Assembly (NCBI GenBank): GCA_964016885.1
Contig: OZ024743.1
Location: 55,118,001 to 55,182,000 of the forward strand
Origin: Eledone cirrhosa
Taxonomy: Eukaryota
DNA: 64,000 bases
Direction: 5' to 3'
Shown here: in pieces, positions 1 through 64,000 of the stretch
How positions within the stretch are numbered: the stretch's first letter is position 1
Layout: each line of letters begins with the position of its first letter
Position numbers and translations under genes: made by a program
Notes under the pieces: model-generated
Seen by the model: only the letters and a program-made list of their open reading frames with translations
What the model was told of the DNA's origin: nothing
Databases searched by the model: none

Positions 1-463
1 ATCGTGTGTTGAAACCGATATTGTTATACTTTGGGAGGGCCATGTTGCCAATAAGAAACACACGCACCAGTTGCTTTCACTTCAATTTATTATATATTTA
101 TAAATTTATAAATTTACAAATCTACAAACTTATAAATTTCTGGTTGGTTGGTTGGTTCCACAACCAGATAGTTGTTTATATATAGTCATAGTCCTTTCGT
201 CACACACTCTGTGACCTCTTCAGTGACTGGGGATTCCTTTCTTTGTTTCTGTGCCTTTCCTTTCTTCTATCCTACGCCATTTTGTTTCTGTGTGTGTGTT
301 GTGTGCTCAGTTAGCGCATCAAGAAAGAATCCCAAAAGGCGTGGTTATAAGAGGCTTAGCTCTGTTTCTCGACCGTTATATCGCGTGACTGTCTCCCCCT
401 CCGCCTTTTGGGATTCTTTCTCACGTCGTGTAGACGCGTTCTTGAGACTAGTAAAATGAGGTA

Positions 464-551
464 TCCTCTTGATAAGTCGGCAGACCTCGCAAGGACTCTA
501 TATCTTTGATATATTGTTTTTGTTTATGCCACGAAACTACGTAGTCGAGGA
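464..551 (+). ncRNA. Type I hammerhead ribozyme motif, U3-A8 core variant
   Basis: TCCTC-TTGATAA-gtcggca...tgccac-GAAAC-TACGTA-GTC-GAGGA; stem I TCCTC/GAGGA, palindromic stem III ACTACGTAGT, GUC site. Confidence 0.75.
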
Positions 552-1054
552 ATTTAGGAACAGTTTAGGTATGATACATTTTATTACTAATTATATCTAA
601 ATGTTTCTTCTCTCTTCATAATGTATTTTTAACTCTGATACTGGTTCAGTCTGGTTCAAACTGAATTGGTCTGTCCCAGTCATTCATTGAGCAACATCGG
701 TGAAGTTGGCACCCTTAACTCACAGTTGGGTGCGGATGCATTCATGTATATATGTGTGTGTCCGCATGTATCTGTGTGTTTCTAAATATATTAATAACTC
801 CCTCTGGTCGAGCAATCTTTGAAGTGTGGGGACAACTGGAAAGCTTCCATTACTCATACTTCTCGCCTTCTTCACTACCTCTTCTACGGCCTCGATATGA
901 ATACCCCCTCCGCCTCCGTGGTATTTTCTTCGTGGTTATAAGAGGCTTAGCTCTGTTTCTCGACCGTTATATCGCGTGACTGTCTCCCCCTCCGCCTTTT
1001 GGGATTCTTTCTCACGTCGTGTAGACGCGTTCTTGAGACTAGTAAAATGAGGTA

Positions 1055-1142
1055 TCCTCTTGATAAGTCGGCAGACCTCGCAAGGACTCTATATCTTTGA
1101 TATATTGTTTTTGTTTATGCCACGAAACTACGTAGTCGAGGA
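1055..1142 (+). ncRNA. Type I hammerhead ribozyme motif, U3-A8 variant (second tandem copy)
   Basis: Same sequence as 464-551. Confidence 0.75.
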
Positions 1143-1228
1143 ATTTAGGAACAGTTTAGGTATGATACATTTTATTACTAATTATATCTAAATGTTTCTT
1201 TTCTCTTCATAATGTATATATATATATA

Positions 1229-1500
1229 GTAATAATAATAAATTTGAAGACTAAAATCCAAAGATGACTCGATAAGGATAAATATATATCAAATATATAA
1301 GAACCGTAGACCAAATATTTATTAAAATAACAGATTAAAGTTTAAGCAAAGAATCGCTGCTTTCTCCCTTAACGGGATCTTCTGAAATTAAGAGTGAAAG
1401 GAGTGATTCTTTGCTTAAACTTTAACCTGTTATTTTAATATATATATATATAGTAATAATGACTATGATGACTAAAACCCGAAGAGGGTTCGAAAAGGAT
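1229..1500. mobile_element. (TA)n-embedded fold-back element, probable PLE terminus (relatives at 3420-3475, 20684-20713, 46500-46670, 63350-63565)
   Basis: Inverted arms TATTAAAATAACAGATTAAAGTTTAAGCAAAGAATC (1320-1355) and GATTCTTTGCTTAAACTTTAACCTGTTATTTTAATA (1405-1440); HHR-like CAGAAGA-TCCCGTTAAGGG-GAAA near the axis. Confidence 0.6.
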
Positions 1501-1513
1501 TATGTGTATATAA

Positions 1514-1891
1514 TCTCTCTCTAAATCAAATTCTTGTCTCTCTGTCTGTCTCTCTGTCTCTCTGTCTCTCTGTCTGTATGTCTGCCTCTTCCTATGCATT
1601 CTCTAACGGCTGAACCAAATCAAATTAAATTTTACACGGTAATAGTATTGGTACGTTATTAAATACACACACACATCTACACATACATGAATTACTAAAT
1701 GAATATTGTTTACCCTAAGGCTCTTCATTATTGACAGATATTCATTTCTAAATTATATTATCATTAAGATTTTTCATAAAATATAGATATTTTAAAATAA
1801 TTATGAGAAAAAAAAACATATCTTCATATTTATTGTTTACTAATCTGAATAAGAACTGCAGTAACCTTGGCAACGCCGGGTAATTCAGGTA

Positions 1892-1892
<1 letters not shown>
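1514..1892 (+). mobile_element. Degenerate non-autonomous Helitron-like element
   Basis: 5' TC start then (TCTG)n; 3' CCTTGGCAACGCCGGG hairpin followed by GTAG|T, resembling the ends of 5312-6125. Confidence 0.55.
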
Positions 1893-1925
<33 letters not shown>

Positions 1926-2040
1926 ACTAGAAATTGATTAACATATATATAAACATGAATAATCACAGGAGATATGGTGCAGCCGTTATGGCATGACACC
2001 CATAATTTTGATTTGGATTAAATTCATTTAATTTATCTTA

Positions 2041-2137
<97 letters not shown>

Positions 2138-2140
2138 TAT

Positions 2141-3400
2141 ATGAAAGGATTACAAAGGAGAATATATACTGTCAGAACATGTTTATATAAAAGTACCTAT
2201 GTACGTTTCGCACGAAAAGGGCTTCTCAAGGGCATAGAAAACTACAGATTGTTCAGTACAGGACCCAGAAGGGGTTTTAAAGTGATACATACATCAAAGT
2301 TCATTCTTTGTTCAAACTTACACATTGTTATTGAAACAGAGCAAGGAGAGTAACTCTGGCCGGTGTTTGAATAATTGTCCCCAAAGGGCTTATACCCGTT
2401 CACATGATGGTGGTTTTCCATTACTAATATGTTGGTGCTACTTTACTATTGTCAATTCAGGCAGGGTCTGAGATGCATAGTTGGTGTACAGATGTTTATT
2501 TGCGCAGCCTACCCACCGGAGTGTTATGGTTTGGTGTGGGGTAACCCAGTTTATGGTTTTCATGTCTCAGTCACTTCCCACCCGAAGAAAGGCTGCTGTA
2601 TCCTGTCTCTGCAGTTTATCACCGATTCTGCACTGCTGTTGATGAGCTCGATGGGTGCTCTTATGATATAGTAAAGTTCCATGAGGCAGAGCTCGCATTT
2701 CCTCTTGAAATTGTACGGTGCTGCCCTGCTGACAATTTCCCAGTGTGTGGAGAAGCTGATTGTTGAAGTCTTTTAATGTTGTGATGTAATTGGCGAGTGA
2801 CATGGAGTGTCTTAGTCTCTTGTTTCTAAAAGAGTGGAGATGTGTTCGAAATCTAGTTTTGAACGGGTCAGAAGTGTCCCCTATATAATGTTTAACGCTA
2901 TTATGGCTAGTTATGGTGCACCAACAAATAACCTTTTCTGTCAGGCAACTTCCCCTAAGCGGGCATCTTCCCCGGTCCCGACAGTTGCATTTTCGGTCGC
3001 GGTCGTTCCTAGTGCCCGAAGTCAAGCTATTACTATTGCTACCTATGTTATCATCCACGCCACCACATCTATCTCTGTAGTTAGTACTATTATATCCTAT
3101 GGCGTGCGGGGTAGTACCATTATTGCTCCGCACGCCGCAGCGCCTTCTGTTGCTGCCGTGTGACCCGCACAGGTCAGCAGCATGTTCCCCAGCTTCGCCA
3201 CAGTTATGTCGGTTGCTTCTGTTGGGGCTGCCGCCCACACTATTGGGCGCTGCAAGGGAATCATTAAGGCTATTAGGGTTGCTGTCAAGTCTAGACGTAT
3301 CAGTGCTAAGGTGCCGTGTTTTGGTGATCTGACTGTAATTGGTTATCCCTATGATGTCTGCTAAGTTAGAAGGAGTGAGAAGGATATTTTAATATTGTTC
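2141..3400 (-). mobile_element. Penelope-like retroelement 3' fragment: CxCx5C linker, GIY-YIG endonuclease (frameshifted) and pLTR
   Basis: ORF 2567-3238 has KCNCRDRGRCPLRGSCL...HYIGDTSDPFKTRFRTHLHSF; another frame continues WEIVSRAAPYNFKRKCELCLMELYYII...INCRDR; degenerate HHR (TTGAGAA...GAAACGTAC) downstream at 2193-2234. Confidence 0.88.
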
Positions 3401-3568
3401 TTATTTGGGGATTTTCCTGTATTTATTATTTGTACAGATTAAAGTTTAAGCAAAGAATCCCTGCTTTTACCCTTTTATATATGTATATTTACAAACGCAT
3501 TTACATACATAGATATCAACGTACACACACACATACATACACACATATATACACACCCACATATATAT

Positions 3569-3664
<96 letters not shown>

Positions 3665-4856
3665 TATATATATATATTTATTTGTATATATATATACATA
3701 CAAATACACATACATACACACATATATACACACACACATATATATATACATATATATATATATGTGTGTGTGTCGATGTACACACACACATACATACACA
3801 CATATATACACACACACATATATATATATACATATATATGCTAAGGGGTTTGGGCGCTGTGAGTTCGACGTTTTCAGTTCGATGATCAGACCGGGCTCTA
3901 TGTTGTTTCATTGAGCAAGACACTTTACTTTATCCTGCTCCAACTCGCTTAGCTAGAGAGACTGACGTATATATAAATGAAATTATCTGTGTGTGTCCCC
4001 GGATTTTACTCAGAAATATGAGAACCAACACCTACAAAACCTGTATATATATATTATATTCATTCCATCACCGGACAAGCAATGGTAAAAATTGTTTTGC
4101 TTTACAAAGCAAGCAACTTTGCAAAAAACATCTGCCTCCGTATTTCACGCCTGTCCGCCAACGAGCAAATTGTCCATGAACCTGCGTCGCATTACCACTT
4201 GGCATCTAAATTTTCTTCACCAAGGAAAAACTACTAAACATAAATGACGAACTTGTGACTTCGTGGAAGCAGTGGACTTATAAAACATACTTCAACTTCA
4301 GATCTCCTTACGATCCATGAAAGTAAGACTATTTCCAAACATTCATTTTGCACGCCCACACTGGCATATACAACCCTAGGTATACACTGTATATATGCAC
4401 ACATGTAATATGGGATATGTATGTTATATTCATTTTATTAAGGATAAATAGGGCGTCTTCTTCACTTCAGTTTGTCACAGGATCATAATCACCTTACTCC
4501 TCAAAACAACAACAACAACGACTATCAAATATGACAGCGGACTTATTACGATATATAGAATGATTTACACCAGTGTAACAAGACTCTGGAGTTTTGCTTG
4601 TTTATCACAAGGCCATCAGCGATAAACAGGCAAAACTCCAGAGTAACAAGGCTCACTATTTTGCCATAATAAAATGAATATTAAAACTCTACTTCGGTAT
4701 TGAGTACTCTTTTCTCTCAGCCGTCAACCACAGACAGATATATTTCTATATATATATTATCCGGCTGTGGTTATGTGTATGGGTGTGTGGGTACGCCAGT
4801 GAATGTGTGTGGGTATTTATATGTGTGTGTAGGTGTGTGTTACTCACATATATAAT

Positions 4857-5071
4857 GGTTTCTTATATAGGCACAAGGCCAGCAATTTGGGCGGAGGGAA
4901 AGTCGATTAAATCGACCCCAGTGCGTGACTGGTACTTTATTTTATCGACCCCGTAAGGATGAAAGGCAAAGTTAACCTCGGCGAGATTTGATCTCAGATT
5001 ATAAAGGGCCGTAACTCTATGCTGCAAATCACGGTGTCCGACTCTCTACCGATAGTGCCAATCCAGGGCCC
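4857..5071 (-). mobile_element. tRNA-derived SINE (family A) with 16-bp TSD
   Basis: Core GGATGAAAGGCAAAGTTAACCTCGGCG; TSD TACTCACATATATAAT at 4841-4856 and 5072-5087. Confidence 0.85.
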
Positions 5072-5311
5072 TACTCACATATATAATAGAATCAATTTAT
5101 TCTAAAACTTTTTTTCAACTACATATAAAGAACATTTACCCTTACATGGTTAGCTTATAACCATATATGGACAACATGTTATTTTACCGACACGTCAACC
5201 ACCTAAGCCACGCCCCTGATGAAATGGTCAGGCTACTGTAGGTCTGTTCGTTAACATTCTCGAACTGACTGTTGAAATGACAAGAGCTCAGTTGTTGGGC
5301 CCCGACATATA

Positions 5312-6125
5312 TCTATATATATAAAACTGTGGTTGTCTGTCTGTCTATCGATTTTTGGCACACATCTCCTCTTAGAATCTCTGACGGAATTGCACCGAAA
5401 TTGCTATACTTGTACATTGAGCCCTAGCGAAGACATCGGAAAAAAATATTTCAAATTGACCCACCCTATGTGACGAAATCGAATATAATGTATCGATTTT
5501 TTAGCGTAAGTTATCAGTTATTTCCCTTTGTTCTGTTTACATTGAGCGTCTTACGTAAAAAATTACGCTGGCTTTCTCAGCGTTTAAAATGACATTAACA
5601 CAATACACGAACAGTTGTCGAGCCAGCAAAATATTGACCTGCAAAATTCATCAGTTCGAACACTAAGCTTCCGTTTTGCTTCATTTCCATTTAAAAGCAT
5701 TTTAAAACAATATTTTTACTTGAAAACAAGTCTATTTAAAGACTACGTAAAACAAGCAAATATTTCAGGCGTGCAGACAGACAGTCGTGCAGAGAGGTGA
5801 TATAGGCGTGCAGACAGATATAACTGATAATTTGGTTACGCTAATGTTTTTCTCTGCGTTGCAGTGTTTACATTTTCGATCTTTGTTAATAAATAACCAG
5901 TGCAGTTATTATCCCCAGCATCCTCTTTTGTTATAACATTCGGGTTATCGTTATGTTTTCTTAACTTCATAAGGCATATTGTTGGTTGAGGGAATATTAA
6001 TCAAAAACACCACATGCAAGTCTGCACAGTAGACACTACAGTTTTTAAGCCAAAAAAGAAACTTAACATTGTAACTTTAACACAGCTTCTGAGCGACCCC
6101 GAGCAACGCCGGGCTTTACTGCTAG
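5312..6125 (+). mobile_element. Non-autonomous Helitron-like element
   Basis: A|TCTATATATATAAAACT start, (GTCT)n, 3' CCCGAGCAACGCCGGG hairpin then CTAG|T. Confidence 0.75.
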
Positions 6126-6129
6126 TATA

Positions 6130-6749
6130 TCTATATATATAAAACTGAGGATGTCCGTGTGAGTGTGTGTGTGAGTTTCAATCCCTAAAACTCGAGAAGT
6201 ACCCAACCAATTTTTTTCAAACTTTACATGTGCATTACTTATGTTTCAGGGAGTGTTATGCACGTAAAAAAATTCAACCGCATTAGGTGAAAAACTGCAT
6301 TTTTTCAGTTTTTAGGGGTTTTTTGAGGCGTTACGTCAGACGGATTTCCTTGAAAATGTAACTATGTATTAGTCAGTCTCTTCTTCATACCGTGAGTAAA
6401 GAAAATCCAACTTGTTTATGACCTAGGGTCCGCATCAGGTGAAAAACTTCATTTTTCAGCTTTTTAGGGCTTTTTTGAGGCGTTACGTCTAGCCGATTTT
6501 CCCGAAATTTCAAGGTATATTATGCACATAAAAAATTCATTTTCTTGATCCCCAAGGGCCCGCATTAGGTGAAAACCTGCATTTTTCCCTGCTTCGTCGA
6601 GGAAAATCTTAAAGATTATCCAGCCGTCAAAGTATTCGGTTTATTTTCTTTACATATTGTTCAGGCATACAGTTTTTCCACGATTAGGTCTGTTGGCGGC
6701 CCGCGTTCCAAAATACCTTATCCCGTGAAACGCCGGGTACCACTGTTAG
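6130..6749 (+). mobile_element. Second Helitron-like element, head-to-tail with the first
   Basis: Same TCTATATATATAAAACTG start, internal duplicated segment, 3' CCCGTGAAACGCCGGG hairpin and TTAG|T; homolog on the minus strand at 47565-48115. Confidence 0.75.
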
Positions 6750-6774
6750 TATATATATGTGTGTGTGTGTATGT

Positions 6775-6858
<84 letters not shown>

Positions 6859-6888
6859 GTGCGTGGGTGCGAGTATGAATTGAGTTAA

Positions 6889-6921
<33 letters not shown>

Positions 6922-7096
6922 TGTATGTATGTATGAGTTATACATGAGAGTATATAATTGCCAATTAGTTTTAGATTGAGCTCAATATGTTTCATAAATG
7001 AAACGATTATAAAGCAATAAACCCGTTTAGAAATTTGATTGCATCTATTTATTTGTTTACATAAATTTATATATATATATAATCGTTTCTACTTTT

Positions 7097-7209
<113 letters not shown>

Positions 7210-7484
7210 CTGTATGTGTGTATGTGTGTGTGGGTGTGTCTGTATGTGTGTATGTGTGTGTGGGTGTGTGAGTGTGTGTAAAAGGTTAACAGAAATAACA
7301 AAAATAACAAAACAAACGGCACAGTACATGGAAGAAATATATTAGTTTAACGCTTGAAATAGCAGGAAGTCTTCATATATTTATATAGATATATCTATAT
7401 ATATGTATATATAAATGTATATATGTTTGTAGATATATGAATATTATTAATCCATATATATATTTATATATGTCTATATATATA

Positions 7485-7515
<31 letters not shown>

Positions 7516-7671
7516 GTGTGTGTGTGTATATTTATATATGTCTATATATATATATGTGTGTGTGTGTGTGTAGCGAAATTAAGGGGTTATGAAACGTATG
7601 TAAAATACTGGAAAATATTTTTGATGGAACTGAGTTTTATAAACCAAGATCCTTAGGGAACTCTCTCCCCT

Positions 7672-7729
<58 letters not shown>

Positions 7730-7859
7730 CATTCTCCATCGCTTTATCCCCTTCTCTGCCTGTCATATAGATAGATTAATTGACAGTAAAATACATAAGC
7801 ATTCCTGATATCTACACCCCTTCATCTGTCAACAATACATACCCCTTATAAAGTAGCTT

Positions 7860-8225
7860 TACTTCATTATTCTGAGTTCATATCCTGCCAAGGTTAACTT
7901 TGCCTTTCATCCTTACGGGGTCGATAAAATAAAGTACCAGTAATACACTGGGATAATTGCTGGCCTTGTGCCAAAAGTAGAAACAATTATTACATACAAA
8001 ATAAAGGCAGTGGATTGGCAGTACCATTAGAGCATCGGACAACATGCTGTGCGGCATTGAATTATAGCCCTTTACGTTCTGAATTCAAATCCCGCTGAGG
8101 CTAACTTTACCTTTCATCCTTACGGGGTTGATAAAATAAATACCAGTAACGAACTGGGTCGATTTAATCGACTTTTCCCCTTCCTCCAAATTGCTGGTCT
8201 TGTGCCTAAATAAGACACCATTATT
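7860..8225 (+). mobile_element. Two tandem family A SINEs
   Basis: CTTTCATCCTTACGGGGT(C/T)GATAAAATAAA and GCTGG(C/T)CTTGTGCC tails occur twice. Confidence 0.8.
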
Positions 8226-9671
8226 ACATACAAAATATCAACTCGTATCATACACAGCCAACTCCCGTACGTGTACGACCACTTGTTAAAGAGAAAAATA
8301 AACAAACATCGGCAAAAACGTTTTATCGGTATTGCTGTCATAGATGCCGTCTGAGACGACTCATCAGTCCTGGAAGTGACTTACAAGCGATACCACATAT
8401 TCAAGTAAGTTTCTCGCCTGCTTGATTTGCATTGGCGTGACATGCTTTTTGTTGCTGTGTTGCCCACCTGCAGAGTGACACAATTTAGTATACACGCCAC
8501 ATGCAAAATCAAGGGGGCATGCGATACTCAAAGGTGTTTTGTCCATGAGTATGATATCTACTAAGGCGTAGTTGCCTAAACTTTGATATACATATACATC
8601 CGCATCCCTCATGGTAAACATTTATTATATCTCGTTTTTGGAGTGGATTAACCACCCCCATATATTTAGCTGTTTGCTTCACTTCAGCATAGGCCCCATT
8701 CTTCTGTTCACATTCGTTAACACCGGTAGCAATCAGGTTTCACCAGTCGGCTCTATCTGTTGCAGGATTCTCCCACGTTTAGGGACTGATGTTGACATTC
8801 TTCAGAGTAGCCTTCAAGCAATTTTTAAAGCGCTTGTGTGTCTTGCACTGATTGTAAAACGTAACGATTTACGGGATGTTAGATCTATCTGTTGTATGAG
8901 AGGACAGAGTGTTGGGCGAACCACCGTCTCCTACGAACATCTCTTCGTGTTCATATTCGGAAGAAGATGATACATGGCGGAGTCAAGGTGTAGAGATGTA
9001 TAAATGCCTGACAATAGGGGCCAACCCAGAAAAACGAAAGAATTTTCAAGAGGCAGTTCAGCAAATTGATGTCACCAACAGTGATACTGCATGTCCGCCT
9101 TTCAATAAACATACATACATACATACACGTGAGTATGTTAGTCACATTGCTTAAAACTGTGTAAAAATGTTTTCTCGTTACTACCTTGCCACGAGGAAGA
9201 CGAACAAAAAGACATTGTGTCTGTTGGCTCAACGGAATATAGGTTGGATATAAACATAACAACTGCCAGCTCGATATTGTTGGTTGTTTGAAAACATGCT
9301 CTGGTGCAGAAGTCAACTCACCACTCGATGTTAATGTAGCAAGGAAGATTCAAGAAAAGGCAGACATCTATAGAATATTGGCGAGGAGTTCGCAGATCTA
9401 GTATGCAAAATACACGTTCAGTGTCATACCTATTATTGGGATTATATGATGTATACAAACCCGCCTGGGTTATTCGTGAAAGACCCCAACTTATTAATTC
9501 ATAAACTATAAATGATCACGATATGTGGAATCACGAAAATATTTAAAGCATTTTTAAGATAAGGATAAGGGATTGCACATAGGTCGGCGGAAATTTTCTT
9601 TTCTTTAAAACCTTGCTACCGAGAAGGTGGCCGCTGAAAATATACTCGAAAATAAAGAAAAGATGCATAAA

Positions 9672-9705
<34 letters not shown>

Positions 9706-10154
9706 CATACATACATACATACATGCATACATACATACATACATACATGCATACATACATACATACATACATACATACATACATACATACATACATGCAT
9801 ACATACATACATGCATACATACATACATACATACATACATATACCCAGAATAAGGTAGCTATCTAAGTCACTATTAAGGAGACGCAGGGAAGGACAGCAA
9901 AGTTTTCCACTCTACATCTACAACACCCATGACATTATTGTATACATAATATCAACCCCTGATACTCAATCAAATCTGTCGCATTTCCTATTTCGTATGG
10001 TGATTACATCTCCTTCATTTGCAGTTGTGTGGGCTTGAGGTGTTTGGTGTTTTTTTTGGGTTTTTTTTTTCAATTATATTCGAAATAGCCAATCACCACG
10101 TCGCAGTGAAAGTGAGTATCCCTGTCTCTAACTGTTTGTCGACTTGTCTGATGC

Positions 10155-10241
<87 letters not shown>

Positions 10242-10266
10242 TTCTCTCTCTCTCCCTCTCTCTCCC

Positions 10267-10347
<81 letters not shown>

Positions 10348-10464
10348 CTCTCTCTCTCACGTTTGTTCTCTACTTCATTCCATTCTCTGTCGCTTTTTAC
10401 ATTCTTTTTCTCCTTATATCCTATATTAACTGTTTCGTCTGTCCAGCATACTACGTCTTATTAC

Positions 10465-10532
<68 letters not shown>

Positions 10533-10854
10533 AAACATATACAGATAAAGGGGGACTGTAAAACAGAAATAAATGCAAACATGTATGAGTACAATAGTGT
10601 GTGTGTGTATGTGTATGTGTGTATATGTGTGTATGTGTGTGTGTATGTATGTGTGTATATGTGTGTATATGTGTGTTATCAATGATATAGCCGCCAGTCA
10701 TTACAAACGAGCCTAAGGGTGAAACATTCTCTTTTCTAATCGTAATTGTTATAAATTCTACTCCTTAAATGTCCTTCACTTCTTCACTCCATCTTGATCT
10801 CACTTAAACAATGACACTCTATATAGCCTCCGCCCTCTCCTAATAATCTAACAC

Positions 10855-11960
10855 TACCACTATACACCGCCACCATCACTACCACCAACACTACGACTGC
10901 CACCACCACCTTCACCACCACCAACACCACCACCACGATCACCACTACAAACACCACTACAAACACCACCACCAACACCACCATCATCATTACCACCACC
11001 GCCACCATCACCACCACCAACACCATCACTACGACCACCACCTTCACCACCACCAACACCACCACCACCATCACCACTACAAACACCACCACCAACACCA
11101 GCATAATCATTACCACCACCATCACCACCATCACCACCACCAACACCAACACCATCACTACCACCACAAACACCACCACCACCACCACCACCACCACCAC
11201 CACCACCATCACTACCACCATAAACACCACCACTGCCACCAACACCACTACCAACGCCAACACCACTACCATCACCAACACCACCAACACCACCAACATC
11301 ATCACCACCACAGACACCACCACCACAAACACAACCACCACAAACACCACCACCATCTCTACCAACACCACCACCATCACCACCACCAACACCACCACCA
11401 TCACTACCACCACAAACACCACCAGCACCGCCACCACCATCACTACCACCACAAACACCCCCACTACCATCAACACTGCCACTACCTCAAGCATTTCCAC
11501 CATCACTACTACCGCCAACCACCGCCAACAACACAACCACCATCACCAACACCACCACCATCACTACCACCACAAACACCACCACCCCACCATCGCTACC
11601 ACCACAAACGCTACCACCTTCACAACCACAACAAACACCATCAACATCACCACTACCAAAACCACCATCACCACCACCAACACCACTACTCCCACAAACA
11701 CCACTACCACCGCCACCACCACCACCACCACTACCACCACCACCACTACCACCAACACCATTACCACCATCACCATCACCACCACCACCACCACCACCAC
11801 CACATACAGTGCTTTGCTAGCAGATCGCCACCAAACAACATATATCACCATGACAATATTCTAAAACACCACTAATACCACCACCAACAACAACAGCGCC
11901 CAACACCGCCCCAACACCACCACCACAACACGCTACCACCGCCACCACCACCATTCACAA
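10855..11960. repeat. Degenerate (CAC/ACC)n low-complexity array
   Basis: Direct inspection; source of the poly-Val ORFs. Confidence 0.9.
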
Positions 11961-12064
11961 CCTATACTATTATTTCTGTTATTGTGATATTGCCGATGCT
12001 ATATTTGGTGAAGTGCTATTCATCATTGTTGGCTATAAGTTTTAATATAGTCGAGGAAATACAA

Positions 12065-13265
12065 TACATACATACATACATACATACATACATACATACA
12101 TACATACATACATACATACATACATACATGGTGGCTGCCAACTCGTTTTCGAGTACGGCCACTATTTTATATCCATGTAGGAGAACCCCTACCGATGCGC
12201 TGAACGAGTGTGACTTTTTAGTCCAGCCAGCGACTTGAAAACTCTGGTACAAACACTACTTGCACTGGGATAATTGCTGGCCTTGTGCCAAATGTAGAAA
12301 CAATTATTAATAATTATCAATTAATGCTATCGTGCAATGCCTGTGCGTGAAGATTTTTTTAAAATGAGGAAAGACTGTGCACTGAGCCAATCCCACTCTC
12401 TGAGCGACAGTAGCTATAATCCGAAAAGAAGAAAGATCAACATCATCGGTAACTGCTGAGCCGCAGGTTTTGCGTCGGAGTTATCCCAGTTTCCTGAGTT
12501 GCCTTCTCCTAGAAGAATGCCCTGACATACATACATACATACATACATACATACATACATACATACATACATACATACATACATACATACATACATACAT
12601 GGTGGTGGCTGCCAACTCGTTTTCGAGTACGGCCACTACTTTATATCCATGTAGGAGAACCCCTACCGATGCGCTGAACGAGTGTGACTTTTTAGTCCAG
12701 CCTGCGACATGAAAACTCTGGTACAAACACTACACCTGTGACAATTATTGACACATAGTGCTGGGCCCATGGTACCATGTGACGACAATTGCAGAGAGAT
12801 CTCTAGATATAAAGCAATGCCTGTGCTGTGAAGCTTTTATAGTGAGCAAAGGCACTGCACAAAGCCACTCCCACTCTCTTAACCAAGATGATATTTACCA
12901 AAAAGAAGAACAAGTCAACATCATTGGATACCATCAGGGTTGCAGGTGTTATATCAGAGTTGTCCTTCTCCTAGAATTCTGCCTTGACAAAGGCTAAGGG
13001 GTCATCTCTACATACATACATACATACATACATACATACATACATACATACATACGTACACACATACATATATGATTGATGCAACTCGATTTTGAGTAAT
13101 CCCATCGCTTGATACTTAAGCAAGAGGATCACGGACGTGGTGTTTTTAGTCATACATTGCCACATATTGTCACATATTAAGCAATGCATGCGTTTGAAAT
13201 TTTGGTAAGTGAGGAAGGATTTGCACGAACATCGAATGCATTTACCCAAAATGTAGAACATCACT
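12065..13265 (-). mobile_element. Three stacked RTE-like LINE 3' ends, each abutting a (TACA)n tract
   Basis: 12129-12259 is nearly identical to 12603-12733; 13075-13265 matches the 3' end of the RTE at 19088; (TACA)n at 12065, 12525 and 13010. Confidence 0.6.
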
Positions 13266-13317
13266 GTATGAAAACGAAGCCGCAAGTTTTATTACAGAGT
13301 GACTTTCGCCTAGAATC

Positions 13318-13567
13318 TTAATGAAGACCACGTGTCTCTGGTTCCACAAAAAAAAGCAAATTTTATTGGATGGCTGTTGACTCTCTTGAGTTCCTCTGTT
13401 CTTTTGACGGGTTTTGTTTTTCATCCCAAAGGGTGTCCAAAATCACCCTCCTCGCCAAGCAAGCTTGGGGGGGGTCGCCAGTTTAGACGCCGACGACCCT
13501 ACCATGCACCTTAATGCCATCACTTGATACTTTTTTGTGGAACGAGAGACTCCTAGTCTCTCGTTAA
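13318..13567. mobile_element. MITE-like element with imperfect TIRs and TTAA ends
   Basis: TTAA...GTCTCTGGTTCCACAAAAAAA...GATGGC versus GCCATC...TTTTTTGTGGAACGAGAGAC...TTAA. Confidence 0.5.
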
Positions 13568-14049
13568 AAAAAAACGAAAGAACATACATACATCTCTGCT
13601 AGAGAATGGGTCGCAGATGGTGGATAGGGATACTGACACAAGATATGAGGATTAGTTGCCATATAAACAGCGGCAAGCCACTGGTGGGAGATAGGGCACT
13701 AGGTGATATAAATTCTGCAAGTAAACTCTCGCAATCCAGCCATGTAGTTAGAACTTGGCGCATCTAATCAGCTACTAAAATAGCCTAGACTTCGTAGGCC
13801 GGTGACAATTATCAATGTTGTGCCTGTCTCACATAAGTCCTACAAAAATCTGCAGTATTGTCAGATATAATAAAACCAATCTTACCGCATCGTTCTTCAC
13901 GCGAAGTAACAAAGGAGGCGTTCGGATCTTAGGTACAGGGGCCTGTTTGAAAAATATATTATAGTCTCCATCTAATACAAAAACAAAACAAAAAAATGGC
14001 GATATGCTTGTGACATGTCATGAGTGGTGTGGGTTGGGGGTGCCAATGT

Positions 14050-15250
14050 TGCATATCACGAGACTCTAAATAGGGTAACAATTGGTAACTGGAACGTTAA
14101 ATCCCTTAAAGTTAATGAGGAACAAGTGGAGGAGGCTAGATGTTACCGGCTAGATATAGACGAGGTTTCCTCTACAATCCTCCCTGGCTCTCGTGCCGTT
14201 GATTTCGATGGAGGATAAAAACTTCACTCTTTAGGTGTGGTGCCAGAAGAAAACTACACAGATGGGAGTGGGGATACTCAAAAGTCCCTGGCTGTCGAGA
14301 AATGTGTTATGGAATCGATCCCATTGGGAGGGAGAATTTTCATCTTGAAGTTTAGGCCGAAAGAAAGGCTTCTGTGGATGATGCAAGTTTATGCGTCAAA
14401 CAGAGAGTCAGAATACAGGTCCTTCCTTGTAGTTATTGCTGGGATATAAGTAGTTAAGACTTTAACACTGAGACATAAATCACAATGAAAAACTCAAATG
14501 CACATGTAGGCAATGTGACCTGATATGGAAATGATTGATTGGTAATAACGGCGACCCCCGCCCCGTTTATATGTAAACGGAGATGCCTTATTAGACTTTT
14601 TTCTAGCAATGGACTCTTTATTATGAATATTTCTTTATGTACAAAGATATCTATAAGTATACAGACTATAAGTAAAACCAAGAGAGGTCAGTAACTGATT
14701 TTAAAAATTTATCTATGAATTCTTCGATTCTGATTGACCTACGGAATAAAGTGGGAAGCGCTGGATGTATCTCAGGGCAGTTTGTGTGAGTGATGGAAGG
14801 CAGGAAGCACAATTAAATAAAGAATTACTTGAGCTAGTGGAGTAATAAGCCAATAAGCCAGCTTTAGCAGCCAGTCATAAGACGTTAGGGGGTTGGTGTA
14901 AGTGGCAAAGTCGCTATCTTTAATTCGGTGTTTGTATCTACCTTAACTATGGTCATGAATCTTGAGTAATGATCGAAAGATACGATTGCAAATACAAGCG
15001 GCCGAAATGGGGTTCCTCTGGAGGGTCTTTGGAGTAACGTTACTCTAACAGCTACTTCTCCGAATCGGAAAAGTAGCTGTTAGAATGTTTAAGGAAAGAA
15101 TCGCTAGACAGTTCGGACAAAGCCAACCGGCGGGAGATTCAAAGGTTGACCACGAGCAAAATAGTTGGATAGCATCTAAGATGTCGGTTGGACCCGCTTG
15201 GGGATCCAGCCGGATGATTAAGAAATGGCTGCTTGTGATAGGATGCTATG
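14050..15250 (+). mobile_element. Highly decayed RTE-type LINE (AP endonuclease and 3' remnants)
   Basis: VTIGNWNVKSL...EEARCYRLDIDEVSST and QVYASN motifs typical of LINE APE domains. Confidence 0.6.
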
Positions 15251-15471
15251 GAATAAGTGGGCGAAGAAGATATATATAAGCATATATATATGAATATATA
15301 TGTATATATAAAAAAGAAAATTTCGTTCTACATGGCTGAATACAATAAATCTAATCTGAGTTTTTCGAATATTAATAATTGTTTCTACTTTAGGCACAAG
15401 GCCAGCAATTATCCAGTGCATTACTGGTACTTTATTTTATCGACCCCGTAAGGATGAAAGGCAAAATATTA

Positions 15472-16005
15472 ATAATAACATTCGATTCGTTTGCAATTTT
15501 GCAAACAAGCCTCAATCTTTTAGCCATGTCAGTAGAATGAACACATCATTCTTGCTCTTGTGTGGCATGCGAACAGAACTGCAGACACTAATGTTTCTGG
15601 GTATCACCCTTCATCAGTACAGCTCACTGTTCACCTGCCAATCTGTCAGAACTAGTGAAAATATATGCTATTTTCAAAAATACGGACGGTCTGCTGATAT
15701 GAAAATCTGGCTGATCAGTGGATCTGCTAAAATGCAGATCTGACTGGTCAGCCAGCCTGCTAACATGCAAATCAGGCCGATCAGTCACTGTGTATTTTTG
15801 AAAATAGCATATATTTTCACTAGCTCTGACAGTTTGGCAGGTGAACAGTGAGCTGTACTGATGAAGGGTGATACCCAGAAACATTAGTGTCTGCAGTTCT
15901 GTTCGCATGCCAACACAAGAGCAAGAATGAAGTGTTCATTCTACTGACATGGTTATAAAATTGAGGCTTGTTTGCATAATTGCAACCGAATCGAATGTTA
16001 TTATT
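15472..16005. mobile_element. Fold-back element with ~210-bp inverted arms, each carrying a hammerhead motif
   Basis: 15472-15683 is the reverse complement of 15792-16005 (ORF track shows the same peptide on both strands); spacer has three ~32-bp repeats. Confidence 0.85.
15850..15899 (+). ncRNA. Type I hammerhead ribozyme motif (mirror copy on minus strand at 15576-15625)
   Basis: GAGCTGTA-CTGATGA-AGGGTGATACCCA-GAAAC-ATTAGT-GTC-TGCAGTTC; 8-bp stem I including G-U pairs. Confidence 0.8.
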
Positions 16006-16017
16006 AACTCAGATTAC

Positions 16018-16050
<33 letters not shown>

Positions 16051-16051
<1 letters not shown>

Positions 16052-16238
16052 CGAAGGAGGTGTGGTAAGGAACCAGATGAACCATAACGCGCCAGAATAC
16101 TCAATACTTAGTGTAGTAGAGTGGGTTATAGGAACAAGTTTGACCTCGACGGCAGAGCTCAAGCCGTTTCGACGGCTATTTCTCAACTGAAATAACCATC
16201 GAAACGGCTTGAGCTCTGCCGTCGGGGCCAAACATTTT

Positions 16239-16244
<6 letters not shown>
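16051..16244. mobile_element. (TA)n-flanked hairpin element carrying the HHR 3' half (family H1)
   Basis: CGACGGCAGAGCTCAAGCCGTTTCGA / TCGAAACGGCTTGAGCTCTGCCGTCG inverted arms. Confidence 0.8.
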
Positions 16245-16327
<83 letters not shown>

Positions 16328-16353
16328 GGGTGTGTATGATTGTGTATAGAAGA

Positions 16354-16878
16354 TTATATTAATAAAAGGAATTCCAACTTTGTCTGATTTACTCGTTTTA
16401 TTTACAATCCTTTAAAATTATAATGGTATTAGAATGAAATAGTATGGTAGAATATTAAACGTTAAGTGTTAATTGTACTTTCATGCTTTCGCAATCTTCA
16501 GGTTCATATTCTGTGGATAGGGTCAAATAGAAGTCGTTAGATATGCTCAACCAACCGTGACGCCTAAACCAATCAGCTTTAGTAATCCAGTGAAACTACA
16601 CACCGATTGGTCGAAATACAGTTTGCAAAATTTCGCATTCTGAAGCCACTTTTCACTGTATATAAAGCACAAAATTTACCCATCTCATTACAGTTGAAAA
16701 TTGCAAATTTGACTGTCACCACAGAATATGAACCTGAAGATTGCGAAAGCATGAAAGTACTTGTTCAATTAACACTTAACATTCTACCATATTATTTCAT
16801 TCTAATACCATTATAATTTTAAAGGATTTTAAATAAAACGAGTAAATCAGACAAAGTTGGAATTCCTTTTATTAATAT
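16354..16878. mobile_element. Inverted-repeat element, ~160-bp arms, with a minimal HHR-like core (CTGAAGA-TTGC-GAAA)
   Basis: 16354-16517 is the reverse complement of 16718-16878; TA-rich flanks. Confidence 0.7.
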
Positions 16879-17325
16879 ATATATATATAAATATCAGGAT
16901 GTAACGAAAGTTCTGTCCGTTTTCATTTTTTAAGGTAAAATTATATTTATAATATGCCAAACTCACTAATGTGTTTCATTTTCTTTCAGATTTTGTCAAA
17001 TTTATCTTTATTGAAGCTGTTGTATAGGCACCATTTTCACTCCATATAAAGAACATATCAAATTTTATTTCAAGCACATAGCAATCTGAGCCACATATTT
17101 TTTTCATAAAACTGAAATAAATTCATAATATTAGTTAGATTCGAGTTACAAGTCGGCATAGTCACATATTTCGCCATCTCCCTTAACTTTTGAAAATCAT
17201 GAAACTTGTGAAACCGGTAAAGTTATAAATTATTGTAAATAAACCTTCTTAAAGAATTGAATTGCATTTTCAACTTCTTTTTCATATATATATATACACG
17301 TGCACGCACATGCACACGCACACAT

Positions 17326-17412
<87 letters not shown>

Positions 17413-17639
17413 CACACATGCACACACAGAAACACACACGAAAACTACATAGCAAACAAGACCGTGAAATGAAGGAGTATATGAATGTAACGCTTCGTCT
17501 TTACGTTTCGGACTCTACCAGAAGATAGAATGAGAAATAAAAGATGAAATAGAAAGATAGAGAACGAAAAGAGTAATGGATGGCAAAATATCTGGTGAAA
17601 AATTACCTGTGTAAATGGATGGATCTAAATATTTAGATG

Positions 17640-18780
17640 CTTTCTTCGAGACTAACCGTTAATTGAAAAGCTTTTCACGAACAAGATAATCTATTCATAA
17701 AACTTTACATGACTATGAGGCAACTAGACCGCAGTCATCGGCGTAAAGAAGTTCGTGAATGAAAGATTGGAGGACTTTAGTCTTTGTAGCAAATCGCCTG
17801 ATGTTGAAAAGCTTTCTTGAGAAATGATACATGAAGATTCCAACATTAATGCCCCTGAAGGTATCAATGAGAACCACAGAGAATAAGTGAGAACAGAATA
17901 GGAGCCATGCGATCCCACTGCTTAACACCATTTTTAAATTTGATTTTCTCTGAAATGATAATATCAATATTTATCCAGACCTTCATGTTGTCATGAAAAG
18001 ATTTGATGACATTAACAAAATATTCTGCGCACCCTATCCTGACAGGGATTTCCCACAGAGCATCTCTTTTCACCGACAATTACCTGATACAGGTTCTATT
18101 GTTGTCCCTAACACTATTGTTGCTCATTGCACTCCGATGGATAGTAGACGTTGTTAGATCTGATGACAGCAGAATCCCGACACAAGTCCTTTATAGCGAG
18201 GCAATACCTAGTGCAAGTTCACAACACAAAACTGCCTTTCATGGATTGTGTAAGAGATCCTTCAACATAGTACAAAATTGACCCATCACACTTGAAGGTC
18301 ATGGCATTAAGTAGAAACAAGTGGTACGCTGCTATATTTAAAGGTGTAAGACTTTTCAAGGAATCCGCTTCGGAAATGGCTAGTATTAAGCGGGCAGCTA
18401 AGAAAGGCCAGCATGTGGAGACCTCTGTACTTCAGTTTATATGCAATATATGTAGCCGAATATCCTGTCAAAAGTTGGCTTTACAACTCATCAACGTAAG
18501 CACGCAGAAATGCCGCAGGTTGAATACGCACAATTCTGTGCAGCCAAAATGACATGTGGTATATATGGCAGCGAATTTTAGAATAAGTTGGGACATACAA
18601 GTCATTTAAAATTACATAATCCTTGGTCCGGATCAGACGGAAACGCCGAATCATATAAGTGAATTCCTATGCATTTTACGCAACAAAACAGGCAAATCTC
18701 TAGCAGATTTTAAGAGCCACTACAGGGCTCATACCAACCAATAGAAATAAATTATTTGTCGATATGGTCTTACTAGTCTA
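17640..18780. mobile_element. Decayed RTE LINE with inverted 5' part (minus 17640-18075, plus ~18130-18780)
   Basis: Minus: RDALWEIPVRIGC, GVKQ, ELLYADDCGLVAS. Plus: VVRSDDSRIPTQVLYSE and ICNICSR Zn-finger-like tail. Confidence 0.7.
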
Positions 18781-18948
18781 ACCTCGGACTACTCATACAC
18801 CTATCTGTTCTTTCCTTATCCAAACTTTCCCGGAGAAGGACTACTGTCCAAGACGTTCAAACCTCCTCCACTTCCTCCAAGCGTGAACCTCATGTAACTG
18901 TGTCATTTTGCCTCCTGTGTTTTATTTTGTTTTGTTTCATTTATTAAC

Positions 18949-18982
<34 letters not shown>

Positions 18983-19087
18983 CGCGCAAGTATGTGTTTG
19001 TGTGTGTGCGAATATGTGTGTGTGTGCGACTGTGTTTGTGTCTGTGTGTGCGCGCGCGCGCGCAAGTATGTGTGTGTGTCTGTGACT

Positions 19088-20525
19088 GTGATGGCTACAA
19101 CTCGATTTCCATTAATGATATCGCTTGATACTTAAGCATGAGCAGCACGGATGTGGTCTTTTGTGGTGCTAGGGACTTACACACTCCTACACAGACGTTG
19201 CAACAATGGGAGTCTCTCGTAGCAGGCGTTACGATCCTGTTTTGGCGCACTTTCAGATGACGTTTCAGTCTACGAACTGAGGCACACTCTTTTCCAAACT
19301 TCCCACAAACAGAAATGTCATATAATGCACAGTTGACAGTGTCCGCGTATACGTGGCTTCTCAGATGACTTCCAAGACCCGCCCTACTTAGACATAAACG
19401 GCCACATTCTTTACAGGTTAATTCAACCAACATGCTAAGATACTTAGACAAACCAAAATCAGGGCCCTTACGAGCACACCGCTTCAGCTGTTTATGCTCA
19501 ACACGGTTTCTTTCAAATAGTCTCCTCCCATCATGCGCTGCCTTCCTCTAGGAAAATCGATCTAGAGCCTTGTTCTTCCAGTTATTCTCAGATATTGTCA
19601 CCTTCCTCTGTGTGCTTTTAATGCATTTCCTGAACCTCAATTTTGGTTTGTGCGCCGGTCGTTTACCTTCGACCAGCTCACCATACAGAAACTGCCTAAG
19701 GATGCGATCATCATCCATTCTCACTACAAGACCACTCCATTTTAATCGATGTTGAAATATGAGATTCTTTAAACTGGTAGACCGACTGTGTTCAAGGAGT
19801 TCAGTGTTAATCACGTTCATTTTCCAGGGGATGCCCTGTATGTGTGGAAGACACTATTGGTGAAAGTGCTACAACCTTATGTAAGTGACCCAATCTTAGG
19901 TAAGTGACCCAAGTCTCAGATGCATACAACAAAAAGGACAAACCACAAACATTATACACTTTTACACAATTAACTTTGTTTCAATGGAAATACCATGCTG
20001 AGACCATGGACGTCTATCTAGTTTTCCACTTGTCTTCTTTATTCGGAGGGAGATGTCTTCATTCAGAGTATTGGTCATATTCACAGAGTTACTTAGATAT
20101 ACAAAAAATCCACGACTTTCAATTTCTGGCCATATACATATATGTCTATGGCCTGGTGCTGGTTGGTTCAACACCAGTCTTTTTCAAACTGATTGTTAGG
20201 TCCATTGAACCTTTTACCTGTTGTTCGATATCTAATGTAGTCCCCTTGTGAGCAACGTTCAAAAGCCATCAAGAAAAACATTGCAAATTACAACGCAAAT
20301 AAAGTTGGCACCGAAATGTTCCCTTGATCAACACCATTTTCAACCACAATGGGATCAGAAAACTTACCCACGACATTAACACTTGTCTTCATTCCATCAT
20401 GGGAACCGCTCAGCACATAAACAAATCAATCAGGACACCCGGGTTTGCTAAGAATCTTCCACGGGGCAATTCTATTGACTATCAAAAGCCTTTGCCTGAT
20501 CGATAAACACTTAATGCAGGTCCAA
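19088..20525 (-). mobile_element. Decayed RTE-clade LINE 3' half with C2H2 Zn-finger-like C-terminus
   Basis: RLKWSGLVVRMDDDRILRQFLYGELVEGKRPAHKPKLRF; CKECGRLCLSRAGLGSHLRSH. Confidence 0.85.
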
Positions 20526-20648
20526 ACATTTTTTACATAGATCTATAGGATATGCATACCAACACTAACATATATATCCTAGAAACGATCGTAAAATGAT
20601 GAATGTTTTAATATAAGGAACTGTTTCTTTGTTTATTCATTATTTGTA

Positions 20649-20688
<40 letters not shown>

Positions 20689-20702
20689 AGTCTTCAAATT
20701 TA

Positions 20703-20802
<100 letters not shown>

Positions 20803-22354
20803 GTTGTATCTTCTCAAGTGTTGACGTGTCTATTCTCATAGCGGCTCATTACTTGTAAACATACAAGGCAGAAAACTGTCAATAAACGTAGTATCCGATC
20901 TCTTCGTCCGTTTGATTGCTAATTAAGTCCCCCGTCTCTTATACTCTAAGGCTTTCGTCTCCTTCTTTTTCTCTTTTTCATAATCACTTGATGATTTAAT
21001 GACACTAATAATATATATAGTATCAGTACTCCGATTCCTGGTAGTTTTTTTTTTCGTTTATTTCCTGTTAATTTTTTTTTTGTTGGTTTCGCTTTAAGCA
21101 AAGATATAGATTTTCTTGGTTCATTTATAATTCAAATGCTGAAGAGGAGATTCTCTGACACCAGAAGAACGTCAGAAACGAGACATAACACAACAAATGT
21201 GTGTTTTAAGTCTATAAATCACTTCAACTTTAATTTCAACAACGATAAACATTTGTATTTATGAGATTGGGTTTCTCTTGAGTGGCATTTACTGAAATCA
21301 GCTTGCTTTATTTATAAAGCTAGTTTCACTTTGTGCTTTTTGTTTTTGTTTTGTTTTCCTATCGTATTTTTTTATTTGGTAAGATATAATTTTGCATTAT
21401 TCAATAGATTGTCGTTTTCTCATGCCCTCCTCTCTCTCTCTCTCTGTCTCTTGCTCTTTTCTCTCTATTTCTCTCACTCTCTCTCTCACTTGTCACCAAC
21501 GGTGCCACAGCAGTGAATATTTAGTGTCATTCTAATTGAACTAAAAACAGAAATAAACACATAAAGCCATATTTTATCGTTTTTAGTCATGTGTTTCTTT
21601 GATTTAGCTGCTTTTTCAGCTTTTAAATTTTCTCCACTTAAATCGAGTTAAAACTGTAACTATTTCTCGTAAATATAATTAATTTGGCGTGAGTATTCTG
21701 TCAGAAAAAAACAAGTTATGAATTAGTAGCTTATAAGTAGGAGAATGTCACCGATTAAATCTGATAATTTATATATGGAAGAGAGGCCTTTATATAGTAC
21801 TGTGTACCACTTGAGTGTAGGCTACGAATGACTGTTTTGAAGAATTTCTTGATCATAGACTTCACTGGGATTTGACTAACCGCTACCTTCTTGAGTCGGT
21901 TCCCGTTGTAACCTCTGAACTTCTCGGCCCCCAGACTGACATTTTCCAGATGAGAGCAGCCCGCCCGAGGAAAGACCCTGTGAGATGCACTGGCTGATGC
22001 AATGTCTGTTGCTGGTTGTTTCCTACATCAAAACCAAGGGTGTAGAGTTTGCTTCCCTCCATTATTTCATTATATAGTTTTTCTTTCTCCCCCTCAGTTT
22101 TTTTCTCTTTTTTCCTCTCTTCCTGTTATTCTAATCCATTGAAAAATTACTTTAATTTGTGTAGCAAGAAGAATAAAAAGAAGTAGGCACGCCTACACTA
22201 ACACATCCATGTTTCTTTATGTTTCCCACACAACTTATTTCACACTCTGAATTCTGAGATGTAGAGCTCTTCACAGAATTCTTTGATTTAGCTCAGTATT
22301 TGATTAGATCTCACATTTTCTTTCTTCTGTATGTATTTTTTCCTTCTATGCAAT

Positions 22355-22648
22355 TACTCTCGGGTCTCAAAAAATAGGGTAGTGGTGGAATATGTGGGTA
22401 TGGAAAATCAGTAATTTTTCTAGGGTGTCACCGTTGATTTAAAAAAAAACAGAATTAGTCGTTTAATTTACATATTGAAACCCCAACCCGTCCTATTTAT
22501 TTTAAAACGTATAGGATTTCTAGTAATGAACTTTCTTTTTTTGTCATGTATGATGTTTTTAATGTTTAAAGAAAATCAATTGTCGCAGGAGACAAATTAG
22601 CAAATTGTAATAAGCAAAGGGGGAGTATTATTCGAGATTCAAGAGTAT
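22355..22648. mobile_element. TA-flanked MITE (Tc1/mariner-pogo-like); relatives at 37868-38190, 53755-54140 and 58610-59000
   Basis: TIR TACTCTCGGGTCTC / TTATTCGAGA(C)CCGAGAGTA; shared internal CCATCCTATTTATTTTAAAACG. Confidence 0.7.
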
Positions 22649-23049
22649 ACTTCTAACCACACCTGTGTTAGAAATGGGGGTAGGAACAAGGAAATGGTAT
22701 TCCTCCTTTTTTAGGTTTCCTGCGCTGCCTGTAGAATCACAAACCATAAACCACACACATTCATATGCAGATTATATCATTGTTTAAAATATCGCTATTC
22801 ACACGTAATATAAACATCCCACAGAAAATATTTATCAACACTGAGTTTGTGTCTCTGTGTTGGGTCTCCGTCGGTCCCGACGATAATTGTTCTAGTTGTT
22901 CGATGAATAAAAAAAACCTGCTCGTGAAATTAATGTGCAGGCTGTTTTAATTAAGCACTCCATAGACACGTGTACTCTCAGAAATGGTCAGTGTGTCAGA
23001 GTGTGTGACAAGGTTAGCTCTTTGAATTATATGTATAACTACTTTCTCC

Positions 23050-23355
23050 AGCCGTAACCTGGTGCAGTCTCCGACTAATCCAGGCTTCGGGCCGAAGAGG
23101 GGAAATTCTCCAAATATCGGTCGCTCTTCGACAGTTTTGCGATTGAGCCCGTAGCAGTGGAAACTTCTGGTGTCCTTGACCCTAGGACAACCTCCCTACT
23201 CACCACCATCGATACGGTGTTGGCTACGCGTAGGTATGAGCCTCACGATCTAAAATGGCTCTTTCAACACGTCTCACGCACTATTTTCCAGGAAACGCCT
23301 TCTCTATTCTGTCCGTCGGGACCGCGGAGCGGCCAGCGCGTGGGCTTGCATTTGC
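23050..23355 (+). mobile_element. C-terminal fragment of an RLE-type (CRE-like) non-LTR retrotransposon
   Basis: KYRSL...FAIEPVAVETSGVLDP...WLFQHVSRTI resembles the KY..L...P.A.ET.G...FQR.S motif. Confidence 0.55.
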
Positions 23356-23499
23356 ATATACTAGTGAGAGATGGGGAGCGGGAGAAAGAAGGAGACAGTG
23401 AGTGAAATAGAGAGACCATACACAAGGTTTGATGAGATAACCATACGATCTGTGTAGTCTTCCTATTACTTATTACTGATTTTAAAAGCAGAGATATAT

Positions 23500-23678
23500 T
23501 TGTTTACCTGCCTTGAAATGCAAGGTATGACTTATTTTCGCCAGCTGAGTAAATTGGAGCAACGTGAAATAAAAAAAATTTGCTCAAAATCATAACGTGA
23601 TGCTCGGTTTGAGAATGGAACTCGCGACCTTACTATCATGAGCTGAACACCCTAACTATATATTTCACACGCCTTCAC
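23500..23678 (-). mobile_element. tRNA/CORE-type SINE (family B); other pieces at 3838, 24997, 31776-32490, 38190, 41300, 42540, 51320 and 59260
   Basis: GGAGCAACGTGAAAT...TGCTCAA core and ACACCCTAAC...CACGCCTTCAC head. Confidence 0.7.
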
Positions 23679-23699
23679 CAGTCAGTAATACTGTTTGAT

Positions 23700-24280
23700 T
23701 AATAGATGACTGCTTCGTCTGATTATATGGCGATGATGTTGGTTATTGTGGTAGTGATGATGGAGGTAGTGATAGTGTTGATCATGGTGCTGGTGGCGAT
23801 GAAGTTGGGTTTTTTTTTGTGATGGCGATGTGGATAAAGGTGATTGTAAGGGCATTCGTGATGATGGTGATAGTGTTTGCAATGATGATGTTGATGGTGA
23901 TAGTAGTGGTGGTTGGTCTAGGTGTTGATGTTTATGATGATGGTGTACGTTATGATATTGGTGATGGAGTAGTAATTGATAGTGATGGTGTTAATGCTCG
24001 TGATGACGATGGTAATGGTATCGGTGATGATGATGGTGATGGCGACAGTGTTGGCGATGTTGGTGACGGCGATGTTGCTGATGTCGATGATGATAGTGCT
24101 GGAGAGGGTGATAGAATGAGTGATGGCGGTGATGGCGGTGATGGCGACGACAGTAATAACGATGATGGTGATAGCGTTGATGTAGATGTTTGCAATAGTG
24201 TTTATGATGGTGATGCTGATGCCGGTAATGGCGACGGTGATGGCAATGGTGGGGTGGGGGTAGCGGCTGAAGAATGGCAG
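23700..24280. repeat. Degenerate (GAT/GGT)n array
   Basis: Direct inspection. Confidence 0.85.
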
Positions 24281-25344
24281 TGAGGACAGGTTCTGTCAAA
24301 ATGTGTTGATGTTCTTCCCATGCAGTATTACGGTCGAGGGTGGGTGCCGGGGCTGATATCTGAAAGGTTACTAGGTGTGTTCTCATATATTTGCTGCCGT
24401 CAGTTGTGAAGGGGGTCACGCCAGTTCTCATGTCAACACTTTCACTAGGAATATGAAGTGAGAGCTATTGAAAGAATATCTGCAAAAAATTCTACACATT
24501 ATATATGAGTGAGTGTGCGCGCCGTGTGTATATATAACACATATGTATGGCTGGTGGTGGAAATAATGAGGACGATGATGATGATAATTATGATGCTAGT
24601 GATAATGATGATGGTGTTGTTGAAGGTGGTAATGATGGTGGTCATGATGTTGGTAGCGGTGCTGATGATGATGTATGTATATGTCGCGTGTATGTATATA
24701 TGTGTGTGTATATATGAATGTATGTATGTGTTTGTGTGTGTTTAAGGGGAAAGTATAGTAAGAACTAATGCACATATACATACATGCATACACATATATG
24801 CATATATGTGTATATGTGTGTGTATGTGATGCAGAATGTGCGTTATGACTGTGATGTGTACGTCATATGGTGGAGTGATGTGGTTATGATACTGTAGTCG
24901 TGGTGCTAAGAATAAGAATAAACAAAAATTCTTTCTAATATGTTTTGAGGATAGGAGCAGACATTTTCCCTCAGCACGCAATGAATTAGATATAAGAAGG
25001 CGTGTGGCCTAACGGTTAAGATGCTGGATTCACGTTCGTAAGGACCTGGGTTTGATTTCTTGGCCATGTGGTGTGTGCGTTCTTGAGTAAAATGTATTAT
25101 GTCGTGTTGTCGTCTCTGACAGGAGTTGCGATCGACAGAGAGTATCAGCAACGGAAAGATCAATAGAAACATTGTTTCCGCCATTTGATTCAACCATCAG
25201 CTTCTTTTTTCCAACAGGAGTTGCGACTGACAAATAGAATCACCAATGGAGAGATCAATGAAAGCAGTATTACCTTGGTCTGATCAGATGATCGATACCT
25301 TTCCTTTCGTTTTTACCTGCATGTTAGGTAGTTAAAATGATAAT

Positions 25345-25531
25345 TGTTTCTACTTTAGGCACAAGGCCAGCAATTACCCAGTGCATTACTGGTACTTTAT
25401 TTTATCGACCCCGTAAGGATGAAAGGCAAAGTAAACCTCGGCGGGATTTGAACTCAGATCGTAAAGGGACGTAACTATGCTGGAAAGCATGGCGTCCGAC
25501 CCTCTACCGATACTGCCAATCCACCGCCTTA
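25345..25531 (-). mobile_element. Young family A SINE with 17-bp TSD
   Basis: TSD GTAGTTAAAATGATAAT at 25328-25344 and 25532-25548; close to the copies at 44066-44250 and 56487-56672. Confidence 0.9.
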
Positions 25532-26192
25532 GTAGTTAAAATGATAATGGTGAGAATTATGAAGATAGTGATGTTAATGATGATGATGATTATGATGATG
25601 ATGATGGAGCTGCCAGTGGTTGTGATTGTAGTTGTGATGATAATAATAGTATATATGGGGCTAGTGTTGACGGTAGCCATTATGTTGATAGAGTAATGAG
25701 GCTGCTGATGATTGTGAAGGAGATGATGATGGATATGGTGGTGGTAGAGACTTTGGTTGGGGTTTTGGTGGAGTGGTGAGGTAGTTATGATGATGATGAT
25801 AGTGATGGTCGGTGACTATTCTTTTTGTCTGTCACTGTTGAACTAAATACAATTACTGTACTCGCTTATTCATATAATTATTTCTACTTTTGTAACAAGG
25901 CCAGCATACACCCAGTGCATTACTGGTGCTTTATTCTCTCGACTCCGTAAGGATGACAGGTAAAGTTAACTCCGACGGGATTTGAACTCAGAACGTAAAG
26001 GGCCATAACTCGATGCTGCAAAGCATGGTGTCTAACGCTCTACCGATACTTCAAATTCACTATTTATTCAATGTATGATAGATTTCAGTCTGTTCCGACG
26101 ACGAGTGTTCAACTTGTTCGAGCAAAGTTACATCGTGCTCTTGAAATTAATGTGCAAGTGGCTGAGTTATATGTTACCAATAGCTCAGACAT

Positions 26193-26231
<39 letters not shown>

Positions 26232-27490
26232 GTCATCAACTGATGTGCATTTTTAATAACTAAGCGGCGATAAACGAAGTAACATATTATCTTGAGCCAG
26301 ATTTATAAATTTACGTGGTATGTAATCTTTATAATCTCTGTATAAATGTTTGGACTTGACCCCATCTAGCGGGCATGCTAGGGTACCTGGTGGATTTAAT
26401 GATTTGGGCACTTTGTGTTATTTTCTTTTCTGTTTTGTATAAATTGTTACCCACGTGTTCTAATCGCTGCTGCTGTTACCAGGCATTGTTTTTGACGAGA
26501 TCGTAACTGGATTGTGTGGAGACTTTGGTTGGATTAAATCTGGAACTGAAACTTGAACACATTATGTTATACGCCCTGGGATCTCATACATAAGGGGTCT
26601 TTTGATGTATAAATCCAGCATATAATTCCTGTTACTGGATGTGATGTTATGTTTGAGTGATAATTTATACCCCAACTATTTTGTACTTTTGAACGACTAC
26701 ATATGTTGTATTATTTAGACTGATTTGTTATCTATTGACAATCCTATTTCTATCTAACCCCTAGACATTCGGGACATAGGTAACCGATCGGTCTAGCCTA
26801 TATGGTTAATATACATATGTAGTATCTCTTTGCCAGTTGGTTTTACAGTAACTAAAATAAGATTGTGGGGCTTTTGCTTCAGCTATATCTTACAATAACC
26901 ACGATTTGCTTGTGTATAGCTTGCTTTATATGTGGTGCCTGTCCATATACTTGTTATACTCAGCTCTATCCTGTAATAACCCTAACTTGCTTGTGTATGG
27001 CTTGCATTTATGTGATACCTGTCTATATGCTTGGATAAGAACCTCTTAGTGCTTATATAACTATAAGTTACGGAGATCCTATTCACTCATTTTATTAGAG
27101 ACCAGCGCTTAAATTCCTCTGGTTTCTTTATGTGCTTAAAGTATTTTTCTTCTTTCTGTTTTTATTTCTTTCTTTTTAAAAATTTTTACCGTTTTATTTA
27201 CTTTTTATCTCTTTATATTATCTTCCTTTTATATTTTTATTATTTTATTATTTTTTTTTTATTATGTTTTAACCATTGCTTGTATTTTTTGCTTTTGTGT
27301 GCCATCAATTGTATCTGCATCTTGTGAAATCTGCTTGTGCCCTAGCGTTTAGCCGTGGTGCTTAACAACCCCAACATGTACCCCCTCCTTGTTCGCCATC
27401 TCCGATCTCCCTATCTTTACCCTCTTTTGTATTCCGATTGTTCGTGTGACTAGGCTTGGTGGAGCTTATACTCAGCACTGTGTTTATTAA

Positions 27491-27661
27491 GCTCTGAGGA
27501 TCCTACCAAACGGTATGGATGAAACATCGTAAGGAAATAAAAACTGTTTGAGTATGTTTCTGTATGTCTCTTGTGTTGAAAAGGAGGTCATGTATGTAAA
27601 TAATCATTGAAAAATTGCTCCGAAGACTTCAAACCTCGGTTTGGAAGAAACAATTGTAAGC
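27491..27661 (+). ncRNA. Two adjacent hammerhead motifs at the end of a putative PLE terminal region
   Basis: GCT-CTGAGGA-TCCTACCAAACGGTATGGAT-GAAAC-ATC-GTA (27491-27533) and GCT-CCGAAGA-CTTCAAACCTCGGTTTGGAA-GAAAC-AATT-GTA-AGC (27617-27661), each followed by AATAAA. Confidence 0.6.
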
Positions 27662-27714
27662 TAATAAATGGTTTAAACAGAACTTTGATTCATGTAATTT
27701 CTATAATTTCTATA

Positions 27715-27779
<65 letters not shown>

Positions 27780-28268
27780 CCTCGCTCACATCCGTACGAC
27801 TAAGATGTGTCTTTACCTTCTCGTCCAAATTCGCCCGTTCTTATGGTCGAAATGAATTATTGACTTGATTTGTTCATCTTTTCCTCTCTTTACGTTGCTT
27901 CCCCATTCGTGTTTGTTTACATGTCTCTCTTTCTCCACCCAACTCCTTTTATCCCAATAACTTACTTTAGTTATTGTATCGCCCTAGCTGGAGGTATATT
28001 GGCTGTAATTCGAAGAAATACCTATGATGGCTAGTAGACAACTGATGATGGATATTCCTAACTTCTATTTCTAATTCTTCATTTATTATATATATATATA
28101 TATGTATATATATATAAATGAAATATAGAAATTATTGTGAGCAAGAAGCCAACAATATTTCATAATATATAAGTGACTATAACGTCAAAATGGAAAATAA
28201 TTAACGTAAGATATGGGAAAATAATTCAAACTCAATTAAAAAGAATATATATATATATTATATATTAC

Positions 28269-28309
<41 letters not shown>

Positions 28310-28310
28310 T

Positions 28311-28351
<41 letters not shown>

Positions 28352-28353
28352 GG

Positions 28354-28388
<35 letters not shown>

Positions 28389-28399
28389 ATATATATATA

Positions 28400-28568
<169 letters not shown>

Positions 28569-28619
28569 GTATATATATATATATATACATATATGTGTGT
28601 GTATATATATATGTATGTA

Positions 28620-28762
28620 TAACAAAGAAAGTGTGGTAAGAGACCAGGTCGACCATAACGCAACCGAGTACTCGATGCTTAGGGTGTAGTACAGTGGGTA
28701 AAACTGGTGACTTAGTTCGGATCTAGCTGTGGAAACGGCCGGAGCTCAGCCATCGGGGTCAT
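28620..28762. mobile_element. Diverged family H1 element
   Basis: GACCATAACGCA...GTACTCGA and GGATCTAGCTGTGGAAACGGCCGGAGCTCAGCCATCGGGGTC. Confidence 0.7.
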
Positions 28763-28764
28763 GA

Positions 28765-28829
<65 letters not shown>

Positions 28830-29003
28830 AATAATTACAACAGTGACATAAACAGGTACTTAAGTTTCGTTGGCTTCTGGAGCCCAACTCATTCAGTCTG
28901 TCATAAGAAGAATAGAAATAAAGATCTTGTAACTATTTATATCAAACTCGTCCTATGGACTGAGTGCTGATACCCTTGGATATTTCTTGGACTTTTACTA
29001 CAG

Positions 29004-29181
<178 letters not shown>

Positions 29182-29464
29182 TGTGTGTGTGTATGCATCT
29201 AAGCATAAATAGATACATAGACGTTAGTGGAATATACATAAATATGCGTGTGTATATACGTATGTATGTATGAATGCATGGAGGTATGTACGTATGTCAG
29301 AGGGTAAATGTGATACCAAAAGGCTTGACTTGTTTAAAGGGACCAGCTGTATATTTGACATATATATGTTGACATTAACATATCAGATATACACACAGAA
29401 TGTAAGCAATATGAACATAAACACTCACTAACATAAACACACATATACATTCAAGCACTATATA

Positions 29465-29572
<108 letters not shown>

Positions 29573-29642
29573 AATATATATATATATGTGCGTGTGTGTG
29601 CGTGTGTGCATGTGTAAATATATCTATATCTATATCTAACTA

Positions 29643-29780
<138 letters not shown>

Positions 29781-29861
29781 GATAAGCAGAACAAGTAAAA
29801 TTCAATCAACTTTTTAAAATACATTAAAAAATATAATATAAATATTTACCTTTTCTAATGG

Positions 29862-29940
29862 CCCTTACTGATCAGTTTCGCTTTGTAAAACCTCATAAAT
29901 CCGATGGATTTCTGATGGAAAACCAAAGCTCATCAGAGAA
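29862..29940 (-). ncRNA. Type I hammerhead motif in a (TA)n-flanked PLE-like terminus (29777-30205)
   Basis: Minus strand: TTCT-CTGATGA-GCTTTG...CAAAGC-GAAAC-TGATCA-GTA-AGGG; palindromic stem III. Confidence 0.75.
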
Positions 29941-30200
29941 GCATTTTCCTTTCCTAGGGCTAAACGTCCCAGGAACGATAAAATATATGACCTCCTGCCA
30001 GCTAATACAGATCTGAAAGGTCGTAAAAGTGACCCGTATGTAAACTGGACCGAAGTAAAAGCGGGAAAACCATAGACTTATTGTCTACAATTACTACTAA
30101 AAAAAATAGCCGCTAAATAGAACAACAGATTTGTTCTCAACATAACGGAGATTAATGAATGAAGTTAATATGTCCAAGGATACTAGGTACCCCTAGAAAT

Positions 30201-30293
<93 letters not shown>

Positions 30294-32501
30294 ATAGGTG
30301 CAAGTTAATTGTGTCCAGTGATCGCTCCTCAAGCTGATCGACAGTGAAACATATGTAATACGTAATTAAATATGTATATGCAGCAACACTGATTCTTTGT
30401 TCGCTTATATATATATATATATAATTTTAACCCTTCTGTTGAGAACTCTATTCGATTTGTGATGTTTTTGCATTCTTGCAATAATATACACAACTGAATT
30501 CATTCGCCTGATATAGGGGTTGCCTCCCTTGCCGATCCCCACATGGGGTCAGCAATAGCCAGTCCTTGTATTAACATTGAACTAAAACCTGTTGAGAAAG
30601 TGGCTTCCTTGTTCAATCATCTTACCAGAAGCCTAACATTATTTATGTAAACGGACAGTACTTGATTTAGGAGCCGCAGAAACCCAAATGCTGGATTTTA
30701 CAAACCTTCCAGGGGTCCGGGTAAATTTTCAATCCCAGATATTTTTTATTTGTTTGACCCAAATTACTTGATCGTTTTTTTGGCTATGCGGATGATTATT
30801 TAACCATCGTCTCAGTGTGTTTTGGCCTTTAACGTTTGTTGTAGCTCTGGTTCATCTGAATCATTGAGCACTTGCCACACATCTCGGAGGTTGTTTTTCG
30901 TTATTTCGTGGGCCGAAATGCGATTCTCGATAATTTATATTTATATATATATATATTTATATATATATAGAGAGAGAGGGAGAGAGAGGGGGAGGGGTTG
31001 GTAACTTTATAAGAGCAGATGCCGTTGTTGTAGTTGGAAGAGACAGAGGGAGGATACGGCTTGACAATGATAAGTGCATACTTGTCTATCATGTGAGTAA
31101 CATTTCTTTAGAGTTGGTTTACCAGATATATTTGTTTGTGTGTTGGTGTGTGTGTATGTGTTAGTGCCTGAGTTTGTGCATGCATATGTGAGTGTTTGTT
31201 TAATCGCTTATGTATATCAGAGCATATGTATGTTGTGTTTGTGTATGTGTGTGTTGTATCTGCGTGTGTGTATGCGTGATTGTTTGATGTTTGGCATAAT
31301 ACAGATGTATGAGGTGTACTCTAGTACAGGCAGTACAGGGTATATTTGAGTGTAGAATGAACAGCTGTTCAAGGATGAAATAATTTCGGTCTATGAAAAG
31401 GGAGGAAAAACTAACCTTTGTGATGCAGTTGAAGCTACGTGAAATATGTGTGGTCCCCTTCAGAGTCTGCCAGATATAAATAGGGTCTTTGGGTAGGGGC
31501 AGTGGGAATGTGTTTACAGGGTATTGTTCAGAAGTAGGGGCGGGACTATATCATAGATTATATTGGAAGGAAACCGAAGTTTCACATTCTCATAAACAGA
31601 GGTTTTGGAGTTCACTAGTCATGAACGTTGTGCATACTTGGCATATGGTGTTGAAGATCCATGTAAATGATACTTTTATGAGAAATAAATGGAGAATGTG
31701 GGGTGGTGATATGTATAATAATGTCTGTAATATAAGAAGTGAGAAATGCGAATATGGTGCTTATAACTTATGAGATTGTGAAGGTGTTCGGTTCACGATC
31801 AAAAGGTCACGAGTTATGCTTTGTGTCCTTGAACAAGTTACTTGCTTTCATATTGTTCTAGTCTATTTAACAAGAAAAATGAGTTGCACCTTCACAAAGT
31901 GACAGCCTTGAAAGAGACTGTCTATATAACTTATGACACAGTGAAGGTATGTGGCTTAGTGGTTACTGTGTTTGTTAGATGATGAATTCAATATCCTGAC
32001 CGAACGACCCGATTTGTCCTTGACCAACACAATTGTTTTCATCTTTTCTAGTCTACTCAGCTAGCAAATTTTGTTGTGCCTATAATTTAAATGTCAGCCT
32101 TGTCACACTATTCCAAACTTAATTTTCCAAAGAACTACTTTAAGGGTACGCGTGTCTATGGAAACCTCAACATGTTAGGGTTTTGAGCTCACAAATGTAA
32201 GGTCGTGCGTTCGATTCCCAGACCGAGGAGCGCATCTTGTCCTTGAGAAAAGTACTTTATTTCGTATTACACCAGTCCACTCTGTTGGAAAAATGAATTG
32301 CGCCGTCATTGCTGCGAAGTAGTATCGGGCTTTGCCTTTCCCTTGGCCAACATCGGGGTCGTGGAGAGGGAAGATTCTCATGTGAGGGCGACTGCTGGCA
32401 TTTCACATAGTTTCGTCTTGGTGAGTAACTTTCCTGGTACAATCCTAGGTTCGGTCAAAGCCGAAGGGGAGGTCTCTAATATTAGGTGAATGTTCTATAT
32501 A

Positions 32502-32670
32502 CCGTATTTCCAGGCGCCGAAGACGTTTTGTCCTCAAGACGCACCCTCATTTTGACAAACAAAAATTACAAAAACAATAATAAACAACCTTCGGGCTCCA
32601 GGATGCCTGGTAGATTTTTGAGATTTATTTTAAGTAAAAAAAGTAGCGTCTTCGACACCGGGAAATACGG
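32502..32670. mobile_element. MITE with ~24-bp TIRs and TA TSD
   Basis: TA|CCGTATTTCCAGGCGCCGAAGACG ... CGTCTTCGACACCGGGAAATACGG|TA. Confidence 0.8.
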
Positions 32671-32719
32671 TAATTTACGACACTTCAGTCTTTCCCAATT
32701 AAAATTCTCTCTCAGGCAA

Positions 32720-33210
32720 TAACCTAGCATCAGCATCAGCAACACCATTACGTCAACACCAACCACCACCACCATTACCAACACACCACCACCACGACCC
32801 TCATAACTAATAGCATCAGCACCATCAACACCATCACGTCAACACCAACCACCACCACCCTCATAACTAATAGCATCAGCACCATCAACACCATTACGTC
32901 AACACCAACCACCACCACCATCACCACCCTCATAACTAATAGCATCAGCACCATCAACACCATTACGTCAACACCGACCACCACCACCTTCACCACCCTC
33001 ATAACTAATAGCATCAGCACCATCAACACCATTACGTCAACACCGACCACCACCACCTTCACCACCCTCATAACTAATAGCATCAGCACCATCAACACCA
33101 TTACGTCAACACCAACCACCACCACCATTACCACCACCACTACCACCACTATCACCACGACCCTCATAACTAATAGCATCAGCACCATCAACACCATTAC
33201 GTCACCACCA
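32720..33210. repeat. Minisatellite, ~60-69-bp unit
   Basis: CCCTCATAACTAATAGCATCAGCACCATCAACACCATTACGTCAACACC repeated about 6-7 times. Confidence 0.9.
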
Positions 33211-33349
33211 CCATAGCTAACAGCATCAGCACCATTACACCCCACAGCCACCACCAAGCCCGCTACTACAATTATTTCCCCACTACCATTATTTCATTAC
33301 CCACTCAATGCCATCACAGTCATCACTACCGTATCCACCGTCAAAACCA

Positions 33350-34090
33350 GTACCAGCACCATCACCTTCACCATAGCTACCACTGTCGCAACCCCCTCCT
33401 ACAACCAACATCACCCCTCCATCTATAACCAGCACCATCACCACCATCACCACCACAGTTGCAGCCCCCTCCTACAACCAACATCACCCCTCCACCTACA
33501 ACCAGCACCATCACTACCATCACCACCACAGTCGCAACCCCCTCTTACAACCAACATCACCCCTCCACCTATAACCAGCACCATCACCACCATCACCACC
33601 ACTGTCGCAACCCCCTCCTACAACCAACATCACCCCTCCACCTACAACCAGCACCATCACCACCATCACCACCACAGTCGCAACCCCCTCTTACAACCAA
33701 CATCACCCCTCCACCTATAACCACCACCATCACCAGCATCACCACCACTGTCGCAACCCCCTCCTACAACCAACATCACCCCTCCACCTATAACCAGCAC
33801 CATCACCACCATAGCCACCACAGTCGCAACCCCCTCTTACAACCAACATCACCCCTCCACCTATAACCACCACCATCACCAGCATCACCACCACTGTCGC
33901 AACCCCCTCCTACAACCAACATCACCCCTCCACCTATAACCAGCACCATCACCACCATCACCACCACTGTCGCAACCCCCTCCTACAACCAACATCACCC
34001 CTCCACCTATAACCAGCACCATCACCACCATCACCACCACTGTCGCAACCCCCTTCTACAACCAACATCACCCCTCCACCTATAACCAGG
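33350..34090. repeat. Minisatellite, 73-bp unit x10, followed by a degenerate (CAC)n array to ~34880
   Basis: GTCGCAACCCCCTC recurs every 73 bp (33384, 33457, 33530 ... 34041). Confidence 0.9.
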
Positions 34091-35370
34091 ACCATCACAA
34101 ACACCACCACAAACACCATCACTACGACCATCACCACCACCACAACCACAAATTCCACCACCACCATCATCACCGCCATCACCATCAACACTACCACTAA
34201 CACCACGATCAACACCACCACCACCAATGTCATCATCACCACAACCACCACCACTAACACCAGCATCATCACCACCACCATCACCGCCACCACCATCAAC
34301 ACCACCACTAACACCACCATCATCATCACCCCCGCCACCACCAACGCCATCGTCACCACAATCACCACCACCTTCACCACTAAAACCTCCACCACCACTA
34401 CAAACACCTCCACTACCAACACCTCCACCACCAGCACTATCACCATCAACACCACGACCACCTCCACCACCACCATTAACACCACCATCACCACAAACAC
34501 CACTACCACCACAACATCACCACCACCACCACCACCACCACAAACACCACAAAAACCTCCACCACCACTACAAACACCTCCACTACCACCACCTCCACCA
34601 CCACCACTAACACCACCATCACCACCAAAACCTCCACCACCACCACTAACACCACCATCACCACAAACACCACTACCACAACATCACCACCACCACCACA
34701 AACACCACAAAAACCTCCACCACCACTACAAACACCTCCACTACCATCACCTCCACTACCACCACTATCACCACCAACACCATAACCACCACCACTAACA
34801 CCACCATCACCACCAACACCGCCACCACCGTCATCAAACCCATTAACATCATTACACCCCATTACACCTCCAACGCCATGGCCAACGCTTCGTCTTTGTG
34901 GAATGAAAAATGTATCGGGGCATATTTTATAGACGACGTGTGGTTTCGTAGCATTCGTTAATAAATGACAAAGAACAGCTTGGTGATATTTTATTAAAGT
35001 TACTACTGATGAAGGCTGCTTGTTGTATGAAACCCGTCAAAGGTTACAACCTCCTCTTTTCTACCAGACACACAGCGAGACATTAACGAGACAGAAAGTA
35101 CGATCGACACGACTAATAAATCGATTAGAGTTAATATTAATTACGAGTTCCCCACCATACACATATACACATATACATATATATATATATGTGTATGTGT
35201 GTGTGTGTATACATACATTCATGTGCACAAACATATACATACTTTCAAACATATACAGAATATACATTGTCAATGAGTGTATGTGCATATATATAGTGTA
35301 TTTTTATATATATATATATGTATGTGTATGTATATATATATATATATATGATGTGTGTTTGCGTATATGC

Positions 35371-35411
<41 letters not shown>

Positions 35412-35725
35412 AGTGTGTGTGTGTGTGTGTTTGTGTCTGTGTGTATGTATACATATTTACACACATACACCAAGGATAGACGTCTATGGAAACATACACA
35501 AGGCATACATGCAAAAATATATATAACCCTATGCAGGTACATACGTACATGTATATAACTGAAATGACTAGAGACATGGTACATATATATAAAACACACG
35601 CACACATACACACACACACACATACATACACGCACACATACACACACACATACATACACGCACATGTATGCACACATATTCTTATCCCCAAGGAAGTTTA
35701 GAAACATGGAAATATATATACACAT

Positions 35726-36773
35726 CTTAGTCTTAGTCTTAGATTCTTCCGCGTCGTTCAGCACATCGAGCAGTAAGTACTCGCCAACGGTCACGATCAG
35801 CGGCAACTTTATCGAGACCGTGCCAGGTGATGTTGGCTGCCATCAGGTCCTTCCCGAACGTCCGTCGCCAGGTGATCCTTGGGCAACCCCGCCTCCGTTT
35901 ACCGCCAGGCGGAGTCCAGTTCATCGCTGTTTTCGAATGCCGTTCATATTGACAGCCAGACGGCACCGACGCTCCATGACCACTCTCTGTAGCGTCCACG
36001 ACTCGGCTCTCCGGAGGATCTCGTTTCGCACTCGGTCGCACCAGGACACACGAAGGATCTTTCGCAGGCACCGCTGGTGGAAAGCGTTCAGCCGTCTCTC
36101 TATTTTTGCCGTACTCTTCCAGGTCTCGCTCGCATAAAGCACTGTCGGCAGCACGATGCTCTTGTACAGGCGGAGCTTGGTCTTGGTGCTAATGCATGAA
36201 TACGACCAGACTGGGCACAGCCGCTGGAAAACTGCGGCTCCTTTACCGATCCGACAGTTGATGTCGAGCTCCGCGTCACCGCTGCTTGTCAGGATGCTGC
36301 CTAGATAGGTGAAGTGATCGACTTCCTCGAAGTCCTGTTGGTTGACTCTGATCACTGGACCTGTGTTGCTGGCCGTTCTCATGACCTTGTTCTTTTTGGT
36401 GTTGATTCTCAGGCCGATCTTTTCCGCACTCTCTTGTAGGGATGTTGTTAGGGCCTGCAGATCTGCACTGTTTTCAGCGATCAAAGCGATGTCGTCGGCG
36501 AATGCCAGGTCCCTCAGCCTCGACTGCCCTCTCCATGGGATTCCTCGACCATGTCTTTCATCCATTCGCCTTAGTACGAAATCGGCTGCCAGCAGGAACA
36601 ACAGTGGAGAGAAAATGAAACCTTGTCTGACTCCGGAGTCAATGTCATAGAATTCCGTCACACCAGAGTCAGTCCGCACGCAGCAGCTGCAGTTTTCATA
36701 CAGGGCCTTGAAAATGGCGATGAATCTTGCAGGAATGCTGTACAGTTGCGCAACATTCCACAGCGACTCCCGG
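35726..36773 (-). mobile_element. 5'-truncated, GC-rich RTE-clade LINE (RT C-terminal half)
   Basis: GVRQG.IFSPLLF, LAFADDIAL, FTYLGS, LYASETW, HQRCLRKIL; (CTAAGA)n tail; 9-bp TSD TATACACAT at 35717-35725 and 36774-36782. Confidence 0.93.
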
Positions 36774-37007
36774 TATACACATACACCCACACATATATAT
36801 ACCTACGTACATGCATGTATACATAAGTACGTAATAGTAGGTCCATTTATGTTGCCATCTCTTGGAAAACTGTTGATTTTGTGTATGATATACCTTTTTG
36901 AAAATGTGGTGATCGCGCGCGTCTATCTGAGGGGGAAAAAAACCTGTTTCTGTACGTGTGCACGTGCGTATGCGTGTCAGTGTACGAAGCTAAAAGGGTA
37001 TGTGTAT

Positions 37008-37048
<41 letters not shown>

Positions 37049-37387
37049 CACAAACTAATATTGTCAATGTGAAATTGAATCAACTAAGGAGCCTTGAGAT
37101 CTGCCTGACATAACAACCATATCTTCCTCAAATCCCACTGTATCGTGTTAGAAAAAAAAATGTGAAATTAAATCAACGAAGGAGCCTTGAAATCTGCTTG
37201 ATATAACAACCAAATATTCCTCAAATCTCATTGTACCGTGTTAGAAAAGAACATGTCGGTTGAGTTGAACTTGGGTTTTCTCCACGCAAAAAAATTGGGA
37301 TGCACACTGCTTGATGCCTTTGATTAAATTTCTGCTTGATGGAATCTGTCCTGGGGTTAAATAATAATATGCATGATATTTCTCAAA

Positions 37388-37553
<166 letters not shown>

Positions 37554-38329
37554 TACGTGAAAACTTATCCATCCATAGAAACGCAGGAATATATATAAAC
37601 ATACTGAAACATTTACATAGACACACATACACAACGAAAGACCATCAGATGTAGTTTCACACATATGCACACAAATATACCCAGAAACATGCATAGATAT
37701 ACATGCGTGCGTGTGTGTGTGTGGGGGGGGGGGGGCTGGATCACAGTCGTTTCCGACAACAACAATGTTCTTTGATCGAACAAAGGAACAGCTTACTTGT
37801 GAAATAAACATGCATGTGTGTGTGAGCATTTCACAACCACGTGTACTCTTAACGTAGTTCTCAGAAGTAGTCTCGGGTCCCAAATGATAGGAGTGGTGGA
37901 ATAAGAGGAGGTGGGGTTGGAATCTGATTATTTTAGGTTGTATCCGTTTATCTTTTTTTAAAAACCAGAATTAGTTGCTTAGTTTACATATTGATACTCC
38001 AACCCATCCTATTTATTTTAAAACGTATGTGGTTTTTAGTAATGTACATTCTTCTCATGTATGATGTGTTTTTTTTATGTCTAAAGAAATTTAATTGTCG
38101 CAGGAACGCTACCACATAAAATAAAATTTCGCCGGAGATAGATTAGCAAAAATGAATTAGCGGGTGGGGATTATTCGAGACCCGAGAGTACAAGTACAAA
38201 TATTTTGTGGCAGTCGAGGTGAGTAGATCAGCGTGAAATATAGCGTTTCGATCAAGGACAGAACGCGCAGTGCAGTCGGGAATCGAACTGAGGACCATCC
38301 TAACCACTAAGCTACGGGCCTTCATAAGC

Positions 38330-39660
38330 ACATATACACACATACGCACTCACATGTCTATATACATAGGCAGTGAAATAAACAGACATGCAGGTGTGTA
38401 TCCACTACATACTGTATCTCTCTTCTGCACACACACACACAAACACGCACACACACACACACACACACGCACACATACATACACACATGTTAATGCAAAC
38501 ATATATGCACACATATTTACATATATACAGATTCACGCACACTACTCACCTACAGTCGCAATCACACACACGCGATTCCATGCATGTTTACATACTTACG
38601 TACACCCAAGCAATTACACATACACAGAAACTTATACACACACATACACACACAGAAACGTTTATTCACTCAAACACAAATATATACACACATGCCCACG
38701 CATACTTATAAACATATGCCTGTACATGCCAACATATTTACACATCACCTCCTTCAATGATAAGCACTCACACATTATATGTCCATAAACGCACATGTAA
38801 ATAGAAGCACACAAGCGTGCACATACACACACACACACACGCAGACATATATACACACACTCACACGCAAACATATATACACACACCCACACGCAAACAT
38901 ATATACAATTTCACGCAGATAAATACACACAGAAACACATAAAAGCGCACGCATACACATAGACGAACAATTTCATAGATAAACACACACAAATGCAAAT
39001 ATAAGTACACACACACACACACACACAAATAATAACGCACATAATCACGCATGCACAAAAACGGAACCATTAACATACATACATCCATTTAACACACATA
39101 CATATACGCACACATACACATACACACCATTAACATACGCACACACAAACACAAATACAAGCGCACTTACACACTCGTAAACACACAATCACACAAACAT
39201 ACAAACATATATAAACACCCCCCACACAACTATGCATACATATACACACACATACACATCCATTAATACACACACACACACACACTCAGAAGTGCGTTCG
39301 TATACATACCGACAAAAATACGAGCCCCCACCCATACACACACACACATACATACATATGTGCATACACAACCATTAACACGCTTACATACAAACATATA
39401 CGCACATATTAACAAACCTTCCAAACACACTTACACACACACATCCGTACAGATACCAATTATCACACATACACACGTTCATACATACACGGCAATTAAC
39501 ATATACATGCATACATCACACATGCATACGTACACACTCGCAGACAAATCACCAATACAAGCAAACCGCGCATTAACATGCACACACACAGACATACTAT
39601 TACATACGTACTTAACCACACACAGGCTGACAAAGACAGACCCATAGAGACACAGACATA
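38330..39660. repeat. Degenerate (CA)-rich low-complexity tract
   Basis: Direct inspection. Confidence 0.85.
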
Positions 39661-40300
39661 CAGCGGAACTCACGTAGCTCACTTCAATTAGTAAATTTTA
39701 TCATAACAGACAACCTCTAAGTTTTAGCTCATTAAATTATTCTCGCTAGACAAATTTATTTATCTGCCAGCGAGAGAAATCAATACATTTGTTCAACTTT
39801 GCTAACACTTCGGTAGATGAAGAGGAAGATTTAGAGGCTAACAAATTTGTTTTTATAATTAAAGCTAGAAATGTTTTGTAGCCTGGTCGTCTGTGGCAGC
39901 ACAAGCAACAGATAAATCAAGAGGCAATAAAACTATGTATGATATTGCTTTTACATATTTCCTTACAAGTTTCCGCTGATAACGTTTTCTAATTCAGGCA
40001 CAAGGCCTGCAATTTATAGGAGTGGGGAGTCGATTAAATTTACCCTAGTACCTGACTGCTCCTCTATTTTATCGACCCTGGAAGGATGAAAGGCAAAGTT
40101 GGCTTTGGTGAGATTTGAACTGCGAACGTAAAGTGTCGGAATGACTCCCTCCCGGCTTTGACATCCTGCTGATAGGGAGAGACAGTGGGGGTTTGGTTCC
40201 ATTGTCTTTGGACCTAATGCATATATATATATATTTATTTTTCCACACCACATATACATACCCATATATATAAGAAGCAAAGAAAATTTCAAAGATACTA

Positions 40301-42122
<1,822 letters not shown>

Positions 42123-43201
42123 TTGTTGCATTGTGGTCGATTTAATCGACTTTCCCCTCTTTGTCATTCCACTGTTCTGGACTGGTATTTTATTTTATTT
42201 TATTTATAAACACGTGTATCATTAAGATAGTTGTCAGGGAAATTCAACGATAGACAGGATGTGACAATGTTGGTCATTTGAATAATTGTTACTACTTTTA
42301 GCACAAGGCCATCAATTTTTTATTTTTTCGTAAGGATGAAAGGCAAAGATAACCTCGGCGGGATTTGAACCCATTTAAATAATTGTCTCTACATTTGGCA
42401 CAAGGTCAGCAATTTGGGGGCGGGGAAAGTCGATTAAATCGACCACAATGCAACACTGGTACTTTCTTTTATCGACTCCGTAAGGATGAAAGGCTAAGCT
42501 AACCTCGGCCATATTTGAACTCATTTAAATAATAGATACAACTCATATTTGCTAGTTGTGTGAACCAACCTGACATAAAGTGTCTTGTTCAAGAACAAAA
42601 CGAGCCGCCCGTTGAGATTGAGCGTGATACAGTGTATGACAAGGTTGGCCCTTTAAATGTCAGGTACGACTATTTTTTACTACCTGGGAATCAGACTAGC
42701 AACGTTACGTTGAGTCGAACGCTCTAACCACTAAGCTAAGCACCTTCACGAAAAGAATAATAGAGTGAGAGGATTAATGAAGATTAAGACAAAGAGGCGG
42801 TATGACAGACCCCGAGAGATTAAAATATTTAGAAGATAGGGAAGTTATTTGTACAATATGGAAATGTAGTAGTGATGGTTCTGAAAATGAATTGTGAGTT
42901 ATTGAGACAGAAATATATCAGGACTGGGCAATATTTACTGTTTGTACAACAGGGAATTAACACGTTCCTTACAACGTAGATAGTGTATGTATGTGTGAAA
43001 GAAACAAGGAGAGAGAAAAAGGGGATATAGTGAGTCAGTATTTAATGTTGAATGTCCCTTGTACAATGAGAGAAAAATATATAATAGTGATAAATACAAG
43101 ACTACAAAAAAGAAACAAATTGAATGTAGATAATACACACGTGTAATTGAAGTGTATTTTTACACATACACACCCTCCACATCTCCATATATGTATGTAT
43201 G

Positions 43202-43235
<34 letters not shown>

Positions 43236-43236
43236 T

Positions 43237-43268
<32 letters not shown>

Positions 43269-43370
43269 CGGAGATTGTTTTTCATTATTTCGTGGGCCGA
43301 AATGCGAATCTCGATAATTTATGTTTGTATATATATATATATCAGACTGTCTGCCCATATATGACTATAT

Positions 43371-43463
43371 CCCCTGAGGAGACCAGCTAGGTTCCTGCCG
43401 TCCGAATACTGGCGCTTCAGTTCGGATCTAGCTGTTGAAACGGCCTGAGCTCAGTCGTCAGGG
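43371..43463 (+). ncRNA. Complete hammerhead motif of family H1
   Basis: CCC-CTGAGGA-GACCAGCTAG...CTAGCTGTT-GAAAC-GGCCTGAGCTCAGTC-GTC-AGGG. Confidence 0.7.
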
Positions 43464-43471
43464 TCCTGAAT

Positions 43472-43524
<53 letters not shown>

Positions 43525-43525
<1 letters not shown>

Positions 43526-43712
43526 CGAGGGAAAAGTGGTAAGGAACCAGGTGGACCATAACGCACCAAAGTACTCAATACTTAGGGTAGTAGAGTGGGT
43601 AATAGGAGTAAGTAAGACCCCGACGGCTGAGCTCAAGCCGTTTCGACGGCTAATTCTGTACAGAATTAGCCGTCGAAACGGCTTGAGCTCAGCCGTCGGG
43701 GTCTTACTTACT

Positions 43713-43717
<5 letters not shown>
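43525..43717. mobile_element. Family H1 hairpin element with a perfect 116-bp palindrome (43602-43717)
   Basis: Axis TGT|ACA at 43659/43660; (TA)n on both sides. Confidence 0.88.
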
Positions 43718-43769
<52 letters not shown>

Positions 43770-44737
43770 CTTAATGGATTGTAACCATACATTATTGTTG
43801 GTTCAGTAGCTTCAGCACTCGATGCATAGGTGGGTCAGTTTAAGTATAGTACGCGGTGTTATACGTTTAGTGTCATACTATGGTCGGTTTCCTTCATAAG
43901 AAGAATGCAATATTGATAATAAATAGGAAGTGTCAAAGTATCAGTTCAACGTTCGAACTGTATTGATGGGTCCCGACTTTGGAATCAATTGTTCATCAGA
44001 CTCTTGGTTTCTTTAACTTAATGATGATACTTTGACATCTCAATCCTACTTATTAATATATATATAGGTGAATTGGCAGTATCGGTAGAGGGTGGTACGC
44101 CATGCTTTCTGGCATAGTTACATCCCTTTACAGTCTGAGTTCAAATCCCGCCGAGGTTAACTTTGCCTTTCATCCTTACGGGGTCGATAAAATAAAGTAC
44201 CAGTAATGTACTGGGTAATTGCTGGCCTTGTGCCTAAAGTCGAAACAATTAATATATATATATATATATAATAAGTAACCTTTTCATATTCATAGCTGGG
44301 CTTTCAAAATGTTTATTTATCAAACATACGAAATTCACATACATTTATGCATACAGCGATTCAGAAAATAAATTTTAATATAAATATATATACAGGGGCC
44401 GGCCGTCGAAGAAACAACACCACGCGTTCGCCCCCCCCCCCCCCCACCCCTGTATAATAAAAAGAAAATCTATTTCGGGGAAATTATTGGATTTTTCCAA
44501 ATTTAAAGGTTTCTTAGGAACTTTCAATGTTTATTTTAGGTTTTACCGTCTGAAGAGCTCAGTGTATCATAACTAATAGTCCTCTATGAAATATGTATGA
44601 CGGAGTTTTAAGTAACCTTGAATCAACTGAATATGGCTTCCGATCTTTTATTAATATATATATTAATATTATATATACATATATATAAATATATATCTAT
44701 ATATACATCTATATATGTATCTAGGACGATAAAATGC

Positions 44738-45082
44738 CTAAGATCCATGGACGAGTTCTCTCCAGCGATCTCTGTCCCTCATCATTGTTGCCATATCCTG
44801 CATCTCCAAGAGACCGGTGTCTGTCCTTAGGGCATCAACATATGTCAACCTCGGTCTCCCTCTTTTAGTGTGTCCGTGCATGGGTTCCCACAGGCGCACT
44901 GGGTGCAGTGTCAACTCTGGATGTCGTTGAGCATGTCCAGCTAGCCTCAGTCTCCTCTGTGCTAGTTTCGAGCTGACTTTTGGGAGGCTCCCGTACAGCT
45001 CTGAGTTCTTCATCCTTAGTGTATGCTGATTAATGTTCAGAGCCATCCTCAGCATTCTCGTGTAACACCCATCCACCATCTG
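44738..45082 (-). mobile_element. RTE-like LINE 3' end (same family as 48976-49405)
   Basis: DGCYTRMLRMALNI...RRLRLAGHAQRHPE...[11 protein letters not shown]. Confidence 0.85.
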
Positions 45083-45352
45083 ATTGTGTAATAAATAGAT
45101 GTATACAACAACACGTCCCACGGTTTGATTGCTCTTTTAACATTGGGTATACTTTACCAAATTACACACATACACACACACACAGATACACACACATACA
45201 TACACACACACGCAAATGCACACAAACACAGACAGACACACACACAAACACACATAAACACACACACACACTCACTCACGCACAAACAAACACACACACA
45301 CACACACACAGTCACGCACACACTAACATAAACACACACATATATACGGGAA

Positions 45353-45430
45353 TCGACTGGAAAATTCATAGGCGGACCAAGATACTCTCATGGAAGGACA
45401 AAATGAGATTTATTTTTAAACGTAGTTTCT
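45353..45430 (+). mobile_element. Mariner-like TIR fragment
   Basis: TACGGGAATCGACTGGAAAATTCATAGGCGGACCAAG resembles mariner TACGAGGG...AAAAGTT termini. Confidence 0.45.
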
Positions 45431-45547
45431 GGAAAGAAACAAAGCAGGTTTTAATAAGAAGAGTTGAAATTAATGCATGCAAGATTTCATTGCCTTCTCT
45501 CTCTCTATATATATACATACATACAAATATATATATATATATATATA

Positions 45548-46011
45548 TGCAAAAGTTTTATTTAAAATTGTTGGGTTACAACGAGTAAATATTTTATAAC
45601 TGATATAAAAGCACTCAACAAATTTTGGAGTATTTTACGATATTAAACAAATGGAAACTACATTTATAAAACCATATTTATTTCATTATATATATTTCAG
45701 GGATATCATATTAAAAATATGGTATGCCCTCTTCAGACAAAATACAATATATAAACAGTTTTATAAATAAATTTGACATACCTTAAAAAAATTTACAACT
45801 TCCATTTAAAAAGTTGTTATGGTACCATAACAACTTTTTAAATGGAAGTTGTAAAATTTTTTAAGGTATGTCAGATTTATTTATAAAACTGTTTATATAT
45901 TGTATTTTGTCTGAAGAGGGCATACCATATTTTTAATATGATATCCCTGAAATATATATAATGAAATAAATATGGTTTTATAAATGTAGTTTCCATTTGT
46001 TTAATATCGTA
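45548..46011. mobile_element. Fold-back PLE-type terminus (family H2): 376-bp near-perfect palindrome 45636-46011 plus a longer left arm
   Basis: Axis GGT|ACC at 45823/45824, about 2 mismatches; (TA)n flanks. Confidence 0.88.
45903..45968 (+). ncRNA. Type I hammerhead motif (mirror on minus strand at 45679-45744)
   Basis: TATTTTGT-CTGAAGA-GGGCATACC...ATATCCCT-GAAA-TATATA-TA-ATGAAATA. Confidence 0.7.
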
Positions 46012-46190
46012 TATATATATATATATATATATATCGAGGTGGAGTTCCGATTTTAGGAATATGATTGGGACTACATGGATGAGGAAACCACGATCCAGAG
46101 AGGAATGGACGGCGTGCTGTGACCAGCGGCGCCGAATGGACGCCCGACAGACTGGTCGGTCAAGGTGATATACATACATATATATATATC

Positions 46191-46231
<41 letters not shown>

Positions 46232-46668
46232 CATACAAATATATATCGTATATACATATATATAATCATATCTCATTTTGTTTGACCCGTTTAGCTTGTT
46301 CGCTTTTTTGGCTATGGTGGCTATGGCTTCTTAACCATCGCCTCAGCGTGTATGACCATTTTTACTTGTGTTTATAACTCTGCTATCCTCTTCATATGCA
46401 TGGAGCGCTTGTCTGCACAAAATGGAAGTTGCGATTCGCTAATTTCTACCCGCCGAAATGCGATTCTCGCCAAATTTATATTTATATATATATATATATT
46501 TATTAAAATAACAGATTAAAGTTTAAGCAAAGAATCGCTGCTAACACTTAACGGGATCTTAATCTGTTATTTTAATAAATATTTGCTCTACGGTTCTTAT
46601 ATATTTGATATATATTTATACTTATCGAGCCCTCTTTGGATTTTAGTCTTCAAATTTATTATTATTAC

Positions 46669-46725
<57 letters not shown>

Positions 46726-47564
46726 GTGTGTGCGCGCGCGCGCGCGTGTTGGAAATGTATAGGATATTTAGATTTTAAACAAAGAGATCCTCTTCTATCA
46801 CACTCTCTCTCTTAATTTCTCTCTTCCTCTTACTTTTTATCTCCTTCTCTCTCTCACTCCGTTTCTTCAGCTCTCTTCCATCTCTCTGCCTCGTTATCTT
46901 TTCACTCCTCTTCCTCTCTTGCTCTTGGTTTGACCATACTACGTTCATTATTTTATTTTATTCATATATAATCCTAATAATGTCGTCATAGATTGGTCGT
47001 TTAGCCGCCAATCCTGGCACATCTACAGCCATTCATCATAGGTTTCTGACAAGAACAATAGTGCAGGTCAGAGACCAAATACACCTGGGGCCCTTACCAT
47101 TGTCTTGCCGCCTGTAATTTGGCTAATCATAGTTCTAGTGCTAATTCTCTCTAGACATTCGGAAACAATGTACACTTAGCAAGACATTCAAATTAGTTTC
47201 TTACTTCCCTTCCTTTCCTTCTCGAATCTTTAGTTTCACTCCATTTACATATTCTTCCGTCCAGCATGCGTCGAAGAAAAGTTATTTTATCAATTTATTT
47301 GTTCGTTATCTTGTTTGTGTCAGTCATATTTGTGTTCGTCCGACCCTCTAGCGATGCTGCCAATCCTCCACTACTTTATCAAATAATTGTTTCTACAATC
47401 TCGGGGGTTACGTTCCTAGAGTAACCACGAAGAATGCAAAACCGCGAATATTGGACGTGGTCCATAAAAATGCCTATAAACGCCAAATTATAACGTAAAA
47501 AATAAAAAAAAAATGTGGAAGCTTTCTCATGTGAAGGCGCGATACGGTATATGTTTATTAATAA

Positions 47565-48115
47565 CTAGCAGTGGTAGCCGGCGTTGCACAGGATAAGGTA
47601 TTTTGGAACGCGGGCCGCCAACAGACCTAATCGTGGAAAAACTGCATGCCTGTCAATATGTAAAGAAAATAAACCGAAAACTCTGACGGCTGGATAATCT
47701 TTAAGATTTTCTTCGATGAAGGAGGAAAAATGCAGGTTTTCACCTAGGGGGTCATAAAATAATTTTTTTTTATGTGCCTAGTATGCCTTGAAATAGACGT
47801 AACGCCTCCAAAAAGTCCTAAAAAGCTAAAAAAAATGAAGTTTTTCACCTAATGCGGGCCCTAGGCCATAAAAAAGTTGGATTATCTTTGCTCACGGTAT
47901 GAAGAAGAGACTCACTAATACATAGTTACAATTTCAAGGAAGTCGGTCTGAAGTAACGCCTCAAAAAACCCCCTAAAATGTATAAAAAACGCAGTTTTTC
48001 ACCTAATGAAAAAAGTTGAATTTTTTATGTGCATAACAATCCCTGAAACATAAGTAATACACATGTAAAGTTTGAAAAAAATCGGTTGGGTACTTCTCGA
48101 GTTTTAGGGATTGAA
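47565..48115 (-). mobile_element. Helitron-like element (homolog of 6130-6749), truncated at the LINE junction
   Basis: A|CTAGCAGTGGTAGCCGGCGTTGCACAGG 3' end; body matches 6175-6749. Confidence 0.8.
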
Positions 48116-49410
48116 ACCCCAGGCTTTGCTCTTCCTCTCGACAACATCATCTTCTGTATTCCCAATCTTTGCTCCCAAATACAGGAAGTCCTCAACCAAT
48201 TCTAGCGGCTTCCCACCTACATTAGTAATCTTCTTTGGCTTCTTAATATTCTCTCCCAGATAGTTCGTCTTAATCTCATTAATTATCAGCCCCACACACA
48301 TCGACACAGTCTCCACCTCCTGCATCAACTCCTCTGCCTCCTTCACTGTGTTTGTCACCAGAACTATGTCGATCGCAAATTCAGCATCTGATATCTTTTT
48401 CGCCTTAACTATCTCCTGCTCTGAGCCAGTGTTACAGTAAAGCCAGAGTCCTGGTGTTTCTCCAGCGCAAGGCACATACAATAGTCCACTGCGATGATAA
48501 AAAGATAGGGAGCCAATGTATCTCCCTGCGCACTCCAACCAGTATCTCAAAGAACTCCGTCATCCCATCAGGTGTAATGACTTGGGCTTTGGTGTTGGTG
48601 TAGAGCAGTGTTATCCGGTCACTATCTTCTTGGGGATTCCATAAACCTGTAAGATCCTCATCAGGCAGTGACGGTCCGCAGAATCAAAGGCTTTCCTAAA
48701 GTCAATGAAAACCATGACTGCTGGAAGGCACTTTATTCTAGCTTCCTCTAATATCCTTCTCAGCATCAGGATGTGACTGGTGGTTGATCTTCCCTCTCTG
48801 AAGCCGTTCTGGTTGTCCCTGAGCTTCTTCTCCATCTCGGGCTGGATCCTGTTAAGAATCATTCTGTTGAGGATCTTTGCCATAAGTGACGTTGGTGAGA
48901 TCCCCCTGTAGTTGTTGGTGTTAGAGAGATCTCCCTTCTTTGGCACAGGGGCGATGTTACTGATCCTCCACTGATTCGAACTGAAGATCCGTCTCTTCGT
49001 TGCTGTAGTGGAGTATGTGCTGCTGTACGGGTCTGAGACTTGGACACTGACCAAAAAACTCACTCAGATAGTGGATTGGTGCTACACGAGAATGCTGAGG
49101 ATGGCTCTGAACATTAATCAGTATACACTGAGGATGAAGAACTCAGAGCTGAACGAGAGCGTCCCAAAAGTCTGCTCGAAAGTACCACAGAGGTGACTGA
49201 GGTTAGCTGGATATGCTCACCGACATCCAGAGTTGACACTACACTCAGTGCTCTTGTGGGAGCCCCTGCATGGACACACTGGAAGAGGAAGACCGAGGTT
49301 GACATATGTTGATGCCCTAAGGACAGACACTGGTCTCTTGGAGACGCGGGACATGGCAGCGATGATGAGGGACAGAGATCGCTGGAGAGAACTCGTCCAT
49401 GGATCTCGGG
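48116..49410. mobile_element. RTE-like LINE with 5' inversion (RT on minus 48116-48975; 3' end on plus 48976-49410)
   Basis: Minus: PVPKKGDLSNTNNYRGIS, QNGFREGRST, FIDFRKAFDS, FLYLGA...KAW. Plus: LKIRLF...LLYGSETW...GRPRLTY. Confidence 0.9.
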
Positions 49411-49421
49411 AATTTTAACGG

Positions 49422-49494
<73 letters not shown>

Positions 49495-49503
49495 CATACA
49501 CAC

Positions 49504-49557
<54 letters not shown>

Positions 49558-50421
49558 CAAAGATGGTGTGATAAGATAGCAGGTGGACCATAATGCACCA
49601 GAGTACTCGATACTTAGGGTAGTAGGGTAATAGACTGAGCCTCCGCCGTTTCGACAGCTAGAGCTGTACTATAAACAATACTATAAAACAGTAAAGTGCC
49701 ATTACATCAATACAGTTATGTTGAGATATCTTCTTAGTACTTTACTGTGTCCGCTCAAAAAATAACACCACCCCAACCTAGGCACAGTGCCTGTCACTCT
49801 CTCCTCATTCTCCTTTCTTTCTGCCCAATGTTCCTTGCTCTTCACCACCTTTTCTTCACATTTATTGCATTTATAGTCCTGTCCTCTGCTTTTTTATCCA
49901 GCCAGATCTGCCATTCTTTACCATTTTCGGTTTTTTTTTTATTACTTAACTTTGTTTTTATCTTTTTTTATAAATATCTCCACCATTGTATAACTTCTGT
50001 ATGTAAAATATAGTTGACATAATATGTTTATGTATAACAGATATCAAAATAAATTAATGGCTCTTTACAAAATAAAGAAATATCACAACAGTCTTTTGAT
50101 ATTTTAGTGCTAATATACTTTTAAAAAAAGTAGTAAAGTATTATGAAGAAAGTGCAATCACCTTTAACATCAGGCTTCCTACTTGAACAGTTTATACAAT
50201 GATGTGTTTAATGCTGTTTCGATAGAACTGCCAGTTTCTGTTGAAATTAACATCTTCACCGAACTTCGCATTTTTCTTATTCAATATATACTTTGTCATT
50301 GACTGACAAATCACATTTGGAAGAAAATACATGACGTTGAGAGCTTAGATTGAATTATATCATTATTTACCGATTGGTGTGTTGCATATGCAACCCCAAT
50401 CAGTCAAGATATGTACTGCAC

Positions 50422-50467
<46 letters not shown>

Positions 50468-50639
50468 TAAAATTCTAAGCATTCTATCCTCGGAAATAGC
50501 AGTAAATCAGCCAGCAGTTAGGATGTTCGGGCTTCCCATTTGTACTACGATTTAAAGAATGTATACAGTGGTGTGTTTAATTCTGTTTCAACTGTAAAAT
50601 TAACATTCAAAAACAGAAAATGCTTAATTCTTAATGTCC

Positions 50640-51140
50640 TGTACCGCATAAAACAACATTAACAAACGGGTGTTGTTAGAGGCCACGAGGATTTCATCTG
50701 AGAGAAAAGGATGTGATAACTTGAATGCATCCACTTTTCTATCTGATATATTTAAAGTTTCCTTCATTGGCATGTTTTTCCTGCTCCTTGGATAACAGCA
50801 AGTAGATCCGATAGAAAGAATGACTTTCTGGAGCTTGCAATCATCTGCAAAGATTCTTATTTTTCTGTGCTTGATGACGTCGATAATGTCATTGGAATAA
50901 ATAATAAAGAGAATTGGACCCAACACACTACCTTGTGGGACGCCACTACTGACTTTGGCTGAGCTTTATTGTACTCCCTCCACTATAACATGGGCTCTGT
51001 TTGTCAAGAAAAACTTAGTCTATTGTAGTAACTTTTCAGGGACACCAATGTTGGATAGTTTTTTTCAACAGGCTGTTGTTATCAATTGTCAAAGGCCTTG
51101 TTGAAATCAAGGTCTATGATATCAATGTTGGAGGCCTTGC
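50640..51140 (-). mobile_element. CR1/L2-like LINE RT fragment
   Basis: SGVPQGSVLGPILFIIYSNDI...IFADDCKL; DFNKAFD upstream. Confidence 0.85.
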
Positions 51141-51256
51141 TTAAAGCTAAATCTCTCTATATGATAGATATAGATCTCTATATATAATATATATGTATAT
51201 CAAATATGTATGTATGTATATATATTTATGTACATATAATATATATATATAATCTC

Positions 51257-51310
<54 letters not shown>

Positions 51311-51495
51311 CTTTTGTCAAATCGGACCAGTCTTTCCAATTGGTAATACTATCTATTGGGTAATACACTACAGGTAGAAGGAGCAACATGAAATAAAGTG
51401 TCTTGCTCAAAGACATAACGCATCTCCCGGTCCAGAATTAGAACTCACAACCTCACGATTGCGAATCCAATTCTCTAACCACTCAGCCACGCGCC

Positions 51496-51561
<66 letters not shown>

Positions 51562-52619
51562 CATATATATATATATACGATGATCGAAGCAAAGAGGTCA
51601 GGTTTAAACACAAATCATCTTATGAACGGAAGAGCGGTTAGATAAGAAGAGAGTGGGGGCGAAGGAATAGAGCGTATGGCATGTGATGAGAGATGGGACA
51701 GAGATAGAGACAGACGAAAATAAAGAATGAATGATAGAGCATACATTTTGACATATATGTGAATAGAAATATTCACACTCTGATGGGATGGCTCCAAACC
51801 ATTTCGTATCAACTATATATATAGTTGTACCTGTATTTAGTAAAGGATTCCGTAATTTCATCTACATTATTCTCTTGCTGTAGTACGCAAGAGCTATTGG
51901 AGAGCGAGAAGCCATCGAAGATCACATTCAAATAATGAATTGTCATACACAACTAATAAATGTTAATTGTTAACAATCTTGAGTTCAGCATAGAACAAAC
52001 ATTATACTACACAGCTAAACAGAATATCGTTTCTTACCAGAAACATCTTCTCATTCATGTGCATATATATCAAAATGTTTATTGCTTTAGTCGATTAAAT
52101 AGACAAGAGGCAAGTGAAAAGTGGTTCAATTATGTCGAAACACTGACCTCTCTGTCCGTTTGTCTCTATTAATAATGTTCACTTCACACTGATCAGGAAA
52201 TTAATACTTATTAGGCGCTACTAATTTTCCACATCTTCTAACAATGACTAATGTTTATACTCACTGTTCAAACATTTCTAATTTCTGGTTTATGTACGAA
52301 CTCTGTCATCTTATCACTGTCGTTAGGATTAAGAATGGTAATTAACCAACTGATATCGACATGAACGCTCAAAACATTTTGTTTCCCAGCCCTTCAAGCC
52401 ATATTTTGTTACATTTGTTTTAATTTTTCTTCTTTAATTTCCTATTTGGAATTTTAGATGTAAGATCAAATCCCATATCAGCTTTGTTTTCATTCATATT
52501 TGGTATAAATTAATAAAAAGGGGTTTTGTATCGAAATCGCTTCTTTTTCGAAATGACTACAAATATTGCAAAGGATTAAATGTTACGTGATGAACTAAAC
52601 CCAGCATATTGGGATCGAT

Positions 52620-53730
52620 CGTGCTGTCAAATCCGGCAAAATGCATTAGTGGTGGGCCTACTCCTCTTCATTAATGATATTACATAGTAAATATGACCAA
52701 ACATGGCAAGCTAAAACGATATTGCTACAAGTTTAGTTTAGGAAAGCGTACATGCCTTCAGTATGTTCCACATACCCGGATTTAATGGGCGCAAAAACAC
52801 ATAATAGTCTGTTAAACAGGGAAAAATTTTGAGGTAATACATTTTGGAAAACAGGATTTACTTAAAAAGCTTAATATCTTCTGTCGGGAGAATATCTTAT
52901 GGCATCAAATACTATCAGAGATTTAGGTGTATTTATCACCAACGACCTAAGCTAGAGCAATGCCATCAACAATAAGGATTTTTCGTATAGGCATAAGGCC
53001 GGCAATTTTTCTGGGGGGGGAATTGGATTAAATCGACCACAGAGCACTACTAGTGCTTTATTTTATTGACCCCGTAAGGACGAAAACCAAAGCTAACATC
53101 GGCGAGATTTGAATTGATAACGTAAAGGACCATAACTCTATGCTACAAAGCATTTGTCTGACGCTCCACCGATACTGCCAACCTGCCGCCCTTAATAATG
53201 GTTTCTGATTTAGCCAAAAGGCCAACATTTTGGGGGCGTGGAAAGTCGTTTAAATCGACCCTAGTACGTTACTGGTACGTTATTTTATCGAACTCGTAAG
53301 GGTGAAAAAGCAAAGCTAACCTCGGTGGGATTTGAATTGAGAACGCAAAGGGCCATAACTCTATGCCGCGAAGCATGTCTCTGACGCTCTACCGATACTT
53401 CCAATCCAAGAATAATGTGAACATAGCTGGCAGGATGTGTGCGTGGATCCTTAGAACTTTCCAATCTAGGGATCCGTATACTTCCCTTCTTTACCTTTGT
53501 CAGGCTCTTGTTTGAGTACTGTTTCTCGCTCTACTCTTCCCCTGTGAAACAAAGTATTATGAAAATTGAAGCACCCACTGATATTAATTACTACAAGAAA
53601 ATAGATGGCATGACAGGTCATGATTACTGAAGTCGACTTGACAATCTGTTCTTCTCCACCATCAGCGCTACATCCTTTGTAGAATGTGGGAAATATACTA
53701 TCAATCTCGCCAAATGATGTTGGCAACTTT
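52620..53730 (+). mobile_element. Decayed CR1-like LINE interrupted by two tandem family A SINEs (52975-53410, minus strand)
   Basis: VVGLLLFINDI, RDLGVFITNDLS and FVRLLFEYC remnants. Confidence 0.55.
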
Positions 53731-54504
53731 TGTGAAAATAACCAAGGCTCAGTCTATATTCACGGGTCATCCCCCTAGCATATTAATTTTTCAGATTTTT
53801 TCCAACTCCTCCTTTTATTTCACTCCACCCCCGCTCATTAAATTTTGTTAATCTATCTCTGGCGAAATTTTATTTATGTGGTAGCCTGCCTGCCACAATT
53901 AATTTTCTTTATACATTAAAAAACATTATACATGAGAATAAAAGTACATTACTAAAAATCCCATATGTTATAAAATAAATAGGATGCGTTGGGGTTTCAA
54001 TATGTCAACTAAAACACTAATTCTGTTGTGTTTTTTTAAATCAACGGAGACAACCTAGAAAAATTACAGATTTTCATTCCACCCCCTCCCACCCTCCGCT
54101 TGTTTCAACTTCCTCTCTATTATTTGGGACCCGAGAGTACGTTCCCAAGAAGAATCGAGCTCACATCGCATAACCCAATTAAAATGGACTTTCGCCGGTT
54201 TCGACGACGAGCGTTCCAGTTCTTCGATCAACAGAACAGCTTGCTCATTCAGTAAATCTTTATTATCTCATACTATTTTTAATATCTCATTTAAACTCCA
54301 CCCAATTCTCCCTCCAATAGTTACATCTCTCTCCTACTTAACATTATGTAAGTGGGAGAGCATTTCATAGCCACGTGTAACAAAGTAATTCCCGGGGAGA
54401 TTTGCCGAAACAAAATTGGCCCTTTGAATTATATGTATAATCTATCGCTAGCATGTGTTAGACGAGTTGTCCTGTTGTGGGCAATGCCAGGTCAGGTCAC
54501 CATG

Positions 54505-54895
54505 TCTTGCTCATACAACAACCCTGAGTACCTTTTTGATTTCCATGTGTCTAACACACGTGGGCATGCCCTCAAAGTCAGAAAACGGCACAGCTCCCAT
54601 GACTTTCGGAAACATTTTTTCACGCTCAGAGTTGCTGAAGCATGGAACAAACTACCTGCATCAGTTATTAGCTGTCGAAACACTGCATCCTTTAAAACTT
54701 CCATGCTTCCTGAGATCTGCCAACACTACACCTAATATTCCCTCTCCATATATGCATACACACATGTATATCATGACTCATGCACTATTCACTTCTCTGA
54801 CATTTGTATATTATTCTATGTACTATACAAGCACCTTTAACGAGTTGTGGAGCACCTGATCACTTTACACAATAATTTCATTATTATTATTATTA
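54505..54895 (+). mobile_element. CR1-clade LINE 3' end with (ATT)n tail
   Basis: TRGHALKVRKRHSSHDFRKHFFTLRVAEAWNKLP; TTATTATTATTATT tail. Confidence 0.85.
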
Positions 54896-55500
54896 GAACT
54901 GATTCTGGCTTGATTTCTACAGTTGGATGCCCTTCCTAACATCAACAGTGAATACATCAATCACAGTGAATACAGGGTGCTTTTTATCGTGACGCCTACA
55001 CAACCACTTCTCAGTGTGGACTGGGTGCTTTTTTACCGTGACACCTACACGACTACTTTACAGTTGGAGGGGGTGTATCACTAATGTTTCGAACGCATTT
55101 GATCCACAGAAGACAGCCGATGAGCGGGAGTTGTACTTGTGTTTGTGTTTTCATTCACGTTTTCTAAATAATATTTATTGGTAACCACACAGCCCCGTTC
55201 AGTCTATTTTACTTCACACACGCGCGTACGCGCGCGCGCATATGTATATATATATATATATAAAGAGATGTCAACATGAATGGACCTGTTATTTTTATCT
55301 AAAGACATTTTTTTCAATTCCATTCTGCCCGTCTCTCCCCTCAATCTATTTTATTTCTCATTCTTTCTTCTGGTGAAGGACTAGCGTCCAAAATATTAAG
55401 ACCCTCTACCTGCTATATCAGACGTTAAGTTAATATATACCTTCCATATACTGTACCGATTGTGTTGTTATTTCTGTTTACTTTTTACATATATATATAT

Positions 55501-55810
55501 GTAGAAGTTATATTTAATTTGTTGGGATTCCAACAAACTTAAAAGTTTATAACTGATATAGAGCACTCAACAGTATACTGTAGTAAATATTCAATATATT
55601 AATAAATGGAAACTATATTTATAAAACCATAATTATTTTATTATATATATTTCAAGGGTGACCAAGCCAATTTTGGTGCGCTATTTATCAAACAAATTTA
55701 GTATTTAATCTGATGAAAGCGCACCAAGATTGGCTTGGTCGCCCTTGAAATATATATAATACAATAATTATGGTTTTATAAATATAGTTTCCATTTATTA
55801 ATATATTGTA
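55501..55810. mobile_element. Family H2 fold-back element with HHR (plus strand 55702-55766)
   Basis: Arms ~55596-55690 and 55706-55806; CTGATGA-AAGCGCACCAAG...CTTGGTCGCCCTT-GAAA-TATATA-TA. Confidence 0.8.
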
Positions 55811-55958
55811 TATATATGGTATATATATACCAAACAGTGAGTGTGTTCTGTTATTAATTCTGGCAATATTACACAAATATGACCTTCCCCAAGTATAACA
55901 ATATTTGTTTCGACACACGATTTCATATCAAAAACCTCGCAAAAGTATTTCATCGCCG

Positions 55959-56480
<522 letters not shown>

Positions 56481-57132
56481 ATATAACGGTGGATTGGCAG
56501 TATCGGTAGAGAGTCGGACGCCATGCTTTCCAGCATAGTTACGTCCCTTTACGGTCTGAGTTCAAATCCCGCCGAGGTTGACTTTGCCTTTCATCCTTAC
56601 GGGGTCGATAAAATAAAGTACCAGTAATGCACTGGGTAATTGCTGGCCTTGTGCCTAAAGTAGAAACAGTTATATATATATATATATCGAGTAATACTGT
56701 CGCTTGATTCTGAAGAAGCTATCAAGCGATTCCTGTGCTTGAAGCTTTTCTAAGCGGGGAAAGGCTTCCCATTGAGCCACTTCTACTCTCTGAACATCGA
56801 ATACATATACCCCAAAAGTAGCACTGGTCTACATCGTTCCACCCGAAAGCTCATCGGAACCATAGAGACTAATGCATCGGTCCGGGTATCTCAATTATCT
56901 TCCCCCACACGAAGTCGTCTTCTTCACTGATGAACGTATAAGTGCACTATAACCAGTTGGGTTTGAATGTTAATAATACGAACTTAATTGATTATTGAGT
57001 GAATCAAGAACCGACCGAAGCCTTGTCCTTTTTATTCGATAAGCTTCGTCATATATATATCCAGGAAGCTCCAACCGTTAAGGTTGTCTTTTTTTCCGGG
57101 TATGTCAATATTTATTTATAAAACAAATCTGT

Positions 57133-57196
57133 ATTTTATCTGATGAAAGCGCACCATAATTTGCCTTGGTTGCCCTTGAAATATGTATAATAAAAT
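57133..57196 (+). ncRNA. Family H2 hammerhead motif (element ~57100-57312)
   Basis: ATTTTAT-CTGATGA-AAGCGCACC...GGTTGCCCTT-GAAA-TATGTA-TA-ATAAAAT; 7-bp stem I. Confidence 0.72.
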
Positions 57197-57309
57197 TAAT
57201 ATGGTTTTATAAATATAGTTTCCATTTATTAATATATTGTATATTTACTCCACAAAACTGTTGAGTACTTTATATCAGTTATAAAAATGTTTAAATTAAA
57301 TATAACCTC

Positions 57310-57350
<41 letters not shown>

Positions 57351-58042
57351 CCTCCATCACTTTCTCCCTGTTTATCACAGTCCCTCGTGATATACCGCCA
57401 TCCCTGCCTTATCTCGTTTCCGCCTAAACTCTTTTCATCTCTCGTAATACCCTTTCTCTATTCTTGCATTGCTACAACCTAAATTCTCCCCCTTTTCATC
57501 ACTCACTAATTCGTCCTTCTTTCATTTTTCCCCTATCCTTACTCCCTTCTTTCGCTATCCTTACCTTCGTCTTCCTTTCTCTATCCTTACCTTCCATTTT
57601 CCTAACACTACCACGCACCATAACTGTGACCCTCAACCGACACATCTCCCTCTATATATAATTCTATTTCCCACCACATCACTCATCCTCTGTCGTCACC
57701 TCACCCCCCCCCTCTCTATCCTTACGTCCCTAACTCTCACTTCTCTAACCCTCACATCTCAGCCTCACTCACAGCCGTCAACTCCCTCCCCCCTCCGCCT
57801 CCCTCTTCCTATCACTCACTTCCTCACTCCCACCAGCCATCTCCCACTCCCACTCTCTCCTACCTCGCACTCCCACACTTTCCTCCACCGTTTCCTCTGA
57901 CGTAACACCCTCCATTGCTTCCAGTTACACGTTGTGTAGTTTAAAGTCTTGTCTTGACGTCTCCTCACTGAAATATCGCTTCTAACGACTCAACCTTTCA
58001 CCTCGTCGCCCTCACCCTGTCTGTCAATCACAGCAACACTGC

Positions 58043-58117
<75 letters not shown>

Positions 58118-58203
58118 GCATATATATATACATATCTACACATACATACATAAATACACACACACACACACCACATACACACACATATATATATATATTC
58201 ATA

Positions 58204-58275
<72 letters not shown>

Positions 58276-59508
58276 CACACTCATATATATTCATATAAAC
58301 ACGAGAACATCAAAACCAATGCGCACATACACATGTACATATGCAGGTACGCGCGCATACACTCACTCAGATACATATACACACACAAACACTAGCTCAT
58401 GCACATGCTAGTGCACACATGACATGGACATCCGTCGGTTTCGACGACGAATGTCACGTTGTTTGATCCACGGAACAATCTGCTCGTGAAATTCACTCTT
58501 AAGTCGGTGAGCATTTCACAGACACGTGAACATTTAATGTAATTCTTAGGAAGATCCAGCGTGACACTGTGTGACATGACTGATCCTTCGAATTACAGGC
58601 ACAGTCCGTCACTCGGGCTTCCAAACAATATGGGCCTACTATCGGAGCCAATTAATACGGGGTGGGGTGGAATAAGCGCAGGGGTGGTGGAATATGCGTG
58701 TGGGAGGAAATCGGTAATTTTTCTAGGTTGTCTCCGTTGCTTCTTTTAAAAACCAGAATTAATCGTTTAGTTTACATATTGAGACTCAACCCATCCTTTT
58801 TATTTTATAACGAATGGCATTTCTAGTAATGTACTTTTTTGTTGTGTTTAATTATTTTTTAATGTCTAAAGAAAATTAATTGCTACCACAAAAAATAAAA
58901 TTTCGCCGGGAATAGACTAGCAAAATTTAATAAGCAGGGGGTGGGAAATAATCTGAAAAATTAATAAGCGTGGCGGGGAGGATTATTCGAGACACGAGAA
59001 AATATTTAATTTCACTCACAATGGTTGGTTTGACTCGGGGCTAGGGTAAATGATGATTCCCCCAGATGCTACACAGCTTGATCAAACACGGAATCGAACG
59101 TTTGCGAAGCGGATTCTGAACCGTTCGGCCATGTTGTGTCCACAGCATTCACTGCAACATGGTTAAATTCCTACATGGATACATACGCACAGACACATTT
59201 ACAGATGTACTCGCCACAAACATAGACACAAATACACACATATATACACATATATTTTTCATCGGTGTTAACCAGCTGAGAGTACAAGACTCCCTCTCTG
59301 ACCATCACCTTAGTCCAACACATGGTTAACCCCCAGCTATTACTAGTACTCATTTTAAACTGTGTATACTGGAGCAACGGAAAATGAAGTGCTATGCTCA
59401 AGCACACAACACACAAGCCAATCAAGGAATCGAACCCACCACATTAGGAAAGTAAGTCCATCATCCTTGGAGATGCGCCTTCGCGCAAACACACGCATGC
59501 ACACACGC

Positions 59509-59592
<84 letters not shown>

Positions 59593-59789
59593 TCATCCTC
59601 ACTATATTAATATGAATGAGTTTGAAATAATATATTTATGCTTAGCAGCAATTTAAATTTAATCCACTAACTGGGTCTTTTTCTCAATACTACTGCTCTT
59701 CTATGATAAAATAGAGAAAAATAAACCAAGAGAATTTTGTGTTATATATTAATACGTATATAAATAAATAAATATAGATATATATATGT

Positions 59790-59887
<98 letters not shown>

Positions 59888-60240
59888 TATTAATAAATAG
59901 AAACTATCTTTATAAAACCATATTCATTTTATTACATATATTTCAAAGGTACCAGTATTTTGGTACGCTATTGTCAGATGAAATACAATAATTCGTTTAC
60001 AGATAATGACATATGTACATATGAACTTAATGTTATGAGTTCTATGTAAATAGTGAATAAAACTTCGAAACTCAACGTTAAAACTGAAAAAGACTGTTAT
60101 GTTTAGACGCTAGGTATATTTAAATAATTATCAGAATTATTTAAAAAAAAAAAAAGAAAAGAGAGGTTTGCTATTAAAGTTAAAGGAAGAATTTAAGAAA
60201 AGATTTTAAGAAAAAAAGATTTGTTTATATATATATATAT

Positions 60241-61440
60241 ACATTATGAAGAGAGAAGAAAGATTTAGATATAATTAGTTATAAAATGTATCATACCTAA
60301 ACTGCTCCTAGATTCCTCGACTACGTAGTTTCGTGGCATAAACAAAAACAATACATCATAAAGATATAGAGTCCTTGCGAGGTCTGCCGACTTATCAAGA
60401 GGATACCTCATTTTACTAGCTTCAAGAAGGCGTCTACACGACGTGAGAAAGTGAGAAAGAATCCCAAAAGGCGGAGGGGGAGATAGTCACGCGATATAAC
60501 GGTCGAGAAACAGAGCTAAGCCTCCTATAACCCCGAAGAAAATACCACGGAGGCGGAGGGGGTATTTATATCGAAGCCGTAGAAGAGGTGGTGAAGGAGG
60601 CGAGAAGTATGAGTAATGGCAGCTTTCCAGCAGTCACCACACTTCAAAGATTACTCGACCAGAGGGAGTTATGAACAATATATTTAGAAACACACAGATA
60701 CATGCGGACACACACATATACATATATATATATATATATATAAATCAATATATATGATGAAACACATATGATGAAACACATATGATGAAACACATATGAT
60801 GAAACACATAGACAACAAGACCTGCTCGGGTGGTACGTTATTGATAGAACTATCTAAATTAGTGGTAAGTAACGAGCAGTAGCTGTCCCTAATTTTCTTA
60901 TTATTAGTGCTAGCAAGATGTGAACTAGTGTTAGGGGTAGTAGAGAAGGAGAGTTTAATGACGTTCTTATTGAAGATACTATGATATTTATTAGCAGGAG
61001 GGAAATTTTTCTCTAAAATAGAAAAGAAAGACGTAGGGATATTAGTTAGTACATCATAATTATAAGGTGGGTTAAAGTAGGTATTAGGCCTTCTCCTATT
61101 CTTACCTTTACTATTTCTAACACGTATTTTATCTACAGGATCCGGGTTTATGTGAGGATCAATTGAATTAACACTAGTAGAAGCCGCTATACCATTACCA
61201 CTGGGTGTACGTTCAGAACGTATATCCTGTTCATTAAAACTAAGCTGAAAATGTGTACCATTAGGCACACTATTATAATTACTATTGCGGTTGTTATACG
61301 TAGGGTGCGGTTTGGATTTATCTATAAAATTTCTATAATTCCTATGTTTTCTACCCCCATTAAAGGCCATATTGTGGGATATCACGTTACTATGGGTAAT
61401 TGGAGTCGTTTCAGGGTTGTCATCTTTATAATGTAGTCTA
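60241..61440 (-). mobile_element. Internally deleted Penelope-like element: RT-thumb/linker ORF joined to a pLTR with HHR (60314-60403)
   Basis: ORF 60684-61385 has RRRPNTYFNPPYNYDVLTNIPTSFFSILEKNFPPANKYHSIFNKNVIKLSFSTTPN...NNKKI; pLTR matches ~750-1217. Confidence 0.82.
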
Positions 61441-61664
61441 CCAGAGTAACCAGAGTTAGCTAGGGCATTATAATTATCTCTTGCCCTATATCTCTTGCCC
61501 CATAGTTAGCTAGGGCATTATAATTATCTCTTGCCCTATAGTCTTTATTTACAAATGCACCCTATTAGGTTTAACATGTCTTTCCATGATAATTTTCCTA
61601 AATTTTCATAAATATCCATTCGCTGTTCTTCGGAGTTTTGGCTTGTTCTCTTGTCTTTTTCCTT

Positions 61665-61705
61665 GCTCTGATGAGTCCTAATTAATGGGACGAAACATTG
61701 TCAGC
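61665..61705 (+). ncRNA. Minimal type I hammerhead ribozyme
   Basis: GCT-CTGATGA-GTCC-TAATTAATG-GGAC-GAAAC-ATT-GTC-AGC, followed by AATAAA; canonical core. Confidence 0.85.
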
Positions 61706-62265
61706 TAATAAAGACTTTTGATGTATTAAAGACTTCTTTGTTAATTTTATATAATTTTTCGGCTCTGTTGCAAAAGGAATAAAGTTAGCTAGAATGAAAT
61801 ATACAATACTAGGTGTTTACTGAAGAGAGCGGGACATGATATCCTTACACTTATTTATCCCGAAACATATTTGGATTTTAAAGTTTAAACTTATCCACGG
61901 AACAGGTTTGATTTTGAAATTTAAATTTGTCTAAACACCATGGCCATTTGCCAATACTGTTTGTTTGTGTTGATTTATTATTTTAAATCGATGTAGGCAG
62001 GCTGTTATATCATAATTGTATATTTCATTCTAGCTAACTTTATTCCTTTTGCAATATAAACTAAGATATGTTTGTATCTGTGTTTCATCATATATATTGA
62101 TTTATATTTATTACACGGCTCAGAAATATTCTTTTCTTGGAGCTATTTTCATTGTAAAGGAATGCTTGAGATTTGAACTCAATACACTTAATATATATAT
62201 ATTCAAAATATTAACAAAATATTAATTCAAAATATTAACAAAATAGATATTCTTGTGATCAATTA

Positions 62266-62332
62266 TATTTTATTATACATATTTCAGAGGTACTGAGTTA
62301 AGTTCAACAGTACGTCCTCATCAGATAAAATA
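62266..62332 (-). ncRNA. Type I hammerhead motif (H2-related)
   Basis: Minus strand: TATTTTAT-CTGATGA-GGACGTACTG...CAGTACCTCT-GAAA-TATGTA-TA-ATAAAATA; perfect 8-bp stem I. Confidence 0.8.
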
Positions 62333-62784
62333 AGATGATGCATGACATATCCTGACATAGTAGATGGTTAAGATTCAATCATGGTAGTGATTAACATATG
62401 AAAAAAAACTCAATATTTATACTTTAATATTGAGAACATGAGAAAAATATATAATACAAACAATAGAGAGGGTGAGTGTAATACAGCTTAAACAATACAT
62501 GGCATCAATATAACAGTTAACAATTTTTTTTTTTAATCTGCTGAAGAAAGAGGAAAGAAAGGAAAGTATAGAGGAAGAAACAGGTGATGTGATAATATAT
62601 TTGGTAGGTGGCTCGAAAAACAGATGAAAGATGATTAAAGAGAGAGAGACAAAGGGGAATAATTTATGTTGAAGTTTATAGACAATTACCCATATATGCA
62701 ATATATATCCAAATTTATTTAGTTGGCCGTTAATATATTGTAAAACTCATTCTTTGATATATTCATTGAACCTTGTTTAACTTT

Positions 62785-62841
<57 letters not shown>

Positions 62842-62844
<3 letters not shown>

Positions 62845-62929
62845 AAAATAGTCAAGACCCCGACGGCTGAGCTCCGACCGTTTCGACAGCGTTATGGTCC
62901 ACCTGGTTTCTTAACATACTTTCTTTGTT
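62842..62929. mobile_element. Deleted family H1 element, opposite orientation
   Basis: GACCCCGACGGCTGAGCTC...GTTTCGACAG joined to CGTTATGGTCCACCTGGTTTC. Confidence 0.7.
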
Positions 62930-62948
62930 ATATACATATATATATATA

Positions 62949-63150
62949 TCTAAAACAGTGAATGTATGTATGTCTGTCTGTCTGTCTGACTCCCTAAAAC
63001 TCGAGAACCACCCAACCATTGTTTTCAAACTTTACACATGTAATACTTATGGTCTTGTGAGTGTTTTGAGAAAAAATATTTCAAATTGTCAATGCCCTAG
63101 GGACCCTAGGGACGCATTAGGCGATTTAGGGATCTCTCTCTATAATTCTT
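62949..63150 (+). mobile_element. Helitron-like 5' fragment
   Basis: (GTCT)n then CCCTAAAACTCGAGAA...CCCAACC...AAACTTTACA, as in 6180-6230. Confidence 0.6.
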
Positions 63151-63614
63151 AGTCTTTCGTTTTAGATAGATACATAGATATAACGTCGCGCCCTTATAAT
63201 ATCTGTCTGTATGTCTGGCTGTCTGCATTACGACATTATGACGCTGTGTGTGTGTGTATATATATGTATATATAGTGTGTGTGTATATATATATATATAG
63301 TGTGTAACGTTTTTCGAAATATTTACTTCTGCGTTCACAAATTGATTTTTTTAGTTTCAGAAGATCCCGTTAAGGGTGAAAGCAGCTATTCTTTGCTTAA
63401 AATTTAATCTGTTATTTTAATATATAAATATTTATATATATATATATATTCGTGTACAAATATTTTTGCATACACAATAACAAAATATAAACAAACGTAT
63501 TTATTTCACGAGGTTCGATAAGGATAAATATATATCAAATATATAAGAATCCTAGAGCAAATCCCGAGCAACGAAAAAAAAAATGTATTAATATTATTGA
63601 TATATATATATATA

Positions 63615-64000
63615 TCCCTAATCAACAATGGATTCCAACGTGCCCTAAAACTAGACATCCAGGAACTCAGACACCCGAAACCCAGGAATGAACCGCAACA
63701 GAAAACTCTACCATATATCTCCACACACAACCTCCCCAACAATGAGGCATTCGATACCATCCTCCAGAACTAAAAAGAGACCCAAGAATGAACAAAATCC
63801 TCCAAACACACAACATCATAAAGAGCAAAAGACAACCTAAATCCATAAAAAACATCCTCACACAAGCCAAAATCCAACAAACCCTCACAATGAACCCTAC
63901 AGTAACAAAATGCGGAAGGCCCAACTGTGGCATATGCATAAATCTAATAGAAGGTTCAACATTCCATTTTAAACAAGGACAACATTTCACAGTTAAACAC
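63615..64000 (+). mobile_element. Penelope-like (Neptune-type) element fragment: thumb/linker with Cys knuckle, running off the window
   Basis: LPYISTHN...MNKILQTHNIIKSKRQPKSIKNILTQAK...TKCGRPNCGIC...F.VK; Cx4Cx2C linker usually upstream of GIY-YIG. Confidence 0.75.

What the first reader, a model, noticed from the sequence alone, without database searches (positions are those of the whole stretch)
43371..43717. Hairpin mini-elements whose symmetry axis sits in a hammerhead stem II loop (family H1)
Seen: 43371-43463 is a full HHR motif (CTGAGGA-stem II-GAAAC-GGC..GAGCTC..-GTC-(A)GGG). Copies at 16051, 40354 and 43525 have a ~135-nt long arm and a ~60-nt inverted arm, and in all three the axis lies just 5' of GAAAC, i.e. 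in the stem II loop, so the CTGA half is absent. Variants private to each copy occur in both arms (GGCAGAGCTC at 16 kb; GACAGCTG and GGAACCAG at 40 kb; GGAGTAAG at 43.6 kb). All sit in (TA)n; diverged pieces are at 28620, 49556 and 62842. Known: PLEs carry HHRs in pLTRs and often make inverted 5' ends. Inference: the cDNA folds back on the stem II hairpin and self-primes, so ribozyme structure fixes the inversion point. The template spanned the GUC site, so it was uncleaved or religated.
Basis: partly seen in the sequence, partly recalled or inferred. Interest (0 to 1): 0.8.

Follow-up and report, generated by a model that had tools for sequence, protein, structure and literature searches.

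The report
Penelope stubs ending inside a ribozyme
These hairpins are short head-to-head insertions of a Penelope-like jumping gene with tens of thousands of copies; about four in five arms stop within nine bases inside its hammerhead ribozyme, a spot that likely marks the start of the element's RNA, so the copies would map how these poorly understood elements insert.

Summary
The hairpins are real; the proposed mechanism is not supported. They are 5'-truncated, head-to-head insertions of a 3.54-kb Penelope-like element (PLE) with Hydra-clade motifs; one tail 24-mer has 24,908 exact matches.

Numbered from the hammerhead cut site, both outer ends are fixed (+98 and +17/+20) and the centre differs copy by copy. 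The 'private' variants are subfamily markers. The parent's stem II 5' strand and 38-nt loop are missing from the hairpins, and kilobase copies have the same two ends with unrelated 5' limits. Each arm is therefore likely a separately primed cDNA, not a stem II fold-back.

What is new is a hard stop. Of 98 arms reaching -37, 78 end at -37..-45, none at -46..-78, and 20 run on, in pairs. The stop lies on a conserved initiator-like TYAGT (A = -41), and the next base is C 3,256 times versus T 624.

Best reading (0.6): the RNA starts, capped, inside loop II; two cDNAs primed near its 5' end run off and are joined by microhomology. No RNA data were available, and the cap signal's position control is weak.

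The parts
43525..43661 (-). Tail arm of the youngest hairpin: RNA-sense on the minus strand, element positions -40 to +97
   Evidence: matches ORF-bearing copies L099, L101, L106 at 98-100%
43658..43717 (+). Short arm of the youngest hairpin, -40 to +17/+20; perfect centre on GTAC (43658-43661), TAT shared with the (TA)n flank
   Evidence: this centre occurs at 347 sites genome-wide
43344..43479 (+). Solo +17-type arm of an older subfamily that runs through the whole hammerhead; a separate insertion in the same (TA)n tract
43370..43463 (+). Type I hammerhead motif, C3-G8 core at 43374-43380, predicted cut after 43459; decayed
43417..43422 (+). Initiator-like TCAGTT in loop II; A43419 = position -41
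   Evidence: conservation; consensus TCAKTY
40354..40548 (.). Hairpin copy: tail arm +98 to -40 (40354-40491), one extra base, short arm -36 to +20
16050..16243 (.). Older hairpin copy: tail arm +98 to -41, short arm from -35; arms differ by post-insertion changes
28621..28766 (.). Two non-overlapping arms: tail arm stops near +21, short arm runs from about -52; cannot be a fold-back of the tail arm
49556..49670 (-). Tail arm alone, internal deletion, ends at -41 with no inverted arm
62841..62929 (.). Two non-overlapping arms on the other strand: tail arm +98 to about +58, short arm +20 to -29, joined on 2 shared bases

Best explanation
The hairpins are abortive head-to-head insertions of a Hydra-type Penelope-like retrotransposon, each arm likely being a cDNA primed separately from one strand of a cut (TA)n target at one of two fixed RNA sites (+98 and +17), both likely running off a capped RNA 5' end at about -41 inside hammerhead loop II, and then likely joined at short shared bases. 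Steps shown here: parent element, fixed outer ends, copy-specific centres, hard stop at -37..-45, paired read-through, same architecture at kilobase scale. From the literature: a PLE protein nicks and extends both strands and starts at two adjacent internal RNA sites, using uncut RNA (PMC11167929). Inferred: both arms come from one RNA with the trailing enzyme displacing the leading cDNA; the stop is a transcription start; the extra C copies the cap; end joining trims 0-8 nt and adds junk. An RNA that starts at -41 lacks the CUGA half, which would explain why the template is never cut at this GUC. Long arms would come from RNAs that hold upstream sequence (tandem read-through) or from a jump to the RNA's 3' repeat.
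For: Parent: 731-aa RT + GIY-YIG frame, 791 homologues, 3,543-bp tandem unit with a 786-aa open frame. Two priming sites: partner arm ends at +20/+22 in 64 of 71 two-armed copies; both sites carry TAT; 20 kilobase-scale loci show the same ends with unrelated 5' limits and arms abutting on a few shared bases. One template: arms of the same subfamily in 41 of 43 copies; 1.6 mismatches per 40 nt within against 5.4 between copies. Hard stop: 78 of 98 arms end at -37..-45, 0 at -46..-78, 20 run on; 51 of 61 tail arms and 50 of 54 short arms at risk stop at -33..-47, about 0.06 per nt against 0.002-0.007 elsewhere; exact counts 31,030 to -37 and 8,492 to -45. Set by the template, not by chance: in 8 of 8 read-through insertions where the partner reached the zone it also passed (3e-6 if independent). 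Single arms without inversion stop there too. TYAGT at -43..-39 is shared by old and young subfamilies whose neighbouring loop letters differ. After -41, C 3,256 against T 624; 19 of 30 and 23 of 30 are not explained by the partner arm. One full-length copy starts at -41..-45 with its partner ending at -44 (L383); three copies jump from -38..-42 to the ORF start and copy the 5' end again (L381, L382, L385).
Against: No RNA evidence of a start at -41. The C excess is not shown to be specific to -41: local controls gave p = 0.17 and 0.22, and in the census C followed 3 of 4 unexplained ends at -41 and 7 of 24 elsewhere; in the GTAC subfamily CAAT could be templated by a like stretch in the tail. 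An initiator match alone is weak (short motif; downstream element 5 of 6). Of 24 ORF-start copies that pass the upstream cut site only 3 stop in the zone and 21 run on (5 of the 21 are near-identical neighbours), so long copies need another RNA class or a strand transfer that is not shown. No cap-C was seen in a read-through arm (0 of 30). One copy (L187) has arms of two subfamilies, so one RNA is not the rule without exception. Deletion after insertion could mimic some asymmetric copies. The unselected samples come from the first 23 Mb of one contig.
Confidence: 0.6

Rival explanations
1. Two separately primed cDNAs as above, but they stop at -37..-45 because the reverse transcriptase stalls at an RNA fold or bound protein in loop II; a minority of RNPs are in a permissive state.
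For: The stop lies inside a ribozyme; a 4-bp hairpin at -45..-32 is predicted; needs no promoter.
Against: The stop is past the stem II 3' strand, in an AU-rich loop, not at the base of a helix. Zero ends at -46..-78. Passing is paired (8 of 8) and 21 of 24 ORF-start copies pass a second time, so any stall must be all-or-none per RNP. Untemplated C and A runs and jumps at -41 fit a template end.
Confidence: 0.15
2. Two primers, and the RNA does end near -41, but the end is made by processing (a nuclease cut, or the YAG at -42..-40 acting as a 3' splice site) and not by transcription initiation.
For: C/T-A-G at -42..-40 follows a U-rich tract in the young subfamilies; PLEs carry introns near the hammerhead (PMC4209133); many arms end at -40.
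Against: No common upstream exon follows -40/-41; ends at -40 are mostly explained by pairing at the GTAC/GGAC centre; C excess after -41.
Confidence: 0.12
3. A fixed palindromic master (MITE-like or non-autonomous mini-element) spreads as a unit and its centre is rearranged after insertion.
For: Both outer ends are fixed; 347 sites share one perfect centre; palindrome centres are unstable; minis that keep the initiator could be transcribed.
Against: Centres are copy-specific among copies with identical arms (6 of 30 share the commonest); some centres hold longer parental sequence (to -102, L128); long ORF-bearing parents exist for the 40-kb and 43.5-kb subfamilies; kilobase copies have the same ends. 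A minor self-propagating share is not excluded.
Confidence: 0.07
4. One reading: one cDNA folds back on the stem II hairpin and self-primes. A weaker form: snap-back on the 4-bp loop hairpin or on the GAAA-loop hairpin.
For: Arms agree in subfamily (41 of 43) and 3 private variants are in both arms; about 6 of 71 junctions fit the 4-bp hairpin (by eye); self-priming was proposed for PLE head-to-head palindromes (PMC3846280).
Against: No copy keeps stem II 5' strand plus loop; zero-loop perfect centres; short arm beyond or without the long arm; 24 private variants in one arm only; kilobase arms ignore 37 earlier TAT sites.
Confidence: 0.06

Closest known systems
Inverted-pLTR insertions of EN+ Penelope-like elements, with optional tail (PMC3846280; PMC8557442)
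   Same: Head-to-head 5'-truncated copy, tail on one arm only, palindrome at the junction, partial tandems, hammerhead in the pLTR.
   Different: Here about 80% of arms stop in a 9-nt zone inside the hammerhead, giving ~190-bp stubs in tens of thousands; the tail is ~80 nt, not 30-40; the evidence favours two primings over the self-priming proposed there.
Poseidon of Anolis carolinensis in vitro (PMC11167929)
   Same: Two adjacent internal RT start sites that define the tail, both strands nicked and extended, predicted dimer, uncut RNA used.
   Different: That paper does not, in the parts read, explain inverted copies or map the RNA 5' end; its start sites lack homology to the target, here both carry TAT matching (TA)n; its ORF starts in stem II, here about 190 nt after the cut site.
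Hydra clade of C-terminal EN+ PLEs (PMC8557442, section 11)
   Same: RW(R), DKT, CxCX5C, CxxC and CxH, no CCHH, (TA)n target, hammerhead.
   Different: Unit is 3.54 kb against 'generally <3 kb'; core is mostly U3-A8; no tree was built here.
L1 twin priming and cap-derived extra G (as described in PMC11702581)
   Same: Second target strand primes internally; arms joined on microhomology; extra G marks a full-length capped 5' end.
   Different: L1 arms barely overlap and the second site is variable; here the second site is fixed and both arms copy the same 57 nt to the same end.
Penelope promoter of Drosophila virilis (PMC2377424)
   Same: Internal, TATA-less promoter with initiator inside the pLTR.
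   Different: There the start lies upstream of an intron that ends at helix I (PMC4209133), so the RNA holds the whole hammerhead; here the inferred start would split it.
Animal non-LTR retrozymes (bioRxiv 10.64898/2026.07.22.740005)
   Same: Short, non-coding, PLE-derived, dispersed in high copy.
   Different: Retrozymes are tandem units with complete hammerheads; these are inverted and hold half a hammerhead.

Membership tests
EN+ Penelope-like element | Single ORF with RT and C-terminal GIY-YIG endonuclease | tested here: met
   FDI, YRDD and VIY..YIG motifs in one 731-aa frame; Pfam gave no named family, so the call rests on motifs
EN+ Penelope-like element | pLTR, partial tandems, inverted 5' copy, tail | tested here: met
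Hydra clade | RWK motif, DKT in place of DKG | tested here: met
   RWR in natural copies; DKT at residue 125, no DKG; 106 of 120 homologues have DKT
Hydra clade | CxCX5C linker, CxxC and CxH, no CCHH between GIY and YIG | tested here: met
Hydra clade | Insertion into (TA)n | tested here: met
   51 and 49 of 57 copies have (TA)4 or more at the left and right end
Hydra clade | RT phylogeny groups with named Hydra families | not tested
   no reference sequences fetched; the supplement was searched by term only
Type I hammerhead ribozyme | Core and three stems | tested here: met
   parent folds within 2.1 kcal/mol of its minimum when constrained; cores U3-A8 78, C3-G8 8, U3.G8 7, C3.A8 6 of 99 strings, 2 of them mis-parsed, and the search demanded the other core letters; U3-A8 is known from a PLE (PMC4209133)
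Type I hammerhead ribozyme | Self-cleavage | not testable with these tools
   weak hint only: 3 of 30 ORF-start copies begin at -3..+1
MITE | Fixed consensus with terminal inverted repeats and a defined TSD | tested here: not met
   centres vary by copy, ends are asymmetric, parent is a retroelement; TSD unreadable in (TA)n
Non-LTR retrozyme | Tandem units each with a complete hammerhead | tested here: not met
   hairpins hold only the 3' half
RNA polymerase II initiator | TCAKTY with A at +1, at a real transcription start | tested here: inconclusive
   6 of 6 match in 20 of 99 full copies and 5 of 6 in most others (consensus); no RNA run to test the start

The most novel reading that the evidence does not exclude
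This element's promoter fires from inside its own hammerhead. The capped mRNA starts in loop II, so its 5' ribozyme is split and cannot cut, while the complete 3' ribozyme cuts off the only downstream priming sites. A cut mRNA can then be copied only from the two sites near its 5' end, giving two strong-stop-like cDNAs that join into a 190-bp hairpin: the ribozyme acts as a brake that turns about four of five insertions into stubs. Full-length and tandem copies arise from uncut RNA or when a stopped cDNA jumps, possibly to the 41-nt repeat (-41..-1) at the RNA's 3' end, as retroviral strong-stop DNA does.
Probability: 0.3. Interest if true: 0.8.

Novelty: new variant of a known kind. Interest (0 to 1): 0.55.

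Why it matters
How PLEs make their inverted and tandem insertions, and what their hammerheads do, are stated as open in PMC8557442 and PMC11167929. Here some 25,000 or more natural events give a priming map (two fixed sites) and a sharp template end inside the ribozyme. That yields single-base predictions: capped 5' ends at -41 (and -45), and two run-off cDNAs of about 58 and 139 nt in an in vitro assay. It also warns that such stubs can be mis-filed as MITEs, SINEs or microRNA hairpins.

Tried and rejected
Rfam scan of the window: no hammerhead at the finding; only simple-repeat microRNA matches and one sub-threshold hammerhead at 61662-61708. Pfam named no domain in the ORF or 3 homologues. 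No RNA holder listed. Target-site duplications: 6 of 57 copies against 5 of 300 control pairs, nearly all inside degenerate TA, so not readable. Whether the +17 arm is more often the longer: 18 against 9, p = 0.12, with parser errors; kilobase copies go both ways. A cap-derived change at -42 in read-through arms as a strand-transfer footprint: 0 of 30 C-class loci; one of 99 full hammerheads has G there. The script limits for ORF-start copies failed in several loci, so those were read by eye. One search's aligner runs across the near-palindromic centre and inflates ends to -45; one search is the better map. The -50 count (3,561) undercounts read-through because of loop variants (23 of 30 loci run on). 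The second read-laying run (85) did not resolve the base after -41. Literature searches for a PLE start site inside the hammerhead, twin priming or strong-stop transfer in PLEs listed no such paper; subscription papers and unread supplements may hold one. Look-ups of earlier findings by full wording and by sequence were empty.

Full report
Numbering. Positions are on the element's RNA strand, counted from the predicted hammerhead cut (C of GUC = -1, next base = +1). In the window the + strand of the three hairpins reads first as cDNA (tail arm) and then as RNA (short arm). The window is G000:C4:55118001-55182000 of a 3.0-Gb genome.

Observation. The three hairpins, the motif at 43371 and the three diverged pieces are present as described. 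The variants called private are not: all 40 scored candidates of 991 were identical to the 43526 long arm, the four motifs occur in 22, 27, 31 and 4 of 90 loci chosen only by a tail 24-mer, and the 40355 arm matches a full-length unit at 128 of 128 bases. That 24-mer has 24,908 exact matches. Short-read contigs from one study show the same ends and a steep fall in depth upstream of about -45, with loose ends at -41 and -45; they may come from the source sample, so they rule out an assembly artefact but are not independent biology.

Parent. A loop II probe gave 188 matches, many as inverted pairs 1-8 kb apart. Twenty such loci hold the same two ends and pieces of one ORF. L100 has a 731-aa frame with RT and GIY-YIG motifs and 791 homologues among 8,000 scored candidates. 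It has DKT, CxCX5C, CxxC, CxH and no CCHH, and natural copies have RWR: the Hydra-clade signature in PMC8557442 (passages and section 11 read; supplement searched by term only). A tandem array has a 3,543-bp period and a 786-aa open frame. The first suitable ATG is at +191.

The ribozyme. The parent hammerhead has a stem II of about 8 pairs closing a 38-nt loop (-32..-69). Its core is mostly U3-A8 (78 of 99 strings), with C3-G8, U3.G8 and C3.A8 forms (two strings mis-parsed; the search required the other core letters). U3-A8 is already reported from a PLE (PMC4209133, passages). The parent reaches the hammerhead fold within 2.1 kcal/mol of its minimum; the 43371 copy does not (-21.9 against -35.5). 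Cleavage is untested.

Against stem II fold-back. Of the first 100 listed tail hits, 94 were read: 71 two-armed, 15 single, 8 running past -100. No two-armed copy has a tail arm reaching the stem II 5' strand, so none keeps the natural hairpin. The partner's outer end is at +20/+22 in 64 of 71. In at least 11 of 71 (by eye: L128, 136, 140, 182, 188, 189, 204, 207, 218, 223, 225) the short arm reaches further 5' than the tail arm, in five of them although the tail arm never reaches the ribozyme; the window copies at 28621 and 62841 are of this kind. Later deletion could mimic some of these. It cannot explain the kilobase copies, whose arms have unrelated limits (for example 2.7 kb against 0.5 kb), abut on a few shared bases, and end at +17/+20 after passing 37 TAT sites in 940 nt, nor solo +17 arms such as 43344-43479. 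Both outer sites carry TAT, which can pair with a (TA)n primer. This matches the two internal start sites and two-strand extension shown in vitro for an anole PLE, where uncut RNA is the substrate (PMC11167929, parts 1-2 of 4 read). Arms share a subfamily in 41 of 43 classifiable copies, and private variants are in one arm 24 times and in both 3 times, which fits one template followed by ageing; L187 is an exception.

The stop. In a census of arms reaching -37 on the first 23 Mb of C1 (98 of 100 recovered), 78 end at -37..-45, none at -46..-78 and 20 run on. Genome counts agree: 31,030 to -37 and 8,492 to -45, of which 23 of 30 sampled run on. Passing is a property of the insertion: 15 of the 20 read-through arms belong to 8 insertions in which every arm passes, one has a partner that stopped before the zone, four have no partner found, and none of the 78 stopped arms is joined to a partner starting upstream of -47 (3e-6 under independence). 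Uninverted copies stop there too (49556 ends at -41). Centres are perfect palindromes on GTAC, AATT or GAATTC, or carry duplicated junk, as expected for end joining of two like ends; the commonest centre has 347 sites.

Why there. TYAGT at -43..-39 is kept between the 43371-type and young subfamilies while most neighbouring loop letters differ; the Drosophila initiator is TCAKTY with A at +1 (PMC4581360, table 1), and Penelope has an internal initiator promoter (PMC2377424, passages). After -41 the next base is C 3,256 times and T 624 times, neither templated; removing cases explained by the partner leaves roughly 2,060 against 480 (19 of 30 and 23 of 30). An extra G at the 5' junction marks capped full-length RNA in L1 (PMC11702581, passage). 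This is not yet shown to be specific to -41 (p = 0.17 and 0.22; 3 of 4 against 7 of 24). Three copies jump from -38..-42 to the ORF start and copy the 5' end a second time, and one full-length copy starts in the zone with its partner ending there: behaviour expected at a template end (inference).

What does not fit simply. Of 30 copies picked by the ORF start, 3 begin inside the tail, 3 at -3..+1, 3 in the zone and 21 further upstream (by eye; 3 of 24 against 51 of 61, p = 1e-9; five are near-identical neighbours). That rejects a constant-chance stall, but it also means long copies come mostly from RNA that holds upstream sequence, or from a seamless jump to the 3' repeat, for which I found no footprint. 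The three starts at the cut site are only a hint of cleavage in vivo. No RNA run was listed.

Verdict. The architecture is known (PMC3846280, passages, which proposed self-priming; PMC8557442). The fixed stop inside the ribozyme, its pairing and the C excess were not found in the papers listed. I put separate priming of the two arms at about 0.85, a transcription start as the cause of the stop at 0.6, and the full brake-and-jump model at 0.3. Other papers: bioRxiv 10.64898/2026.07.22.740005 (part 1 of 5), PMC13282606 (passages, nothing on such hairpins), PMC3088659 (listing only). Earlier scan notes on other genomes report similar stubs and pile-ups; they are unchecked and are not counted as support. 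The retroviral strong-stop comparison and the role of microhomology end joining are recalled knowledge.

Noticed in passing
window 45636-46011, 55584-55816, 57130-57200, 62270-62324: A second repeat family with a hammerhead-like CTGA..GA / GAAA motif; two copies are head-to-head palindromes (188-nt arms with no spacer; 99-nt arms). Likely another PLE family with its axis upstream of the core.
   Followed up: no
window 15469-16007: Third inverted family: 121-nt and 95-nt arms with a small hammerhead-like motif at 15858 (+) and 15617 (-).
   Followed up: no
window 40755-42030, 55959-56476, 16355-16879: Further long inverted repeats (543 nt and 259 nt at 100%, 114 nt at 95%); many flanks of fetched loci hold similar palindromes of other families.
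   Followed up: no
window 61662-61708: Canonical-looking minimal type I hammerhead, Rfam 23 bits, below the gathering score; a relative flanks L027.
   Followed up: no
L370 (G000:C1:91471500-91481400): Tandem array of at least four near-identical 3,543-bp units (3,537 matches between two units) of the subfamily of the 40-kb hairpin.
   Followed up: partly
L118, L261, L282, L283: A lineage with a C3.A8 mismatch in the hammerhead core, beside U3-A8, U3.G8 and C3-G8 lineages: a natural series for cleavage tests.
   Followed up: partly
L112, L113: Copies sharing a deletion whose breakpoint is at -41/-42, joined to a U-rich site far upstream: possibly a non-autonomous derivative born from a jump at the RNA 5' end.
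   Followed up: partly
L112 flanks: An 18-20 bp duplication with a few extra TA repeats between it and the tail arm, which could mean repeat addition by slippage at priming; a single case.
   Followed up: partly
L130, L209, L229, L335, L365: Runs of untemplated A (or T on the other strand) right after -41..-44.
   Followed up: partly
L133, L205, L221: Insertions in (TAGA)n or mixed TA/TAG repeats rather than pure (TA)n.
   Followed up: no
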